Made by a program: the position numbers and the translations under genes. From sequence record DRR723986_1737: DNA of 64,000 nt; one strand, written 5' to 3'. This document shows, piece by piece, positions 1-64,000 of this stretch. Position 1 is the stretch's first letter; the number at the start of each line of letters is the position of its first letter. The notes under the pieces are model-generated. The model was not told the origin of the DNA and made no database searches. It was given only the letters and a program-made list of their open reading frames with translations.

Positions 1-69
1 GTCAGAGCCCTTTTATGAGGTCGGCCAAGGTTTAAAGATAATTGATCTATGGGCTCTGACCCCTTTTTT
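1..69. repeat. Inverted repeat GTCAGAGCCC (1-10) / GGGCTCTGAC (51-60) followed by CCC and a T-run; probably cut by the window edge
   Basis: Perfect 10-bp inverted repeat with a 40-nt spacer, read directly. Confidence 0.6.
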
Positions 70-74
70 ACTTC

Positions 75-146
75 TAGGCGAAAGCGGACCTTTTGGGGCT
101 GTTTCGCCCCAGGATGGCTGGATGTCCGCTTTCACCTCAAAGCGGC
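75..146. repeat. Palindromic intergenic element, copy A (TAGGCGAAAGCGGAC ... GTCCGCTTTCACCTC)
   Basis: Arms 76-89 and 124-137 are reverse complements with 1 mismatch; inner GGGGC/GCCCC hairpin. Confidence 0.8.
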
Positions 147-229
147 TGCTTATCTACAAAAGCGTCAAACGTAGCCGTAGAACTGAAACCCAGTACAATG
201 GAGTAACTCAGTAACTAAGGGTCGCGGGA

Positions 230-787
230 ATGCATGGTGATCGATCATGGGGAAAGCTGCTTCTCGAGGTTTTCTCAATTGTGCTAGGGGTTCTGCTTGC
301 TTTGGCAGTCAGCGAGTGGCAGCAAGCAAGGGAAAACGAACAGCGTGCCTCGATAGCCCTTCAGAATGTTCAGTTAGAACTTCAGGCTAACCAAGAAATA
401 CTTACCAGGATTCATGAAAATAATCGACAGACTATCGAAAAAGCCCAAAACTCAGAAGACGAAGAGAACGAGATTCTTCAGTTTATCCCAGGTGTGCAGG
501 TGCGCTCGACAGCATGGGACACCCTTCTCGCCAGTGGAATCAGCGTTCATATCAACTATGAGGTGCTGCTGGCGCTATCAGAGACCTATTCCATGCAATC
601 AATATATCGTGAGACGGGCATGAAGCTATTTGAAGCCTCAATGTCTATGGCGGCGATGGCCACTGTAGATGATAAGCAAATCGATAACGAGATCATGCAG
701 GATCAATTCATGGGTACTTTCATGATGCTCCTATCAATGGAGGAGGTGATGCTGGAGAGTTACCGGGAATCGCTGCAGCTATTCTGA
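230..787 (+). CDS. Hypothetical protein with N-terminal membrane anchor and coiled coil (DUF6090-like)
   Basis: 185 aa; LEVFSIVLGVLLALAVSEWQQARE N-terminal pattern. Confidence 0.7.
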   Translation: MHGDRSWGKLLLEVFSIVLGVLLALAVSEWQQARENEQRASIALQNVQLELQANQEILTRIHENNRQTIEKAQNSEDEENEILQFIPGVQVRSTAWDTLLASGISVHINYEVLLALSETYSMQSIYRETGMKLFEASMSMAAMATVDDKQIDNEIMQDQFMGTFMMLLSMEEVMLESYRESLQLF

Positions 788-817
788 ATTGGGCTGAAGG
801 TGAATAGCATTCACACG

Positions 818-881
818 TAGGCGGAAACGGTCATTAATTTACAGTGCGGTTCCAGGTAGGCAAGGTGCCCGTTTCTACCTC
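818..881. repeat. Palindromic intergenic element, degenerate copy B
   Basis: TAGGCGGAAACGGTCA (818-833) ... TGCCCGTTTCTACCTC (866-881); same 48-nt arm offset as copy A. Confidence 0.65.
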
Positions 882-892
882 TTTGACGTCAG

Positions 893-1399
893 TCACCTTA
901 GCCAAACTTCTTCCTCGTCTTCCAGTATGTGTGAGTTGTTTAGTCCGGCGGCTTTGGCAACCGACTGACTGGTGAAATGCTCTCGATGTATGAGCGCCCT
1001 GATATTCGTTATGTCATTTTCAAGCAGCCATGAAGTTAAAGTAACAGTGGCCTCACTTGCGTAACCCATTGCCTGCCACTCAGAACCCACCAGCCATGCT
1101 ATATCTGCCTGAGAGTTTTTTATCGTCGCTTGGACGTAGCCGATTGCTGCATTATCTTCGAGTAGAAACATTATCCATGTTAGCCAGAGTTCGTCACAAT
1201 TTACCGATCTACGTGACTCCAGTGCACTAAACCAGTGCTCGGTGTCCGCAACAGATTTTGGCGGAGTGCCTCCTGTGAAAGCATACAAACTGTAATCAGA
1301 AAGAACTGGGAACATTGCGCTTGCATGCATGCCCAGCACTGGAACAAGTCGAAGACGAGCTGACTGCAAGGATATGCTGCAATCAAGATTTGGAATCAA
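893..1399 (-). CDS. GNAT family N-acetyltransferase (RimJ/RimL-like)
   Basis: 168 aa; LQSARLRL start, IGYVQAT, WQAMGYASEA acetyl-CoA motif, SQSVAKAAGL. Confidence 0.85.
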   Translation of the reverse strand: MIPNLDCSISLQSARLRLVPVLGMHASAMFPVLSDYSLYAFTGGTPPKSVADTEHWFSALESRRSVNCDELWLTWIMFLLEDNAAIGYVQATIKNSQADIAWLVGSEWQAMGYASEATVTLTSWLLENDITNIRALIHREHFTSQSVAKAAGLNNSHILEDEEEVWLR

Positions 1400-1446
1400 A
1401 GAACACTGCCTATTTCAATCGTTACATCTTATTAGCATAGCCCCAT

Positions 1447-1476
1447 GTCAGCTTGTAGGCGATAGCAGACATGTCC
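1447..1476. repeat. Palindromic intergenic element, partial copy C (left hairpin only)
   Basis: GTCAGCTTGTAGGCGATAGCAGAC hairpin containing the TAGGCG core, then ATGTCCGC. Confidence 0.6.
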
Positions 1477-1480
1477 GCGC

Positions 1481-1969
1481 TTACCGTATAGCAATAGCCT
1501 TCGTGAATAGCCAGCCAACTGCCGCACCGACGATGATAGCGGCCCCATAGGCGAGTTGCACTGGCAAAAACACCCATACGGCATCCCAGACGATAAATAC
1601 CTCTCGGAAGACCATCACCATCCCGAAAAGCCCAAAACCATGGGCAACCAAAATTACTGTCAGTCGTGAATCCCTGTCTTTCTTACTTAACGCGCGTTTG
1701 TTCAAAGAAATTCGGGCCACGAACGCGAGGACGATGAAGGGAATAGCCCACCATACTGAAAGCGGTAAGGCAAAACCGATAAAGTACTTGATTGGCACTG
1801 TAGGAGCTGCCTGGGTCATCAAGTACGCCTTTATGGCCAAGCCAACTAACCACGGTGTAAGCATGCTGCTTATGAGTATTCCCCAGAAGACATTCTTTGT
1901 GTTCTGCTCTATCTGCTGTCTCTTGATGGACATCGTCATGGAGCAATAATCTTGAATACTGCTGACCAC
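1481..1969 (-). CDS. Hypothetical integral membrane protein (about 4 TM); start uncertain
   Basis: 162 aa ORF with four hydrophobic segments. Confidence 0.7.
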   Translation of the reverse strand: MVSSIQDYCSMTMSIKRQQIEQNTKNVFWGILISSMLTPWLVGLAIKAYLMTQAAPTVPIKYFIGFALPLSVWWAIPFIVLAFVARISLNKRALSKKDRDSRLTVILVAHGFGLFGMVMVFREVFIVWDAVWVFLPVQLAYGAAIIVGAAVGWLFTKAIAIR

Positions 1970-2010
1970 GCCATGATATGCATCAACATCATTTGTTCTA
2001 TCCGAGAATG

Positions 2011-2087
2011 GTCCGCGATTAGGCGAAAGCGGCCGATTTAGGCCCTTGAACGGGACTGGAGGCTACAGGGGCCGCTATCACCTCAAA
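2011..2087. repeat. Palindromic intergenic element, copy D
   Basis: GTCCGCGATTAGGCGAAAGCGGCC ... GGCCGCTATCACCTCAAA; near-identical to copy E. Confidence 0.85.
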
Positions 2088-2144
2088 TCTGCTGGTCCGA
2101 TAGCAAAACTTGAGCGGCCACTTTTGTCCAGAAGCCGTCTCAAA

Positions 2145-2687
2145 TCATTGCAGGGCCCAAAGAATAAGGGGGCGTACGCTACGTCGGGTGTTGGCATCGA
2201 TACGCTCATCAAATTTGTAGTCAACGCCGTTTACATTCATGTCGAGCTGCAAATAAAGGTACCAATGTTCATTGAAGGGGATGGGCTCAGAGCCGCCAGG
2301 GTCGTACTCGGGTTGGCCCTGCATCCAGAAATTGTCGTCGTAATCTGCAATCAGTTGGGTCGGCTCATCGCTGGGAAAATGGTAGCTGAACGAGCGAATC
2401 TTGATGGATTCAATGTTCGGGTTACGGCCGGCCCGTTTGCCTTTCTCCCGGACGAACACCTGAAAATATACCTGGTCCGGCGTTCGGAACCTCCGGTAAA
2501 GGAAGGGAATATGCGCCTCCTGATCGGGAAAATCTGCCGGATACGTCGAAATGTGAAGCTCGTTGCCATCGTCGACAGGCAGCGTGATGGGGCCATAATA
2601 CTGAACAGTGCTGTCCATACAGCCCTGCAGTAGCAAACCTATAAGAACGGTGCCAGCACCTTGGGCCGATACTTGATAGTGCATCAC
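2145..2687 (-). CDS. Putative lipoprotein of unknown function
   Basis: 180 aa; hydrophobic stretch ending in lipobox-like LLQGC. Confidence 0.65.
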   Translation of the reverse strand: MMHYQVSAQGAGTVLIGLLLQGCMDSTVQYYGPITLPVDDGNELHISTYPADFPDQEAHIPFLYRRFRTPDQVYFQVFVREKGKRAGRNPNIESIKIRSFSYHFPSDEPTQLIADYDDNFWMQGQPEYDPGGSEPIPFNEHWYLYLQLDMNVNGVDYKFDERIDANTRRSVRPLILWALQ

Positions 2688-2770
2688 ATACTTCCGCTTA
2701 ACGTCTTGTGTGAATCAATGGGGGGGCAATTGGTCTCGGCAGCGGACACTTGGGCAAGCTTAGACCAGAT

Positions 2771-2845
2771 GCCGCTTATAGGCGAAAACGACCGATTTAG
2801 GCCCTTGAACGGGCCTGGAGGCTGCAGGGGTCCGCTATCACCTCA
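2771..2845. repeat. Palindromic intergenic element, copy E
   Basis: 2779-2845 matches 2020-2085 with 4 substitutions and 1 indel. Confidence 0.85.
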
Positions 2846-2982
2846 TTGCTGAAGATAACTCGCTTGGGCACTATTCTGGTTCCTTGTCCAACAAGCTATC
2901 GACGGCGCTGTTGAACGATGAGGCGTAGTAGGCGGCCATCGTTTCAGTCCATGTCGGGTAGAGCACTAGACCTGCTTATCGA

Positions 2983-3765
2983 TTATCCGTAATAGGAAAC
3001 GACCGGCGAGTGGACCGCCAGGCCGCCTTCAGCCTGGATTGTCTGTCCCGTGATGTAGCCGGCTGCATCTGAGGACAGAAAGGCTACCAGTTCCGCAATA
3101 TCCTCTGGTTTCCCCAGTCTTGGTGTGAGTGTCTCGGCCTTGTAGCCCTTCATCACCGGCGCAGGTATCAGTGCTTCCGAGGCCGGGGTGACAATCAGTC
3201 CTGGTGCGATCGCGTTGCAGCGGATACCCCGGCCCGAGTACTGGGTTGCGACGTAGCGGGTCAGTGTCATCACGCCTGACTTGGCGACACCGTAGGCCGT
3301 GTTGCTCATGTCGCCCAGCACAGCGCCCATGGAAGCCGTGTTAACGATGGATCCGCCCCCGCTGTCGAGCATTAGTGGTATGCCGAACTTGCAGCCCATG
3401 GCCACACTCTTGAGACAAATCCTGAAGGTGTCATCCCAGGTGTCCAGATCGAGATTGACGATATCCAGGTCGGTCGTCACGTCAGTTGCGCCTACATTGT
3501 TGTGGAGGATGTGCAGGCCACCGAAGGTTTCACGGGTGAATTCGACGACTTCTCGTACGGAGCGCTCTTGCGTGGCATCGAGGAATATCGATACCGCTTG
3601 GCCACCACTGGCGCTGATTTCCTGGGCCACATCCCGGGCACCTTTTTCGTTGAAATCCGCCACGACAACACGCGCGCCCTCCCTGGCCAGCGTCTTCGCC
3701 GTGGCAAGGCCGATCCCGGAGGCAGCCCCGGTAACGATAGCGACTTTCCCATCCAGAGATTTCAT
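2983..3765 (-). CDS. Classical SDR family oxidoreductase
   Basis: TGAASGIG, NNVG, S...YGVAK catalytic motif, PG. Confidence 0.95.
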   Translation of the reverse strand: MKSLDGKVAIVTGAASGIGLATAKTLAREGARVVVADFNEKGARDVAQEISASGGQAVSIFLDATQERSVREVVEFTRETFGGLHILHNNVGATDVTTDLDIVNLDLDTWDDTFRICLKSVAMGCKFGIPLMLDSGGGSIVNTASMGAVLGDMSNTAYGVAKSGVMTLTRYVATQYSGRGIRCNAIAPGLIVTPASEALIPAPVMKGYKAETLTPRLGKPEDIAELVAFLSSDAAGYITGQTIQAEGGLAVHSPVVSYYG

Positions 3766-3834
3766 GGCTCTGCACTCCTGTTTTCGGTGTTTTGCTCGTC
3801 AGGCCCACTATACACCCAGGCCAATTGCGGGAAG

Positions 3835-4608
3835 CTACTGACCCAGCGACCGAAGATCCTCTACCAGGCCGTGGATAACTTCCTGCTTTGCGCTAAGCAG
3901 ATATATAGAGACAGAGTCTCGGGCGATGCTTTGTTGTAGATAGGTCGCCATCCTGGGGTGGGCAACAATGCGTGCCAGGACCTGTTCAGCTTCGTCTTCC
4001 TCGATGCCCAGGTCACAGTCGCTCCTCAACTGTTCCATAAAGCTTCCGCCAGGTGGCATGTAAATACACTCGGCCCGGATCTTGTCCTGCAGCGTGATCG
4101 GCATCACGCCGCGTAATTCCATGCGATAGCGTTTCACCTCGTTGAATACGCTGTTCATTTCCTGTCCGTAGTAGGCCGAGAGCCTTGAGGTTATTTCGGG
4201 GCCACCCAGTCGTTCTACCAGCCCGTTACTCAATAGTGCGTCATATGCGCCACGTAGCGATGTGGCTGGAAGGACGTTGGATGCCTGATACAGTGCGACG
4301 ATAGTTTCCTTGGCATTGCTCTCCTTTTGCGGATTGTCGCTCCAGGCCGACAGCCCCGCCAGCGCATAGCTCCGCACCTGCTCGTAGTAAGCTATATGCG
4401 CTTTGCCTTTGTCCCATTCTATGCTGAGATCGGTAATTAACTGCTCACGATATTCGTCAGCCCGCTGTTGATCGAGACGCCCCTCGTTCCAGCGATCAAG
4501 CTGAAAACCCGCAAAAACACCGACGACGAGAAGCACAAGCTCCACAGCGGCAGTGAACCAGTCATAGTCGCGGAACGATCGCGTAAGGCGAGCGAGAATC
4601 AAGGGCAA
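3835..4608 (-). CDS. Hypothetical membrane-anchored protein (DUF6090-like, same type as 230..787)
   Basis: 257 aa; ELVLLVVGVFAGFQLDRWNE N-terminal pattern; TTG start. Confidence 0.7.
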   Translation of the reverse strand: MPLILARLTRSFRDYDWFTAAVELVLLVVGVFAGFQLDRWNEGRLDQQRADEYREQLITDLSIEWDKGKAHIAYYEQVRSYALAGLSAWSDNPQKESNAKETIVALYQASNVLPATSLRGAYDALLSNGLVERLGGPEITSRLSAYYGQEMNSVFNEVKRYRMELRGVMPITLQDKIRAECIYMPPGGSFMEQLRSDCDLGIEEDEAEQVLARIVAHPRMATYLQQSIARDSVSIYLLSAKQEVIHGLVEDLRSLGQ

Positions 4609-5017
4609 TACCTGTAATCAATCAGTAGGCGCAGGCTGTAGTGTAGCTCAGTTCTCAGATGATTTCGGACTGCTTTGGCCTGTGCTGCGAGGGTGGAAAC
4701 AGGCGGGGCTGGGCCACGCTTAGCCGCGCGCGTCAGAACTGAATCCGTAAGGTCCTGGATGGGGATTCTCTCCAGGATTCCTCGTCAACAAAAAAACCTG
4801 GCCACCTGTTGTTGGTCACTACGGGGGGCATTGATTGATGGGCGTTAGCAGCTTGCAATGCTATGCCTCGTGCCCCCAAATATTCTAAGCAGTCGACTTC
4901 TTATTGTTATTAGAGCTAACGCGCGGCCGTCAGTGGGGTAGCGGTAATCTACACTTTGTACTCCGGGTTTGACCCTGCGGTGACAGGGGCAACCCAAGGG
5001 CTAAAGAGGATAAGGGT

Positions 5018-6082
5018 ATGACGGAACAGACAATGGATATGCAGAAATTCGAGGCGTTGCAAGGAAAGGTCATGGGTGACGTGGGCGGAGCTATGGGCCT
5101 GCTGATGGCCTACATCGGTGACCAGGCCGGCGTTTACCGTGCCCTGGAGGAGGCTGGCAGTTGCAGTGATGACGAATTGGCGAGCCTTACCGGGCTCAAC
5201 CAACGCTATCTGCGTGAGTGGCTGTCGGCCAATGCTGCCTTTGGCTATGTTGATTACGATAGCGAGCGGGACAGTTTCTCGCTCAATCCCGAACAGGCGG
5301 CGCTCTTTGCTCATGAGGGTGACCCCACCTGTATGCAGGGTTTCTTCCAGGCTGTGGTTTCGCAGTATACGACGCATGAGACGGCCGTCGATGTGTTCAA
5401 GACTGGTCGTGGCCGACCCTGGGGCGAGCATCATCAGTGCTGCTTCTGTGGCACCGATCGCTTCTTCCGTCCCGGCTACGCGATGAATCTGGTCAGTAAC
5501 TGGATACCGGCTCTGGATGGCATGGAGGAAAAACTACGCGCGGGCGCCAAGGTGGCAGACGTCGGTTGTGGTCTCGGGTCCTCGACTTTGTTGATGGCCG
5601 AGTCGTATCCGAATTCGATTATTCATGGCTACGATTTCCATCCGCCCTCTATCGATGAGGCGCTTCACAAGGCGGCGGCGGCCGGTCTTGGCAATGTGGA
5701 TTTTCAGGTGTCGACTGCCAAGACCTTTCCCGGGCAGGGTTATGACCTGGTCTGCATCTTTGATGCCTTGCACGATATGGGCGATCCGGTGGGTGCTGCG
5801 CGGCATATCCGCGAATCACTCAAGCCGGGCGGCATCTTCATGCTGGTGGAACCCATGGCGGGTGACAGCCTGGGCGATAACCTTAACCTGCTCTCTGGTA
5901 TCTTCTACGGTTTCTCGACGACGGTTTGTGTGCCCACTTCAAAATCCCAAGAAGTGGGGCTTGGTCTCGGCGCGCAGGCGGGTGAACGACGCCTGACCGA
6001 GGTGCTGACCGATGCAGGATTTACTCATGTGCGCCGGGCCACGGAAACGCCTACCAATCTCGTGCTTGAGGCGGTAGCCTGA
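5018..6082 (+). CDS. Class I SAM-dependent methyltransferase with N-terminal winged helix (Rv2258c-like)
   Basis: RYLREWL wHTH segment, VADVGCGLG motif I, FDALHDMGDP; GAGG RBS. Confidence 0.9.
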   Translation: MTEQTMDMQKFEALQGKVMGDVGGAMGLLMAYIGDQAGVYRALEEAGSCSDDELASLTGLNQRYLREWLSANAAFGYVDYDSERDSFSLNPEQAALFAHEGDPTCMQGFFQAVVSQYTTHETAVDVFKTGRGRPWGEHHQCCFCGTDRFFRPGYAMNLVSNWIPALDGMEEKLRAGAKVADVGCGLGSSTLLMAESYPNSIIHGYDFHPPSIDEALHKAAAAGLGNVDFQVSTAKTFPGQGYDLVCIFDALHDMGDPVGAARHIRESLKPGGIFMLVEPMAGDSLGDNLNLLSGIFYGFSTTVCVPTSKSQEVGLGLGAQAGERRLTEVLTDAGFTHVRRATETPTNLVLEAVA

Positions 6083-6116
6083 GGTCCCAAATGTCTACTC
6101 AGGGAGTTGTTCCGGC

Positions 6117-7292
6117 ATGGCAGAGGGCTTGTTTGACGAATTGCTGGTGCTCGACTGCGCCAGTTTCATAGCGGGGCCAGCGGCCGCCACCATGCTTGCC
6201 GATATGGGCGCTCGGGTCATCAAGGTCGAGCCGCCTGCCGGCGACGGTTATCGGCAACTGCTGCGCCTGCCTGGGCTACCCCAGTCCGACACCAACTACC
6301 CCTGGCGCCATACCAACCGGAGTAAGGAGGGTCTGGCGCTGGATCTCAAGGATCCCGGTCAGCGCGAGGTGCTGGAGGCGCTGATCCGCAAGGCGGATGT
6401 GTTTATCACTAACTACCCCCTGGGCGTGCGGGATAGCCTTGGCTTGACCTTTGATGAGGTTCAGCGCATCAACCCACGGATCATTTACGCTTCATTCACG
6501 CCCTACGGTGAAGCGGGGCCGGAAGCGGCGAGCACCGGCTACGACGCCACGGCCTGGTGGGCGCGCTCCGGGCTGATGGACGCGGTGCGCGCCTCGGGTG
6601 AGACGCCGCCAGCCATCTCCATGCCGGGCATGGGGGACTATATGTCCGCCTGCAGCCTGTATGGTGCGATTGTCACCGGGCTCTACCGGCGGGAGAAAAC
6701 CGGGCAGGGCGGTCGGGTGGGAAGTTCCCTGATGGCGAACGGCCTGTGGTCCAACGCGGTGTGCATACAGGCTGCGCTGGATGGCGCTGATACCAGCAAG
6801 CGGCTCGATCGCGACAAGTTGAGCGCATTTTCCCAGGTGTATCGCTGTGCCGATGATCGCTGGTTCCTGCTGACCGTACTGCCGCAGGTCCAGGACAGAA
6901 TCTGGCCACTGCTTGCCCGCTGCGTAGGGCATTCCGAATGGCTGGATGATGAGCGCTTCGCCTCGATGGAATCGCGGCGCAGGCACAACCAGGAATTGAT
7001 TCGCTTGCTCGAGGAAGCGTTTGCCACGCAGCCCTGGGCGCACTGGCAAGCCGAGATGGAGTCGCTGCACATCACCGCCGGGCGAATTGCCCGCCACGCG
7101 GACCATGGGGAGGATGAGCAGGCGATCGCCAATGGCATGCTGGTCCCCTTCGAGGACGACCCTGGCACCAAAACCATCGACAGCCCGTTTTACATCGATG
7201 GTGTCGCCAAACGCGCACCCCGGCAGGCCCCGGAGGTGGGCCAGCATAATGCCGAGATTCTTGCCGAGCTTGGTATTCGGTTGCCAGGCTGA
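6117..7292 (+). CDS. Family III CoA-transferase (CaiB/BaiF)
   Basis: IAGPAAATMLADMGARVIKVEPP.GD, NRSK..LALDLK, GYD motif. Confidence 0.95.
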   Translation: MAEGLFDELLVLDCASFIAGPAAATMLADMGARVIKVEPPAGDGYRQLLRLPGLPQSDTNYPWRHTNRSKEGLALDLKDPGQREVLEALIRKADVFITNYPLGVRDSLGLTFDEVQRINPRIIYASFTPYGEAGPEAASTGYDATAWWARSGLMDAVRASGETPPAISMPGMGDYMSACSLYGAIVTGLYRREKTGQGGRVGSSLMANGLWSNAVCIQAALDGADTSKRLDRDKLSAFSQVYRCADDRWFLLTVLPQVQDRIWPLLARCVGHSEWLDDERFASMESRRRHNQELIRLLEEAFATQPWAHWQAEMESLHITAGRIARHADHGEDEQAIANGMLVPFEDDPGTKTIDSPFYIDGVAKRAPRQAPEVGQHNAEILAELGIRLPG

Positions 7293-7311
7293 GTGGCCAT
7301 AGCCAGCGGCT

Positions 7312-8382
7312 CTAAGGCTGGCAGGGCCTTATCGCAGCGCCGTTGGAATCGAAAATAATCAGGTGATGCAGGTCGAAGCTCACCGGCATCTGTGCGCCGG
7401 GCTCGAACAGCACGTGGCTTTCCGTGGTGCAGGGAACGTGCTGCCCGTCGGGCAACACCAGGTCGTAGAGAAAGTGTGCCCCGCGAAATGAGCGGCCGGC
7501 AATAGTGAGACGGCTGCTGCTGTTCGGGTCGTACTGCACATCATCCGGCCGCACCAGCATATGGAGTTTCCCGGCGCCTGCGGCGCGGGCAAGTTCTGGC
7601 GGCAGTGCGCCGAAGCCGTTGTTCAGTTGCCCCGCCTGGTCGGCCTCCACTTCGATCACGGTGCCGCGACCGATAAAACCTGCGGCGAACAGGTTGGCAG
7701 GTTGATGGTAAAGATCGTAGGCCGTGTCGGTTTGCACCACCCGGCCCTGGTTGAGCAGCGTCACCTGGTCGGCGATGGCAAAGGCCTCGTGCTGGTCGTG
7801 AGTAACCATGATGGCGGTCATGTTCTTTGTTCGTAGCAGCTCGCGCACTTCCAGTGCCAGTTGTTCACGCAGCTCTGTGTCGAGACTGGAGAAGGGTTCG
7901 TCCAGGAGCAGGATATCGGGATCCGGCGCCAGTGCGCGTGCCAACGCGACCCGCTGCTGCTGGCCACCGGACAGCTCGTGTGGCATGGCCTCAGACCAGG
8001 GTTCGAGTCCGGTCAGCTGCAGCATTTCGTCAACCTTCCGCTGACGTTCCGGCGCGGCCAGCGCCTTGAGCCCAAAGCCGATATTGCGGCGCACGTTCAG
8101 GTGCGGGAACAGGGCAAAATCCTGGAATACCATGCCGATACGCCGCTGCTCCGGTGCCACCCGAGTCCCAACCTTGCTCAGTTCCCGGTCCCCGAGGGTA
8201 ATGGTTCCGCCAGCCAGCGGTTCAAAGCCCGCAATTGCCCGCAGCAGGCTGGTCTTGCCGCAGCCGGATGGGCCCAGCAGGCAGGCGATAGCGCCGTCGG
8301 CTACGGTCAGGGAGGCGTCGCGGACGGCGACGATCTCTCCGTAGCTGACGCTGACTGAGGCAAGTGCCAGGGGTTTACCCAC
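7312..8382 (-). CDS. fbpC: Fe3+ ABC transporter ATP-binding protein
   Basis: GPSGCGKT, LSGGQQQR, LLLDEP; GTG start at 8382 after AGGAGG. Confidence 0.9.
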   Translation of the reverse strand: MGKPLALASVSVSYGEIVAVRDASLTVADGAIACLLGPSGCGKTSLLRAIAGFEPLAGGTITLGDRELSKVGTRVAPEQRRIGMVFQDFALFPHLNVRRNIGFGLKALAAPERQRKVDEMLQLTGLEPWSEAMPHELSGGQQQRVALARALAPDPDILLLDEPFSSLDTELREQLALEVRELLRTKNMTAIMVTHDQHEAFAIADQVTLLNQGRVVQTDTAYDLYHQPANLFAAGFIGRGTVIEVEADQAGQLNNGFGALPPELARAAGAGKLHMLVRPDDVQYDPNSSSRLTIAGRSFRGAHFLYDLVLPDGQHVPCTTESHVLFEPGAQMPVSFDLHHLIIFDSNGAAIRPCQP

Positions 8383-10030
8383 GTGCGTCCTCCTGAGCGG
8401 TGATGCCGCGGAACAGCAGTAAGACGGGTAGCAAACCGATGAGCACAATCGCCAGCGCCGGCGTGGCCGCATCCGCGAGGCGTTCATCGGAGGCCAGCTC
8501 ATAGGTGCGCACTGCCAGGGTGTTGAAATTGAATGGGCGCAGGATCAGGGTGGTGGGCAATTCCTTGAGCACGTCCACAAACACCAGCAGCAGGGCACCG
8601 AGCAGGCTGGCGCGCAGGATCGGCAAGTGAACCCGGCGCAACAGGCCAGTGGGTGATTCGCCCAGGGCACGCCCGGACTCGTCCAGGCTGGGCTTGATCC
8701 GCGCGAGCCCGGACTCCACGGTTTGCAGGGAGACAGAGAGAAAGCGCACCACGTAGGCGAATACCAGGGCCACGAGCGTGCCGCTGAGAATCAGTCCCGT
8801 GGAAACCCCGAGCCAGTCCCGAGCCAGGGTATCGATCCGGTTGTCCAGCCAGGCAAAGGGAATGAGTACGCCAACGGCGATTACGGTGCCGGGGATCGCG
8901 TAACCCATGGCTGCGATGCGGCTTGCGGTGATTTCCGTCGCCCCCGGTGACAGGCGCTTGCCATAGCCCAGTAACAGCGCCACCAGCAGGCAGCAGCCGG
9001 CGCTACCGGCGGCCAGCAGGAAGCTGTTCCAGACCAGCTGGGCAAACTGCGCGTTAAGATTCGTTTGCCAGTGAGCGCCTGCCCATAGTGCCAGCTGGCA
9101 AGCCGGGATGAGAAAGCCCAACAGCACGATAACGACGGCGAACCCGGTAGCTGCCGGGCCACTCCAGCCGCTCAGCGCAAGACGTGTAGGCTGGCGCGCG
9201 GCCGTGCCATGGTGATACCGCAGCCGTGCGCGGGATACCCGCTCCAGGGCGAACAGGGTAAACACGAAGATCAGCAGCAGAGCCGCCAGCTGGGCCGCGG
9301 TGGTAAGTTCGCCCAGGCCGTACCAGGTCCGGAAAATACCGGTGGTAAACACACTCACGCCGAAATAGGCCACGGTGCCGTAGTCCGCCAGGGTTTCCAT
9401 CAGGGCCAGGCTGACGCCAGCGGCGATCGCCGGGCGCGCGAGTGGCAGACCAAGTTCGAACAGTGCCTGTCGCGGGTTTCGGCCGAGGCTGCGGCTGGCT
9501 TCGAGCAGGGCTGTGGACTGTTGCGCGAAGGCAACCCGGGCCAGCAGGTAAACGTAGGGATACAGGACCAGGGAGAGCATGACGATCGCGCCGCCGAGCG
9601 AGCGTATTTGCGGAAAGTAGTAATCACCGTAAGCCCAGCCGAAGGTCTCACGCAGCGCCTGCTGGACCGGCCCGCTGAAATCCAGCAGGCCGGCATAGGT
9701 GTAGGCGATGATATAGGCCGGCATTGCCATCGGCAGCAGCAGGGCGGCGCTGAGCAGGCGGCGGCCGGGGAAATCGCACATCGCCGTCAGCCAGGCAGTG
9801 CTCACACCCAGCAGGAAGGTGCCCAGTCCGACGCCGAGCATGAGCCCGAGCGAGTTGAGCACATAGTCTGACAACACGGTGTCGGCCAGGTGGCGCCAGG
9901 CCGGTGAAAAGGGCTGGGTAAGACTGGATACGATTACCAGCAGGGGCAGCGATAGCAGCAGGGCCACGCTCACCAGCGCGGCGCGCCAGCGGCGATTGAC
10001 CCCGGTGGCGACCGGGAGCGACCAGGTCAC
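8375..10030 (-). CDS. fbpB: Fe3+ ABC transporter permease
   Basis: 551 aa, two permease repeats with EAA-type loops, METLADYG and DVLKELP motifs. Confidence 0.92.
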   Translation of the reverse strand: MTWSLPVATGVNRRWRAALVSVALLLSLPLLVIVSSLTQPFSPAWRHLADTVLSDYVLNSLGLMLGVGLGTFLLGVSTAWLTAMCDFPGRRLLSAALLLPMAMPAYIIAYTYAGLLDFSGPVQQALRETFGWAYGDYYFPQIRSLGGAIVMLSLVLYPYVYLLARVAFAQQSTALLEASRSLGRNPRQALFELGLPLARPAIAAGVSLALMETLADYGTVAYFGVSVFTTGIFRTWYGLGELTTAAQLAALLLIFVFTLFALERVSRARLRYHHGTAARQPTRLALSGWSGPAATGFAVVIVLLGFLIPACQLALWAGAHWQTNLNAQFAQLVWNSFLLAAGSAGCCLLVALLLGYGKRLSPGATEITASRIAAMGYAIPGTVIAVGVLIPFAWLDNRIDTLARDWLGVSTGLILSGTLVALVFAYVVRFLSVSLQTVESGLARIKPSLDESGRALGESPTGLLRRVHLPILRASLLGALLLVFVDVLKELPTTLILRPFNFNTLAVRTYELASDERLADAATPALAIVLIGLLPVLLLFRGITAQEDARG

Positions 10031-10038
10031 GGCTCCGC

Positions 10039-11070
10039 TCAGCGCCAGCTAGCCCGGTCCATGGCCATCACTGCGGCCGCATTGAGGCGTCCAAGTTCCG
10101 CTACTGGCACCTCGTCCGCCTTGAAGCTGCCCCAGGATGCCAGCAGCGCACTGGGTGGAATGTCAGCACGCACCGGGTATTCGTTATTGGTTTCTGCATA
10201 CCATTGCTGGCTCTCGTCCCGGGTGAGGAATTCGATGAGCTGCAGTGCAGCCTCCGGGTTCTTCGCAGCGGCGGTAACGCCGGCGCCGGACACATTGATG
10301 TGGGTGCCGCGCCCATCCTGGTCTGGCCAGAAAATAGCCACCTTGGCGGCTGCCGCCTGCTGTTCAGCGATTCCCGAGGTGATCATGCCGCCCAGGTAAT
10401 AGCTATTGACCACCGCGATATCGCACTGGCCGGCTGCCACAGCGGCAATCTGGTCGCGATCACCACCTTGTGGCGGGCGGGCGAAATTCGCCACAAAGCC
10501 CTTCAGCCACGCCTCGGTGTGCTCCTGCCCGCGGGTGGCGAGCATGCCGGCAACCAGGGACTGGTTGTAGATATTGTCCGAGGAGCGAATGCAAATACGG
10601 CCACGCCATTGTGGCTCGGCAAGCGCGTCGTAGCTGCTGAGCTCATCGGCGGTGACCCGGTCCCGTGCGAAGACAATGGCTCGAGCGCGAACGCTGAGAC
10701 CGTACCAATAACCCTCGGCGCTGCGCAGGTGTGCGGGGATTGCCGCGGCCAGGCCCGGGGAGGGCATGGCCCGCAGTACGCCGGCTTCCTGCGCGCGATA
10801 GAGGCGGCCGACATCGGTGCTGATGAGCAGGTCCGCGGGCGAATTCCGGCCCTCGTTCTGGAGGCGGGTCAGCAGGGCGTCGCCGGAGCCGGTCACCAGG
10901 TTAACAGTGATGCCCGTCTGCTCGGTGAACCGGTCCAGTAAGGGCTTGATCAGGGCTTCCTGGCGGGCGGAATAGACATTCACCTCGCCTGCGGACCAGC
11001 CGCTGGGGACAAAACACAGGGCGCACAGGGCCAGCAGCGTGCTGGGCAGGCGGGGGAGGATGCGGATCAT
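10039..11070 (-). CDS. fbpA: Fe3+ ABC transporter substrate-binding protein (FutA/FbpA)
   Basis: Signal peptide, VNVYSAR, iron-binding NSYY tyrosines, NNEYP. Confidence 0.92.
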   Translation of the reverse strand: MIRILPRLPSTLLALCALCFVPSGWSAGEVNVYSARQEALIKPLLDRFTEQTGITVNLVTGSGDALLTRLQNEGRNSPADLLISTDVGRLYRAQEAGVLRAMPSPGLAAAIPAHLRSAEGYWYGLSVRARAIVFARDRVTADELSSYDALAEPQWRGRICIRSSDNIYNQSLVAGMLATRGQEHTEAWLKGFVANFARPPQGGDRDQIAAVAAGQCDIAVVNSYYLGGMITSGIAEQQAAAAKVAIFWPDQDGRGTHINVSGAGVTAAAKNPEAALQLIEFLTRDESQQWYAETNNEYPVRADIPPSALLASWGSFKADEVPVAELGRLNAAAVMAMDRASWR

Positions 11071-11094
11071 TAGGTGGCTACCGGGTCAGGTTAT

Positions 11095-11120
11095 TGAGAA
11101 CGCTAATTATTCTCATTTAG
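11095..11120 (-). promoter_or_regulatory. Probable Fur box upstream of the Fe3+ ABC operon
   Basis: Minus strand CTAAATGAGAATAATTAGC (11120-11102) matches 13/19 of GATAATGATAATCATTATC; TGAGAA/TTCTCA inverted repeat. Confidence 0.8.
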
Positions 11121-11254
11121 CCACATGAAAGCAAGCCACAGGCCCTGCGATTAGACCCAGCTGGCCCTGCGGCGGTTGGTCAGCAATTTGTTAATGCTGA
11201 ATCAGGGTTAGAATGCGCAGTTTAACAGACAGTTAGCCTGAGCGAGGTAGCCAG

Positions 11255-12046
11255 ATGAAGGGAAACCACAGCCGAACCGGCCTGCGTGCCGCGTCCCCGT
11301 GCAGGGCGGTAGGACGACGCTCTTCATCCCTGCTGCGCTGGTGTCTCCTGTGGTCCTTTAGTGCCTTCCTGGCGGGCTGCGGCGACGATCCAATCATTAC
11401 CGCCTCTGAGTGCGATCACGGCCTGACAGCGGAGGAGGCGACAAATGGTTGGCGTGTGCTGTTTGACGGCAGCAGCCTTGCACAGTGGCGCAGCTACGGC
11501 GAACAGACGGTCGATGATGGCTGGGTGATTGAGAATGGCTGCCTCGCCCGGGTCGGCTGGGCTGGCGACCTTATCACCCGCGAACAGTATGGTGACTTCG
11601 AGCTCAAGCTGGACTGGCGCATTTCCGATTCTGGTAATAGCGGCATCTTCATTCGCGGCGACGAGTCGGGCAGGTCGCTGCCCCAGACGGCGCTGGAGAT
11701 GCAGGTGCTGGACAATCACGGGCACTGGGACGGAGACGACCCGACTCATCGCGCCGGTGCATATTACGACATGATCGCCCCGGGACATGACACCAGCCGT
11801 CCGCCGGGCACCTGGAACGCGGTGCATATCATCGCCCGAGGTCCCCATGTGGAGTTCTGGCTGAACGGGCAACAAACGGCCAGTTTCGAGCAGGGCAGCG
11901 ACGCGTGGCGCGAACTGTATGCGCAGAGCAAATTCGCCGATCGCCCTGCGTACGGCTCACTGCTGCGCGGTCATATCGGCTTGCAGGATCACTGGGACAA
12001 GGTGTGGTACCGGAACATCCGGGTACTGCCGCTGGACGCTGAGTGA
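11255..12046 (+). CDS. DUF1080 (3-keto-disaccharide hydrolase-like) lipoprotein
   Basis: LAGC lipobox; GW..LFDG, YGDFEL, NSGIF, EMQVLD, GHIGLQDH, YRNIRV. Confidence 0.9.
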   Translation: MKGNHSRTGLRAASPCRAVGRRSSSLLRWCLLWSFSAFLAGCGDDPIITASECDHGLTAEEATNGWRVLFDGSSLAQWRSYGEQTVDDGWVIENGCLARVGWAGDLITREQYGDFELKLDWRISDSGNSGIFIRGDESGRSLPQTALEMQVLDNHGHWDGDDPTHRAGAYYDMIAPGHDTSRPPGTWNAVHIIARGPHVEFWLNGQQTASFEQGSDAWRELYAQSKFADRPAYGSLLRGHIGLQDHWDKVWYRNIRVLPLDAE

Positions 12047-12148
12047 CCATCGTCAGTGCGCTGTTGGTTCGGTAACCGGGGTATTGCCGGATAAAGCACT
12101 TTACGCAATAGGTTGGCGATGCAATGCTAGCGAGCCTGCCTAAGCGGC

Positions 12149-14086
12149 ATGGGGGCTACAGATATGGCGAAGAACAGGGATGATCAGGACGAGGAACTGA
12201 CCCGGGCGGCTGATCTTGCGCCCGATAGTGAGCCCGTCGATCAGAATGATGCGACGCTGGTCGCAAAGAAAGTTCAGCCACGGCAGACAGCCCTTGACCC
12301 GACCATTGTGCTCGGCGATCAGGATGGCGAAGGGGATGCCACGGTACTTGCTGGTGGCGACAGCACCGCAGCTGATCCACTTGACCCAACGATCGTGCTC
12401 GGTGGTAACCCGACCTCCCAGGGCCTGGAAGCGACAGTGGTTCTGGGTGACGACGGCAGGGATGCAGCGGCACTCGATCCGACGGTAATCCTCGGCGACC
12501 AGGCACAGCCGGTCGATGAGGATGACGCGACCCAGGTCAGCAGTCCCCCCGCAGACGGTGATGCCACGCTTTTGGAAGGGCAGGCCTCCGGGGTAGCGGA
12601 TGTCGCGCCCGAAGCGGGGACGGTGGTGCCGGCTTCCGGTTCCACTGCACCCGGTACCAGAACCCGCAAAGCAGACGTTCCACTGACTTCCAGGGACTCT
12701 CCCACCGGGGTCGCTGCCGCGGCTGGAGCCCTGACGGCTGCTGGTGAGGGCAAGTCGACCTCCGCCGGCAAGAGCACTGAATCCCTGATGGGTGACCAGG
12801 CCTCGGCCATTGGTATTGGCAAGATCGTCGACCAGCGTTTCGTGCTCGAGGAGGAGCTTGGCAGGGGTGGTATGGGTATCGTATTCAGGGCCAGGGACCT
12901 GGTGAAGGAACAGGCCCGTGATCCCAACCCCTATGTTGCGGTAAAGATCCTGGGCGCGACCTTCAAGGAACACCCGGACGCCTGGATCTCCCTGCAGCGG
13001 GAAGTGAAGAAAACCCAGTCGCTGGCGCACCCCCGGATTGTCACCATCCACGATTTCCAGATCGACCGGGATACCGGCCTGCCATTCTGCCAGATGGAGG
13101 AATTGCGCGGCCGCTCCCTTGACCAGGTGATCAAGGAATCGCCCGAGGGCCTGGAGGACAAGGCCTTTGCCAGTAGTATTCTCATGGGTATCGCCGACGG
13201 GCTGGACTATGCGCACCGCCGCGGCATCGTGCACTCCGACTTGAAGCCGCCGAACGTTTTCCTGACTGAGGAGAACGAGGTAAAGATTCTCGATTTCGGG
13301 ATCGCCCGTGCCGTGCCCGGTACCGAAGACGATCGAGACGACTGGGATGCCGGCAGCATGGGGGCGCTGACGCCGGCCTACGCCTCGCCTGAGATGTTCG
13401 AAGGCAAACCTCCGGCGGCAGCGGACGATGTCTTTGCGCTAGGCCTGATAGCGATGCGCCTGTACACCGGTCAGCATCCGTTCAAGGAGGTCCTCAGGGC
13501 GCGTAAGCCTGCAGTAGAGGCGCGGGATCGGGGCCTGAAAGTCGAGCGGTTGAAGTTTCTCAAACGCAACCAGTGGCGGGCTATTGAGGCCAGCCTGGCC
13601 TTCGAGCGTGAGGACCGTCTGCCGGACGCGGGGGCCTTTCTCAAGCAGTTCCGGCGCCGGAGTGCGCTGCCTCTGTACTTTGGTATTGCGCTGGCGTTGA
13701 TGTCGGCCGTTTTGGTGTGGTCTATCTGGATTCGGGAAGTTGAGATGGTGCCCGAGATCCCCTTTGCTGAGCTGCCCCAGGCTCGGCAACAGGCGTTTAC
13801 CGCGGCAGTCGAGGAGGGCTGGCTCGCCCATCGATTGGGCGACTACAACGGCGCGCTAATTTATTTCAATCAGGCCTATGATCTGCATCCATTCAACCCG
13901 GACGCGATGGCGGGCCTGGATAAGATCGTGGAGTTGGTGCTGGATTTGCCCTCTGGAGAGGGTTCGGAGTCGGCGCAGGCGAAGCTGGATCGCATCCGGG
14001 TGTTGCAGCGCTATCCCGCGCTGGCGGAACGGGCGGACCTGGCCAGGGCGCAGCGTGAGTTGGAAAGACAGCTGGCAGGGCAGTAA
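12149..14086 (+). CDS. Membrane-anchored Hanks-type Ser/Thr protein kinase with repetitive acidic N-terminus and C-terminal TPR-like region (start may be 12164)
   Basis: LGRGGMG, VAVKIL, HSDLKPPN, DFG, YASPE; TM helix LYFGIALALMSAVLVWSIW; TPR-like helix pair after it. Confidence 0.92.
   Translation: MGATDMAKNRDDQDEELTRAADLAPDSEPVDQNDATLVAKKVQPRQTALDPTIVLGDQDGEGDATVLAGGDSTAADPLDPTIVLGGNPTSQGLEATVVLGDDGRDAAALDPTVILGDQAQPVDEDDATQVSSPPADGDATLLEGQASGVADVAPEAGTVVPASGSTAPGTRTRKADVPLTSRDSPTGVAAAAGALTAAGEGKSTSAGKSTESLMGDQASAIGIGKIVDQRFVLEEELGRGGMGIVFRARDLVKEQARDPNPYVAVKILGATFKEHPDAWISLQREVKKTQSLAHPRIVTIHDFQIDRDTGLPFCQMEELRGRSLDQVIKESPEGLEDKAFASSILMGIADGLDYAHRRGIVHSDLKPPNVFLTEENEVKILDFGIARAVPGTEDDRDDWDAGSMGALTPAYASPEMFEGKPPAAADDVFALGLIAMRLYTGQHPFKEVLRARKPAVEARDRGLKVERLKFLKRNQWRAIEASLAFEREDRLPDAGAFLKQFRRRSALPLYFGIALALMSAVLVWSIWIREVEMVPEIPFAELPQARQQAFTAAVEEGWLAHRLGDYNGALIYFNQAYDLHPFNPDAMAGLDKIVELVLDLPSGEGSESAQAKLDRIRVLQRYPALAERADLARAQRELERQLAGQ
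12248..12630 (+). repeat. Intragenic repeats encoding about 7-8 (D/E)-(A/P)-T-hydrophobic motifs
   Basis: DATLV, DPTIVLG, DATVL, DPTIVLG, EATVVLG, DPTVILG, DATQV, DATLL. Confidence 0.8.
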
Positions 14087-14106
14087 GCGCAGCGCCGCTG
14101 GTCGGC

Positions 14107-14940
14107 TCAGCGCCAGGGACCGTCGGCCAGGAATGCTGGCCAGATGTCGGTCCAGCAACAGCGGTGGTCGAAGTCCGGGTAGGTCCGCAGCGGCGGCGGG
14201 TCCAACCCCAGGCGGTCAGTGAATGAGGCAGTAACGCCGGGGGACACGGTAGTATCGCGCGCCCCAACAAGATGAATTTGCCGGTGCGTGGCCAGCCGGG
14301 CGGCGCGGTCTACCGGATTCAGTGAACCCGACAGCGGCAAATAGGATTTCTGTGTTGTCCACAGGTCTGTGTCGAGGTTGGCAGCGATGGTCACCAGCGC
14401 AACCGTGGTATCCATCTCCGTCGCCAGCAACGCCGCCAGCGCACCACCCCCACTGTAGCCGACCAGCACCAATTCAGCTGGCTGGTATCGCGCGATGTAA
14501 ATCTCGACCACACGGCGCATGCTGCTCACGATAGCGCCGGAATAGCGCTCACTGGTCCAGTGGGCTGGATTGCAGTCGGCCTCGCCGGCCAGCCCGAAAT
14601 AGCAGGGCCGCCCGATATATACGCTGGGTTCGGGATCGAGTGCCATCAGCTCGAGGGCGAGAGCGCGGCGCGGGGTCGGGTCCTTTGCCGGAAAGCGGCC
14701 GCGTAGCCAGGGGCTGCCGTCTCCCTCGATATAAACATGCAGCGAGCCACCGCTGGCCCAACCGTCCAGGCTTTCGTAGGCAACATGCTGCCAGCCAAGC
14801 CCCTGGTGACGCACTTCGGTAAACCCGTTGCGCGTGGCGATACTGGCGGCATCCTGGTTAAGAGTTGCGCAGGCAGAGAGCATCAGCAGGCACAAAAGCG
14901 CCGTTATTAGCATTAGATGCTGACGGAAAACCTGGGTCAT
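14107..14940 (-). CDS. Lipoprotein alpha/beta-hydrolase
   Basis: LSAC lipobox, HVYIEGDG, GYSGGG nucleophile elbow, D and H (FDHRCCW) triad candidates. Confidence 0.85.
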   Translation of the reverse strand: MTQVFRQHLMLITALLCLLMLSACATLNQDAASIATRNGFTEVRHQGLGWQHVAYESLDGWASGGSLHVYIEGDGSPWLRGRFPAKDPTPRRALALELMALDPEPSVYIGRPCYFGLAGEADCNPAHWTSERYSGAIVSSMRRVVEIYIARYQPAELVLVGYSGGGALAALLATEMDTTVALVTIAANLDTDLWTTQKSYLPLSGSLNPVDRAARLATHRQIHLVGARDTTVSPGVTASFTDRLGLDPPPLRTYPDFDHRCCWTDIWPAFLADGPWR

Positions 14941-15029
14941 GATTCTGGTTTGGCGAGGGTGCTCACTTGACTGTAGCAGGGTTCGGGGCTTAACTGTCTG
15001 CAATAATACCAAAGGCGGCTGGGGGCAGC

Positions 15030-16730
15030 ATGTCAGTATCAGGTCCGTCACTTCGAAGGGGCCAATTGGCAGTTATTGGCCGCTTGTTCCATGCCGCAGG
15101 CAAAATTGCGGTTCGCTACTGGCTTGCCCTGAGCCTGGTCGGCAGCCTGTCGACACTGGTCACGGCACCGGCTGTCGCGAAGCCGGAAGAGGCCATCCCG
15201 GAGTCTGCCCGGATTGCCGATTTGCAGATCGTTGATTGCCTGCTTCCGGGGATGGTTCGTCGTCTCGGTAACTCCCAGTACATCACCCCCCGCCGGCCGG
15301 TAAAGACAACCGCCGCGGATTGCCGTATTCGCGGCGGGGAATATACCGCTTTCGATCGGGCGGATTACAAGACAGCCCTCGCCATCTGGATGCCTGCTGC
15401 CCAGTCGGGCGACGCGGAGGCGCAGACCAACGTCGGCGAGATCTACGAGCGCGGGCTCGGGGGTGAGCCAAATTACCAGGCGGCATTTATCTGGTATGAA
15501 CGCGCTGCCAACCAGGGCGACACCCGTGCCCAGTTTAATCTTGGCACCCTCTACGAGCAGGGGCTGGGCGTACCAAAAGACAGGGTGCAGGCGCTCAACT
15601 GGTACCGCAAGGCCTGGGGTATCCCCGAGGACAGCGTCATCTTTCAGTCGGCCGCCGCAGCTGAGACGGCCGAGCTACGCGCCCAGCTAGACAAAGCGGT
15701 CAAGGAACGCGACAGCCGGATCAATCGACTGGAGCGTGAATTGCGGGAACTGGAGGAGAAGGCGTCCCAGCCGGCTCCGGCGCAAGGTCAGGATACCAGC
15801 GAGCTGGAAGAAGAGATTCGCGACCTCAAGGATTGGATCGCCTCACTTGAGAGCGAGAAGCAGGAATCGGTCGCCCAGCTTGATGCCCTGCCCAAGCTGC
15901 GCCAGCCAATGAAACAGGGAGAGTTACGTTCGCTCCCAGGTCCCGAAACCTCGCTGAAGAGCGGCGATATCGATTTCGGGCGCTACTACGCGCTGATCAT
16001 CGGCAACCAGCGCTACAGCAATATTGAGAGCCTGGACACGCCGGAGAAAGATGCGCAGGAGATGGCGCAACTGCTGCGGGACAAATACGGCTTCTCTGTT
16101 GAGATCCTGCTCAATGCAGACAACATCAAGGTCATGGAGACGATCAATGACCTCAACGAGAAGCTGGATGAGAACGACAACCTGCTGATTTATTATGCGG
16201 GCCATGGCGCCCGGGTGCAGGCCGGTGGTATCGAAAGCGGCTACTGGCTGCCCACCAATGCAGAGCCCCCGCCGCGGGACACCTACTGGGTATCCAACGA
16301 GTTTGTAACCGGTCACCTGGGTCGGATCAAGGCGAAGCGGGTGATGGTTGTCGCGGACTCCTGTTACGCCGGTCTGTTGTCTGATGCGCCGGACTACCTG
16401 ATGCTCAAGGATGCGCCGGAATACACCGACGAGTTCCTGCGGTATAAACTGCCCAAGCGTTCGCGCTTGTTGCTGGCATCCGGCGGTGACCAGCCGGTAC
16501 TCGACAATGGGGCCCCTGGGCATTCGGTGTTCGCCTCGGTGCTGCTGGAAACCCTGCGTAACAATCAAAACGTGATGTCCGGTCCGCAGCTGTTTGCAAC
16601 TATTGATGAAGAAGTGAAACGTCGGTCCAAGGCTGCTGGCTTTGGCCAGGAGGCTGAGTACAAGATCATCAAGGGCGCGGGGCACGAAGTGGGCGACTTC
16701 TTCTTTGTGCCGGTTGCGTCGCGTTCCTGA
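15030..16730 (+). CDS. Exported caspase-like peptidase (C14) with SEL1 repeats and coiled coil
   Basis: Signal-peptide-like segment ending AVA; SEL1 repeats (AQTNVGEIYERG, AQFNLGTLYEQG); YYALIIGN, YYAGHG and ADSCY His-Cys dyad. Confidence 0.9.
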   Translation: MSVSGPSLRRGQLAVIGRLFHAAGKIAVRYWLALSLVGSLSTLVTAPAVAKPEEAIPESARIADLQIVDCLLPGMVRRLGNSQYITPRRPVKTTAADCRIRGGEYTAFDRADYKTALAIWMPAAQSGDAEAQTNVGEIYERGLGGEPNYQAAFIWYERAANQGDTRAQFNLGTLYEQGLGVPKDRVQALNWYRKAWGIPEDSVIFQSAAAAETAELRAQLDKAVKERDSRINRLERELRELEEKASQPAPAQGQDTSELEEEIRDLKDWIASLESEKQESVAQLDALPKLRQPMKQGELRSLPGPETSLKSGDIDFGRYYALIIGNQRYSNIESLDTPEKDAQEMAQLLRDKYGFSVEILLNADNIKVMETINDLNEKLDENDNLLIYYAGHGARVQAGGIESGYWLPTNAEPPPRDTYWVSNEFVTGHLGRIKAKRVMVVADSCYAGLLSDAPDYLMLKDAPEYTDEFLRYKLPKRSRLLLASGGDQPVLDNGAPGHSVFASVLLETLRNNQNVMSGPQLFATIDEEVKRRSKAAGFGQEAEYKIIKGAGHEVGDFFFVPVASRS

Positions 16731-16811
16731 TTCGGGATGAGCATGTGCTGGAGCTGCGCCTCTTGTGGCCAGTTGGCACACTGGTAGTCTCAGGATCGAA
16801 TTCCGAAACTC

Positions 16812-19664
16812 ATGAGTAGCAAGGAGCACTCAATGAAGCCAATGACAAACTGGCGGCGCGGTGTATATAGCGTAACTCTGGCGGGTTTGGTGCTGGCGTC
16901 AGGTTGGGCGAGTGCTGCGACGGTTGTGGTTGGGCGCGACCAGGCCTTGCAGTTTAATGACCAAACTATTGTCAGTATCGATGTGCTCGGCTCCGATCAG
17001 GTCGGCGGCGATGTCGATGCCTTGCTGTCGCCCTTCGCCGCCCAGGGCGTATGCCTCACGTATGCCTTCGACGACCAGAAAGTGCTGAATTACGATGTGC
17101 GGCTGGCGTTGTTTGATGCGAGCGGTAATATCGTCGACCTGCCGATTGTCAATGTGACCAATGGCTATTTTTCCGGCGTGGATACGAGCTGTGGTGTGGT
17201 TAATCCTCCGATCCCGGTGCCACCGCCCAACAACCCTCCGGTCGCAGTAGACGACCCCTACGGCAGCGATTTTGCGGGGAAGAACGTACTCAGCAACGAC
17301 TTTGACCCGGATGGCGACCTGTTGACCGCGCTGCTGGTGCAGAACCCGCAGAACGGCAGTGTGCAGCTAAACCCCAACGGAACCTTCACCTACACCCCGA
17401 ACCCGGATTTCCAGGGGGTCGACTCCTTTGTCTATCGGGCCTCTGACGGCACCGATATCAGTGATTTCGCCACGGTCTCCCTGGAGGTAATCCTCGGTAA
17501 TCGCGCGCCGGTCGCGGTGGATGACAGCTTCGGCGCGGATATCACCGGCAGGAGCGTGCTGACCAACGACAGCGATCCGGACGATGACCCCTTGACCGCC
17601 GTGCTGGTCAGTCCACCGACGCAGGGCAGCTTTCAGTTCAACCCTGACGGCACCTTCTCCTATGTAGCCCCCGAAGGGTTTGTTGGCACGGTCAGTTTTA
17701 CCTACCGCGCGAATGACGGTGAGCTGGACAGCAATATCGCCAGTGCCACGTTCGCCGTTGATGTACCCAACAGCGCACCGGTCGCGGTTGATGACAGTTT
17801 CGGCCAGGATTTTGCCGCCAAGAGCGTGCTGGATAATGATAGCGACCCGGATGGCGATAAGCTGGCAGCGGAGCTGGAGAGCGGCGCGTCCAATGGCGTG
17901 GTCAGTTTGAGCCCTGACGGGACTTTCACCTACGTTGCCAATGTCGGTTTCTTTGGCGAAGACAGTTTCACCTATCGCGCCAGTGATGGAGAGCTGGTCA
18001 GCGACATTGCCACGGTGACGTTCTCCAATCGACCAACGGAGAACGTTCCGCCTCAGGCGCAGGACGCCACGCTCGAGGGGGGCACAACGTCCGGAAACGT
18101 ACTGGACAATGCAGTGGATCCCAACGGCGATGAGCTGATCGCCATCCTGGTGGAAGACGTCAAGAACGGCCGCCTGCAGCTGAATGCAGATGGCAGCTTT
18201 GAATACACTCCGTTCGCGGGTTTTATCGGCGAGGACCGGTTTGTCTACAAGGTTCGCGATCGGGCGCCAGACGATGATGCGGGTCTGGAGTCAAACCCCG
18301 CCAACGTCAACATCATTCTCAAGGGCGGCGATGAGGTAGACGATGGGGTTACCGGTAAGGTCGATGAAGATGGCTATTCCGTGGAGCAGAATGCCACCCC
18401 GAATGAGCTGATACTCTCGCGCAGGATCGATGACATCTGCCCCCGGCTGATGCCCGTCACCGACGGCCAGCGAGACCTTAAAACCCTGTGCGGCAACCTG
18501 CGCAGCCAGGGTACTACCGCACGCCAGGCGGTCGAAGCGCTCAAAGCCATAACGCCGGAGGAGTACGCGGTGTTGGCGCGTACCTTCAAGGTGCTTTCCC
18601 TGTCCCGTTTCCGCAATCTGGGGGCGCGGATCGCGCGGGTGCGGGAAGGCTCGCGGGGTCTCAGCATAGCCGGTTTGAATATCAACATGGGGGACACCCG
18701 TGTATCCGGTAGCGAACTCGACGCGATGCTGAACGAAACCCTGGCGTCCCTCGGCGGCGGAGCCAGTGCGGACGAGGCGAATGACTTCGGTAACCTCGGC
18801 CTGTTTATTCGCGGAGACCTCAATTTTGGCGATCAGGACGAAACCGCGCTGGAGTCCGCCTTTGACTTCGATGCCCAGAGTTTGACGGTGGGCGCCGACT
18901 ACCGGATTACCGACAACCTGTTCGGTGGTGCCTCAGTGAGCTTCGGCTGGTCTGAGGTGGATTTCGACAACAACGGCGGCAAGATCGAAACGGATAACTA
19001 CGCCGTGTCAGTCTATGGCAGTTACTACACTCAGGGCTCGCTGTATTTCGACGGCATCTTCAACTACGGCTGGTCCGAGATCGACACCGAGCGCAATATT
19101 GTTTACCGCGACTTCGGCGGCACGGTGGATCGGCAGGCCCAGGGTTCGACCGACGGCGACGAGATCTATGTCAGCTTCAATGGCGGTTATAACTTCAATC
19201 GCAACGCGCTGAATATTGACCCGGGCGTGCGCTTTTTCTACATGGACGGCAACGTCGATGGCTTTACCGAAAGTGGGGCAGGGGGCTGGGATCTCGCGGT
19301 CGACGACCAGAGTTTCAAATCCATCAGCCTGAGTGCCAATGCCCAGGTCAGCTATACCTTTACCCCGAGCTGGGGCGTGATCAGCCCTTATGCGCGACTG
19401 GAATACACCTACGAATTTGAAGATGACGCGCAGGGTATCCGCTATCGCTTCGCTAACGACCCGTTTACCGATGACCCGGGCGGCGGCAAGATGCGCCTGG
19501 AGGGCCAAATCTACGATTCGAGCTACCTGATGTACACCGTCGGTGTGGCCAGCCAGTTTATTTACGGTATTAGCGGCTTTGCGACCTACCAGGTGCTGGG
19601 CGGCTACGATGACCTGTCCAGTGAGTCCCTGTCGGTTGGCTTGCGTTGGGAGCTGACATTCTAA
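16812..19664 (+). CDS. Autotransporter-type outer membrane protein with four Ig/cadherin-like (tandem-95/Big_9) repeats
   Basis: Signal peptide; four ~90-aa N.APVAVDD...NDSDPDGD...DGTFTY repeats; ~290-aa beta-barrel ending LRWELTF. Confidence 0.88.
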   Translation: MSSKEHSMKPMTNWRRGVYSVTLAGLVLASGWASAATVVVGRDQALQFNDQTIVSIDVLGSDQVGGDVDALLSPFAAQGVCLTYAFDDQKVLNYDVRLALFDASGNIVDLPIVNVTNGYFSGVDTSCGVVNPPIPVPPPNNPPVAVDDPYGSDFAGKNVLSNDFDPDGDLLTALLVQNPQNGSVQLNPNGTFTYTPNPDFQGVDSFVYRASDGTDISDFATVSLEVILGNRAPVAVDDSFGADITGRSVLTNDSDPDDDPLTAVLVSPPTQGSFQFNPDGTFSYVAPEGFVGTVSFTYRANDGELDSNIASATFAVDVPNSAPVAVDDSFGQDFAAKSVLDNDSDPDGDKLAAELESGASNGVVSLSPDGTFTYVANVGFFGEDSFTYRASDGELVSDIATVTFSNRPTENVPPQAQDATLEGGTTSGNVLDNAVDPNGDELIAILVEDVKNGRLQLNADGSFEYTPFAGFIGEDRFVYKVRDRAPDDDAGLESNPANVNIILKGGDEVDDGVTGKVDEDGYSVEQNATPNELILSRRIDDICPRLMPVTDGQRDLKTLCGNLRSQGTTARQAVEALKAITPEEYAVLARTFKVLSLSRFRNLGARIARVREGSRGLSIAGLNINMGDTRVSGSELDAMLNETLASLGGGASADEANDFGNLGLFIRGDLNFGDQDETALESAFDFDAQSLTVGADYRITDNLFGGASVSFGWSEVDFDNNGGKIETDNYAVSVYGSYYTQGSLYFDGIFNYGWSEIDTERNIVYRDFGGTVDRQAQGSTDGDEIYVSFNGGYNFNRNALNIDPGVRFFYMDGNVDGFTESGAGGWDLAVDDQSFKSISLSANAQVSYTFTPSWGVISPYARLEYTYEFEDDAQGIRYRFANDPFTDDPGGGKMRLEGQIYDSSYLMYTVGVASQFIYGISGFATYQVLGGYDDLSSESLSVGLRWELTF
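17229..18315 (+). repeat. Four tandem ~270-bp Ig-like domain repeats
   Basis: Repeat starts at 17229, 17499, 17769 and 18042. Confidence 0.85.
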
Positions 19665-19722
19665 TGAGCAGGTCGGGTAAAGTGAGCACATTCGTCGACG
19701 TTACAGTAACGGGGAAAACATC

Positions 19723-21801
19723 ATGGCAACGCTAGGTATATCGGATCGTGCTTTCGGTAACGTTGGCATCTCTATCACCGAGGACCTGGACCTTGTGCAG
19801 ATCGCGGCGGACCTGTCGGCCGTGCTGGGTGTGCCTTTCAGCTTTGATGGCCTGAACCTGACCGCGCTGCAGGATCCGCAGCGTTTAGGGTTGATTACAG
19901 CGTCAGGTAACGTTGATCCCGCTGCGCCGGACACGCTGGTGCTCGGCGACGCGGGCTTTCTCAGCCCGGCGACAGCCAATGGCACCGGCGATGCTGTCAG
20001 CCTGTTTGAACGCCTTGCCTTAACTGATGACACGATGGATGGGTTTGCCGAGTTGCTCGTGCCGTTTTTCGAGTTGCAGCAGATTCCAACTAACTATGAT
20101 CTTTCTATCGACCGCGATGCGGCCGACCCCCACATCGCTGCAGGCTTTACTCAGTCCTATTACAGCTACTACAGTGGTAGCGGTTATTACTTCCAGTTCG
20201 TCCTGACAGGTCCGGACGAAGCGCAGATCGACATTGACACCAGCGTGTCTGATTTCGATTTCAGCCGGCTCGCAGGCTGGCAGGCATACGTTTATATCAG
20301 CGACACCCAGGACGCCACAGTCATCGGCAGCGCGCAGGATGACAAGATTTTTGGTGGCGATGGCAATGACTCGATTGTTGGCGGCTTGGGTAATGATGCC
20401 CTGACGGGAGGGCGGGGTACCAATACTGTTGACGGCGGCGAGGGTGATGACTTCCTGATTTCCACCGTGAACCCGGTTTTGATCGATTTTCAGGTCGGTC
20501 TGGTTGGCGACGCGCAGGATTCTCTCATCGGCGGCCCTGGTAATGACGGGCTGTCTGCTGTGCTGCCCGGGACAAAAACATTCGATGGGGGTGCCGGCAA
20601 GGACACGCTGTTCACCGGCCCTGGCCAGATCAGTCTCACTGGCGGCACAGAGTCAGACCGTTTTTACCTGGCGCGCGAAGATCAGCAGTTCGATTTTGAC
20701 TCCGACCCTAACCTTGATGCTCCCTACGTTATTGGTGGTATCCCCTACTTGCTTGGATTTGGCGAAGACGCCGTCGGCGGCACGCCGACAGGTGATCTGC
20801 TCGACAGAGATACCATCGAGGACTTCAGTAGCGCCAGTAACCTCGCAGTACCTGCGGGTCAAGCCGATCTGGTGGTTGCACAGGTTGATGTGGATGCTCT
20901 TGACCAACAGCTATCCAGGGACTTTTCGTTTGACACCAGTGGCAGTGAAGGCGGTGTCGCTACTGCGAGTTTTGTCGAGCAGCGGTTCGATATCGACCTT
21001 GGCAGCATTATTTACCAGGATCAGACACTGCTCGATACCGCCGATGCGATCAGCTTTGATGACCTGTTGATCAGGGTGGTTCCTCCGGATGCGGATGCAT
21101 TTTTCTCTGTGGCTTCGGTAGATTTTCTCGACTTTGGTCGAGAGATATTTGCTTCTGCAAGCGGTGAGTCTATATCGCGACCCGGATCCTTTGAGCTGGC
21201 TTTCTGGGGTAATCCTGGCAGCACTGCACAGTCGCTGGCATTCACAGAGGAGTTAAATGGGCAGGGCCAGTTGGTAAACGTGCCGGATTATTTTGTTCTC
21301 ACGAACTTCCGGCTTGCGGCTACTGATGAGGCAGTGCAGCCGGATCGGGTTCTCGATGGACAAGATAAGATCGACCTGACTTACTTTGGGTTCACCGGCG
21401 CCGCCATTGGGGACATTCTGTTCACCTCGATCGAGCTGTTTGAAGATCAGGCCTATACCAATGCGACGACTGCGAGTGACTTCTTTGCTGACGCGGGTGC
21501 TGGGGTTGATCGTGCCGTTCATGTGGAGAAATATTTTTTTGGTGAAGGGTTGGACGTCAATATCTATGTCGATACGGACGGTAATGGAGATTACGACCCA
21601 TTTGTCGACCTGTTCTTCCAGCTACAAGACCCGACTTACCAGGGCGGGAATACGCCTGTTGGAATTGGCCTGACCGCCGCCGATCTCTATAACGACCCCG
21701 CTGCTGACGGTTCGGGCTCTGGTATTTTTATCTTTAATACCGAGCAGTATGATCTCTGGTTCGACCCTGGCCTGGAGCCGCCGTCAATTGGAATAGGCTA
21801 G
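19723..21801 (+). CDS. Acidic RTX (Ca2+-binding nonapeptide) protein, probable type I secretion substrate
   Basis: GGDGND, GGLGND, GGEGDD, GGPGND, GGAGKD repeats; DKIDL; no signal peptide; 9 bp upstream of the ABC exporter. Confidence 0.85.
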   Translation: MATLGISDRAFGNVGISITEDLDLVQIAADLSAVLGVPFSFDGLNLTALQDPQRLGLITASGNVDPAAPDTLVLGDAGFLSPATANGTGDAVSLFERLALTDDTMDGFAELLVPFFELQQIPTNYDLSIDRDAADPHIAAGFTQSYYSYYSGSGYYFQFVLTGPDEAQIDIDTSVSDFDFSRLAGWQAYVYISDTQDATVIGSAQDDKIFGGDGNDSIVGGLGNDALTGGRGTNTVDGGEGDDFLISTVNPVLIDFQVGLVGDAQDSLIGGPGNDGLSAVLPGTKTFDGGAGKDTLFTGPGQISLTGGTESDRFYLAREDQQFDFDSDPNLDAPYVIGGIPYLLGFGEDAVGGTPTGDLLDRDTIEDFSSASNLAVPAGQADLVVAQVDVDALDQQLSRDFSFDTSGSEGGVATASFVEQRFDIDLGSIIYQDQTLLDTADAISFDDLLIRVVPPDADAFFSVASVDFLDFGREIFASASGESISRPGSFELAFWGNPGSTAQSLAFTEELNGQGQLVNVPDYFVLTNFRLAATDEAVQPDRVLDGQDKIDLTYFGFTGAAIGDILFTSIELFEDQAYTNATTASDFFADAGAGVDRAVHVEKYFFGEGLDVNIYVDTDGNGDYDPFVDLFFQLQDPTYQGGNTPVGIGLTAADLYNDPAADGSGSGIFIFNTEQYDLWFDPGLEPPSIGIG

Positions 21802-21810
21802 GACTGCCCA

Positions 21811-23550
21811 ATGAGCAGGACGTTCGATCGCGCGACAATCCAGCGGTCGCTGAAGAGCTCCCTGCTCTGGGTCGGCCTGTTCAGCCTGTTTATCAACCTG
21901 CTGATGTTGGTCCCTGCATTCTATATGCTGCAGGTTTACGACCGGGTGATCACCAGCGGCAGCACGTCGACGCTTGTCATGCTCAGTCTGATCCTGGTGC
22001 TGTTGTTGACCACCCTGGGCGCGCTCGAGTGGGTCCGCTCCCAGATCCTGGTGCGCCTGGGCACCCGGGTCGAGGTTATGCTCGACGAGCGCCTGTTCGA
22101 TATTTCCCACCGTCAGGCCCTGTACAGCGGCGGTGCCAATGCCGGTGGCAGCTTGCTCAACGATTTGTCCGGGCTCAGGCGCTTTCTTTCCGGTCACGCC
22201 CTGTTCGCATTATTCGATGCGCCCTGGCTGCCGGTTTACTTGCTCGTCATGTATCTGTTCCATCCGCTGTTCGGCCTGGTTGGCCTGGTCACCGCCGGCG
22301 TCTTGCTGGCGTTGGCCTGGTTTAACGAGCGGATCACGGGGGCAGCGACCGCTGAGTCAGTTACCGCCTCGCGGGGTGCGGCTGATTTTGTTTCCCGCAA
22401 CCTGCGTAATGCCGAAGCCATCGAAGCCATGGGTATGCTCGGCAATATCCGTGAGCGCTGGCTGGGTCACCAGGCCACTGCGCTGGCGGCGCACAGTCGT
22501 GCCAGCCGCCGCGGTGGTGCCGTGTCCGCTTTCTCCCGCGTGTTTCGCCTCACTGTGCAGTCCCTGGTACTGGGCCTCGGTGCCTGGCTGGTTATTGGTC
22601 AGCAGATTACGCCGGGGCTGATGATCGCCGGTTCTATCCTGTTGGGTCGCGCGCTGGCGCCGGTGGATATGCTGATCGGCAGTTGGCGCCAGTTTGTCCA
22701 GGCGCGGGAGGACTACGGTCGTCTCAAGACCATGCTGGACAAGGTCCCGGCCGACAGGGAAAGAATGCCGCTGCCAGCGCCTGGCGGGGCACTTTCCCTG
22801 GAACACCTGACGGTGGCACCGCCCGGCAGCCGAACGCCGGTGCTGCGTGACGTGAGCCTGGCGATTGCCCCGGGGGAGCTGGTCGGCGTTATCGGCGCCA
22901 ATTCCTCGGGCAAGACCACCCTGGCGCGGGCAGTGCTGGGAATCTGGCCGCCACTAGCCGGCAGTGTCCGCCTGGACGGGGCCAAGCTGAGCGATTGGGA
23001 TAGAGAGGCGCTGGGGCCGCACGTGGGCTATATGCCACAGGATATCGAGCTGTTCGATGGCACAGTGGCGGAGAATATCGCCCGTTTTGGCGTGGTAGGC
23101 CCGGAGGCGGTTGTATTGGCGGCAAGGCTTGCGGGGGTGCACGATATGATTCTGCGCCTGCCGGCTGGCTACGATACATCGGTGGGGCCGGGTGGTTCCG
23201 TGATGTCTGCGGGACAGCGTCAGCGTATTGCCCTGGCCAGGGCCTTCTATGGTTCGCCAAGCCTCGTCGTGCTGGACGAGCCCAATTCAAATCTCGATGA
23301 CTCCGGCGAAGCGGCCCTGCTGGCAGGTCTGCGGGAGCTCAGGCAGTTGGGCACCACGGTGCTGGTTATCTCCCATCGCAACACGATTCTCGCCGTGGTG
23401 GATAAGCTGATCCTCCTGCACCAGGGCGCCCTCGTGGAGGCCGGTCCCAAGGAAGCGGTGCTGAAGACCTTGAACAAGAAGATTGCCTCGATGCAGGCCC
23501 ACCGCGCGCGCAGCCAGGTGGCCGGCTCTGGAGAGTCAGGCGATGACTGA
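21811..23550 (+). CDS. prtD: Type I secretion ABC transporter (PrtD/AprD/RsaD family)
   Basis: YMLQVYDRV, FDAPW, GRALAP, GYMPQDIELFDGT, Walker A GANSSGKT, LDEPNSNLD. Confidence 0.93.
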   Translation: MSRTFDRATIQRSLKSSLLWVGLFSLFINLLMLVPAFYMLQVYDRVITSGSTSTLVMLSLILVLLLTTLGALEWVRSQILVRLGTRVEVMLDERLFDISHRQALYSGGANAGGSLLNDLSGLRRFLSGHALFALFDAPWLPVYLLVMYLFHPLFGLVGLVTAGVLLALAWFNERITGAATAESVTASRGAADFVSRNLRNAEAIEAMGMLGNIRERWLGHQATALAAHSRASRRGGAVSAFSRVFRLTVQSLVLGLGAWLVIGQQITPGLMIAGSILLGRALAPVDMLIGSWRQFVQAREDYGRLKTMLDKVPADRERMPLPAPGGALSLEHLTVAPPGSRTPVLRDVSLAIAPGELVGVIGANSSGKTTLARAVLGIWPPLAGSVRLDGAKLSDWDREALGPHVGYMPQDIELFDGTVAENIARFGVVGPEAVVLAARLAGVHDMILRLPAGYDTSVGPGGSVMSAGQRQRIALARAFYGSPSLVVLDEPNSNLDDSGEAALLAGLRELRQLGTTVLVISHRNTILAVVDKLILLHQGALVEAGPKEAVLKTLNKKIASMQAHRARSQVAGSGESGDD

Positions 23551-24862
23551 GCTCGCCGCAGCCAGGGCCCTGGACTCGCTGCCGGTATCGGATCGCGGCG
23601 TGCGACGCATTGGCCTGCTGATACTGTTCCTGACCTTCGGTGTATTCGGCAGCTGGGCGGCCCTGGCGCCGCTGGAGAGCGCAGCGCTTGCTCCCGGCGT
23701 GGTCAAGGTCAAGAACTACCGGAAGACCGTACAGCATCTCGAGGGCGGTATCGTCCGCGACATCCTTGTCAGGGAGGGTGCATCGGTACAGGCGGGTGAT
23801 CCGCTTGTCGTCCTGGACGATACGCAATATCGCGCAGAGCGCCAGTTGCTGCGGGGACAGTACCTGTCCCTGCGTGCCCTGGAAGCTCGCCTGTTGGCTG
23901 AGCGTGCCGGTCTCGCGGAGGTGGCGTATCCGGCGGAGCTGACTGGCGGTGACGAAGCCCGCATCGCCGAGGCCATCGCCAGCCAGAATGCCGTCTTCGA
24001 GGCTGGTCGCAACGCCCGCGCCGGCGAGCGCGCCGTGCTGGAACAGCGGGTTGAGCAGCTGCAGTCCCAGATCGCGGGAATACGGTCTGTGTATGACAGC
24101 AATCTGCAGCTTATCGCGTCCTATGAGACCGAGATGGCGGAGTTGCGAGTACTGCTCGAAAAAGGCTTTACCGGCAAGCAGCGCTTTACCGAGGTGGAGC
24201 GGGATCATGCCAGGATCCTGGGCACCAATGCCGAGGCGCTGGCGGATATCGCCGCCAACGAAATACGCGTCGGAGAAACCCGGCTGCAGATCCTGCAGCT
24301 CGATAAATACCAGCAGACAGAAATCGCCGACGAGTTGGGCGAGGCGCAGTCCGACATCAATGATCTTGCCGAGCGGCTGCGCGTGGTGCAGGACAAGCTG
24401 GACCGAACCACGGTGCGCGCGCCTGTTGCCGGTGTGGTATTGGGTATGTCGGTACACACCGTCGGCGGTGTTATCGCCCCCGGTACCCCTCTGCTGGATA
24501 TCGTTCCTGAAGACCAGCAACTGGTGGTAGATGCGGAGGTTTCCCCGATGGATATCGATCGCGTGCGCAAGGGAACGCCGGCGCGCATCCGTTTCAGTGC
24601 TTTCAGCAGCGCGGTAACGCCGATGGTTGACGGTACCGTGATCAATGTCTCCGCTGATCGCCTGCTCAACCCCGAGACGGGTGCGCCTTATTACCTGGCA
24701 CAGGTCGAAGTCGAGCAGTCAGCCGGCGACGACATGGAGGAGTTTCTGCTGGTGCCTGGAATGCCGGCGGAAGTGCTCATCAGCACTGGGCACCGGACCT
24801 TGCTCCAGTACCTGGTGCAGCCGGCAAGCAACCTCGTGGCCAGGTCCCTTATCGAGGACTGA
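23543..24862 (+). CDS. prtE: Type I secretion membrane fusion protein (HlyD/PrtE family)
   Basis: N-terminal TM, VQHLEGGIV, RAPVAGVV, LVPGMPAEV; ATG overlaps the end of prtD. Confidence 0.93.
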   Translation: MTELAAARALDSLPVSDRGVRRIGLLILFLTFGVFGSWAALAPLESAALAPGVVKVKNYRKTVQHLEGGIVRDILVREGASVQAGDPLVVLDDTQYRAERQLLRGQYLSLRALEARLLAERAGLAEVAYPAELTGGDEARIAEAIASQNAVFEAGRNARAGERAVLEQRVEQLQSQIAGIRSVYDSNLQLIASYETEMAELRVLLEKGFTGKQRFTEVERDHARILGTNAEALADIAANEIRVGETRLQILQLDKYQQTEIADELGEAQSDINDLAERLRVVQDKLDRTTVRAPVAGVVLGMSVHTVGGVIAPGTPLLDIVPEDQQLVVDAEVSPMDIDRVRKGTPARIRFSAFSSAVTPMVDGTVINVSADRLLNPETGAPYYLAQVEVEQSAGDDMEEFLLVPGMPAEVLISTGHRTLLQYLVQPASNLVARSLIED

Positions 24863-24990
24863 TTAAGGAAACGCCGCCCCGGAAACTTGGCTAATTCCCA
24901 GCCATGGCCTATACAGATAGAGGCGCAGTCTCGTGTGTAGCAGCCACTGCACCATAATAATGATTAGCCTGGTCCCCAATGGAGGTCCAT

Positions 24991-26334
24991 ATGTACGACG
25001 ATCTTTCCCTCGAGCAATTTATGAAGGGGCTCAAGAAACGTAATCCCGGAGAAAAGGAATTTCACCAGGCGGTCTATGAGGTCGCGGAGTCGGTAATCCC
25101 CTTTATCCTGGAAAACCCAAGGTATCAGCAGGCGGGCATCATCGAGCGGATGACCGAGCCTGACAGGACCGTTATTTTCCGTGTGGTCTGGGAAGATGAT
25201 GACGGCAATATCCGGGTCAACAAGGGCTACCGGGTCCAGTTCAATAACTCCATCGGACCTTACAAGGGCGGCCTGCGCTTCCACCCGTCGGTCAACCTCA
25301 GCATTCTCAAATTTCTTGGCTTCGAGCAAACTTTCAAGAACAGCCTGACCACCTTGCCTATGGGTGCTGGTAAAGGTGGCGCTGACTTCAACCCCAAGGG
25401 TAAGTCTGACCGGGAGGTCATGCGTTTCTGTCAGTCTTTCATGACTGAGTTGGTGCACCATATCGGTCCCAATACTGATGTTCCCGCCGGAGATATCGGG
25501 GTTGGCGCCCGCGAGATCAGTTATATGTTCGGCCAGTACAAGCGCCTGGCGCGAGAGTTCACCGGGGTACTGACCGGCAAGGCGCTGGAGTTCGGTGGTA
25601 GCCTGATTCGTACCGAGGCTACCGGTTACGGCAATGCCTATTTCATGCAGGAGATGCTCAACCACCGTGGTGATGGTGTTGAAGGCAAGACCTGTGTGAT
25701 CTCCGGCTCCGGTAACGTGGCCACCTACTGTGCGGAGAAGATCAATCATCTCGGCGGCAAGGTGGTGACCATGTCGGATTCCACTGGCTTTATCCACGAT
25801 CCGGACGGCATCGACGCGGATAAGCTGGCCTGGATCATTGATCTGAAGACCAAGCGCCGGGGGCGTATCTCCGAGTACGCGGACCACTTTGGAGTCGATT
25901 TCCACAAGGGTAAGCGCCCCTGGGGTGTGAAATGTGACCTCGCCTTGCCCTGCGCCACCCAGAATGAGCTCGATGAGGCTGACGCCAGGGCCCTGGTGGC
26001 CAATGGCTGCATCGCTGTATCCGAGGGTGCCAACATGCCGACGACGGTAGAGGGCATCAAGGTGCTGCAGGATGCCAAGGTTCTCTATGGCCCCGGCAAG
26101 GCTGCCAACGCTGGCGGTGTGGCTGTCTCGGGTCTGGAGATGACCCAGAACAGTATTCGCATGGCCTGGACTGCGGAGGAGTTGGAGGAAAAGTTGCACA
26201 GTATCATGAAAGGGATTCACGCCCAGTGCGCCCGCCATGGCACTGAAGGCGATCATGTCAACTACGTGAAGGGCGCTAACATCGCCGGCTTTATCAAGGT
26301 GGCGGACGCAATGCTCGCCTACGGCGTCATCTAG
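24991..26334 (+). CDS. gdhA: NADP-specific glutamate dehydrogenase
   Basis: GPYKGGLRFHP, GFEQTFKNSLT, GAGKGG, DVPAGDIG, GSGNVA; GGAGG RBS before ATG 24991. Confidence 0.96.
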   Translation: MYDDLSLEQFMKGLKKRNPGEKEFHQAVYEVAESVIPFILENPRYQQAGIIERMTEPDRTVIFRVVWEDDDGNIRVNKGYRVQFNNSIGPYKGGLRFHPSVNLSILKFLGFEQTFKNSLTTLPMGAGKGGADFNPKGKSDREVMRFCQSFMTELVHHIGPNTDVPAGDIGVGAREISYMFGQYKRLAREFTGVLTGKALEFGGSLIRTEATGYGNAYFMQEMLNHRGDGVEGKTCVISGSGNVATYCAEKINHLGGKVVTMSDSTGFIHDPDGIDADKLAWIIDLKTKRRGRISEYADHFGVDFHKGKRPWGVKCDLALPCATQNELDEADARALVANGCIAVSEGANMPTTVEGIKVLQDAKVLYGPGKAANAGGVAVSGLEMTQNSIRMAWTAEELEEKLHSIMKGIHAQCARHGTEGDHVNYVKGANIAGFIKVADAMLAYGVI

Positions 26335-26477
26335 ATCCACGGCTGGTCTCACCGCAGCCGCGGCCACAGGTCACGGTTGCGGATCATCCGCCGGCCGTAT
26401 AGGCGGCGCGTTGGCTATACAATTGAATGTCACTGCGTTTGGCGTATCATCGGGGAGAGTCCCGCTGTAGCCTGATC

Positions 26478-27149
26478 ATGTTGCGCCTGCTGTTGATTCT
26501 GTCTGTTTCTGTCCTGCTGACCGGCTGTGCCGGTTACGAGATCAAGAATGTCGCCAAGAGCGATATCGATCTCGTCGCCGACGAATTCATCCAGGAAACC
26601 CGCCGCCTGGTGCGTGAATTGACCATCAAACTCTACAAGCGCAACCCAGCCGAACTGCGTAAGAACCCGGGTGTCACCCTCGAATCACGCCTGGCACAGC
26701 TGGCCAGTGCACCCAGGGAGCTGAAATTCAGCGAGCTCGGGGGGCGGGAGGGCATTGATGCTCTTGAGCTGGTTTTCGATGAGGGCTTCCGCGGTGACCG
26801 GGTATTCGCCCTGGTGGCCGGTCTGGGCGGAATGCTGCGCCAGGCCTATGGTTACAATCCTGAGATGTTCCTGTTTGACCAACTTAATGACGAGGCTTTA
26901 TTGACCAGCGCCGGCAATGTCGAGGTGCTGGTGTGGCGGCTCAAGAACAGCCGCCGGCCTGACGGCTCACCCTATCTGGTGACCAGCGAATACCAGGGCG
27001 TAATTGATAACCTCAGCTTCGAACGGCTGTTCGGCAAGATTATCATCCTGCAGGAAATGATGGCTCGTATCGCCGGTGACGCAGATGACCGGGCCGTGAC
27101 CAAGGCCCTGCATACGGCGTCGTCGGTATTTATCCCGCTGCCGATCTAG
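26478..27149 (+). CDS. Lipoprotein of unknown function
   Basis: MLRLLLILSVSVLLTGC lipobox. Confidence 0.75.
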   Translation: MLRLLLILSVSVLLTGCAGYEIKNVAKSDIDLVADEFIQETRRLVRELTIKLYKRNPAELRKNPGVTLESRLAQLASAPRELKFSELGGREGIDALELVFDEGFRGDRVFALVAGLGGMLRQAYGYNPEMFLFDQLNDEALLTSAGNVEVLVWRLKNSRRPDGSPYLVTSEYQGVIDNLSFERLFGKIIILQEMMARIAGDADDRAVTKALHTASSVFIPLPI

Positions 27150-27191
27150 CTATTTTTTTGTTGCTGCTGTCCGAGCGCCAGCTACCGGCAA

Positions 27192-27608
27192 TTACTTGCC
27201 CCGCATCAATTTGGCAACCGAGTGGGTGGTCGCGGTCAGCAGGCCGCTCTCGTCATACAGAGCGCCGTCGAGAAAGGCCGTTTTGTAGGCCGCCTTACTG
27301 ATTTTTCCTACAGCCAGTAAGCGGCCGGCCCTGGTCACATCCAGATAACGGGTGGCGATCTCCAGTGACGCAACGTTGACGATATTCTCTTCCAGGGCGA
27401 ACACGGCGTGGCTCATCGCCGCGTCGAGCATGGCGGTAATGAACCCGCCCTGTACGATGTCTACCGAGTGGCAGAAGTCCCGGCTGATATTGAATTCGAA
27501 GGTGCAGCTGCGCGCCGCGTGGTCAACTTCGATAATGCTGCCACCGAGCATGCTGATAAACCCCGGTGCGTTGCTGTTGAGCTGGTCAATATTGGCTTGC
27601 TGATTCAC
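27192..27608 (-). CDS. PaaI family hot-dog thioesterase
   Basis: IVQGGFITAMLDAAM motif, 138 aa. Confidence 0.88.
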   Translation of the reverse strand: MNQQANIDQLNSNAPGFISMLGGSIIEVDHAARSCTFEFNISRDFCHSVDIVQGGFITAMLDAAMSHAVFALEENIVNVASLEIATRYLDVTRAGRLLAVGKISKAAYKTAFLDGALYDESGLLTATTHSVAKLMRGK

Positions 27609-27670
27609 GTTTGCACATCTTCCTGTGTCGATAGTTTGCTGGGTGGCGGTCTGGCCGCCGATTACTGCTG

Positions 27671-28090
27671 TCAGTCGTGGCGATCGACTTTGCCTCGCAG
27701 TTTCTTTATCGCGCCGCGATTGGTTTTCTCATCGACCCTTCGGGTTTTCGCCCGTTTGCTCGGCCGGGTGGGCAAGCGTTTCGCCTGCACCTTGCCGGCA
27801 CTTGCGATCAAGTCGGCCAGTCGCTGCAGCGCGTCCTCGCGGTTTTTCTCCTGGGTGCGGAATCGTTGCGCCTTGATCACGATGACGCCAGCGCTGCTGA
27901 TTCGCCGGTCCTTCATTTCCAGCAGGCGCTGCTTGTAGAATTCCGGCAGTGAGGAAGCACCAATATCAAAACGCAGGTGGATCGCCGACGACACCTTGTT
28001 GACATTCTGCCCGCCAGCGCCCTGGGCGCGAATTGCCTGGAACTGTAGCTCCTCAGCGGGAATCGAGACCGAACTGGATATCCTTAGCAT
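27671..28090 (-). CDS. arfB: Alternative ribosome-rescue peptidyl-tRNA hydrolase
   Basis: GAGGQNVNK GGQ motif, basic C-terminal tail. Confidence 0.96.
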   Translation of the reverse strand: MLRISSSVSIPAEELQFQAIRAQGAGGQNVNKVSSAIHLRFDIGASSLPEFYKQRLLEMKDRRISSAGVIVIKAQRFRTQEKNREDALQRLADLIASAGKVQAKRLPTRPSKRAKTRRVDEKTNRGAIKKLRGKVDRHD

Positions 28091-28187
28091 CGCGCCAACG
28101 TCCGCGGCTGTTACCGGCAGGCGTGAGCTGAATGCCGCGGCGTCAACACGCTAACGGCAATCGCGTAAGTGCGTGCCGGGTTAGTCA

Positions 28188-29369
28188 TTACCGGTTACGA
28201 CCCAGGCGCTCGTGCGCGTCCACCCATTCATTGGTACGGGTCACCTTATCTACCCGCGTTGCAGCCCCGAGTGAAATCTCGCCGGCCACGGTCAGAGCGG
28301 CGGCAATCTCGGCGAGCTTGAGGGCTTTTCCGGCACCATAACAATCCATGATCTCCAGGCATTCGCGCTGGGTGGGCAGGGCGGTACCGCCGCCGTAGGT
28401 CGCCAGGATCAGGGCGGGCAGGGTAATAGAGAAATAGTAATCGCCGTCGCGGGTAACCTTGTTATAGACGGTGCACTGGTTGGATTCCCCGATGTTGGCA
28501 ATGTCCTGCCCGGTTGCCAGGTACAGGGCTGCCAGGCCATTGGCAGGGTGTGCCGCATTATTGGAAGAGCTGCTGAGGAACGCACTCATCGTACTGATGC
28601 CCTGGCCGTAATGCATCTGCTCCGGGGTGATGCGGAGGTTTTCGATCATCACCTTGCGGGGGATGGTCAGTTCCGCAGTCACCCGGCGCCCGCGCCCCTT
28701 CAGCATGTTAACCGAGGATGTTTTTTTCTCGGTATCGAAGTTGCCCGACAGCAAGTAGTGAGACAGCTTGGGATATTGCTCACGTATCCACTCGCAGGCC
28801 ACGAAGGTCGCACGGCTGGTCATGTTTTGGCCTGCCGCATCGCCGGTGCTGTAGTCGAAGCGAGAGAAGATCATGTTGTGTGCGTGGTAGTGCTCGATTT
28901 CGTTCAGTTTTCCGATAGACGTAGTGGTCTCCGCTACTGCCTTGATCTGCTCAAAATTTTCCACCAGCCAGAGTTCGAAGTCCCGGGCGTCCCGCGCGGT
29001 CTTGAACACGAATACCGGCGCGCGCTGCATCACTTCACCGGACACGGTAGTCAGTACGCCACCGCTCTCACGGATAACCTTCATGCCGCGATTGTAGCTG
29101 GCCAGCATGGTGCCTTCGACTGTCGCCATGGGAACGAAGAATTCGCCCTGGGCATGCTCGCCGTTTATCAGCAGCGGACCGGCGATGCCGATCGGGATCT
29201 GGGCGACGCCGAACATATTCTCGATGTTCCCCGACATCACCTCTGGCTCAAATGAGAATTTGGTTGTGTGATTGAGCTTCGCCGGGGTGATCTTTTCGAT
29301 AAATGCCTGGCGCTCGCGGATGATTTCCTGGCTGTAGTCGTCACTGGCGCGGGGTATTTTTGTGGTCAC
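28188..29369 (-). CDS. Hydroxymethylglutaryl-CoA reductase (class I-like)
   Basis: IENMFG, PMATVEG, TGDAAGQNM, SGNFDTEKK, ATGQD, GGGT, C-terminal HERLGR; GTG start at 29369 after GGAG. Confidence 0.88.
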   Translation of the reverse strand: MTTKIPRASDDYSQEIIRERQAFIEKITPAKLNHTTKFSFEPEVMSGNIENMFGVAQIPIGIAGPLLINGEHAQGEFFVPMATVEGTMLASYNRGMKVIRESGGVLTTVSGEVMQRAPVFVFKTARDARDFELWLVENFEQIKAVAETTTSIGKLNEIEHYHAHNMIFSRFDYSTGDAAGQNMTSRATFVACEWIREQYPKLSHYLLSGNFDTEKKTSSVNMLKGRGRRVTAELTIPRKVMIENLRITPEQMHYGQGISTMSAFLSSSSNNAAHPANGLAALYLATGQDIANIGESNQCTVYNKVTRDGDYYFSITLPALILATYGGGTALPTQRECLEIMDCYGAGKALKLAEIAAALTVAGEISLGAATRVDKVTRTNEWVDAHERLGRNR

Positions 29370-29504
29370 GGTTTGCTCCGGCGGTCTTTTGGGGTAGCTA
29401 AAGCTACGCAAGAGCCGCGTGCAGGTCAATTGCGGGGCGCCGCTGGACAGCGCGCTGGCAGCTCCCTAGAGTTACCGCTTCCCTGACGATCAAGGAAACC
29501 TTGC

Positions 29505-30401
29505 ATGCTCGCCTGGCTATTTTCAGCTTTCCTGCTGCTTGCAGCACTGCCGGTCCTCGCCGGATCCACGGCTGTACCCCCGGCATTAGACCCGGAGCGG
29601 GACCAGCTGGCCCCGCCTGCGGTGGTCGAGCTCTCCATCACCAGTGCCGGCCAGCGGATGCCCGGTCATATCTACCTTGCCAACGGGCCAGGACCGCACC
29701 CTACCGTTGTATTGCTGCATGGTTTTCCCGGCAATGAGAAAAATCTCGATATCGCACAGGCGCTGCGTCTCGCGGGCTTTAATGTCCTCTTCTTCCACTA
29801 CCGGGGCGCCTGGGGCGCGGAAGGTGACTACCGCATGACCCGTCTGCACGAGGACGTGGCTGCGGTATTGAATTTCCTGCGCACGCCGGAGACGGCGCAG
29901 AACCTGCGGGTGGATACGGCGCAGCTGTCGCTGTTGGGTCATTCACTCGGTGGCTTTACCGCGCTGGCCGCTGGCAGTCGCGATTCGGGACTGGTCTGTG
30001 TCGGGGCGATGGCGCCGGCTAACCTCGGGCTGTGGAAAGCAGGGCTGGCTTCCGACGACCCCAATACCAGGCGCCTGCTGGCCTATGCTGACAGCCTCTT
30101 TATGCTGGCGGCCTTTGACGGCGCGGTGATGCGCGAGGAATTGGCAAGTACGCCCATGGCGCAGCTGGATACCACGGGTTTCGGCCCAGGATTGCGGGGA
30201 AAATCCGTACTACTTGTGACTGGAGAGCAGGACGACGTGACGCCGGCGGCGCAGATGCACACGCCGCTGGTGAGAGCATACGCCGCGCAGCCCGACCTTC
30301 GCCTGCAACATCACCTGATAACGGGCGACCACTCCTTTTCGTGGAGCAGGATACGCCTGGCCAGCTTGATCATCGACTGGATGCGGCAGGACTGTCGCTA
30401 G
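29505..30401 (+). CDS. Exported alpha/beta-hydrolase (S9/esterase-like)
   Basis: Signal peptide, LHGFPG, GHSLGG, D and GDHSF. Confidence 0.88.
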   Translation: MLAWLFSAFLLLAALPVLAGSTAVPPALDPERDQLAPPAVVELSITSAGQRMPGHIYLANGPGPHPTVVLLHGFPGNEKNLDIAQALRLAGFNVLFFHYRGAWGAEGDYRMTRLHEDVAAVLNFLRTPETAQNLRVDTAQLSLLGHSLGGFTALAAGSRDSGLVCVGAMAPANLGLWKAGLASDDPNTRRLLAYADSLFMLAAFDGAVMREELASTPMAQLDTTGFGPGLRGKSVLLVTGEQDDVTPAAQMHTPLVRAYAAQPDLRLQHHLITGDHSFSWSRIRLASLIIDWMRQDCR

Positions 30402-30413
30402 TCAACTGCGCGT

Positions 30414-32960
30414 CTATGGTTGAGTTTTCGCCGCGGCCAGCAGGGCCCTGGCGCGGAACAGGGGGTCGGCTGCCTGTAGCAGTTTCATGCGGAGCTGCGG
30501 GTTGAAATCCGGCCGCGCCGCCAGAAAATCACGCACCGTTTGTTCGGCCTCTGCCGAATTGTGGTTGCGTAAAGTGGTGCTCACCCAGCCGCCGGGGAAA
30601 AAAATGTCGCCGGTACGCTGGATCTCCTCCAGCAGTTCCAGGCCAGGCTGAATATAGGCGATGGAGGTGTCACGGCGCAGCGGATGATGCAGGTTGGCCA
30701 GGGCGCTCAGGACCCAGTTTTCCGTCCCCCGTCGGGCCGGGTCTGCCAGCGAGTTGAAGAATGCATCGCGGGTCTTGCGCTCGGCGGCTACCGAGGCCGA
30801 CAGGAACTCCAGTTCACGTCGGGTGTCAGGATTGTCGATGCGTGCAAGCTGTTGCCCGATGATGTGATCAGCACGTGCAGGCAGCTTGATCGCCAGCTCC
30901 TGTGCCAGGCGGACGCGGTCTCTTTCCGATAGTTCGAGCCCGGCCAGCGTCTCGTTTCCCGACCACAGTTTATGTACCCGAGACAGACTGTCGGGGGTGG
31001 AGGCCAGCTCGGCGAGCGCCAGGAACAGCAGGCGTTGGGTGCCCGCCGACGCTGCACTGTGCAGTGCCTGCCACAGGCTGTTCTCAAGGCTCACAGCACT
31101 GGCTTCGCGAGCCGCAGCGGGGAGCAGGTTCCAGAACACCGGTCGCAATTGGGCCAGCATCAGGTCGATGAGTAACTGTTCCTGCTCCATCGCCAGCAGG
31201 CGCTGCAGCATTTCCAGGTATTCGTTTGGAGAGGGGCCATTGCCAGCCAGCAGGTTTTCATACAGGTTGATGAGTAGATTGCCTTTTTCCAGGGCGGACA
31301 GGCGTTGCCAGAGCGCCGTGTCTTCGGCCTGTGCCGGGAACAGGCCGTAGCCGCGCCCGTCGGCATTCACCAGCAGCGTCTGCTCGCCCACGGTGGCGGT
31401 CATCACTGCTGCCGCCTCGGCGCTGCTCACCAGCGGGATGGTGGTGCGCGTGTCGGCACCGTAGGCAGCGACCTCGAAGGCCTGTGGCCAGACTCTGTTA
31501 CCGCCTTCGGGATCGGATTGAGCCAGGACCCTGTCTCCCTCGCTGGTCGCGGCAAACGCAAACGCCGGACGCCCCGGGCTATGCACCCAGACGTCACTCC
31601 AGGCAGCCAGGTTTTGCTCGCTCAGGCCGTCGAGTATTGCGATCAGTTCGGGCCAGGTTGCGTTACCAAAGGCATGTTGCTTCAGGTACCGGCGCAGGCC
31701 ATCGCGGAAGGCGGCTTCACCCATCAGGCGCTCCAACTGGCGCATCATGATGGGGGCTTTGTCATAGATAATGGCGCCGTATAGCGACCCCGCCTCATTC
31801 AGGTTCGGCAGCTCCTGGCGAATGGCATTGGCCCCGGTTGTGCGGTCAACCCCATAGGCGCCGGGGTAGTGGTCTACCAGGAAACGCAAGTCGTGATCGA
31901 CATCGGGAAAGCCCGGGTTCACGATGCGGGCCGCCATGAAATTGGCGAAGACTTCCTTGGTCCACACATCGTCGAACCAACGCATGGTCACCAGGTTGCC
32001 GAACCAGGCGTGGGCCACCTCGTGGGCAATCAGGCTTGCCCGGTCGAGTAGCTCGGTCTGGGTGGCATTGGCATCCAGCAGCAGGGCGTCGGCCCGGTAC
32101 TGGATTGCGCCGACATGCTCCATGCCGCCGTAGGGGAATGCGGGAATCAGCACAAAATCCAGTTTCTGGAACGGGTAGGCAATGCCGGTGTAGTCCTCCA
32201 GCCAGGTGACGGCTGCTGCGTGAAGATCAAAGATTGCCGCCAGGTTGCGTTGCAGGCGGTCCGCGTCCGGTTCCCGGTGCAACAGGGTCATGCTGCGGCC
32301 CGCGCGCTCCTGGGTGACGCTGGCGAACCGGCCAGCGACAAAGGAGAACAGGTAGCTGGGTATCAATTCACTGGTCGCAAACTCGTAGCTGACGCTGTTA
32401 TCGGTAGCGGTTGTGGCGCTTATTGCGCCATTTGCCATGGCGCTCCAGCCTTTGGGTACAGTCAGCCTGAGTGAAAACCGGGCTTTGAGATCCGGCTGAT
32501 CGAACAGGGGGAAGAGGGTGCGCGCACGATCCGGCACCAGCAGGGTGAACAGATACTCCGGGTTGCGGTTTAGCGATGAGTCACCGGCCTCCAGTTCGAT
32601 ATCAATACGATTGGCCCCGGTGCGCAGCTCGCCCGGCGGAATAACCAGGTGTTCATGACGAAAACGGAACTGCGAATCCTGCCCGTTGACCCTTACTCGC
32701 TGGAGGTGCTCGCCGGACTCACGAAAATCCAGCTGCAGGGCCTGCGCGTTACTGGACAGCTGGAAGTCGATGCCGACGGTCGCGGGTATTGGCGCATCCA
32801 GGTCGGCGGGAATCGCGAAGGAGAGGGTGTAGTGAATATCCGAGATGATTGCCGCACGGTGCTCGGCCAGTTCCCTGCTCACTCCGGGCTCGACTGTCTC
32901 CTGTCCGGTCACTATCGGGGTAAGCAGCGCCATGAGCAGGCCGGCGATGACCCGGGTCAC
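30414..32960 (-). CDS. M1 family zinc aminopeptidase, exported
   Basis: Signal peptide, FDQPDLKA, GGMEH, HEVAH...E, IYDK. Confidence 0.93.
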   Translation of the reverse strand: MTRVIAGLLMALLTPIVTGQETVEPGVSRELAEHRAAIISDIHYTLSFAIPADLDAPIPATVGIDFQLSSNAQALQLDFRESGEHLQRVRVNGQDSQFRFRHEHLVIPPGELRTGANRIDIELEAGDSSLNRNPEYLFTLLVPDRARTLFPLFDQPDLKARFSLRLTVPKGWSAMANGAISATTATDNSVSYEFATSELIPSYLFSFVAGRFASVTQERAGRSMTLLHREPDADRLQRNLAAIFDLHAAAVTWLEDYTGIAYPFQKLDFVLIPAFPYGGMEHVGAIQYRADALLLDANATQTELLDRASLIAHEVAHAWFGNLVTMRWFDDVWTKEVFANFMAARIVNPGFPDVDHDLRFLVDHYPGAYGVDRTTGANAIRQELPNLNEAGSLYGAIIYDKAPIMMRQLERLMGEAAFRDGLRRYLKQHAFGNATWPELIAILDGLSEQNLAAWSDVWVHSPGRPAFAFAATSEGDRVLAQSDPEGGNRVWPQAFEVAAYGADTRTTIPLVSSAEAAAVMTATVGEQTLLVNADGRGYGLFPAQAEDTALWQRLSALEKGNLLINLYENLLAGNGPSPNEYLEMLQRLLAMEQEQLLIDLMLAQLRPVFWNLLPAAAREASAVSLENSLWQALHSAASAGTQRLLFLALAELASTPDSLSRVHKLWSGNETLAGLELSERDRVRLAQELAIKLPARADHIIGQQLARIDNPDTRRELEFLSASVAAERKTRDAFFNSLADPARRGTENWVLSALANLHHPLRRDTSIAYIQPGLELLEEIQRTGDIFFPGGWVSTTLRNHNSAEAEQTVRDFLAARPDFNPQLRMKLLQAADPLFRARALLAAAKTQP

Positions 32961-33049
32961 GAAGCTGTCCGCAGCGGGGATGGCTCGCTGGGGAATCGCT
33001 GGCAGGGTGATTGGTAGTTCATCTCTGGCGCTCCTTGCGGCCTGCCGGC

Positions 33050-33726
33050 TTATTGTACCCAGCCGCCGCTGAAAGGGATGGACTGGCCGACAAAGAAGTC
33101 GCTTTCCCCGGAGGCAAGGAACAGTGCGAACAGGGCGTCTTCGCGCCCTGTGGCCAGCCTGCCGAGCGGGACCTGTTGGGCCAGACGCTGCTGGAAATCC
33201 TCCCGCGCGACGACCTGCGGCGGGTAGTACTCCGGGTTTTCCACCCAGTTCTGGGCGATCAGGTTCACCTGCACATTATGGTGAGCCGCTTCCAGGCCGA
33301 CGGTGCGCACGTAACCAACCTGGGCAGTACGCGCACTGCTGTAGCCGGTGTAGCCCTCCATGCCCTTGAGGCCGGTGGCGCTGCCGAATACCACGACCTT
33401 ACCCGCCTTGCGTTCGTACATTTGCGGAAGTACTGCGCTGCACAAGCGCTGCAGGGGGAACACCATGACCTCGTACAGGTGGCGGAAGGCATCCGGATCG
33501 GTATCTGGCGCCGCGCGATAGCGCCCGGCGGAGGCGGCAAGGTTAGCTACCAGCACGTCGATCCTGCCAGCCCGGGCTACCAGCGCTTCTACCGCCCCGG
33601 GTGCGGTGAGATCCGAGTCGTCGGCAATAATCTCCGCCCCGTGCTCCGTGAACAGGGCGATGGTATCGGGGCCCATGTAGTCGCTAGCCTGGGTTACCAG
33701 GACCCGTTTGCCTTGCAGTCGCTGTG

Positions 33727-33730
<4 letters not shown>
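33050..33730 (-). CDS. Halohydrin dehalogenase-like SDR-fold enzyme (HheD-like)
   Basis: TQASDYMG = T-x4-(F/Y)-x-G; S-x12-Y-x3-R ([18 protein letters not shown]); [12 protein letters not shown] loop. Confidence 0.85.
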
Positions 33731-35550
<1,820 letters not shown>

Positions 35551-35606
35551 GGGCCGGCAGTATACCGCAGGCGGGCAGGCTTGCCCGCCGTTCTATCCGG
35601 TGGCTA

Positions 35607-36572
35607 TCACGCCAGCGCCAGGCGAGCCCGGGCGGCGAGATACTCTGCTTCCAGGCGGTCAACAACATCCCCGGCACTGCCGATGGACTTCACCGCGCCA
35701 ATGCCCTGGCCACAGCCCCAGATGTCTTTCCAGGCCTTGGAATCACTGCTGCCGCCCGAGCCGAAATTCATTGCCGACGGATCGCTCTGGGGCAGGTTGT
35801 CCGGGTCCAGTCCCGCGGCCTCGATGGAGGGGCGCAGGTAGTTGCCGTGGACGCCGGTAAACAGGTTGCTGTAAACAATGTCGCTGGAGGCATTATCGAC
35901 GATGGCCTGCTTGTACGCCTGCTCGGCGTTGGCCTCCTCGGTGGCGATGAAGGCGGAGCCGATATACGCCAGATCGGCACCCATGGCTTGGGCGCCGAGC
36001 ACCGCATCGCCGGAGGCGATGGAACCAGACAGCAGCAGCGGGCCGTCAAACCATTCGCGGATCTCCTGGATCAGGGCAAACGGAGAGGTGGATCCCGCGT
36101 GACCACCGGCGCCGGCGGCGACCGCGATCAGGCCATCAGCCCCTTTTTCGATCGCCTTGTGGGCAAAGCGGTTGTTGATGATGTCGTGCAGCACGATGCC
36201 GCCATAGGAGTGGATAGCCTCGTTGACGAACTCCTTGGCACCCAGGGAGGTGATCACGATCGGCACCTTGTACTTTACGCACATCTCGATGTCGTGCTGT
36301 AGACGGTCGTTGGAGCCGTGCACGATCTGGTTGACGGCAAACGGTGCGGCGGGGCGCTCCGGATTGGCGGCGTTGTACTCTGCCAGCTCCGAGGTGATGC
36401 GTTGCAGCCAGACTTCAAGCTCCGCCGCCGGCCGCGCATTGAGCGCCGGGAAAGAGCCGACGACGCCGGCTTTGCACTGGGCAATGACCAGATCCGGGTT
36501 GGAGATAATGAACAGCGGGGCGCCGACCACAGGCAGGCGCAAGGTCTTGTCGAGTATCGGGGGTAGGGCCAC
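35607..36572 (-). CDS. Nitronate monooxygenase family flavoprotein
   Basis: PVVGAPLF, AGGHAG, YIGSAFIATEEA, WGCGQG. Confidence 0.92.
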   Translation of the reverse strand: MALPPILDKTLRLPVVGAPLFIISNPDLVIAQCKAGVVGSFPALNARPAAELEVWLQRITSELAEYNAANPERPAAPFAVNQIVHGSNDRLQHDIEMCVKYKVPIVITSLGAKEFVNEAIHSYGGIVLHDIINNRFAHKAIEKGADGLIAVAAGAGGHAGSTSPFALIQEIREWFDGPLLLSGSIASGDAVLGAQAMGADLAYIGSAFIATEEANAEQAYKQAIVDNASSDIVYSNLFTGVHGNYLRPSIEAAGLDPDNLPQSDPSAMNFGSGGSSDSKAWKDIWGCGQGIGAVKSIGSAGDVVDRLEAEYLAARARLALA

Positions 36573-36615
36573 GGGTAGCTCCTGTCACAGGTGTTGATGG
36601 TTGAAAACACTGGGG

Positions 36616-36660
36616 ATGCAATTTATTGCATATCAAGATTGGATGCAAGTATTTGCATAT
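36616..36660. promoter_or_regulatory. Two tandem palindromic operators ATGCAA-N4-TTGCAT(AT)
   Basis: ATGCAATTTATTGCAT (36616-36631) and ATGCAAGTATTTGCAT (36643-36658), 27 bp apart, in a divergent promoter region. Confidence 0.8.
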
Positions 36661-36714
36661 AATTTTCTCTCCGGGTTATCCTGCGCCGTCGAGCAACCAG
36701 TATGGGCCACCACT

Positions 36715-37275
36715 ATGGCACTGGCACACGCGATCATGACCGCCCTGATCGATGACGACCTGTCAGGGTATGAGCTGGCCAAGGCCTTTGATGTGTCCCT
36801 GGGCTTTTTCTGGCGCGCTTCTCACCAGCAGATCTACCAGGAACTGCGCAAGCTGTCGGACAAGGGTTTGCTGAACAAGCGCGAGGTCAACCAGAGCGGC
36901 AAACCCAACAAGATCGTGTACGGCCTCACCGGGGCTGGTCGCGAGGCACTGGCCGAGTGGGTGTTCAAGGACAGCCGGGTCCAGGAGGGCAAGGACGACC
37001 TGCTGATCAAGTTGTACAACCTGAGCGCTGAGAATGTCTCCCACGTGATGGCAGAGATTGAGCAGCGCCGATCCGCCATGATGGAGCGGCTGTACCTTTA
37101 CGAGCGAATCCGCCGTGGTCATTACGACACACCTGAGACACTTCCCCTGCGCCGCCGGGGGGTGTATCTGGCGCTGCTCGGTGGTATCCGCAACGGCGAG
37201 CAGTACCTGCAGTGGTGTGATGAAGCGCTGGACATGCTGGCCGACGTCAAGGACGGCGACACAGCCGGGGATTGA
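36715..37275 (+). CDS. PadR family transcriptional regulator, AphA-like
   Basis: MALAHAI...SGYEL...LGFFWRASHQQIYQEL..., C-terminal helical domain. Confidence 0.92.
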   Translation: MALAHAIMTALIDDDLSGYELAKAFDVSLGFFWRASHQQIYQELRKLSDKGLLNKREVNQSGKPNKIVYGLTGAGREALAEWVFKDSRVQEGKDDLLIKLYNLSAENVSHVMAEIEQRRSAMMERLYLYERIRRGHYDTPETLPLRRRGVYLALLGGIRNGEQYLQWCDEALDMLADVKDGDTAGD

Positions 37276-37371
37276 GCCCGGTCATAAACCGGCCGCAACC
37301 GAGCGCGTAGCGCCTCCGGGCCGGGCTGGTGCATAATGCGGCCACTGCTCGCGGCAAACTGTTGTTACCCG

Positions 37372-39048
37372 ATGTATTACCAGTACTTTGGCCTGCACGA
37401 GGCGCCTTTCTCGATCGCGGTCAATCCACGCTACCTGTTCATGAGTCCCCGCCACCGGGATGCGCTCGCGCACCTGCTGTATGGCGTGGGAGCCGGTGGC
37501 GGGTTCATCCTGCTGACCGGCGAGGTCGGCACCGGTAAGACCACCATCAATCGCTGCCTGCTGGAGCAACTGCCGGACCACACGGATATCGCGATAATTC
37601 TCAATCCGGCGCTCAGTGCCGCCGAGCTGCTGGCCAGCGCCTGTGACGAGCTTGGCATCGACTACGGTGAAGGCAGCCATAGCCTGAAAACGCTCACCGA
37701 CCGCCTGCATGGCTTTCTGCTGGATAACCATGCCCGCGGTCGCAGCACGGTACTGCTGATCGACGAGGCCCAGCATCTGGACTTTGATGTGCTGGAGCAG
37801 ATCCGGCTGTTGACCAACCTGGAAACCAACAGCGAGAAGCTGCTGCAGATTATCCTGATCGGCCAGCCGGAGCTGGCCCAGATCCTGGCCCGACCCGAAC
37901 TGCGCCAGTTGAACCAGCGAATCACCGCGCGCTACAACCTTGAGCCACTGAACCTGGAAGAGACCGCCGCCTATATCCGCCACCGGCTGGAAGTCGCCGG
38001 CCTGGCGCCGGGTCGCGAACTGTTTCCGTCGTCGGTGGTCCGCGGTATCCATCATAAAACCCGTGGCATCCCGCGGCTGATCAATCTGCTGTGTGACCGC
38101 ATGCTGCTGGGTGCCTACGGCAAGGGCGCAGCGCGGGCTGACAAGGGTATGCTGCAGGCGGCTGCCCGTGAGGTCATGGGTGATACAGGCGAGACTTCGA
38201 AGCGGTTGCCACTGCTGGTCGGTAGCGCGCTGGCCCTGGCTCTGATGGTTATTAGCGGCTTTCTGGCCTGGGAGTACTTGCGGCCCCGTGACACCGATCC
38301 GGGCGTGAAGGCCGCTGAGCCGGTGGCGGTAAGCGGGCCGTCCGCGGATCTGCCCGCGGTGCTGGAACCGCTGACTCCTAAGCCGGCGGTGGTGGAAGCC
38401 AGCGCACCGTCGGCACCGCAGCCCGCCAGCTGGTTGTTACCTCCCGAAGACGCCCTGGCCCTGCTCTGGTCGTTGAATTCGGACCAGCCCGCTCCGGCCG
38501 CGCCCTGCGCTGCCGATACTGCCGGCCCACTGCGCTGCTCGCAGGCAAGTGCTGAGACCTGGGATGAACTGCTGGGGCTGGACCGGCCAGTGCTGCTGGA
38601 CCTGGTGACCGAGCAGCGCTTCGCCGCGGCCGCTGTTTTACTGGGTATCGAAGGTCGCCGCGCCTGGCTCGCTGGGGAGCAGGGTGTCGTGCAGGTGGAA
38701 CTGGCCGAGCTGGGGCCGTCCTGGCGCGGCGCTTACCGCTATCTCTGGCACCCTCCCGAAGGTTTCAGCCGGCCGCTGGCCCTGGGTGATACGTCACCCG
38801 TGGTAAGCGAAGTAGCCGGACTGTTCGCCCGCCTGGATGGCCAGCCCAGCGCCCTGGCCCGGGAACGCTTCAACCAGCCACTGCAAACCCGGGTTCGCCT
38901 GTTCCAGCAGGGCAGCGGACTTGAACCCGATGGCGTGGTGGGCGAACAGACCTTGCTCAAGCTCAATGAGAGCCTGGGAATCGACACCACGGCGACTATC
39001 GCCCGCTCCCGGCTGTTGGCTGCGGGTGAGGCCTCGGCAGCGCAATGA
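37372..39048 (+). CDS. exeA: ExeA/GspA family ATPase with peptidoglycan-binding domain
   Basis: MYYQYFGL..APF, GEVGTGKT, IDEAQ, GQPEL, GIPRLIN, TM, FQ...GL.PDGVVGEQT. Confidence 0.92.
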   Translation: MYYQYFGLHEAPFSIAVNPRYLFMSPRHRDALAHLLYGVGAGGGFILLTGEVGTGKTTINRCLLEQLPDHTDIAIILNPALSAAELLASACDELGIDYGEGSHSLKTLTDRLHGFLLDNHARGRSTVLLIDEAQHLDFDVLEQIRLLTNLETNSEKLLQIILIGQPELAQILARPELRQLNQRITARYNLEPLNLEETAAYIRHRLEVAGLAPGRELFPSSVVRGIHHKTRGIPRLINLLCDRMLLGAYGKGAARADKGMLQAAAREVMGDTGETSKRLPLLVGSALALALMVISGFLAWEYLRPRDTDPGVKAAEPVAVSGPSADLPAVLEPLTPKPAVVEASAPSAPQPASWLLPPEDALALLWSLNSDQPAPAAPCAADTAGPLRCSQASAETWDELLGLDRPVLLDLVTEQRFAAAAVLLGIEGRRAWLAGEQGVVQVELAELGPSWRGAYRYLWHPPEGFSRPLALGDTSPVVSEVAGLFARLDGQPSALARERFNQPLQTRVRLFQQGSGLEPDGVVGEQTLLKLNESLGIDTTATIARSRLLAAGEASAAQ

Positions 39049-39079
39049 ACCCGAGTCGACCAGCTTTGCGGAGAAACCC

Positions 39080-39931
39080 GTGTCACTGATCCTGGATGCC
39101 CTGAATCGCTCGGAACGGGAGCGGCGCCTCGATGGCGATGTTCCCGGTATCGCCACCGAGCACTACGTCAGCCCGGTCCCCGGCAGTCCCAGGCGCTTGC
39201 CCCTGGTATTGGGCCTGGCCCTGCTGGTTGCGGGACTGCTGATCGGCTGGCTGTTGCTGGACCGCTTCCAGGCGCCGGCACCCGTGGCGGAACCGCCTCG
39301 CGCCGAGCTACCGGCGCAAGAGGCAAGTCCCGCCGCTGAGCAGGTGCCGGCCCCCGCAGCAGCGAAACCTGAAACTGCTTCAGGGGAGGCGAGCGAAGCA
39401 CGGCCACGGCCGGTGCCGGTGGCGACACCGGCCGAGCAGCCGGTCCTTGATGCGTCGCCGCTTGCCCCTGATGCGGTAGCGAGCCTCTATGCCAGCACTG
39501 AAGCTGGCCCCGAACCGGTCAATCCGCCGTCGCCGGAGGCGCAAGCTGTTACGAAGCCGCAGGCGGAGCGCGTGCCGGTCGAAGCCGCTGCGCCGGCTGC
39601 TGTGGCCGAAGAGCCAGTCGACATCCAGGCCCTGGTTGCCCGGGCGGAAGACGAGGTCAATAACGCGCGGCTGGCGGAACACCCGGCCCCGTTTCTGGCG
39701 GCGCTGTCGCAGCAGAAAAAGGACCAGATTCCCTCGCTAATGTACAGCCGCCACGATTATGCCGGTGAGCGGGGCCAGTCCAGTGTGGTGATCAACGGCA
39801 AGCAGCTGCGTGCCGGTGGGTCGCTGGGGGGTGGTGTCAGCGTCAAGGAAATCCTTCCGGATTCGGTGGTGCTGAGTCACCAGGGTACGGAGTTTCGCTT
39901 GCGAGCACTGAACAGCTGGGTCAATCTTTAG
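39080..39931 (+). CDS. exeB: ExeB/GspB general secretion pathway protein
   Basis: GTG-SLILDALNRSERER, TM, Pro/Ala linker, C-terminal VINGKQL...EILPDSVVL. Confidence 0.88.
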   Translation: MSLILDALNRSERERRLDGDVPGIATEHYVSPVPGSPRRLPLVLGLALLVAGLLIGWLLLDRFQAPAPVAEPPRAELPAQEASPAAEQVPAPAAAKPETASGEASEARPRPVPVATPAEQPVLDASPLAPDAVASLYASTEAGPEPVNPPSPEAQAVTKPQAERVPVEAAAPAAVAEEPVDIQALVARAEDEVNNARLAEHPAPFLAALSQQKKDQIPSLMYSRHDYAGERGQSSVVINGKQLRAGGSLGGGVSVKEILPDSVVLSHQGTEFRLRALNSWVNL

Positions 39932-39999
39932 GGAGCGCAGTGCGCCCGCGCTTAAAGTGCGACGCCGCTGATATCCTGTCGACAACAGGGAGACAATCA

Positions 40000-41022
40000 A
40001 TGCACGTTTTTGTTACCGGAGCCACGGGGTTCATCGGTTACCACACGGTCCGGGCCTTGCTCGCCGCCGGGCATACGGTGCGCCTCGGAGTGCGCAATAC
40101 CCGCAAGATGGCCGCGCTGTACGAGCCGCTGGGTATCGATACCTCGGACCATGCGGTGGGGGAGATTACTGACCAGGACGCCATCAACCGCGCCCTGGAC
40201 GGCTGCGACGGCGTGGTGCATACCGCGGCTATGGTCAGCCTGGACGCGAACAAGGCCGACCTGATCTACGAGACCAATGTGAACGGGACCCGCTTCGTGA
40301 TCGGCGGTGCGGTTGAGCGTGGCATGAAATCGATTGTGCATGTATCGAGTGTTACCGCCCTCTACGACCCGACGGTGGATGCACTGGTTGAAACCCTGCC
40401 GCCGGCGCCCCAGAAAACGGCCTATGGCCGCTCCAAGGCGGCTGCGGAGCAGTATGTGCGCTCACTGATCAGCGACGGGGCTTCCGTGGCGATTACCTAT
40501 CCGGCCACTGTGCTTGGTCCGGATGATCCCGCGATGAGCGAGGGCAGCCAGGGCCTGGCGATTTTCTTCAATCAGGCCTTCATCCGGACCTCTACCGGGA
40601 TGCAGATCATCGATGTACGAGATCTTGCGGATATTCAGGTGGCACTGCTCGAACAGCACAAAAGCGGCCCGTATATTGTCGCCGGGCACTACCGCAGCTG
40701 GGAAGAACTGGGCCTGACCCTGGACCGGGTGACCGGCCGTCGCCTGCGCAAGGTCAAAGCCCCCGGCTGGCTGTTGCGACAGCTCGGCTCAGTGGTCGAC
40801 CTGGCGGGCAGCGTGGTGCCGATCGAAACGCCTGCCACCGGGGAGGGGGTCAAGTACGCCACCCGCTGGGTATTCGCGGATGATCGCAAGGTGCGCAGTG
40901 AGTTGGACTTTCGCTATCGCCCGCTGGAGGAAACCCTGTCCGACACTATCAGCTGGCTGGCCGGTGCCGGCCAGATCAAGGCCCACTGGGCGAAGAAGAT
41001 CGATCAGTCCAGCAACAAGTAG
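40000..41022 (+). CDS. NAD-dependent epimerase/dehydratase (extended SDR)
   Basis: VTGATGFIG, YGRSK. Confidence 0.92.
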   Translation: MHVFVTGATGFIGYHTVRALLAAGHTVRLGVRNTRKMAALYEPLGIDTSDHAVGEITDQDAINRALDGCDGVVHTAAMVSLDANKADLIYETNVNGTRFVIGGAVERGMKSIVHVSSVTALYDPTVDALVETLPPAPQKTAYGRSKAAAEQYVRSLISDGASVAITYPATVLGPDDPAMSEGSQGLAIFFNQAFIRTSTGMQIIDVRDLADIQVALLEQHKSGPYIVAGHYRSWEELGLTLDRVTGRRLRKVKAPGWLLRQLGSVVDLAGSVVPIETPATGEGVKYATRWVFADDRKVRSELDFRYRPLEETLSDTISWLAGAGQIKAHWAKKIDQSSNK

Positions 41023-42407
41023 TCCCGCATGATGGTGAACAACTCCGGCTGGCGCAGGTACGGTGGCACCCGGCCCTGTGCCTCTGCGTTGGCGTATAGC
41101 GGCACATTCGCGCCCGTGTGTTCCTCCATGACGAAGTTGCTGGTGGCGTAGTTCACGGTCATGTGCGCACCTTCAGGGGTGCGGATCCGGGCGATCTTGC
41201 CGGGGCTGTAAACCGGGATCGGGTATTTGGCGAACAGGCTCTCGAAGGGCACCATCTGCGCCGCCTGGGAGTGATCTGCGGTGACCAGCACCAGGGTGTT
41301 GGGCTTGTCCCGGGCGAAGGCCAGGGCGCTGGCCAGCGCTTCTTCCAGCTGCTCGAGTTCGCCGATGGAGCCGCAGGGCTTGCGCTCGTGGCTCTGCTTG
41401 TCGATGGATGCCGACTCGATCATCAGGAAGAAACCGCGGGTGTTGTCCTGGCCAAGGTTGCGCAGTGCGATATCCGTCATCTGCTTGAGCGTTGGCATGC
41501 CCGCTGATTCGGGTTCGGCCTCGCAGGTCATTACCGGTGGCAGGGTGACATCACCAAGGTAGGGATGCACGTTGTTCAGCAGGCTGGGCTCTGGCGCTTC
41601 CGCCTCGCGGCCGTCCTGGCCCCGCAGGCGCACGGGCATGGTGCTCGGTGAAAACAGGCCGAGTAACCGGGCCTGCGGATCACTCTTGCTGAGTTCTTCA
41701 CTGCTACGCAGGACCTGGAAGCCGGAGTCCTCGGCCAGGGCGAAAACGCTGCTGGTTCCGCCCTCGACCGTTGGTTCGAAATGCTTGCTGCCGCCGCCCA
41801 GCAGCACGTCGAGACCCGAGACGGCGAGCTGCTCGGCAATCGATCCCAGGCCGCCGTTGGCCTTCAGGTCCTGGGAGCAATCCCCCAGCACGATATCGCG
41901 GTAACTTACCTGCACCATGGCCTGCGGATTCTCGCAGAATCGCGCATTGATGTGCGCAGCGAAAGCGGCGGGGGTCGCGTCGGTGACGCTGGACGTGGTG
42001 ACCAGGCCAGTGCGGTAGCCGGCCTGTTCGGCCAGCTCTACCAGGGTGGTGATATCCCGGTCATCACCGGCGGAGGTGGCGATCCTGCCGCGGCTGGTGA
42101 TTGCTCCGGTGGCCAGGCTGGTCGCCGTATTCGCCGAGTCCGCAACGTAGACGGGCCGTTGCTCTAGGCTGTCATCACTGGTCAGGATCTGTACTGCCGA
42201 GCGCACCGGCAGTTGGTCGAGCAGCAGTTCACCGCTGGCTCCCTTGAGATAGTTGCGGGCAATGGTGACCTGCTGGTCATCCATGCCATCGCCGATGATC
42301 AGGATTACCTGGCGCGGCGGTTCCAGCGCGGGTGGGGCGGTTTCCCCGAGGGCGCCACTGGCGACGCAAGCGAACAGGCTTAAGCTGATTAATTTGTGGG
42401 CAATCAT
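41004..42407 (-). CDS. phoA: Alkaline phosphatase (PhoA family)
   Basis: Signal peptide, IGDGM, ADSA catalytic Ser, DATPAAF, IDKQSH, TADH, HTG. Confidence 0.9.
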   Translation of the reverse strand: MIAHKLISLSLFACVASGALGETAPPALEPPRQVILIIGDGMDDQQVTIARNYLKGASGELLLDQLPVRSAVQILTSDDSLEQRPVYVADSANTATSLATGAITSRGRIATSAGDDRDITTLVELAEQAGYRTGLVTTSSVTDATPAAFAAHINARFCENPQAMVQVSYRDIVLGDCSQDLKANGGLGSIAEQLAVSGLDVLLGGGSKHFEPTVEGGTSSVFALAEDSGFQVLRSSEELSKSDPQARLLGLFSPSTMPVRLRGQDGREAEAPEPSLLNNVHPYLGDVTLPPVMTCEAEPESAGMPTLKQMTDIALRNLGQDNTRGFFLMIESASIDKQSHERKPCGSIGELEQLEEALASALAFARDKPNTLVLVTADHSQAAQMVPFESLFAKYPIPVYSPGKIARIRTPEGAHMTVNYATSNFVMEEHTGANVPLYANAEAQGRVPPYLRQPELFTIMRDYLLLD

Positions 42408-42676
42408 GGTCGTACCGCTGGTTGTCGAGCCGCTATTGAACACGATTAGCACAGGACATTCATCCCCATCGGCTCAATTCCCTGTGCCAGCGCGGCTGAT
42501 GGGCTTGTCGGTCCCGTCCCGGCTCACCGGCACGGCTTAAACTCGGGGAGAAACTGTGGCAGGATGCCCCATGCGTGCCGGGGCGCTATACCGCTCCCGG
42601 AGGGATGATCTGCCGGGATTCAGCCGGCCCGGCTACGCAAGACAGAATAACAACCGAACCACACAGGATAGCTCCC

Positions 42677-43981
42677 ATGAAAAGCCCTCTGCACCTTGCC
42701 GTGCTTGTTCTCGCCATGGTCTTGCCCGTTACGGCAATGGCCGATGAAATCAATGGTGCCGATACCGCCTGGATCCTGACCGCTACGGCTCTGGTGCTGT
42801 TCATGACCATACCGGGTCTGTCGCTGTTCTATGCCGGCCTGGTTCGGGTGAAGAATGTGCTGTCGGTGTTGATGCAGTGTTTCGCCCTGACCTGCCTGAT
42901 GTCGCTGGTCTGGTTCGTGGTCGGCTATACGATTGCCTTTGGCAGCGATGGGGTGGAGCAGGGCCCGTGGATCGGTGACTTCGGAAACGTCCTGTTTGCC
43001 GCGATCAGCATGGACTCGGTTAATGGCACCGTGCCCGCCAGCCTGTTCGCCATCTTCCAGATGACATTTGCCATCATCACCCCGGCTCTGATTGTCGGGG
43101 GCTTCGCCGAACGGATGCGCTTCTCCGCCATGCTGTTGTTCAGCACGATCTGGATGATCGTTGTGTACGCGCCGGTGTGCCACTGGGTGTGGGGTGGCGG
43201 TTGGCTGGGTACCATGGGTCTGCAGGATTTCGCCGGCGGCACCGTGGTTCATATCACGGCAGCCGTAGCGGCTCTGGTGGCCGCCATGGTGATGGGCCCG
43301 CGGCGTGGCTTCGGTACGGTTGCAATGCCACCCCATAACCTGACCCTGACAGTTACCGGTGCCGGTATGCTGTGGGTTGGCTGGTTTGGCTTTAATGCCG
43401 GGTCGGCGGTGGCTGCCGACGGCAGCGCCGCGATGGCGATGCTGGTCACCCACCTGTCCGCTGCCTGCGGCGCGCTGGCCTGGATGGCTATGGAATGGGT
43501 ACGCCACGGCAAGCCCTCAGTGCTGGGCATCGTGACCGGCATGGTTGCCGGTCTGGGAACAATCACTCCCGCCTCTGGCTCTGTCGGTCCTGCGGCGGCT
43601 GTGGTGATTGGCCTGAGTGCCGGGGTTGTGTGTTACTTCGCTACCAATTACCTCAAGCAGAAGCTGCGTATCGACGACAGCCTCGACGTGTTCCCGGTGC
43701 ACGGGGTTGGGGGCATCCTGGGTACCTTGCTCGCCGGCGTGTTCTGTTCCACGCAACTCGGTATATTCAGCGGCAATGGTTTCTCCGATGGTATCGACAG
43801 CATCGCCGGACAACTGAGCGTGCAGGCAACCGGGGTCGCAGCCACCCTGGTCTACACGGCCATTGTCAGCTATGTCATCCTCAAGCTGGTAGACAAGCTT
43901 GTCGGCCTCCGGGTCGGTGAGGAAGAAGAGACCCAGGGCCTGGATCTCGTGCTGCACGACGAGCGGGGTTACGACCTGTAG
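42677..43981 (+). CDS. amtB: Ammonium transporter
   Basis: FQMTFAIIT, DFAGGTVVH, WFGFNAGS, DDSLDVFPVHG. Confidence 0.96.
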   Translation: MKSPLHLAVLVLAMVLPVTAMADEINGADTAWILTATALVLFMTIPGLSLFYAGLVRVKNVLSVLMQCFALTCLMSLVWFVVGYTIAFGSDGVEQGPWIGDFGNVLFAAISMDSVNGTVPASLFAIFQMTFAIITPALIVGGFAERMRFSAMLLFSTIWMIVVYAPVCHWVWGGGWLGTMGLQDFAGGTVVHITAAVAALVAAMVMGPRRGFGTVAMPPHNLTLTVTGAGMLWVGWFGFNAGSAVAADGSAAMAMLVTHLSAACGALAWMAMEWVRHGKPSVLGIVTGMVAGLGTITPASGSVGPAAAVVIGLSAGVVCYFATNYLKQKLRIDDSLDVFPVHGVGGILGTLLAGVFCSTQLGIFSGNGFSDGIDSIAGQLSVQATGVAATLVYTAIVSYVILKLVDKLVGLRVGEEEETQGLDLVLHDERGYDL

Positions 43982-44027
43982 TCCGCCGCGCTAACCGGAC
44001 TGGATCATCGCCTGCGAGAGAGCACCT

Positions 44028-45002
44028 ATGGACTGGACTCACCACTACGCTGACATCAACGGCATCCGCATGCACTACGTGGAGCAGGGCGACGGCATGC
44101 CGGTCGTCCTGTGTCACGGCTTTCCGCATATCTGGTTCAGTTGGCACCGCCAGATAACAGCCCTGGCCGCTGCGGGTTACCGGGTGATCGTTCCCGACAT
44201 GCGCGGCATGGGACAGACTGAGGCACCCGAGGCCCTGGAGGCCTATGATGTCGATCACATCACTGCTGACCTGAAAGGGTTGCTGCACCACGCCGGTGTC
44301 GACCGTGCGGTGTTTGCCGGTCTCGATTTCGGCGCCTTCGCTATCCAGGACTTTGCCTTACGGCATCCCGATGCCGTTATCGCCCTGATTGTCCTTGAGA
44401 ATCCCACGGCACCGCATAATCCCGATGTGCCGCCGCTGACTGAATACCGTGCAATGGGCGAACAACACTTCCTGCACATCGAGTATTTCCGCGAGCCGCC
44501 CCGCGCCGACCGGGAACTCGCAGCCCGGCCGCGGCTTTTCTTGCAGAAAGTTTTTTACACGCTCAGCGGCGCCTGCAACTACTTCGATGTGTTCAAGTAC
44601 CCGCCGGGGACGGCCTATATCGACGCGATGATCGACCCGCCGCCATTGCCCTGGCCCTGGTTGTCTGAGCTGGAGCTGGAATTCTTCGTCAACGAGTACA
44701 GTCGCACCGGTTTCACGGGTGGACTCAACTGGTATCGCTCGATGGATCTCAAGTGGGCGCAGCGCAAACCCTTTGAAGGGGTGCAGAGCCAGGTGCCGGC
44801 TTATTTCCTGGGCAGTGAGCACGATGTCGACCTGGAGGGCTTCCACGGCGATGACCCCATAGGCCAGATGCGGGCCATCTTCCCGCAGCTACGCGAGGTG
44901 CGGATGATCCCCGGTGCCGGGCATATGGTGCAGTTGGAGGCGTCGGAGCAGGTCAATGCCATCATGCTGGACTACCTTGCGGACATCACAGCCCGTGCTT
45001 AG
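44028..45002 (+). CDS. Epoxide hydrolase-like alpha/beta-hydrolase
   Basis: HGFP, PDMRG.G, GLDFG nucleophile Asp, LNWYR, GAGH. Confidence 0.88.
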   Translation: MDWTHHYADINGIRMHYVEQGDGMPVVLCHGFPHIWFSWHRQITALAAAGYRVIVPDMRGMGQTEAPEALEAYDVDHITADLKGLLHHAGVDRAVFAGLDFGAFAIQDFALRHPDAVIALIVLENPTAPHNPDVPPLTEYRAMGEQHFLHIEYFREPPRADRELAARPRLFLQKVFYTLSGACNYFDVFKYPPGTAYIDAMIDPPPLPWPWLSELELEFFVNEYSRTGFTGGLNWYRSMDLKWAQRKPFEGVQSQVPAYFLGSEHDVDLEGFHGDDPIGQMRAIFPQLREVRMIPGAGHMVQLEASEQVNAIMLDYLADITARA

Positions 45003-45041
45003 CCGCCCGTTTATTTCCCATCAAAACAACTGGAGTCCAAC

Positions 45042-46322
45042 ATGCGCTACATTTTTGTAGTTCTGGCGGCGCTGATCGCAGTCGCTCCGGCCTTTGCGCA
45101 AACCACGATCATTCACGCGGGTACGCTGATCGACGGGGTCAGTGAATCACCGCGCAACGAGGTATCAATCATCATCGAGGGCGAGCGCATTGCCGGCCTC
45201 GAGCCTGGTTTTGTGGAACTTGAAGGTGCCGAACTGATTGATCTCAGCGACCACACGGTGCTTCCCGGCTTCATTGACATGCATGTACACCTCGCGCAGG
45301 AGCTCGATCCCCCGGGCAGCTTTTCCGAGCGCTACTACCTGAATTCTGCCGATCATGCATTGCGCGGCACGGTCTACGCCGAGCGCACCCTGGCGGCGGG
45401 CTTTACCACTGTGCGCGATCTTGGAACGCGCGAATTGCAGGCGCTGCTCGGCCTGCGTAATGCGATCAACAAGGGCTATGTGGTCGGCCCAAGAGTGTTT
45501 GCCGCCGGCACGTCGATAGCGACCACGGGTGGTCACGCGGACCCCACCAACGGCATCCGGCACGACCTGCGCGGTGATCCCGGTCCGGCCGACGGTGTGA
45601 TCAATGGCGTCGATGACGCCTACAAGGCGGTGCGCCAGCGCTACAAGGATGGCAGCGACGTGATCAAGCTGACGGTCACCGGCGGCGTGCTGTCGCTGGC
45701 TACCAGTGGCGATAACCCCCAGTTCACCGATGAGGAGCTGGCTGCCATCGTCGCGGCGGCCAAGGATTACAATTTCGCGGTGGCGGTCCATGCCCATGGC
45801 GCCGAGGGCATGAAGCGTGCGATTCGCGCCGGGGTGGATTCGGTCGAGCATGGTACTTACATGGACGCCGAGGCGATGAAGCTGATGAAGCGCAAGGGCA
45901 CCTGGTATGTGCCCACAATCTCAGCGGGTAAGTGGGTGGCGGAACTGTCGCAACAGGACGGCAAGCTGCCGGACGTGGTTCGGCCCAAGGCCGCAGCCGT
46001 GGGGCCGCAGATCCAGGAGACCTTCGCTGAAGCCTATCGCAGTGGGGTCAAGATCGCCTTTGGCACCGATGCCGGTGTGTCGCCTCATGGCGACAATGCA
46101 CGTGAATTCGTGTTCATGGTGGAGGCCGGCATGCCGCCCCTGGAAGCGATTCGCGCGGCGACCATCAATGCGGCAACCCTGTTACGTCGGCAGGACGACC
46201 TGGGCTCAGTGGAGCAGGGCAAGTACGCTGACATCGTCGCGGTGCAGGGCGACCCCCTCGCTGATATCAGTGTGTTGCAGCGGGTGGAATTCGTGATGAA
46301 GGGCGGCCGGGTTTATCGCTGA
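45042..46322 (+). CDS. Exported amidohydrolase (Xaa-Pro dipeptidase-like)
   Basis: Signal peptide, [26 protein letters not shown]. Confidence 0.92.
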
Positions 46323-46340
46323 GCCGCCATCCAGTTCGCC

Positions 46341-47849
46341 CTAACAGACTTTTAAGGTCATCCCCAGCTTTTTGAGCTGGGTCACCTCGTTGTCCAGCTC
46401 CCAATCGGTTAGCGGGTGTTTGCCCAGCCAGCCCTTGGGTAAATCCAGTATGAGCTTGTCGTCCCCGGCGATGATCGCGAAATCCGGCAGCTGCTCGAGT
46501 TGTTCTACGTACTTGAATACCGCTGCCAGGCGAACGATGGTGATCAGGCGCAGCATGCGCTGGCGATCCTGGCCGCTAAAATCCGCCAGTACATCCTCCT
46601 GGAGCTTGCCTCGGTGCGCGTTAACCAGAGCCGCGAGTTGTTCCTGTTCTTCCTGTGAGAAACCGGGAAGGTCGGAATTGCGCAGCAGATAGGCCGAGTG
46701 GCGGTTGTAATGCTTGTGTGAAATGGCCATGCCGATCTCATGGCTTAGCACCGCCCAGTGAATCAGGTCCCAGTCTGTTGCGGTTAACTGCCAGTCCGAA
46801 CGCGTCCCGTTGAACAGGAAGCCTGCCCTGCGGGCGACGATTATCGCCGTATCCTGGTCTGTTGAATAGCGTTGGGTCAGGGCGTTGATCGTGCGTTCAC
46901 GCACATCCTCGTGGGCGAGGCGACCCATCAGGTCGTAAATCACGCCTTCGCGTAATGCACCTTTGGAGGTCCGCATATGTTCGATGTCCAGTACATCGAA
47001 CAGCGCGCTGGTGATCGCGACGCCGGCAGCGATCACATTGCGCCGGTTGTCCGCCAGCCCGTTAAGCGCGATATCGTCAAAGCGCTCGAACTTCAGCAGT
47101 TCGCGGCGCAGCTTGTCCAAACCCTTGCGCTGGATGCCACCATCGCTCCAGCCGTTAGTGGTCAGAACTGTTTCTATGGCCTGTAAGGTCCCGGATGAGC
47201 CGACACACTCCTCCCAGTTTCGGGCGCGGAAGCGTTTGCGAATGTGGGTTACTTCCGTTCCTGCGCGCTTGTAGGCCAGTTTGAAGTTGTCCTTGGTCAG
47301 CAGGCCACCGGGGAAATAATCCTGGGAGTAGGAAACGCAGCCCATTTGCAGGCTTTCCAGCCGCTGGGGTTCGAAGCGTTCGCCGATAATGAATTCCGTA
47401 CTACCGCCGCCGATATCGATCACCAGGCGCGACTGGGCGTCGTCAGCCAGTGAGTGGGCGACCCCGAGATAGACCAGGCGTGCTTCCTCCCGGCCGTAGA
47501 TGACATCTACCGGTGCGCCGAGGATCTTGCGGGCGGGCTCGGTGAACTCCCGGCGATTCTTGGCCTGGCGCAGGGCGTTGGTACCCACCACGCGAATCTG
47601 TTCCGGTGAGATGCTGCTCAGCAGCTGGGCAAAGCGGGACAGGCACTCAAGCCCGCGATCAATCGCCTCCTGGGTCAGGCGGCGGTCCACCAGGCCTGCG
47701 CCCAGCTGGACTTTTTCGGCGAGTACTTCGATCGGGCGCATTTCGCCATGCTCGATACGCGCGATAATCAGGTGGAAGGAATTGCTGCCCAGGTCGAGCG
47801 CAGCGAGCTGGCTGCCCTCGGCCAGGGGTTCGACGTTGTCAGTCTCCAA
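46341..47849 (-). CDS. ppx: Exopolyphosphatase Ppx/GppA (start uncertain; ORF extends to 47912)
   Basis: LDLGSNSFH, GTNALR, EEARL, DIGGGSTE, ALREG, HD-like C-terminus. Confidence 0.93.
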   Translation of the reverse strand: METDNVEPLAEGSQLAALDLGSNSFHLIIARIEHGEMRPIEVLAEKVQLGAGLVDRRLTQEAIDRGLECLSRFAQLLSSISPEQIRVVGTNALRQAKNRREFTEPARKILGAPVDVIYGREEARLVYLGVAHSLADDAQSRLVIDIGGGSTEFIIGERFEPQRLESLQMGCVSYSQDYFPGGLLTKDNFKLAYKRAGTEVTHIRKRFRARNWEECVGSSGTLQAIETVLTTNGWSDGGIQRKGLDKLRRELLKFERFDDIALNGLADNRRNVIAAGVAITSALFDVLDIEHMRTSKGALREGVIYDLMGRLAHEDVRERTINALTQRYSTDQDTAIIVARRAGFLFNGTRSDWQLTATDWDLIHWAVLSHEIGMAISHKHYNRHSAYLLRNSDLPGFSQEEQEQLAALVNAHRGKLQEDVLADFSGQDRQRMLRLITIVRLAAVFKYVEQLEQLPDFAIIAGDDKLILDLPKGWLGKHPLTDWELDNEVTQLKKLGMTLKVC

Positions 47850-47927
47850 TTCGTATGCTGCCGCTGCTGCCCAGGGGTTCCCTATGGTACTGGATAGCGG
47901 TGCAGGGCGCACACCTGAAAGGTGGAT

Positions 47928-48536
47928 CTAGCTGATCATGTTGTAGCTGATCAGCCCCACGATGCCGCCGATCGCGGCACTGCGGCGCAGCACGCCCAGG
48001 TCAATTTTCGACAGCTCGGCGAGGGGATTGCCACTGCTGCGGGTGCGCCACAACACCGGCCACTCGATGGCGCCGGCAAAACCCAGGCTGGCCACAGAGG
48101 CGGCGAGCAGGGAGGCGCGCCCGGCGGTATCCGGCGGCAAGGCGGAGAACAGGAAATAGATAGCGACCAGGGAGCCGACCGTGCCACCCAGGCTCATGAC
48201 GTAAAACTGGCGCACCGAATTGGCTTCAAAGCTCCAGTCATAGACGAACAGACCGGGTTTGCGAGGGATCGTATGCTGCCCGCCTGCGACCTTCGCGCCG
48301 AAGTAGTGGAACCACTCATGTACCAGGGTGGGCAGCGCCGCACCCGCGATGAGCCCGGTAACCACGCTCAGGCCCTCTGCCAGTCCCAGGCCGCTCAGGG
48401 TGTACCAGCTATCAGCGGCCGCGAACAGGGACAGGGCCAGCAAGACGATGGCGATATGAAAGCCCGCGTGCCGCGCGAGGTTCACGCCATTGCCAGCCGG
48501 TATCACGTCGGCCATCTCGGGATTGGTGTCGTTCAC
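47928..48536 (-). CDS. Hypothetical integral membrane protein with HExxH motif
   Basis: About 5 hydrophobic helices; LVHEWFH. Confidence 0.7.
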   Translation of the reverse strand: MNDTNPEMADVIPAGNGVNLARHAGFHIAIVLLALSLFAAADSWYTLSGLGLAEGLSVVTGLIAGAALPTLVHEWFHYFGAKVAGGQHTIPRKPGLFVYDWSFEANSVRQFYVMSLGGTVGSLVAIYFLFSALPPDTAGRASLLAASVASLGFAGAIEWPVLWRTRSSGNPLAELSKIDLGVLRRSAAIGGIVGLISYNMIS

Positions 48537-48634
48537 AAGAGTCCTTCCGGAGTTTGTCGATCCATGGGATGTCTACGCACGGTGGGTGATCGCGGATTAT
48601 ACAAGCCCGGTGGGATCTGGCTATCCCGGCTGGG

Positions 48635-50017
48635 CTAGGCCCCGGCCCCCTCGCGCAGGTCGCGCAGGCTCTGTTTGAGGTATTTGCCGAGCTGCTCAAT
48701 GCCTGGCTGCAGGGTAGGGCAGCTGGTGATCGCGAAACAGAGTTTCTGGCGGTAGCTGACAACTGTCAGGTTGATCCCCATGCCGGCGGTGACTACCGAC
48801 AGTGGGTAGATAGCCTGTAATTGGGAGCCCTCGAGGTACAAGGCTTCCCGTGACCCGGGCACGTTGGAGAAGATCGCGTTGATGGCAGGGGTTACCTTGC
48901 CGGCGGCGCCGGCGAGGGTGAGGATGATGGTGGGCATCAACATCATGTTGGCGAAGTCCTGCGAAGCGGTCGGTGACATGGCGGCGAGTTCGCGCTTGGC
49001 CTTTTTGGTCGAACGGATCACGCGCTGCAGGCGCTTTACCGGGTCGCTCTCGGTGGTAAAGAACGGGCACAGGATGAAGCTCAGCTGGTTACCCTCGGCG
49101 CTGCGGCCACCCTTGAGCGATACCGGCACCCCCGCGATCAGCGATTTGCGGGGCAGGGCGTTCTGCTCGATCAGGTAGTGGCGCAGCGCACCGCCGCACA
49201 CCGCCAGCAGCACGTCATTCAGGGTGCCCCCGTACTGCCGGCCAAGTTCCCTGGCCGTGCGCAGTGACAGGTCGGCCACCACGATGCGGCGACGGCTGTC
49301 GATATCCTCGTTAAACAGGCTGTGCGGTGCGGTGAAGGGCAGAATCATCCCTTCGCTGTTGCCGCGCCAGGCGTCCAGGCCCATGTGGGTGAACAGGTTG
49401 GACAGCTGGGGAATGGCACTGTATTGGCGTAGCAGGCCCTTGCTCAGTTTGCCCATATCCTGCAGCAGGTTGTGGGCCTCATGGTGCTCCCGTGCACGGG
49501 ATTTCACCTGCCGGTAATCGATGCGGTCATCAGCTGAGGTGGAGAACAGCGCGTTGATCATCCGCAGGGCCCCCACGCCGTCTACCAGGGCATGGTGCAC
49601 CTTGGAGTACAGGGCAAAGCGGTTGCCGGACAGCCCCTCGATCAGGTGGATCTCCCACAGGGGCCGACCACGGTCCAGGCAGCGCTCATGCGCGGCGCTC
49701 ACCAGTTCGATCAGGTCGCTCATCCGTCCCGGTGCGGGGAGGGCATAGTGCAGCACGTGACGCTGGGGCTTGTAGTCGTCCTCCTCGACCCAGGCGGCTT
49801 TGCGGCTGGCATCCTGATTCTGCAGTTTGCGATTGAACACCGGCCACACCTCGTTGAGCCGGCCGCAGTGGCGCGCCAGGGTGCGCAGGTAGTTCGGTGG
49901 CGCATCCTCGGGGAGTTTGAAGATCATCAGCCCGGCGACGTGGAAGGGTCGCCGATCGGACTCCAGGCGAAGAAAGGCGTTGTCCTGGAAACTGAGTCGC
50001 TGCATGGCCGCATCCAT
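48635..50017 (-). CDS. Wax ester synthase/diacylglycerol acyltransferase
   Basis: LDRGRPLWE, KVHHALVDG, TLNDV, SNVPG, NLTVVSY. Confidence 0.94.
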   Translation of the reverse strand: MDAAMQRLSFQDNAFLRLESDRRPFHVAGLMIFKLPEDAPPNYLRTLARHCGRLNEVWPVFNRKLQNQDASRKAAWVEEDDYKPQRHVLHYALPAPGRMSDLIELVSAAHERCLDRGRPLWEIHLIEGLSGNRFALYSKVHHALVDGVGALRMINALFSTSADDRIDYRQVKSRAREHHEAHNLLQDMGKLSKGLLRQYSAIPQLSNLFTHMGLDAWRGNSEGMILPFTAPHSLFNEDIDSRRRIVVADLSLRTARELGRQYGGTLNDVLLAVCGGALRHYLIEQNALPRKSLIAGVPVSLKGGRSAEGNQLSFILCPFFTTESDPVKRLQRVIRSTKKAKRELAAMSPTASQDFANMMLMPTIILTLAGAAGKVTPAINAIFSNVPGSREALYLEGSQLQAIYPLSVVTAGMGINLTVVSYRQKLCFAITSCPTLQPGIEQLGKYLKQSLRDLREGAGA

Positions 50018-50085
50018 TGGGTTTTTCCGGAAAGGCTAGTCCAGGTTGACGACGGCCACTAGCGACTGGATCAAGGTTTTGCCAA

Positions 50086-50520
50086 TCAGTCCTCGACCGG
50101 GGCGAGCACCGCGAAGGCCCAGCCCATGCGGGTGTAGGGCGCCAGGAAGTCGGCGATTTTGCCGATGTACGGCGGCAATGAAGCGGGGCGACGATAGCGC
50201 TTGCCCGGCGCCATGACGAAGGCCCTGGCCGCGCGTGGCTTGCCGCCCAGGAAGAAACGTACCCGGGGCTGTTTTCGCAGGTTCTTGACCCAGAAAGAAC
50301 GCTCCCCGCGGGCGGTGCTCACGAAGACATAGCCACCCAGCCGGATCGCCACCAGCGGCGTGCGCCGCAGCGCCCCGGATTTGAAGCCTTCGGTCTCCAG
50401 CAGAATCAATCCGCCAGGGACGAAGCGCGGGGATCCGATGCCGAGCTTTACCGCCGGTTCGACGAAGCGGTTCAGCAGGCGGAAGAATTCGCGCTCCAGT
50501 TGTTGCCGGTCAACGGCCAT
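50086..50520 (-). CDS. Deazaflavin-dependent nitroreductase family (Ddn/DUF385-like) protein
   Basis: LLETEGFKSG..RRTPL and WVKNL...P.V motifs. Confidence 0.78.
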   Translation of the reverse strand: MAVDRQQLEREFFRLLNRFVEPAVKLGIGSPRFVPGGLILLETEGFKSGALRRTPLVAIRLGGYVFVSTARGERSFWVKNLRKQPRVRFFLGGKPRAARAFVMAPGKRYRRPASLPPYIGKIADFLAPYTRMGWAFAVLAPVED

Positions 50521-50545
50521 CGTGTCCTCCCGTTCGCCCGTCGGC

Positions 50546-51631
50546 TCAGTCCGCTACCACCACCCGGGGGGTGCGCATTGGCATCCGGGTGGTCAGTTCA
50601 TAGCCGATGGTTTCCGCGTGTGTGGCAATCTCGCCCAGGGGCAAGCCATCACCCCAGAGAATCACCTCATCCCCAACCTGGACATTGTGCAGGTCGGTGA
50701 CATCGACGGTGATCATGTCCATGGAGACCCTGCCGGCCAGCGGCGCGCGTTGCCCGTTGACAAGGACCGGAGTGCCATTGCCCGCGCGCCGGGGATAGCC
50801 GTCGCCATAGCCAATGGTAACGGTGGCGATTCGGGTCGGCCGGCTTGCAGTGAAGGTGGCGCCGTAACCGACGCTGTCGCCGGTGGCAAGCTCGCGGACC
50901 GATATTACCGCGGAGGTGAGGGTCATGACCGGTTGCAGGCGCGCTGCGTTGTCCTGATGTCGATCGAACGGCGAGTTGCCGTACAGCATATAGCCCGGGC
51001 GTACCCAGTCGTAGTGGGCCTGGGGCCAGGCCAGCAGGCCGGGTGAGTTGGCGGCGCTGCGTGGCCCGGGCAGGCCGCTGGTGGCCGTATCGAAAACTGC
51101 CAGTTGGCGACTGGTCTGGTGACTGTCGAGATCATCAGCGGAGGCGAAGTGTGTCGACAGGACCGGTGCCTCGGCGCAGTTATCGCTGGCCTGCAGGCGC
51201 TGGTAAAACTCAGCGACCCGGGCCGGGCTGACACCGAGCCGGTGCATGCCGGTGTCAATTTTGAGCCAGCAGTACACCGGCGCCGGCAGGCGCGCTTCCT
51301 CCAGCCAGCTCAGTTGCCATTCGTTATCGATGGTTATCCACAGGCCCAGTTCAGCTGCGGTTACCAGTTCACGGGACTCGAATACCCCCTCAAGTAACAT
51401 GATGGGGCTGGCGATGCCGGCATCACGCAGCTCGACTGCTTCCTCGATGCAGGCGACCGCGAGGGCGTCGGCACTGCCTTCCAGGGCGCTGGCGATGGTG
51501 ACCGCGCCGTGCCCGTAGGCGTTTGCCTTGACCACTGCCATGATCCGCGACGTCGGTGCGAGTTCGCGCGCCAGCGCCAGGTTGTGGCGCAGCGCACCGA
51601 GGTTCAGCAATGCCTGGTTGGGCCGGGCCAT
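50546..51631 (-). CDS. alr: Alanine racemase
   Basis: AVVKANAYGHG PLP lysine, KIDTGMHRLG, VGYG, GYGDG, GRVSMDM. Confidence 0.96.
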   Translation of the reverse strand: MARPNQALLNLGALRHNLALARELAPTSRIMAVVKANAYGHGAVTIASALEGSADALAVACIEEAVELRDAGIASPIMLLEGVFESRELVTAAELGLWITIDNEWQLSWLEEARLPAPVYCWLKIDTGMHRLGVSPARVAEFYQRLQASDNCAEAPVLSTHFASADDLDSHQTSRQLAVFDTATSGLPGPRSAANSPGLLAWPQAHYDWVRPGYMLYGNSPFDRHQDNAARLQPVMTLTSAVISVRELATGDSVGYGATFTASRPTRIATVTIGYGDGYPRRAGNGTPVLVNGQRAPLAGRVSMDMITVDVTDLHNVQVGDEVILWGDGLPLGEIATHAETIGYELTTRMPMRTPRVVVAD

Positions 51632-52488
51632 CAGTAGTCGAACTTGTGCCGTGTATACAGGGTCTGGGCAGCAAGCCAGACATCACCGACCTTGCCGTCC
51701 CCCACCGGTTTGCCGTCGATCTCTACCACCGCGCCTATTTCCTTGCTGGAGCTGGTAATCCACACTTCATCAGCGTCATCGAGTTCTTCCAGCATCACTA
51801 CCCGTTCTTCGACCGGGATGTCGCCGTGCTTACGCAGGATGTCCAGCACCATCAGCCGGGTGATCCCCGGCAGTTTCTGGTGATCCAGTTCCGGTGTGGC
51901 GACGACCCCGTCCTTGATTACGAAGACATTACAGGCCGCGGCCTCGGTCAGTTCACGATTGGCGTTATAGAGGATGGTCTCGTTGTGCCCGCGGCTGTGG
52001 CCGTGCTGGTAGTGCATGACATTGCCCAGCAGTGCTGTAGATTTGATATTGCAGCGTTTCCAGCGCAGGTCCTCACAGGTGGACACGGTGTAGCAGGTGG
52101 CCGCGGCCTTGTCGGGCACTGGCGCGGGCGGGATCTCGGCGGCAAAGGCGTAGATGGTCGGCGTGATATTTTCCGGGTAGGCGTGATAACGGCGGCTATC
52201 GGCACCGCGGCTGACATGGAAGTACACACCGAGGTTGCCGCCGCCATTGCGTTCGATCAGTTCCATACTGATTTTGCGCCAGGCCTCGTGATCCAGCTTG
52301 AGGCGGATTTCCAGCGCATCGAGCCCATCCTGCATTCGCTGCAGGTGTGGGCCGAATCCAACCAGCTGGCCGTCGTAGGAAGGGATGACTTCGTAGATCC
52401 CGTCGCCGAACAGAAAGCCGCGATCCATCGGAGAAATGCGTGCCTCGGACATCGGCATATAGTCGCCGTTCAGGTAAACGATAGTCAT
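51631..52488 (-). CDS. dat: D-amino acid aminotransferase (PLP fold IV)
   Basis: DRGFLFGDGIYEV, YFHVSRG...RYH, DLRWKRCNIKST.LL, LPGITR, ITSSSKE. Confidence 0.88.
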   Translation of the reverse strand: MTIVYLNGDYMPMSEARISPMDRGFLFGDGIYEVIPSYDGQLVGFGPHLQRMQDGLDALEIRLKLDHEAWRKISMELIERNGGGNLGVYFHVSRGADSRRYHAYPENITPTIYAFAAEIPPAPVPDKAAATCYTVSTCEDLRWKRCNIKSTALLGNVMHYQHGHSRGHNETILYNANRELTEAAACNVFVIKDGVVATPELDHQKLPGITRLMVLDILRKHGDIPVEERVVMLEELDDADEVWITSSSKEIGAVVEIDGKPVGDGKVGDVWLAAQTLYTRHKFDY

Positions 52489-52507
52489 GGGTAAAACCTC
52501 GCAGTAG

Positions 52508-53356
52508 TCAGGATTTGAGAGCTGCCTCGGCCGCCAGGCCGCGGAGCTGTGCAATCAGGGCTTCGCCTTCCTCGGCCGGTAGCCCGTCCTCGGTCAGGGT
52601 GTTCTCTCCGGTTACCCCGTCCACGCTGCCTCTCTCGGAGAGATAGTGCAACAGGCTCCGGGGCGATACCTCGGCGAGCAGGTCGCGGCCGGACCACAGG
52701 CCGAGAAACAGGAGCAGGCCGTAGGCGCCCCAGTTGGATACGTCCGCCACCAGCAATTCGTCGCAGCGAGTGATGGCGCCGCGAATATCCAGGGTGCCGA
52801 TGGCCTCGGCGATATTGCCCATACCGATCTCGTTGCCGCCATCACCGATACCGATAGTGGGGCATTCGCATTCGCTGATATAGGGATCGAAAATGCCGCA
52901 ATTTTCACTGATATCAACGCCGCGCATATTGTAGTAGCGGCCGTCATCAGTAAGCCCCGGACGCTCGATGGAAACCACCGCCGCCGGTGCCAGTTCGCGC
53001 AGCGCGGCCCGCGCCTCGGCGGTCGCATCTTCCAGTCCGGTTTTGGTCAGCTCCAGCACCCGGTAGTCGCCTGCCAGAATGCCTGCCAGTGGTGTGGAGC
53101 AGGCCAGCCAGGGTTCCGCCCCGAGCGTTTCCAGGCCGCGGTAGAGTGCGATTGCGCCCACCGGCCCATCTGTTTCGAAGGTACCCGCAACCGGGAAGCC
53201 GGTGCCGATAATGACCGGGCCACTGATGTCGCGCAGGTAGGCGGCTGCACGCGCATAATAGCCGGGCTCAAGCGCTGCCTGCGCGGTCTTCATATGGCGC
53301 AGGTTGCGTGCAACCAGGGCGTCCTCTACCTTGCGGCTGAGTTCGAGGTCGGTCAT
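52508..53356 (-). CDS. DUF4392 / D-glutamate cyclase C-terminal domain protein
   Basis: TGF, ETDGP.GA, IERPG, YYNMRG.DIS, IGIGDGGNEIGMG, VSNWG. Confidence 0.88.
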   Translation of the reverse strand: MTDLELSRKVEDALVARNLRHMKTAQAALEPGYYARAAAYLRDISGPVIIGTGFPVAGTFETDGPVGAIALYRGLETLGAEPWLACSTPLAGILAGDYRVLELTKTGLEDATAEARAALRELAPAAVVSIERPGLTDDGRYYNMRGVDISENCGIFDPYISECECPTIGIGDGGNEIGMGNIAEAIGTLDIRGAITRCDELLVADVSNWGAYGLLLFLGLWSGRDLLAEVSPRSLLHYLSERGSVDGVTGENTLTEDGLPAEEGEALIAQLRGLAAEAALKS

Positions 53357-54291
53357 GCAGGGCTCTCCATCAGCGCCTGACGGCGGGCAAAACTGGCCGC
53401 CAGGTGCAGTGCATTGTGTGCCGCGTGGGGTGTAATCGGGGTGAAGTAGACCCGGCCCCCGGGTCGCAGTTGGGCGAGTGGCCCGGTGTCCAGCGACAGC
53501 GCGGCGCCGATCTTCGGATAGCCGCCGATGGTTTGCCGGTCGTTAAGCAGCACGATCGGCTGGCCGTCCGCTGGCACCTGGATCGCCCCGTGGCAAATGC
53601 CCTCGGACAGGATGCCCTCGATGTCACATTCGATTGCTGGACCTTCAAGCCGATAGCCCATCCGGTCACAGCGCTCCGACACCTCGTAGGCGCTGCTGAA
53701 GAAGCGGCGCTGCTGGAGACGAGGAAAGCGGGCCTGCTGGTAGCCGGGGATGACCCGTACGGTGATCGTATCGTGGTAGTGCGGTTGCATTTCCTCCGGC
53801 AGGTAACGGATACGTCGCCCGCTGGTGGCGCTGCACGGCAGCACATCGCCGCTTGCGAGTTTGCCGCCGTTCAGGCCGCCGATGCCTTCCCGTGCCACGG
53901 TGGAAACACTGCCGAAGCTGGGTTCGATATTGAAGCCATCGGCAACGCCGAGGTAGGCGCGGCAGCCCGTCTCCGCGAAACCCAGGTGCAGGATATCACC
54001 GGCTTTTATCGGCAGGACGCGGTAGCGCGGCTGCTCCTGCCCGTTGATTGCTACCGGCACGCTCGCGCCGGTGACGCAGACGAAGGTGTCTACCCGGGAT
54101 TCCAGTTCCAGTCCGCCGAAGCTGACTTCGATGGCGGGACTGCCAGGCGCGTTATCCAGCAGGCGATTACAGAGTTGGAAAGCGCTGGCATCCAGCGGGC
54201 CGCCGGTGGTCAGCCCGATCCGGTGCTGGCCGATGCGTCCCGCATCCTGCAGCAGGCTGAGCAGACCCGGTTGGCGCACTGCCAGGGCCAT
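53353..54291 (-). CDS. pxpC: 5-oxoprolinase subunit C
   Basis: QDAGR, RAYL, DRMGYRL, GAIQVP.DGQPI, DRQTIGGYPKI. Confidence 0.92.
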   Translation of the reverse strand: MALAVRQPGLLSLLQDAGRIGQHRIGLTTGGPLDASAFQLCNRLLDNAPGSPAIEVSFGGLELESRVDTFVCVTGASVPVAINGQEQPRYRVLPIKAGDILHLGFAETGCRAYLGVADGFNIEPSFGSVSTVAREGIGGLNGGKLASGDVLPCSATSGRRIRYLPEEMQPHYHDTITVRVIPGYQQARFPRLQQRRFFSSAYEVSERCDRMGYRLEGPAIECDIEGILSEGICHGAIQVPADGQPIVLLNDRQTIGGYPKIGAALSLDTGPLAQLRPGGRVYFTPITPHAAHNALHLAASFARRQALMESPA

Positions 54292-54968
54292 CAGATGGCT
54301 CCCCCGAGTTCCAGGTAGCGGGCTCGGTCGACCGGCTCGAAGCGCACCCGGTCACCGACCTCTACCGGCATAGCCGGCTCCCGCTGCGGATCGAACATTC
54401 TTATCGGGCAGCGTCCAATGAGGTTCCAGCCGCCGGGGGAAACGGCGGGGTAGACCGCAGTCTGGCGATCGGCAATAGCGACGGCGCCGCGTGGCACCTT
54501 CTGGCGCGGGGTTGCCAGACGGGGCGCCGCGATGCGCGGATCAACCTCGCCGAGATAGGCGAATCCCGGGGCGAAGCCGATGGCGTAGACCCGGTACTCC
54601 AGGGCGCTGTGCAGGTCGATTACCTGCTCGATATCCAGGCCGGCGCGCTGGGCCAGCGGCTCCAGGTCTTCGCCGACTTCCGGGTGGTAGTAAACCGGCA
54701 GCACGAGTTCCTTGCCGACGCCCTGGCTGGAAGCCGTGAGCGCCGCTGCCTGCTGCCGCAGCTGATGGGCAATATGCAGGTGGTCAGTGAGTAGCGGGTC
54801 GTAGATAACCAGCAGCGAGGCGTAGGAGGGCACCAGGTCAACCAGCGCCTCCCCCAGGGTATCTTCCATTGCCCGGGCGAGCGCCTGGACCCGGTCCGAG
54901 ACTTCGGGGCTGGTTTCCTCGCCGAGATAGGCTATGAGGGCGTTCTCACCCGCCGAATGCAACTGCAT
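54291..54968 (-). CDS. pxpB: 5-oxoprolinase subunit B
   Basis: LVPSYASL, GFAPGFAYL, YP..SPGGWNLIGR. Confidence 0.93.
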   Translation of the reverse strand: MQLHSAGENALIAYLGEETSPEVSDRVQALARAMEDTLGEALVDLVPSYASLLVIYDPLLTDHLHIAHQLRQQAAALTASSQGVGKELVLPVYYHPEVGEDLEPLAQRAGLDIEQVIDLHSALEYRVYAIGFAPGFAYLGEVDPRIAAPRLATPRQKVPRGAVAIADRQTAVYPAVSPGGWNLIGRCPIRMFDPQREPAMPVEVGDRVRFEPVDRARYLELGGAI

Positions 54969-54969
54969 G

Positions 54970-55704
54970 TCAGGAACTGCCGCTGACCAGTTCGCGAATC
55001 GCGCGAATCGCCTGGACGCCTTCGAGGTTATCGCCGTGCACGCACAGGGTGTCGGTGGCCAGCGCCAGGGTCTTACCGCTGACCGTGGTGACGGTGCTGT
55101 CGGCGCAGAGCTGGGCTACCTGGGCGAGCATGCGCTCGCGGTCGTGGACTGCACCGGGCAGGCGGCGGGACAGCAGTCGGCCGTCATCGTCATAACACCG
55201 GTCGGCGAAGGCCTCGAACAGCAGGCTGATGCCCATGGCCTGCGCTTCCTCCCGGTGTTGCTCAGCGTCGGGCGTTGCCTGCAGCATCAGCGCGATAGGG
55301 CGGTGATAGCTGGCCACCGCCTCCATAATCGCGGCACGGACTTCGGTTTTCGCCATCATGTCGTTATACAGCGCGCCGTGGGGTTTGACGTAATTCACCT
55401 GCAAACCCTGGCTGGCGGCCATGCCTTCCAGCGCGGCGACCTGGTACTGCAGGTTGGCGATGATTTCGTCGGCGGTGAGATTCATTGGCCGGCGCCCGAA
55501 CCCGACAAGGTCGGGGTAGGCCGGGTGCGCGCCGACGCTGACGCCGTGCTCAGCGGCCAGCGCAAGCGTTCTGCGCATGGTCAGTGGATCGCCGCCGTGA
55601 AAGCCGCAGGCGACGTTGGCCTGGTCGATATGCGGCATGACCTCTTCGTCCAGGCCCATGGTCCAGCTACCGTAGCTTTCCCCGAGATCGCAATTGAGCA
55701 GCAT
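54970..55704 (-). CDS. pxpA: 5-oxoprolinase subunit A (LamB/YcsF)
   Basis: LNCDLGES, NVACGFHGGDP, VKPHGALYN, EAFADR, TLCVHGD. Confidence 0.95.
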   Translation of the reverse strand: MLLNCDLGESYGSWTMGLDEEVMPHIDQANVACGFHGGDPLTMRRTLALAAEHGVSVGAHPAYPDLVGFGRRPMNLTADEIIANLQYQVAALEGMAASQGLQVNYVKPHGALYNDMMAKTEVRAAIMEAVASYHRPIALMLQATPDAEQHREEAQAMGISLLFEAFADRCYDDDGRLLSRRLPGAVHDRERMLAQVAQLCADSTVTTVSGKTLALATDTLCVHGDNLEGVQAIRAIRELVSGSS

Positions 55705-55716
55705 CGTCAGTATTTC

Positions 55717-56520
55717 CTAGAGCAGCGCCAGCTGGCTGTTACGCAGGTCGCTCACCAGCATACAACCCGGACTGTGGGTGATCGCCAGCGGCGGTCGGGC
55801 ACTTTCCAGTGCGACCTGGGGGGTGACTCCGCAGGCCCAGAATACGGGTACCTCGTCGTCGCCTATGGTTACCGGGTCGCCGTAATCGGGGGCTGACAAA
55901 TCCGCAATGCCGATTTGTGCCGGGTCACCGAAGTGGATCGGCGCGCCATGCACGGACGGAAAGCGGGTGCAGATCTGGATCGCGCGGATCGCGTCCGCAG
56001 CGCGGAAGGGGCGCATGCTGACCACCATCTTGCCCGCGAAGGGCCCGGCCGGTGTGCAATTGATATTGGTACGGTACATCGGAACGTTAACACCCTGGCT
56101 GACGTTGCGCACTTCCAGTCCGTCTGCCAGTAATGCCTCTTCGAAAGAAAAGGAGCAGCCCAGTGCGAACGTGACCAGATCATCGCGCCATATCGCGCGT
56201 ATGTCCGGCCGCTCTTCTACCAGCGTGCCATCGTGGAACACGCGGTAGCTTGGCACGTCACTGCGGATGTCTATATCCCCCAAACGTGTTAGTGACGGGT
56301 CGCCGGCCGCGGTGCTGGTGGCGATCAGCGGGCAGGGTTTGGGGTTGGCCTGGCAGAAGCGCAGGAAATCACCGGCCCAGGCCTCGGGCAGAATGACGAT
56401 ATTGCACTGCACATAGCCCGGCGCCTGGCCCGACGTGTTGCCGGTGAAACTGCCGTCGCGGATCGCTGCGCGCAACGCCTGGGGACTGTCGAAACTGGCC
56501 ATGGTGTGATGATCCTCCAT
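55717..56520 (-). CDS. DUF1445 / YcsI putative hydro-lyase (D-glutamate cyclase N-terminal domain)
   Basis: [45 protein letters not shown]. Confidence 0.92.
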
Positions 56521-56632
56521 TGTCAGTGAACTATAGCCCCAGTTGGCGGCCGAGTAACAGTCGCCGCTGGCAATAGTTTTGTGCCGGGGAAAGAATTGCG
56601 GATAATGCCGCTCCCGGATGCAAGGAATCCTT

Positions 56633-57472
56633 ATGCTGGAACAACTGCTGGAAGTACTGCGGATGACGCCCGCGGGAGAGAACCGCTACGCTGCCCGAAA
56701 TATGCACCCACGTGCGTTTCGCGTCTACGGGGGCCAGGTGCTTGCGCAGGCGGTGATGGCGGCCCGCGATACGGTGGAGCCAGAGCGGGTGCTGCACTCC
56801 CAGCATGCCTATTTTCTGCGCCCGGGCGATCCCCGGCAGGCGATCAGTTACGAGGTGGAACATGCCTTGGACGGGGGAAGTTTCAGCTCGCGCCGGGTCG
56901 TTGCGGTCCAGCACGGTCGGCCTATCTTCGTCAGCTCCCTATCTTTCCAGCGGCCTTCTCGCGGTGAGCACTATCAGCCCGAGGCGCCGTCGGTACCAGA
57001 CCCGGACAGCCTGCCCTCCGAGCGGGAACTCGCGCTAGCGACCGGCACCCTCGACGAAGATTTCATGATTACCACCGGTCACGACCTCGATATCCGGGTG
57101 ATCGACCCGGTCGATTGGACAAATCCGCAGCCCCGGGCCCCGGTGATAGAGGCCTGGATGAAGACTTCCGGACCCCTGCCGGATGAGCCGCCCCTGCATC
57201 AGGCGCTGCTGGCCTACCTGTCCGATGCGCTGTTGATCGATGTCTGCCTGGCCACCAGGGGCCAGACCTTTCTAGACGACAAGCTCCAGGTCGCGAGCCT
57301 GGATCACGCGCTCTGGTTTCACGCGGATTTCCGCGCCGATGACTGGCTGCTGCATGTAGTTAATAACGAGGTTATGGCGGGCGGGCGCGGCCTGGCGCGG
57401 GGCAGCTTTTTCACCAGGGACGGTACACTGGTCGCGACCGTGATGCAGCAGGGCCTGATGCGCTACCGCTGA
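56633..57472 (+). CDS. tesB: Acyl-CoA thioesterase II
   Basis: [41 protein letters not shown]. Confidence 0.9.
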
Positions 57473-57537
57473 GCGTTGTCATGGCCGGTCCCTGACTCTA
57501 TAGTGGCCGTCTGTTTGCTAACTACGAGGGATTGCAG

Positions 57538-59109
57538 ATGCCACATCCCAGCATCACCGCCCAGACCTACCCCCACAAGCCCGCCATTGTCATGGGGGAT
57601 TCCGGAGAGATGGTCACCTACCGGCAGCTGGATGAACGCTCCAACCAGGGCGCACAGCTGTTCCGCTCGCTGGGCCTGAAGAAGGGCGATCACATCGGCA
57701 TGATGCTGGAGAACTGCCGTCAGTTCCTGGAAATATGCTGGGCTGCGCAGCGCTCCGGCATAATCTTCACGCCGATCAGCACGCACCTGAAGCGCGATGA
57801 AACAGCCTATATTCTGGAAAACTGCGGCGCCAAATTGCTGATCGCGTCCCATTCCCTGGCGGCGGTCGCCGGTGAACTGGTGGAAGCCGCTACAGGCGTT
57901 CAACATTTCTTTATGGTCGACGGCATCGTGCCCGGTTTCGAGTCCTGGGAGGAGGCCGTTGACGGGCAACCGGAAGAGCCGATCGCCGACCAGGCCAACG
58001 GTGTGCCGATGCTCTACTCGTCGGGTACTACCGGCAAGCCCAAGGGGGTTTTCATTCCGCCCCACAGCGATGAATTTGATGCTCCGCATACGCTGGCCTC
58101 CACCCTGGGACTGGCCTTCGGCTTCAGCGAGGAAACCTCGTACCTGTCGCCGGCTCCGCTGTATCACGCAGCGCCGCTGCACTACAACATGATGGTGCTT
58201 TACCAGGGCGGCACCACCGTGGTGATGGAGAAGTTCGACCCCGAGCGCGCACTGCAACTCATCGAGGAACACCGGATCACCCACAGCCAGTGGGTGCCGA
58301 TCATGTTCATTCGCATGCTGAAGCTGTCCGAAGAGGTACGCAACCGCTACGACGTGAGCTCCATGCAGTTTGCCATTCACGCCGCAGCGCCGTGCCCCAT
58401 CGAGACCAAGGAGAAGATGATCGAATGGTGGGGCCCGGTGATCGTTGAGTATTACGCGGCCAGCGAGGGGATCGGGATCACTATTATCGATTCGGAGAAT
58501 TGGCTGACCCACAAGGGCTCAGTGGGGCCTTCCCTGTCGGGCACGCTGCACATCCTGGACGATGACGGTAATGAATTGCCCACGGGGGAGGTCGGTACGA
58601 TCTACTTCAGCGGCGAGCAGGCCACCTTCAAGTATCACGATGAGCCGGAGAAGACGGCTGGCGCCTATAACGAGAAGGGCTGGGCGACGACCGGCGATGT
58701 GGGCTACGTGGATGAAGACGGCTTTCTCTATCTCACGGACCGCAAGAATTTCATGATCATCAGCGGCGGGGTAAATATCTATCCCCAGGAGATTGAGAAC
58801 CTGCTGATTACCCATGAAAAAGTGGCTGACGTGGCGGTGTTCGGTATTCCGCACGAGGAATTCGGCGAGGAGGTCAAGGCGGTGGTGGAGCCCATGAACT
58901 GGGCAGATGCCACGGACGAGGTGGCGATAGAGCTGGTGGAATGGTTGCGCGAGCGCCTGTCGCACATCAAGGTGCCGCGCTCGCTGGATTTTCACGAGAA
59001 ACTGCCGCGGATGGATAACGGCAAGCTCTACAAGCGCCACCTGGTCGAGGAGTATCGCGCCGCGGCCCGCAGTGATGAAGGCCCCGGCCCGGATGATAAA
59101 ACGTCCTGA
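57538..59109 (+). CDS. Acyl-CoA synthetase (AMP-forming)
   Basis: YSSGTTGKPKG, YYAASE, TGDVG, DR...IISGG.NIYP.E, GKL. Confidence 0.94.
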   Translation: MPHPSITAQTYPHKPAIVMGDSGEMVTYRQLDERSNQGAQLFRSLGLKKGDHIGMMLENCRQFLEICWAAQRSGIIFTPISTHLKRDETAYILENCGAKLLIASHSLAAVAGELVEAATGVQHFFMVDGIVPGFESWEEAVDGQPEEPIADQANGVPMLYSSGTTGKPKGVFIPPHSDEFDAPHTLASTLGLAFGFSEETSYLSPAPLYHAAPLHYNMMVLYQGGTTVVMEKFDPERALQLIEEHRITHSQWVPIMFIRMLKLSEEVRNRYDVSSMQFAIHAAAPCPIETKEKMIEWWGPVIVEYYAASEGIGITIIDSENWLTHKGSVGPSLSGTLHILDDDGNELPTGEVGTIYFSGEQATFKYHDEPEKTAGAYNEKGWATTGDVGYVDEDGFLYLTDRKNFMIISGGVNIYPQEIENLLITHEKVADVAVFGIPHEEFGEEVKAVVEPMNWADATDEVAIELVEWLRERLSHIKVPRSLDFHEKLPRMDNGKLYKRHLVEEYRAAARSDEGPGPDDKTS

Positions 59110-59119
59110 GTCCTGAATT

Positions 59120-59150
59120 AAAAAACCCGCCCTGAGGCGGGTTTTTTTTT
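59120..59150. terminator. Bidirectional rho-independent terminator
   Basis: AAAAAACCCGCC-CTGA-GGCGGGTTTTTTTTT between convergent genes. Confidence 0.93.
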
Positions 59151-59159
59151 GAGCTGCCG

Positions 59160-61526
59160 CTAGAAGGTGTAATTCACCCGCAGGCCTATCTGGCGTGGCC
59201 GTATCACATTGTTGTAATACCGGCGCAAGTCAAAATCACCGACCTGGCGAACAAAACTGGTATCGGCCCGCACGCCGGTCACCGCGTACTTGTCGAAGGC
59301 GTTGTCCGCGTACAGGGTCATGGTCAGCGCATCGCGATACCAGGTGGCAGAAAGGTTGTTTAGCGCAAAGCCGGGCAGGGTCTCGCCACTATCCCGTTCG
59401 CCTACCTTGGTCAGCACATCGCTCTGGGCGGTCATCGTCCAGTCGAAGCTCAAGTCGCCATTGCCTCCCATCGGGATGGTGTAGCTCAGCCCCAGGCTGC
59501 CCTGGTGTTCCGGAGAGCCCGGTAGACGGTCGCCGTCGAGCGCGTCCTCTCCGTTGACAATACCCGGGGCATCCTCGGTGAGTTCTGCCTTGGTATAGGC
59601 ATAGGTCCCGGTCAACTCCAGGCGATCGCTGATCAGCCAGCGGCTTTCCAGTTCAATACCCTGGCTCAGGGCCTCGCTGCCGTTGCCGGTGATCGGGATC
59701 GCGCCGTTGGCAGTAATGTCATCGATCTGGATGTCGGTCCACTCGATGTAAAACAGTGAGGCGTTGAGCAGAAGCGTATTGCCAAACTGCGAGTGCAGGC
59801 CCAACTCATAGTTCAGGGTTTCATCCGGTTCATAGAGAACCTCGTCGGGCAGGGCGCAGACATTCTGCACTCCCGGCGGTAGTGGCTCGGGGCAGGCCGG
59901 AACCGGGTTAGCGCCACCGAGTCGATAACCCTCACTGACGGTGAAGAAGGCCATGATGTCATCGGTGAAGTAATACGAGGTATTCAGCTTGAACAGGGTA
60001 CCGTCGTCCTCGATTTTTTGCTGGTCGAGCAAGGGATTGATGGCATCCTGTGGTTCGCCGAAGAAGACCGTATTCAGCAGCGGTAAGTCGAAACCGGTGG
60101 TCACGTCGTCTTCGTACTCAAAGTACCGGGCACCCAGGGTGACCTGCCAGCGCTCGTTGAACGCATAAGCGATCTCGCCGAACACAGCCTGCTCGGTGAG
60201 TTCCTGTTCGGTTAGCTGGTAGTACTCGAGGGAGTCGGGGCGCAGCTGGATGCCGCCAAAGTTGTCCACCGCGAACTGGTCAAAACCCGGGGTGAACTCC
60301 TCTGATGTCGCATCCTGTTCAAACTCGTTGTAGAACAGACCGACGATCCAGCTCAGGCTGGCGTCACTGGTAGAGACCAGGCGCAGTTCCTGGTTGAAGC
60401 GGTCCTCCTCGGCGATCTCGCGGGTGAATGCGGCGAACGCGGGGAATTCTTCATAGCCATACTCAAAGTTGAGTAGCAGGTCGGTCTGGTCGCGTTGCCC
60501 CTGTTCGTCATAGCGCGATACCCCTGTTGCTGAGGTCAGCTCGGCGAAACCGAGATCCATGACCAGTTCCAGAGACAACAGTTCATTCTGGCGATCGTTG
60601 GGTTCGACGTAGCGGTGGGCAGACTCGTAGTCGCCGGTGCCGAATGCGTCGCGGTGATTGATCTGCCGGGCGCCCACTTCCATGTCCTGATAGTAGTAGG
60701 TCAGGGTGCCGTCCAATCGGTCGCCTGTATAGCGTACCGCGATCCGACCGGACAGCGTCTCCTCGTAGTTGGCATCTTCTTCCCGGCGCAGGTTGGCGCG
60801 CACATCGGCGGGATCGTTGAAGTCGGGCTGCGGATTGGAGACGCCGGGCTCCCGCACCAGGTAGTTGTAATCGATGAAGCCTGGGTCGTCGATATACTCC
60901 AGCGAGGCGCGTATCGCGAGCCGGTTGTCGATGATCGGTAGGTTGATCGTGCCGCCAAATTCGTAGCCGAGGTCACTGGATTCGCTGAGATCGTACAGGT
61001 CACCGCGCAGTTCGAACTCCATCGCATCAGATTGCGGTTTGTTCGGAATATAGCGAACTGCGCCGCCGAGGGTGCCGGATCCGTACAGCGTACCCTGCGG
61101 GCCGCGCAGTACCTCCACGCGTTCGAGGTCATAGGGTTTGAGGTCAACGTACAGCGGAATCTCGCCGATATAGGTGCCCACCGTGTCGCCGCTGGTATTG
61201 TTCAGGGCCTCCGACGCCTGCAGGGAATCAACATTGAGGCCGCGAATGGTAAGTACATTACCCCCTCTGGCCCCCTGGTCGACCACGGTCATGCCAGGCA
61301 CCCGGCGGGCGATGTCCGAGAGATTGGAGAGGCGCTCGCGCTCGATCATGTTCCCGCTAACTGCGGTGATGTTGATCGGTATGTCCTGGACTGACGCGGA
61401 GCGACGCGTCGCGGTGACGATAACCTCTTCGAGAGCACCCTGTTGCGCCAGCACGGGTGCCGGTGCCAGGGTCGCGGCGATTGCTGCGGAAAGTGTGCTG
61501 GTCTTGAATAATGTGATCTTCTTCAT
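59160..61526 (-). CDS. TonB-dependent outer membrane receptor
   Basis: Signal peptide, TonB box LEEVIVTA, VEVLRGPQGTLYG plug motif, C-terminal NYTF. Confidence 0.95.
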   Translation of the reverse strand: MKKITLFKTSTLSAAIAATLAPAPVLAQQGALEEVIVTATRRSASVQDIPINITAVSGNMIERERLSNLSDIARRVPGMTVVDQGARGGNVLTIRGLNVDSLQASEALNNTSGDTVGTYIGEIPLYVDLKPYDLERVEVLRGPQGTLYGSGTLGGAVRYIPNKPQSDAMEFELRGDLYDLSESSDLGYEFGGTINLPIIDNRLAIRASLEYIDDPGFIDYNYLVREPGVSNPQPDFNDPADVRANLRREEDANYEETLSGRIAVRYTGDRLDGTLTYYYQDMEVGARQINHRDAFGTGDYESAHRYVEPNDRQNELLSLELVMDLGFAELTSATGVSRYDEQGQRDQTDLLLNFEYGYEEFPAFAAFTREIAEEDRFNQELRLVSTSDASLSWIVGLFYNEFEQDATSEEFTPGFDQFAVDNFGGIQLRPDSLEYYQLTEQELTEQAVFGEIAYAFNERWQVTLGARYFEYEDDVTTGFDLPLLNTVFFGEPQDAINPLLDQQKIEDDGTLFKLNTSYYFTDDIMAFFTVSEGYRLGGANPVPACPEPLPPGVQNVCALPDEVLYEPDETLNYELGLHSQFGNTLLLNASLFYIEWTDIQIDDITANGAIPITGNGSEALSQGIELESRWLISDRLELTGTYAYTKAELTEDAPGIVNGEDALDGDRLPGSPEHQGSLGLSYTIPMGGNGDLSFDWTMTAQSDVLTKVGERDSGETLPGFALNNLSATWYRDALTMTLYADNAFDKYAVTGVRADTSFVRQVGDFDLRRYYNNVIRPRQIGLRVNYTF

Positions 61527-61776
61527 TGGTCCCCACCCATGTAATGCCTGCCTGTCTGCGGCAGATCTGAGCGTTTGAATATCCACATACGCCGGCGCTG
61601 GCGCAATCCCCTAACCCGGCAGAAGCGCTGTATTTGCGGTGAGATGACTGTTTGCTGCGATTATTGGCAGGGCTGGCGCTGCTCACCCTTTGCGGCGCTT
61701 CTGGCAAAAACCCCCAAGTGGGATAAGATCATGACTGTCATCGGCCAATCGCATATGCGTTCCGGGCGCCAGATTT

Positions 61777-63657
61777 ATGAATGAAGCCGTCGTAAAAACT
61801 CGCGCCATTCCCTCGTTCTGGGATCGCCATGAGTGGTCGATCATCGGCTTGTCCGCGGTATTTGCTTTTCTGCTCGGCTGCTGGGGCTACGCGAATGAGA
61901 TGACATTCGCCGCCAGCGGTGGGTCGAACACCTGGTGGGATGTTGTCTATGCCAGCCTGCAATTGTTCATTTTCGAAGGACCGGACGAGACAGCCGGTTG
62001 GCCACTGCAGCTGCAGATAGCCCGAGCGCTGGCGCCAATGGTACTGCTGTACACGGCAACAATGGCTATTTTCAACCGCACGGAGACTCAGATCGCGCTG
62101 TACAAGCTGTTATTCCGCAAACGTCGTTTCGTCGTTGTCTGCGGTGTCGGTGAAACAGGCTTCCGTATTGCGCGCGACTACCTGTGCCGTACCGACAAGG
62201 CGGTGGTGGTAATCGAAATAGACCCGATGAACGCGATGGCCGCCGAGCTGAGCAAGCTGGGCGCCATTGTGATTCATGGCAATGCGATGGATCCGATAAC
62301 CCTTGAGCGGGCACGCGTGGTGTACGCCAAGGAGGTTTTCCTCAGCACCAACGATGACCAGGCCAATATCGCGATAGCCAAGGCAGTTGATCGAATGACG
62401 CGCGCACTGACAGCGGCGGAAGTAGCCAAGATGGCGAAAGTTGTCCGACGTCATGAGCCGACAATAGCCGGCGAGGCGCCCTATGTGGGCTTGCGCGCAT
62501 TCCTTTGCGTTGATGAGCCGGGACTCTATGAGGTTTTTGCCGATCACCCGTTCTTTGCCCATGCCAACGAGCGCTTCGCGATTCGTATTTTCAACCGCAA
62601 GCAGACCATCGCCCGCAATCTGTTTACCCGTTGTGCGCCGGAAATGTACGGTTTTCCGCGGACAGCGGACGATGTTCCAATGCACGTCTTGCTGGTGGGT
62701 TTTGAAGCCCTGGTGCGGGAACTGATTCTGCAGACGGCGCTGACGGCGCACTATCCGGATTTTCGCCGTCCCCGCGTCACATTGCTGTGCCGCACGGAAA
62801 ACGAGGAAGCAGTAGAGCGCTTTCTCTATCGCTTTCCCAATCTGGCCGCCATTATTGACCTGAGACTGTGTTATCTCGACCCGCTAACGGTAACCGAGCA
62901 GCAGTGGCAGGAGTTACAGGGGGAGATCCGTTTTACAGTTGCTTATGTCGGCATGCGTCAGGATGTCGAATCCGTGCTGGCCGCACGTCGCCTCAACCGG
63001 CTGCGCCGACTACTGGAGGAGCAGCCCCTGAATATCGTCGTCTGCCTCAATCAGCAGACCTATCTTGCCGAGATCATCGATGACGATTTTCCCGCTGTTA
63101 CCGATGACAAGCACGCACTGCCAGCACGTGAGCCGATCGAGTATTTCGAGACGCTGGACGAAACCATCAATATCGATGTGGTGGTCAATGATGCTCTCGA
63201 TACGCTCGCTCGTACCATGCACAACGCCTACCGAGATACCCAGCTGGCGCGGGGGGAGAATCCCGTGGACAATCCCTCTCTGCTGCCCTGGTCGGAATTA
63301 CCAGCGCACAAGCGGCAGGCTAATCAGCACGCTGCCGCGCATATTCACACCAAGCTGCGCTGTGCCAACCGTGCCGTCAGGGCCGGTGCTGCCGTCAGTC
63401 CGGCCGATTTTCCGCAGGATGCCGCTACCCTGGAGGTGCTTGCGCAGCTGGAGCACCGTCGCTGGATGGCAGAAAAGCAGTTGGCGGGTTATGTCTATGG
63501 TGAGGTTCGGGACGAGGACCTGATGACCCATCCGGACCTTGTGCCCTGGGAGATGCTAAGCGAGCCGGTGAAGGAAAAAGACCGGGACGCGATCCGTCAG
63601 ATCCCGGAGATGCTTGCCCTGCAGGGCCTGCAGATTGTCCAGGCAGGACCGGTCTGA
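61777..63657 (+). CDS. Channel-like membrane protein: 2 TM plus pore-helix-like segment, TrkA-N/RCK domains and C-terminal RyR repeats
   Basis: TM-WWDVVYASLQLF-TM; VVCGVGETG and LLVGF Rossmann starts; LLPWSELP and LEHRRW...HPDLVPWEML...KEKD RyR motifs. Confidence 0.85.
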   Translation: MNEAVVKTRAIPSFWDRHEWSIIGLSAVFAFLLGCWGYANEMTFAASGGSNTWWDVVYASLQLFIFEGPDETAGWPLQLQIARALAPMVLLYTATMAIFNRTETQIALYKLLFRKRRFVVVCGVGETGFRIARDYLCRTDKAVVVIEIDPMNAMAAELSKLGAIVIHGNAMDPITLERARVVYAKEVFLSTNDDQANIAIAKAVDRMTRALTAAEVAKMAKVVRRHEPTIAGEAPYVGLRAFLCVDEPGLYEVFADHPFFAHANERFAIRIFNRKQTIARNLFTRCAPEMYGFPRTADDVPMHVLLVGFEALVRELILQTALTAHYPDFRRPRVTLLCRTENEEAVERFLYRFPNLAAIIDLRLCYLDPLTVTEQQWQELQGEIRFTVAYVGMRQDVESVLAARRLNRLRRLLEEQPLNIVVCLNQQTYLAEIIDDDFPAVTDDKHALPAREPIEYFETLDETINIDVVVNDALDTLARTMHNAYRDTQLARGENPVDNPSLLPWSELPAHKRQANQHAAAHIHTKLRCANRAVRAGAAVSPADFPQDAATLEVLAQLEHRRWMAEKQLAGYVYGEVRDEDLMTHPDLVPWEMLSEPVKEKDRDAIRQIPEMLALQGLQIVQAGPV

Positions 63658-63660
63658 GGA

Positions 63661-64000
63661 TCAGGCCCGGTCTGCTGGTGCCAGGGAGCCCGGCCCGCCG
63701 CTTGCAGGCTCGGTCGCAACGGTCTGGCGAATGAACGGCAGGTAGAACACGGGTAGCACGAACAGGGTGAACAGCGTACCTACGAGCATTCCCGCGGTAA
63801 TCATCAACCCGATACTGAAGCGCGCGTTGGCTCCCGCACCGCTGGCCATGATCAGTGGCCAGACACCCAGGACCGTGGCAAAGGTGGTCATCAGGATCGG
63901 GCGCAGGCGCAGTGACGCGGATTCAAGCACGGCGGCGCGGCGATCGAGGCCGGTCGTGCCCAACTGGTTGGCAAATTCCACGATCAGGATGCCGTGCTTG
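63661..64000 (-). CDS. RND efflux permease (AcrB family), C-terminal part, truncated by the window
   Basis: GILIVEFANQL, LRLRPILMTT, GAGA, FTLFVLPVFY. Confidence 0.92.
   Translation of the reverse strand, partial: KHGILIVEFANQLGTTGLDRRAAVLESASLRLRPILMTTFATVLGVWPLIMASGAGANARFSIGLMITAGMLVGTLFTLFVLPVFYLPFIRQTVATEPASGGPGSLAPADRA

Follow-up and report, generated by a model that had tools for sequence, protein, structure and literature searches.

What has brought together the small genes at the left end of this contig from a marine bacterium, each separated from the next by a copy of the same palindromic element? Integrons are the textbook case of gene capture through folded single-stranded sites, and to our knowledge all cassette arrays described so far rely on attC and IntI. 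The element found here is not attC. Our best explanation, to which we give an even chance, is that the window, meaning the whole 64-kb stretch of DNA that was analysed, begins inside a gene-cassette array of an integron-like, non-integron system, with the hairpin element as its recombination site and the enzyme supplied in trans.

The left end of the window carries four strong, same-strand hairpin copies of 62-66 nt and one loop-less remnant, all within positions 75-2844. With up to three mismatches tolerated across the whole 64 kb, the left arm TAGGCGAAAGCGGAC is matched on the + strand at 75, 818, 1456, 2020 and 2779, and its complement at 124-138 and 2830-2844; the sole further match, at 22524, has three mismatches. 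These eight arm matches compare with 2.19 ± 1.42 expected, and none of 100 shuffles reached eight. As read from the sequence, the right arm follows 38-40 nt past the left arm in four copies. Copy 1 (75..139, + strand, core TAGGCG...CACCTC) is the best preserved under R1, a covariance model made from 139 element copies (match 60-153, 65.1 bits, E 6e-19). The diverged copy 2 (818..881, +; match 803-896, 32.3 bits, E 2e-8) reads AAACGG/CCGTTT in place of AAGCGG/CCGCTT, a compensatory change in both arms. Copy 3 (1456..1485, +; match 1441-1502, 8.9 bits, E 0.59) is the remnant, its left arm (two mismatches) joined straight to the right arm, and comparable loop-less forms occur in other arrays. Copy 4 occupies 2020..2084 on the + strand (2009-2095 with outer arms; match 2005-2099, 58.4 bits), and copy 5 (2779..2844, +; match 2764-2859, 49.0 bits, E 9e-14) is the last recognisable element of the array. 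R1 gave no other match at E < 0.2 on the + strand of positions 1-12000, and nhmmer detected no additional copy in the whole window. Arm matches, R1 and nhmmer agree with the preliminary description, which had reported five same-orientation copies, absent elsewhere in the window, and had called the arrangement a cassette-like array, a view that our analysis supports. It had also noted that the arms form small hairpins of their own; the outer flanks do echo the arm sequence, so that each arm is a small 7-10-7 palindrome. A separate palindrome with a 10-bp stem (GTCAGAGCCC...GGGCTCTGAC), followed by CCCC-TTTTTT, was read from the sequence at 1..60 (no strand assigned). It adjoins copy 1 and replaces the usual outer-left arm, which is unpaired there in the R1 alignment.

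The four genes between these copies are short. Cassette gene 1 (230..787, + strand) encodes 185 aa with an N-terminal hydrophobic helix, has only a sub-threshold Pfam match (DUF6090, E 0.008) and is the sole cassette gene in the window that shares the strand of the element; a protein scan of metagenome contigs with it found no relative. Cassette gene 2 (893..1399, - strand, 168 aa) is a GNAT acetyltransferase, as previously proposed, with a clear Pfam match (PF13302, E 5.7e-14). The open reading frames of cassette gene 3 (1481..1969, - strand, 162 aa, hydrophobic) and cassette gene 4 (2145..2687, - strand, 180 aa, with a signal-peptide/lipobox-like N-terminus) match no Pfam family, and Pfam gave no significant family for gene 1 either. 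The labels 'membrane-anchored', '4-TM' and 'lipoprotein' were assigned only by reading these sequences. The cargo had been described as unrelated, which holds inside the window but not across arrays, where two small membrane-protein families recur. Further along lie a short-chain dehydrogenase gene of intermediate GC (2983..3765, - strand; PF13561, E 3e-62), which is either array flank or an old cassette with a decayed element, and a gene for a 257-aa protein (3835..4608, - strand). The latter protein is homologous to in-array cassette proteins of other genomes, clustering with L042:12940-13686, L008:419-1141, L017:18738-19460 and L024:14676-15485, which suggests that the window array formerly extended to about 4.7 kb. 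The earlier impression that the cargo is more AT-rich than its surroundings proved correct: GC is 0.467-0.522 in the four cassettes (47-52%), 0.56 in 2845-4700, 0.60 in 4701-7300 and 0.616 (62%) in 7301-64000. Cargo GC of 0.47-0.52 in a 0.62 host, where the mean of the pool is 0.49, is consistent with genes taken up from a common pool of cassettes.

Direct comparison at this locus draws on short metagenome contigs. Contig X3 spans 1-800 and 2938-7500 of the window and not 802-2937, and X1 and X2 span 1617-2635 only, with no gap bridged and no joint at an element; one contig matches 1617-2032 and then continues for 146 letters that do not align to the window. No excised circle or joint was seen in this material, which consists of short contigs only. 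Among 201 Halieaceae genomes there was no close relative of the flank, the best match being 71% identical and confined to window positions 7350-10900. No sequencing run contained more than 0.18 of the words of window positions 1-3000, and none of the runs listed as containing them was an RNA run.

The anatomy of the element emerges from the collected copies. Its consensus is TAGGCG-AAAGCGGAC-(loop)-GTCCGCT(T/A)T-CACCTC, where the variable loop of about 31 nt holds a small stem of its own; the core measures 62-65 nt in 206 of 223 copies, and about 87 nt with the outer arms. These outer arms are weaker copies of the inner ones that flank the element, so that each half reads as an 11-6-11 site, and they are only about 60-78% kept; it is the inner box and the hexamers that are conserved, the outer box being loose. 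Across 139 copies, the edges of the hexamers are marked by an abrupt change in conservation, on the left from 56% T in column 15 to 96% T in column 16, and on the right from 98% C in column 84 to 78% A in column 85. In none of the 139 copies does an insertion or deletion interrupt the column-for-column alignment of left and right arms (i + j = 100), and the stem, which is free of bulges, has two fixed mismatches, T.C and C.A, each in 134 of the 139. In a folded strand TAGGCG would stand opposite CACCTC, with the two fixed mismatches between two paired boxes. A leader of about 26 nt is conserved as well. Isolated half-elements are explained by deletion between the internal direct repeats of the element. 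Rfam returned nothing relevant to the element, only a chance snoRNA match. Simple scans gave no support for the leader as a sigma-70 promoter or for the hairpin as an intrinsic terminator.

Covariation in support of the fold is weak. The stem extension varies on both sides (pair 34-66 is AU in 50 copies and UA in 25), and 124 cells are changed on both sides against 102 ± 8.5 in shuffles, a count reached in 3 of 500. Paired cells account for 77.1%, compared with 76.5% in the shuffled sets (10 of 500); the observed covariation score was reached by 64 of 500 shuffles. For the small within-arm hairpins there was no covariation, the observed values being reached by 252 and 370 of 500 shuffles. Counts of G.T and A.C (321 vs 261) do not single out a folding strand. 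As single-stranded DNA, only copy 1 (z -3.6 on the + strand, -4.2 on the - strand) and copy 4 (z -1.4/-2.2) fold better than shuffles; window copies 2, 3 and 5 fold no better. The proposal that a capture system acts on folded single-stranded DNA is plausible, although covariation lends it little weight and folding is no better than in shuffles for three of the five copies in the window.

The element is confined almost entirely to the Halieaceae. Genomes of this family hold a few same-strand arrays each, sometimes adjoining tRNA genes, with one element per gene gap, all on one strand of the array and spaced by 0.5-2.5 kb. Whole-genome scans, with 150 scored of about 900 candidates per genome, placed clustered copies at no fewer than 24 distinct places in G001, two arrays accounting for 20, at least 32 in G002 and at least 16 in G005. 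An even scatter among core genes, as of an ordinary REP, had been named as evidence that would count against a capture system; the copies instead form a few clustered, same-strand arrays. Among 79 single-gene-sized units, the gene runs opposite to the element strand in 64 and with it in 7, and the remaining 8 are unclear (7 with a low-coverage open reading frame, 1 with none). The start codon lies 50-68 nt from TAGGCG (interquartile range), and the stop codon a median of 21 nt from CACCTC. Metagenomes contained the element pattern in 75 stretches, all short, and a recombinase in one of them (L144); viral contigs, plasmids and phages contained no match. Carrier genomes are mostly MAGs, and isolate records among the element loci show that cultured carriers also exist, among them Seongchinamella unica and the isolate that carries locus L069.

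Comparison between genomes revealed that the cassettes of these arrays are modular. Inter-genome cassette pairs that are 80-98% identical lack homology in the flanking 1.3 kb on either side in 15 of 16 cases, and single cassettes with up to 98% identity occur in unrelated contexts. One array, between tRNA-Sec/DUF427 and cupin/SDR/AraC genes, is syntenic in G001 and G002 and holds different cassettes in each; G001 has one extra unit of 940 nt, both ends of which fall within AGGCGAAA of two elements, at their TAGGCG sites. Elsewhere, one left cassette is joined via CACCTC to differing right cassettes. In alternative contigs of a single MAG, identity starts exactly at the T of TAGGCG or ends exactly at the last C of CACCTC. 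Cassettes of the Halieaceae are shown by these comparisons to behave as single exchangeable units, with homology ending in or at the two hexamer sites. Invariant gene content among relatives, the other observation that would have spoken against the preliminary description, is not what these genomes display: content differs, and the break points lie at the element. All of them fall in sequence conserved among every copy, and the scars would look no different had they come from homologous recombination or replication slippage between the 15-17 nt arms.

Which enzyme might act at these sites? In agreement with the preliminary description, no recombinase was found in the window. The two classes of enzyme proposed earlier fared less well. 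No dedicated tyrosine recombinase accompanies the arrays: IntI was found by tblastn at none of 145 element-bearing loci, and a P4-like integrase at only two (L028 and L144). Integron integrases (TIGR02249, >265 bits) were lacking in G001-G005 and in G012. IntI is present in 29 of 81 Halieaceae genomes and absent from six element-rich ones, although one of these (G003) retains a C-terminal remnant; the element is abundant only where IntI is undetected, in six genomes that are not independent lineages, and because carrier genomes are mostly MAGs, absence of the enzyme there is not proven. Of the site-specific recombinases, XerC and XerD alone turned up in each of the five genomes tested, and no other recombinase family searched is common to the carriers. 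G001 encodes XerC, XerD and two island integrases only, with no serine, Y1, TnpB or IS110 enzyme. A dedicated family among the carriers' extra tyrosine recombinases was considered and rejected, as their mutual identity is merely 24-29%. As for a HUH/RAYT nuclease, Y1 (PF01797) occurs in two of the five element-rich genomes, TnpB (PF07282) in none over the cut-off and an IS110-type enzyme (PF01548) in one. Both PF01797 genes are flanked by another inverted repeat, with no R1 match at E < 0.5. No TnpA(Y1), TnpB or DEDD transposase accompanies the repeat as in IS200/IS605- or IS110-type systems, and the clustering of the copies, together with Y1/RAYT genes in only two of five genomes and beside other repeats, indicates that the element is not an ordinary REP.

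We propose the following model. One strand of the element would fold so that TAGGCG faces CACCTC, with the two fixed mismatches between paired boxes, giving the topology of a folded attC: R box, unpaired spacer and L box. A trans-acting, site-specific recombinase would then cut at the base of the conserved stem and thereby excise and insert gene-plus-element units. The element would on this model be a recombination site, and its enzyme would be one that is neither encoded beside the arrays nor detected as IntI, Y1/RAYT, TnpB, IS110 or serine enzyme in all carriers. Several findings weigh against the model: no recombinase is linked to the arrays, all break points are in conserved sequence, half-elements can be put down to deletion, covariation is weak, neither strand stands out as the folding one, three window copies fold no better than shuffles, and the short contigs show no excised circle.

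Other explanations have to be weighed against this model. The element might be a REP-like structural or regulatory repeat of a class of accessory islands, for example one that stabilises mRNA 3' ends, marks a boundary or binds a protein through its palindrome, with cassettes swapped by homologous recombination or slippage, for instance after DNA uptake from relatives, and no dedicated recombinase involved. We regard this as unlikely, though several observations speak for it: no dedicated recombinase was found in the genomes and loci searched, every break point is within conserved sequence, half-elements arise by deletion between internal direct repeats, the 26-nt leader and the constant 50-68 nt distance to the start codon hint at a role in expression, and the GAGGTG arm, read on the gene-sense strand, resembles a ribosome-binding core. 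However, the copies (at least 24, 32 and 16 places per genome) keep to a few arrays and are not distributed along with the core genes. Orientation tracks the array and not the gene in 7 inverted cases, including window gene 1, and promoter- and terminator-like sites are not enriched (4 vs 9.1 and 2 vs 6.2 expected, with a second scan similar). RecA-dependent exchange generally needs longer homology than these arms of 15-17 nt offer, and single cassettes up to 98% identical are found in unrelated contexts. It is improbable, in our view, that the elements are instead highly diverged attC sites, the arrays being CALINs from lost integrons and mobilised in trans, now or formerly, by a canonical IntI. 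The layout of gene plus downstream hairpin, the cassette size and the compactness are integron-like, and IntI is encoded by those 29 of 81 Halieaceae genomes, with the remnant in G003. A 'MNWDA...' family that begins several genes of a canonical array (L095, repeat family D2) also recurs in element arrays. Furthermore, Cury et al. (2016, PMC4889954) report that for half of CALINs the genome encodes no IntI, and that the enzyme also accepts attC sites that have diverged. The same paper gives attC an R'' box (RYYYAAC) at the 5' end and an R' box (GTTRRRY) at the 3' end, with a conserved AAC/GTT triplet. Against this, RYYYAAC...GTTRRRY ends occur in 0 of 139 copies, as the preliminary description had stated, and no copy has both boxes in its outer 32 nt on either strand; the triplet is absent, GTT preceding AGGC in just 8 of the 139, at the 5' and hence wrong end. 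The symmetric arms show none of the extrahelical bases or unequal lengths of attC in any of the 139 copies, with two fixed mismatches instead, and the conserved inner box and hexamers with a loose outer box are the reverse of attC. R1 had no match in 200 kb beside 10 intI genes, though canonical attC sites are visible there; none of the 10 intI flanks held a convincing copy, the nearest being one weak 19-bit match, and IntI is encoded by none of the six element-rich genomes.

Two further candidates involve enzymes that some or all carriers possess. Each 11-6-11 half could be a double-stranded XerC/XerD target, or the folded whole a CTX-type XerCD site, with cassettes behaving like the dif modules of Acinetobacter. 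We consider this very improbable, even though XerC/XerD are the sole site-specific recombinases in all five genomes tested and hexamer sites of opposite polarity alternate along the array much as pdif sites do. The CTX attP(+) has a similar design, two inverted sites pairing within one strand to give a site whose centre is mismatched, which favours such a reading. Nonetheless, G001 and G005 have chromosomal dif sites of the canonical gamma-proteobacterial type; judged by eye, they share with the element arms ATGTCCGCTAT and AAAGCGGACAT only the 11-6-11 geometry and about 3 of 11 positions per arm, and a double-stranded site would require the outer arms, of which only about 60-78% is kept. Finally, P4-like integrase islands could use the elements as attachment targets, repeated integration having built up the arrays, which we find scarcely credible. 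In L028 an array does adjoin an integrase of 393 aa that has an arm-binding domain and lies beside a Prim-Pol primase, the L144 elements adjoin a 45%-identical relative of another island integrase, and three truncated integrase fragments lie at the edges of G002 arrays. Yet a full integrase is found at just 2 of 145 loci, it has no constant placement with respect to the element strand, no half-site directly adjoins the integrase genes, and one-gene units of 0.5-1 kb are not islands.

A gene-cassette array with a trans-acting enzyme is the explanation that we favour, and a broader claim can be attached to it more tentatively: Halieaceae may possibly hold a second, IntI-independent gene-capture system, built on a 65-nt twin-hexamer hairpin and on an unrecognised class of recombinase or a repurposed housekeeping enzyme. 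A limited collection of literature on integrons and cassettes in Halieaceae genera and on non-canonical cassette arrays contained no description of the element. If the claim is true, common marine Gammaproteobacteria would possess a parallel gene-capture system with a different site and without IntI, and cassette-based genome plasticity would have more than one origin. Part of the environmental cassette pool would then escape surveys that rely on attC and IntI models, and a new recombination site and enzyme would become available for study and possibly for genome engineering. The existence of cultured carriers makes the question directly testable.

Compared with known systems, the element resembles REP/BIME sequences and their RAYT enzymes in being a short, conserved, lineage-specific intergenic palindrome with a TAG-containing head. 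It differs in number and arrangement: each genome has at least 16-32 copies, grouped into a few arrays that each keep to one strand, where REPs are scattered in hundreds in both orientations and often form inverted pairs, and RAYT-type genes are missing from three of five carriers and flanked by a different repeat where present. CTX-type attP and IMEX sites share with it an inverted site pair, a short stretch between the sites and the capacity to fold into a site with a mismatched centre; unlike them, the element has arms that differ from the carriers' dif, forms chromosomal arrays of dozens of copies as opposed to one phage site, and has been found in no phage or plasmid copy. The pdif modules of Acinetobacter plasmids are likewise gene modules, shuffled between replicons and bounded by 11-6-11-type sites of alternating polarity, with no dedicated recombinase encoded nearby, but here each pair of sites encloses a structured loop fixed at 31 nt, the sites do not resemble dif and the arrays are chromosomal and in Halieaceae. 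The closest parallels are with integrons and CALINs, and the differences from these are specific: no AAC/GTT triplet, R-box consensus or extrahelical bases, conservation in the inner box and hexamers where attC conserves the outer box, break points at both hexamers, several arrays per genome with some by tRNA genes, and carrier genomes without IntI in which no attI or Pc end was identified. Known attC sites are imperfect palindromes of 57-141 nt. The variable terminal structure of attC spans 20-100 nt according to Cury et al. (2016, PMC4889954), and the element, with its core of 62-65 nt and variable loop of about 31 nt, lies within both ranges. As in integrons, compact single-gene units are each followed by an imperfect palindrome of constant size in same-strand arrays, the folded site presents two paired boxes around a mismatched centre, cassettes are common to genomes singly with content varying at a fixed chromosomal locus, and the cargo has a higher AT content than the host and for the most part no known function.

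A lineage-specific hairpin element of constrained length delimits single-gene units, and these units are exchanged one by one. The element proposed in the preliminary description is real: its 15-nt left arm stands on the + strand of the window at 75, 818, 1456, 2020 and 2779, the complement of that arm is found at 124 and 2830, and the eight arm matches in the window, a count reached in none of 100 shuffles, compare with 2.2 expected. A covariance model of the element (R1), built from 139 copies of other genomes, recovers four window copies with E values of 6e-19 to 2e-8; the fifth, a loop-less remnant at 1441-1502, has an E value of only 0.59. No other R1 match of note lies within window 1-12000, and nhmmer returned no additional copy over the full 64 kb. 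Folding as single-stranded DNA beats shuffles for window copies 1 and 4 only.

Between the copies lie four open reading frames, at 230-787 (+), 893-1399 (-; a GNAT protein by Pfam, PF13302), 1481-1969 (-) and 2145-2687 (-). The GC content of these cassettes is 0.47-0.52, compared with 0.616 in 7301-64000, with a gradient between. The protein encoded at 3835-4608 is homologous to cassette proteins of other genomes, so the window array, judged from this homology, probably once reached ~4.7 kb. At its other end, in window 1-74, a palindrome distinct from the element (stem of 10 bp, loop of 40 nt) and then a T run abut copy 1 directly, standing in place of its outer-left arm; this may be the junction to a partner site that is not an element. 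Contigs from one metagenome run agree with the window to position 69 and carry unlike sequence after it. Further into the window, ARAGORN makes an odd call at 22557-22652: 96 nt long, it is labelled 'tRNA-Asn' and has its anticodon, ATT, at position 38. Shortly ahead of it, 22524-22538 matches the element arm with 3 mismatches.

The consensus of the 139 copies reads ATGTCCGCTAT-TAGGCG-AAAGCGGAC-(~31 nt)-GTCCGCT(T/A)T-CACCTC-AAAGCGGaCAT. Conservation above 90% begins right at the T of TAGGCG and ends right at the final C of CACCTC, falling to 56% and 78% in the first columns outside the hexamers, and of 223 copies 206 have a core of 62-65 nt. In the folded element TAGGCG lies opposite CACCTC with two fixed mismatches (T.C and C.A, each in 134 of 139 copies), and 86% of cells are paired in the inner arms and 62% in the outer arms. 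The stem extends into the loop with a sequence that differs by loop family (pair 34-66: AU 50, UA 25), and a small apical stem in the loop likewise varies on both sides. Covariation across the element overall is weak: both-side changes occupy 124 cells against 102 +/- 8.5 in shuffles (reached by 3 of 500), and paired cells make up 77.1% against 76.5% (10 of 500). An alternative fold, in which either arm pairs with its own outer copy to give two small hairpins, yielded no covariation, and wobble counts in the 139 copies favour neither strand as the folding strand. The outer-left arm resembles the inner-right and the inner-left the outer-right, so that the element contains internal direct repeats; deletion between them explains the loop-less and 'solo' half-elements, which are common. 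A conserved ~26-nt leader, AAGAATAGACCGATGTCCGCTAT, precedes TAGGCG in elements of all arrays (e.g. at locus L002:4240-4266). Simple scans of leader and hairpin found promoter-like or terminator-like sites not to be in excess, and the leader did not register as a sigma-70 promoter.

Searching one-genome-per-species contigs with the exact two-arm pattern gave 84 stretches, nearly all from Halieaceae (Halioglobus, Haliea, Parahaliea, Seongchinamella and Sediminihaliea, with two MAGs under other labels); most carrier genomes are MAGs. R1 scans that scored 150 of ~900 first-look candidates per genome place the element at no fewer than 24 distinct places in genome G001 (16 at 1.090-1.106 Mb on the - strand, 4 at 0.898-0.902 Mb on the + strand), at least 32 in G002, including eight clusters, and at least 16 in G005, including five; this clustering contradicts a REP-like scatter. 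Within an array all copies lie on one strand, 0.5-2.5 kb apart. Among 79 single-gene-sized units the gene runs opposite to the element as written in 64, with it in 7 and unclearly in 8; start codons lie at a near-constant 50-68 nt from TAGGCG (interquartile range), and the median distance between stop codon and CACCTC is 21 nt. In two Halioglobus genomes (L042, L027) the array follows directly on tRNA-Sec and a DUF427 gene at the selA-selB locus, and further arrays terminate near tRNA-His/Pro and tRNA-Met. The dif-type site of G001 (G001:C3:867101-867128) is 31 kb from one of that genome's two main arrays and 0.22 Mb from the other, and the dif-type site of G005 (G005:C12:320361-320388) is 0.13-0.25 Mb from arrays there (loci L117, L118), distances from which the arrays may be placed in the terminus region.

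Exchange is seen at a locus common to G001 and G002, selA-selB-tRNA-Sec-DUF427-[array]-cupin-SDR-AraC, where the flanks are 91-92% identical and the array genes differ. The two arrays have one cassette in common, beside which G001 carries an extra 940-nt unit, whose protein is among the homologues of window 3835-4608. The G002 element is chimeric: its left flank and first base match one G001 element, and from the loop through the right arm into the right flank it matches the next, which places the crossover within AGGCGAAA. Elsewhere, two genomes have the same left cassette but, across ...ATGTCCGCT(A/T)TCACCTC, a different cassette to its right, and for 15 of 16 inter-genome cassette pairs (80-98% identity) homology is absent from the 1.3 kb outside the bounding element on either side. 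In one MAG, identity between alternative contigs either starts precisely at the T of TAGGCG or stops precisely at the final C of CACCTC, and beyond that point the contigs differ. Two families of small membrane proteins, neither belonging to a Pfam family, recur as cassettes (L002, L006, L014, L016, L018 and other array loci): one starts MNWDAxGAxxE...QIRQN (39 members, 12 genomes) and the other ends ...FMWSVRHPK (42 members, 11 genomes). L095, a canonical integron array (repeat family D2), has recurring gene starts of the MNWDA type as well.

We infer that the element is a recombination site, with strand exchange occurring at the base of the conserved stem. A serious rival holds that there is no dedicated enzyme and that general recombination or slippage between repeats shuffles the cassettes. 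Every break point falls in conserved sequence, as this rival would have it, and for that reason the break points fit both readings alike. By elimination, XerC/XerD are the sole site-specific recombinases common to the carriers; the dif sites found in G001 and G005 follow the usual gamma-proteobacterial pattern and are unlike the element arms. Tyrosine recombinases beyond XerC/XerD in the five genomes share only 24-29% identity, serine recombinases exceed the cut-off in two of five carriers (none in G001 or G003), IS110-type enzymes occur in one, and TnpB exceeds its cut-off in none. Clustered ORFs of >=100 aa within 10 kb of elements include no recombinase, the recurrent ones being cassette proteins and ordinary flank genes only. 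The suggested RAYT-type nuclease did not hold up: Y1 genes (PF01797) are present in two of five carriers only, and they are flanked by another inverted repeat, with no R1 match at either gene. That repeat, containing GGGGACAG, encloses the genes L187:5183-5985 and L188:4738-5574, with which it probably forms a separate REP/RAYT-type pair. Truncated P4-like integrase fragments edge three G002 arrays (L025:8398-8631, G002:C146:147255-147659, G002:C146:814801-814974), a complete 393-aa integrase accompanied by a Prim-Pol/PriCT-2 primase (L028:4919-8259) adjoins another array, and a full-length P4-like integrase (L144:286-1443) adjoins the elements of L144. Islands may integrate at or next to element arrays; no half-site was found directly beside the P4-like integrases.

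That the element is not attC is borne out. The definition in Cury et al. 2016 (PMC4889954) includes a conserved AAC/GTT triplet, RYYYAAC...GTTRRRY and bulged arms; RYYYAAC...GTTRRRY occurs in none of the 139 copies on either strand, and their aligned arms are without bulges. The integron integrase IntI exceeds its curated cut-off in 29 of 81 sampled Halieaceae genomes, and canonical attC (ACATAAC...GCGTTAGGC) is visible beside Halieaceae intI genes. Beside ten such genes R1 gave no match in 200 kb and nhmmer one weak 19-bit match. IntI was not found in the element-rich genomes (G001-G005, G012; carriers are mostly MAGs), nor by tblastn in any of 145 element-bearing loci; two genomes with a single pattern match each (G016, G039) do have it, on separate contigs. 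In element-rich G003, a short frame resembling the IntI C-terminus (L083, G003:C12:1209080-1209214; 74 bits over 45 residues) is, by its sequence, what remains of a lost integron; no element lies closer to it than 1.5 kb. Missing boxes, unbulged arms and the lack of IntI rule against an integron.

No published description of the element or its arrays was found in the literature searched. New here are the twin-hexamer anatomy, the cassette break points, the lack of IntI in element-rich genomes while other Halieaceae have it, the exclusion of four enzyme classes (RAYT, TnpB, IS110, serine), and an array in the window's host, which is more GC-rich and belongs to another lineage, its identity to sampled Halieaceae being 71% at most. 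As a recombination site, the folded element would present a mismatched pair of hexamers between two paired boxes, and in this it is like attC, which when folded also has two paired boxes about a mismatched centre.

Follow-up and report, generated by a model that had tools for sequence, protein, structure and literature searches.

In Bacillus subtilis, the operon pxpA(ycsF)-ycsG-pxpI(ycsI)-pxpB(kipI)-pxpC(kipA), reportedly described by Niehaus et al. in 2017, is said to encode the 5-oxoprolinase PxpABC. Some species of Bacillus and Staphylococcus make D-glutamate with a D-amino-acid transaminase and alanine racemase, not with glutamate racemase. The names ycsI and pxpI occur in PMC10448178 and a C. 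difficile preprint. The mammalian mitochondrial D-glutamate cyclase, DGLUCY (C14orf159, 9030617O03Rik), joins a DUF1445 and a DUF4392 domain, and the purified enzyme converts D-Glu to 5-oxo-D-proline, according to an excerpt of PMC5339696. As excerpts of PMC5132392 have it, the TON_0340-like domain is C-terminal in the human protein, and TON_0340 itself, from Thermococcus onnurineus, is a weak Mn-dependent phosphatase of unknown substrate that stands alone, archaea being without DUF1445. In marine Proteobacteria, the DgcN-DgcA system converts D-Glu to L-Glu, irreversibly and at the expense of energy, by way of an N-acylated intermediate, which undergoes racemisation (Yu et al. 2023, via a part of PMC12363236). 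The alternative MurD2/MurL route to peptidoglycan in Xanthomonas, another answer to a missing glutamate racemase, has been described in bacteria that are also without DAT, and Halieaceae are not among the genera listed by the review in the excerpt of PMC8788868.

Our literature search found no paper describing the operon reported here. On balance, we lean towards the reading that it is a D-glutamate/D-alanine hub of a lineage without glutamate racemase, in which a 5-oxoproline branch shares the D-Glu pool. It probably supplies and recycles cell-wall D-glutamate in a marine bacterium.

Organization of the operon

The window, a stretch of 64,000 nucleotides from sequence record DRR723986_1737, carries seven minus-strand genes in the order DUF1445-pxpA-pxpB-pxpC-DUF4392-dat-alr, as assigned from the ORF list with Pfam and NCBIfam.

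56521..56617, no strand: intergenic region of 97 nt, common to the operon and the divergent tesB; presumed promoter region
55717..56520, minus: DUF1445 (UPF0317, YcsI(PxpI)-like 'putative hydro-lyase'), 267 aa; PF07286 (D-Glu_cyclase) and NF003969
54970..55704, minus: pxpA (LamB/YcsF), 5-oxoprolinase subunit A; PF03746 4.6e-90, NF003816
54291..54968, minus: pxpB (KipI-like), 5-oxoprolinase subunit B; PF02682 2.6e-71, TIGR00370
53353..54291, minus: pxpC (KipA-like), 5-oxoprolinase subunit C; PF02626 3.4e-83, TIGR00724
52508..53356, minus: DUF4392, TON_0340-like with a two-metal (Mn) site, 282 aa; PF14336, PDB 4DWZ/5GKX
51631..52488 (probable start), minus: dat, D-amino-acid transaminase-like class IV aminotransferase; PF01063 1.9e-50
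50546..51631, minus: alr, alanine racemase; PF01168 and PF00842, TIGR00492

The ORF lister gives the class IV aminotransferase as 51631-52554 with a TTG start. Since family alignments begin at about residue 24 of that ORF and an ATG at 52488-52486 is preceded by GAGG, dat is probably 51631-52488. With this start, the coordinates yield junctions, from 5' to 3', of a 12 nt gap, a 1 nt gap, a 1 nt overlap, a 4 nt overlap, a 19 nt gap and a 1 nt overlap. Both the arrangement in the preliminary description (seven co-oriented genes in this order, at most 19 nt apart or overlapping) and its gene identities agree with the coordinates and with the Pfam and NCBIfam profiles. In simple scans, no minus-strand terminator-like site was seen between the operon genes, total counts being no higher than in shuffles, and no sigma-70-like site was called in the 97-nt region that presumably holds the operon promoter. 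Nearby lie tesB, an acyl-CoA synthetase-like gene and the gene of a TonB receptor, and no transporter or regulator was found among the annotated genes in or beside the operon.

As in the pxp operon of B. subtilis, the DUF1445 gene stands together with pxpA, pxpB and pxpC. Here, however, it stands ahead of pxpA, the operon also includes DUF4392, dat and alr, and the Mn transporter and the KipR regulator are missing. Whereas DGLUCY is one protein, the two domains are here separate proteins with pxpABC between them, and their bacterial activity is putative. Unlike the solitary TON_0340, DUF4392 accompanies DUF1445.

Conservation of the gene order

The preliminary description had proposed a survey of dat and alr beside DUF4392-pxp, and the outcome supports the grouping. 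Of the 80 related loci retrieved via DUF4392, 66 contain the complete set of seven in this order, nearly all from Halieaceae; the arrangement is therefore more than chance. The remaining 14 carry part of the set, with the order unchanged, and many of these, not each checked, lie on short contigs. The six-gene core without alr occurs in 3 further Pseudomonadota genomes. In a phylum sample, 11 other genomes are positive for DUF4392; 4 of them carry DUF1445-pxp(A)BC-DUF4392-dat, and dat directly follows DUF4392 in 4 of the 11, at a DUF4392 identity of only 45-56%. DUF4392 itself is found in 77/81 Halieaceae genomes as against 12/401 of the phylum sample, and no copy turned up in the 14 control genomes, among them B. 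subtilis.

Apparent lack of glutamate racemase and the probable role of dat and alr

The glutamate racemase profile TIGR00067, which detected the enzyme in ten controls, E. coli among them, scored above cut-off in 1 of 81 Halieaceae genomes and in 270 of the 401 genomes sampled from the phylum; the lack of murI, like the single-copy status of alr and dat, is taken from relatives at 60-72% identity rather than from the window's own genome, and many of them are MAGs of unstated completeness. Nor did the profile reach its cut-off in any of the five named genomes, Haliea salexigens DSM 19537, Seongchinamella unica, Kineobactrum sediminis, Mangrovimicrobium sediminis and a Motiliproteus MAG. Weak PF01177 matches in two genomes turned out to be PanB. 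The link between the gene cluster and murI loss is not obligatory, because the six-gene core coexists with glutamate racemase in two genomes (G335 and G220), and of the phylum sample's 12 genomes with DUF4392, 6 carry the racemase and 6 lack it.

Both dat and alr look canonical, in support of the preliminary description. The top NCBIfam and PDB matches of Dat are D-amino-acid transaminases, with scores under the NCBIfam DAT cut-offs (213.8 vs 277.45; 238.2 vs 320). Over 261 residues aligned with the Bacillus DAT 3DAA, the Tyr, Arg-x-His, Lys and Glu positions are identical; these are presumably Y31, R98, H100, K145 and E177. In the one complete genome checked for dat copy number, that of Halioglobus, IlvE and PabC account for the remaining two class IV aminotransferases, which leaves the cluster gene as the sole DAT-like gene there. 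Alr scores 384.7 bits with TIGR00492 (cut-off 168), and the cluster alr is the sole full-length alanine racemase in 7/7 related genomes checked. In a family without murI, where the only copies of alr and dat in the relatives checked lie in this cluster, the two genes must first serve cell-wall synthesis, and they probably act as housekeeping genes that provide the cell with D-Glu and D-Ala.

The logic matches that of Bacillus and Staphylococcus, L-Ala giving D-Ala, and D-Ala with 2-oxoglutarate giving D-Glu. The difference is that it would here extend across an entire gammaproteobacterial family, in which the two genes share an operon with those for oxoprolinase and cyclase. In contrast to the MurD2/MurL bacteria, the relatives possess a DAT-like gene, and a single MurD-type gene per genome, located in the dcw cluster, scores above cut-off. 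An unrecognised D-Glu route such as MurD2/MurL may nevertheless operate.

These results bear on the initial reading of the operon as a catabolic pathway dedicated to D-Glu or D-pyroglutamate obtained by scavenging, suited to peptidoglycan-derived D-amino acids. The pathway would run from D-Glu through 5-oxo-D-Pro and 5-oxo-L-Pro to L-Glu, or from 5-oxo-D-Pro to D-Glu, with Dat yielding 2-oxoglutarate and Alr converting D-Ala to L-Ala. The enzyme set can indeed be written as a complete route, the window's DNA is found in marine plankton metagenomes, and Bordetella TRAP binding proteins bind 5-oxoproline (excerpt of PMC13274462). Elsewhere DUF1445 adjoins importers and LysR regulators, and a transporter component lies next to it in 21 of 26 scanned loci of the phylum sample without pxp genes. 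However, the operon itself has no such neighbour, and DUF4392 is nearly universal in Halieaceae. Moreover, the relatives checked have no further copies of alr, dat or pxpA (one pxpA per genome in 5/5 related genomes), and with murI missing the operon's genes cannot be reserved for catabolism. The check for murI suggested at the outset, run on relatives, thus requires the pure scavenging reading to be revised; we now regard it as unlikely, although the operon may play a double role, catabolic plus housekeeping.

PxpABC and the two DUF proteins

The three Pxp subunits are recognized by their family profiles: 338.7 bits for pxpA with NF003816 (cut-off 213), 167 for pxpB with TIGR00370 (145.55) and 250.9 for pxpC with TIGR00724 (230.2), while pxpC falls under the cut-off of the PxpC equivalog NF045499 (206.6 vs 500). 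An OPLAH-type enzyme was not found in 4 of 5 genomes checked, and PxpABC is the sole oxoprolinase in 3 of the 5 (G001, G100 and G335).

DUF4392 (PF14336, 214 bits, 5.1e-63) matches TON_0340 at 3e-30 over about 230 residues and retains all six of its acidic metal ligands. The acidic residues E61, D63, E131, D172, E176 and D257 are invariant; E61 and D172 align with E59 and D157 of TON_0340, mutation of which abolished activity (excerpt of PMC5132392).

DUF1445 (PF07286, 225 bits, 3.3e-67) scores 404.9 bits with the 'putative hydro-lyase' profile NF003969 (cut-off 324) and matches PDB 3DB9 and 2PIF, both without assigned function, at 1e-80. C63 is invariant, and C122 and C230 are kept in 44 of 46 sequences, the two Cys becoming Ser together. 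A racemase role had been suggested for this protein and may yet apply. However, no racemase fold was listed for its model, the best match beyond its own family being 3NEK (Z 9.6, others <5), and the product of the fused mammalian enzyme is the D-lactam (excerpt of PMC5339696).

Fusions of DUF1445 with DUF4392 occur in animals and in numerous bacteria. Of 493 DUF1445 homologues, 120 longer ones were listed, and among these we counted 71 DUF1445+DUF4392 fusions, 7 of DUF1445 with HyuA/HyuB oxoprolinase-type proteins, 4 of PxpC+DUF1445, 1 of PxpB+PxpC+DUF1445 and 5 of DUF4392, a truncated MurD and DUF1445. In the one bacterial fusion whose layout was scanned (P0018), DUF4392 comes first, the reverse of the human order. 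As for synteny, pxp genes lie within 7 kb at 18/45 DUF1445 loci of the phylum sample, an OPLAH-type oxoprolinase adjoins 2 of the 26 scanned loci without pxp genes, and 5 Pseudomonadota loci share with B. subtilis the order pxpA-DUF1445-pxpB-pxpC. Gene fusions and synteny bear out the proposed link of both DUF proteins to 5-oxoproline/D-Glu metabolism. At the level of sequence, the fusions with PxpC, PxpB-PxpC, OPLAH-type proteins, truncated MurD and DUF4392 tie DUF1445 to ATP-driven lactam opening.

Alternatively, two unrelated housekeeping modules might be juxtaposed with no D-Glu passing between them, DUF1445-PxpABC-DUF4392 only repairing 5-oxo-L-proline and dat/alr only feeding the cell wall. 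PxpABC must handle the L-lactam where it is the sole oxoprolinase; only clusters of the Halieaceae type include alr, which sits elsewhere in the 3 core-bearing genomes; and the controls B. subtilis and C. glutamicum carry DUF1445 without DUF4392. Nevertheless, the recurrence of dat directly after divergent DUF4392 genes, the action of the animal two-domain fusion on D-Glu and the truncated-MurD fusions, which link the pair to a D-Glu-using enzyme family, make such a juxtaposition quite unlikely.

Proposed role of the 5-oxoproline branch

In the hub that we favor, Alr would convert L-Ala to D-Ala, and Dat would transfer the amino group of D-Ala onto 2-oxoglutarate, giving D-Glu for MurD, or drain D-Glu in reverse; family membership, conserved catalytic residues and only-gene status in relatives point to these steps. 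The five remaining genes would form the 5-oxoproline branch on this Dat-fed pool. DUF4392, with its Mn site, and DUF1445 may interconvert D-Glu and 5-oxo-D-proline, with an equilibrium towards the lactam of ~29:1 (Keq [Glu]/[5-oxoproline] ~0.035, excerpt of PMC13274462), and the ATP-driven PxpABC machinery would turn the lactam back into glutamate while doubling as the cell's only 5-oxo-L-prolinase. Our best guess from the sequences is a cycle in which D-Glu passes through 5-oxo-D-proline and is regained at the cost of ATP.

The gene order can also be read as a linear pathway from L-Ala through D-Ala and D-Glu to 5-oxo-D-proline as an end product, e.g. a metabolically inert compatible solute that PxpABC remobilises. 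Cyclisation is thermodynamically favoured (excerpt of PMC13274462), and 5-oxoproline has been proposed as an osmoprotectant (excerpts of PMC13398684 and PMC13274462). However, no exporter or osmoregulatory element is seen in or beside the operon and the same core occurs in varied genomes, so we consider this very improbable.

For the D-glutamate hub, recovery from the lactam could take two forms. DUF1445 acting on PxpBC might allow D-specific ring opening to D-Glu, which Dat would convert to 2-oxoglutarate; if PxpABC reopens 5-oxo-D-proline to D-Glu, cyclase and oxoprolinase would constitute a futile cycle. Alternatively, stereo-inversion at the lactam stage would lead to L-Glu, a step for which no racemase has been identified, the DUF1445 model being without a racemase fold. 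Such a cyclise-invert-reopen route would share the chemical logic of DgcN-DgcA, whose proteins, an N-acetyltransferase and a racemase, are unrelated to those of the operon.

Organization and gene identities of the operon

The seven co-oriented genes reported in the preliminary description are confirmed as minus-strand open reading frames spanning 50546 to 56520, and Pfam and NCBIfam models assign them to the families that had been named.

Table. Genes of the operon, with coordinates, strand, identity and supporting models.
55717-56520, minus: DUF1445 protein (D-Glu_cyclase); PF07286; NF003969 "putative hydro-lyase", 405 bits versus a cut-off of 324
54970-55704, minus: PxpA (LamB/YcsF); PF03746; NF003816 above cut-off
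54291-54968, minus: PxpB (CT_C_D); PF02682; TIGR00370 above cut-off
53353-54291, minus: PxpC (CT_A_B); PF02626; TIGR00724, 250.9 versus a cut-off of 230.2
52508-53356, minus: DUF4392 protein; PF14336
51631-52554 as listed from TTG, minus: class IV aminotransferase (dat); PF01063; best models are D-amino-acid transaminases
50546-51631, minus: alanine racemase (alr); PF01168 and PF00842; TIGR00492, 384.7 versus a cut-off of 168

The junctions are short: from DUF1445 to alr, gaps of 12 and 1 nt are followed by overlaps of 1 and 4 nt, then by a gap of 19 nt and a final 1-nt overlap, with dat starting at 52488. This agrees with the preliminary description. The ATG at this position, preceded by GAGG, is most likely the start codon of dat rather than the listed TTG. 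Scanning for promoters and terminators gave counts no higher than those of shuffled sequences, and the 97-nt upstream region yielded nothing useful.

All three subunit families of the ATP-dependent 5-oxoprolinase PxpABC are found by Pfam in three adjacent genes. The third protein scores 206.6 bits versus a cut-off of 500 with the curated equivalog model NF045499, and is best described as PxpC-like, its exact equivalence to that equivalog not being certified by the score. The aminotransferase has the fold-type IV domain of D-amino acid aminotransferase (DAT, EC 2.6.1.21) and aligns with the Bacillus DAT 3DAA with identity at the catalytic Lys, the Tyr and the Arg-x-His carboxylate-binding positions; the corresponding DAT residue numbers are Y31, R98, H100, K145 and E177. 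Because it reaches neither curated DAT cut-off (TIGR01121, 213.8 versus 277.45; NF005209, 238.2 versus 320), we name it only DAT-like, while its best matches are still DAT models and DAT structures. With the DadX exception model the alanine racemase stays below the cut-off (364 versus 600).

Conservation of the cluster

To follow the cluster across relatives, the DUF4392 protein was scanned against one genome per species, which gave 80 loci with identities of 60-69%; almost every one carries a title from Halieaceae, Halioglobus, Haliea and relatives. By tblastn, 66 of the 80 carry the seven genes in the same order; the remaining 14 hold subsets with the order kept, many of them on short contigs. 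Two of the loci at 63-66% identity, L042 and L069, come from metagenome-assembled genomes (MAGs) titled Psychromonas and Bacteroidia among Halieaceae-type records, which may reflect mis-binning or gene transfer.

DUF4392 is present in 77/81 family genomes versus 12/401 genomes of the phylum sample. In 4 of the 11 other DUF4392-positive phylum-sample genomes (the reference genome excluded), the arrangement DUF1445-pxp(A)BC-DUF4392-dat recurs with a DUF4392 identity of 45-56%; one of these four has alr and one is without pxpA. Because the six-gene core recurs at this level of identity, it is older and wider than the seven-gene form, with alr as an addition seen in Halieaceae-type clusters. The core without pxpA, DUF1445-pxpB-pxpC-DUF4392-dat, occurs in genome G220 (loci L101 and L149), whose sole pxpA stands alone on the same contig at a distance of about 500 kb.

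The DUF4392 protein

DUF4392 is homologous to TON_0340 (PDB 4DWZ, 5GKX; 3e-30). According to passages of the TON_0340 report (PMC5132392), that protein is a weak Mn-dependent phosphatase with a two-metal site built from six invariant acidic residues, and mutation of E59 or D157 abolished its activity. In 25 aligned DUF4392 sequences, E61, D63, E131, D172, E176 and D257 are invariant, and in the alignment E61 corresponds to E59 of TON_0340 and D172 to D157; the six acidic metal-binding positions are common to both proteins. The fusion of TON_0340-like with Atu3911-like genes in animals is already noted in the same passages (PMC5132392). The animal D-glutamate cyclase, DGLUCY (EC 4.2.1.48), carries both DUF domains in one polypeptide; in the window they are separate polypeptides encoded 2.4 kb apart within the operon.

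Other DUF4392 contexts are mixed, with a class V aminotransferase at two loci and a Mur-ligase-like gene at one. Locus L103 (G284:C1:78500-98400, at about 8800-11500) has DUF4392, an Asp/Glu/hydantoin racemase domain (PF01177) and DUF4392 in one open frame, and its neighbours are a glutaminase, a LysR regulator and DUF1445. Racemisation of a cyclic amide, for instance 5-oxoproline, would suit an enzyme of the hydantoin-racemase type placed next to DUF4392.

The DUF1445 protein, its fusions and its neighbours

DUF1445 matches PDB entries 3DB9 and 2PIF, both structural-genomics entries without a function. Among 46 aligned DUF1445 proteins, C63 is invariant, and C122 (in GCSF) and C230 (in WACG) are each retained in 44; the two sequences that deviate have Ser at both positions and also differ in gene context. 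These two, L147 (genome G288) and L148 (genome G390), are divergent copies (47-49% identity) that have lost H249 and adjoin a FliR-family flagellar export gene, a CitMHS transporter or a MucR regulator, not pxp or importers. They are possibly a DUF1445 subfamily with a changed function.

In the AlphaFold model (pLDDT 92), C122 and C230 each sit at a strand-to-helix junction. In a wide structure search with this model the best matches were 2PIF of its own family (Z 33) and 3NEK (Z 9.6), the others listed being below 5. Among the matches listed, no racemase or hydrolase fold exceeds Z 5, and no cofactor-independent two-thiol racemase (Asp/Glu/hydantoin racemase, DapF/proline racemase) appears; such an absence from the list is no evidence against a shared fold.

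A search for longer DUF1445 homologues gave 493 matches, and fusions were counted by Pfam strings in the 120 listed. Among these 120 listed of 493, the combination of DUF1445 with DUF4392 is found 71 times, under some bacterial names and in some eukaryotic sets. The same 120 include fusions of DUF1445 to HyuA/HyuB (OPLAH-type) oxoprolinase (7), to PxpC (4), to PxpB and PxpC (1), to DUF4392 and a MurD-like part (5, plus one partial form) and to a PLP dehydratase-like domain (2), the remainder being assorted. Domain scans of eight fusions confirmed their layouts. Some of the fusions counted could be gene-calling artefacts. The five MurD-type proteins (P0034, P0056, P0072, P0086 and P0101) are 860-945 aa long with the same Pfam set. 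In the two scanned, P0034 and P0056, the order is DUF4392, MurD part, DUF1445. Of the 441 positions of the MurD model, 1-297 are covered; the N-terminal and ATP-binding domains are thus present and the C-terminal one is missing.

In the phylum sample, DUF1445 is found in 44/401 genomes, and pxp genes lie within 7 kb of it at 18 of the 45 loci examined. Five of these 18 have the B. subtilis-like order pxpA-DUF1445-pxpB-pxpC and five have the order of the window. Where pxp is missing, the two nearest open reading frames were scanned with Pfam at 26 of 27 loci (51 proteins). A LysR regulator is found at 15/26 and a transporter component at 21/26 (TRAP, 11; ABC binding protein, 5; MFS, 3; TctC, 1; CitMHS, 1), and an OPLAH-type oxoprolinase is next door at 2/26. 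TRAP binding proteins of Bordetella bind 5-oxoproline, as stated in passages of PMC13274462. Through these fusions and neighbour genes, DUF1445 is tied to the two types of ATP-dependent 5-oxoprolinase, which are unrelated to each other, and to transporters that probably import pyroglutamate.

Glutamate racemase and copy numbers in relatives

The statements on glutamate racemase (murI) and copy numbers concern the genomes of relatives rather than the window's own genome. With TIGR00067, 1/81 family genomes exceeds the cut-off, and nine further ones show weak matches of 22-42 bits that belong to other racemase-superfamily members. In the phylum sample, which takes in one unpublished genome (G384), 270/401 genomes are over the cut-off (305 at E<=0.001), and the search was positive in E. 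coli and nine other controls. No glutamate racemase was detected by TIGR00067 or PF01177 in the complete Halioglobus chromosome (G001). Weak PF01177 matches in G001 and in a second relative, G192, were rejected as racemases because the proteins are PanB. TIGR00067 also gave nothing over the cut-off in five named genomes: Haliea salexigens DSM 19537, Seongchinamella unica, Kineobactrum sediminis, Mangrovimicrobium sediminis and a Motiliproteus MAG.

G001 and G192 each contain a single full-length alanine racemase, the alr of the cluster, their other PF01168 matches being YggS- or decarboxylase-sized. The same is true of the five named genomes, in which the one match lies inside the cluster locus. 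G001 has three class IV aminotransferases, and curated models identify the two outside the cluster as IlvE and PabC. Both pxpA and DUF1445 are single-copy in 5/5 genomes, and OPLAH-type oxoprolinase is missing in 4/5. One MurD-type gene per genome is above the cut-off, among other Mur ligases. A MurD2/MurL bypass is described, in passages of a review (PMC8788868), for bacteria that are also without DAT, and Halieaceae are absent from the list of the review seen there.

The preliminary description had read the operon as suited to scavenging D-amino acids derived from peptidoglycan. Its gene identities and 5-oxoproline ties hold, and the part that is not supported as it stood is a dedicated scavenging route: the family is largely without glutamate racemase, and alr and dat are single-copy in the relatives checked. 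These two observations move the reading from scavenging to a core D-glutamate economy. Read most simply, Alr and Dat are the family's housekeeping source of cell-wall D-Ala and D-Glu, and the operon belongs to core metabolism instead of being an accessory scavenging island.

Discussion

The analysis establishes what the genes are, which catalytic residues are conserved, how the genes are arranged and fused, and how many copies the relatives have; from this we infer each reaction of the model that we regard as most likely. Alr and Dat would set the D-Ala and D-Glu pools, DUF4392 together with DUF1445 would cyclise D-Glu, and the lactam would be recovered by the ATP-driven Pxp machinery. For the L pair, passages of PMC13274462 give a Keq of 0.035, so that equilibrium favours the lactam about 29:1. 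Such a scheme would be more than a futile cycle only if the lactam is inverted or if a branch reclaims 5-oxo-D-proline. In the first case, DUF1445 with its Cys pair would be the obvious candidate for the inversion, and a one-way D-to-L route would result; DgcN/DgcA are cited as following the same one-way logic. In the second case, 5-oxo-D-proline of spontaneous or imported origin would be reclaimed as D-Glu for MurD or Dat.

Several observations stand against this model. The mouse DUF1445/DUF4392 fusion converts D-Glu to 5-oxo-D-proline and has no glutamate racemase activity, as given in passages of PMC5339696, i.e. its product is the D-lactam. The structure matches listed for DUF1445 hold no racemase fold. 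Moreover, the core cluster co-occurs with murI in genomes G335 and G220, and murI is present in 6/12 DUF4392-positive phylum-sample genomes.

A more specific and rather doubtful proposal is that DUF1445 might be the stereochemical adaptor so far missing from D-glutamate metabolism in bacteria and perhaps in animals. It might act as a cofactor-independent 5-oxoproline racemase via the co-varying Cys pair, or as a D-specific lactam subunit drawing on the ATP machinery that PxpBC, OPLAH or a MurD-like domain provides. With DUF4392 as an Mn cyclase, this might give an ATP-driven one-way converter of D-Glu to L-Glu (or of 5-oxo-D-proline to Glu), which would do the recycling otherwise done by glutamate racemase where a lineage has lost murI. 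Inversion at the lactam stage, if it exists, would add to DgcN/DgcA a second route that turns D-glutamate irreversibly into L-glutamate.

The component families are known, the B. subtilis operon already shows DUF1445 linked to pxp, and the fusion found in animals has been characterised. Our literature search, which covered mostly listings and some passages, found no published account of the bacterial operon, of bacterial DUF1445/DUF4392 function or of bacterial 5-oxo-D-proline metabolism. What is new here is the family-wide lack of murI together with single-copy alr and dat. It suggests that Halieaceae, an abundant coastal marine family (the OM60/NOR5 group), build their cell wall without glutamate racemase from one operon, and this bears on marine D-amino-acid cycling and on the question of which enzymes these bacteria cannot do without. 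The cluster also offers the strongest genomic entry point to date into two widespread domains, for which the mammalian D-glutamate cyclase is the sole activity assigned, and the fusions to three different ATP-using modules make their function testable by enzymology.

Flanking genes

One flank of the operon has a divergent tesB, an AMP-binding (acyl-CoA synthetase-like) gene and a TonB-dependent receptor. An open reading frame of 127 aa at 56531-56914 (minus) is probably no gene, as no family matches it and it overlaps with the oppositely oriented tesB. Neither a transporter nor a regulator was detected by Pfam and NCBIfam in the operon or among the flanking genes. The DNA of the window is present in marine, seawater and estuary metagenome DNA runs, and no RNA run was among those listed.

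The genes on the other flank are as follows.
50086-50520, minus: 144 aa, F420H2-dependent quinone-reductase-like / deazaflavin-oxidoreductase-like
48635-50017, minus: WS/DGAT wax-ester synthase
47928-48536, minus: open reading frame without a family
46341-47912, minus: ppx

The small F420H2-reductase-like gene, which follows alr after a 25-nt gap, is unusual for a gammaproteobacterium. In the related loci searched by tblastn, ppx follows alr without other query genes between in 33/80, and WS/DGAT is found there in 2/80; the genes between alr and ppx therefore look like an insertion in the lineage of the window.
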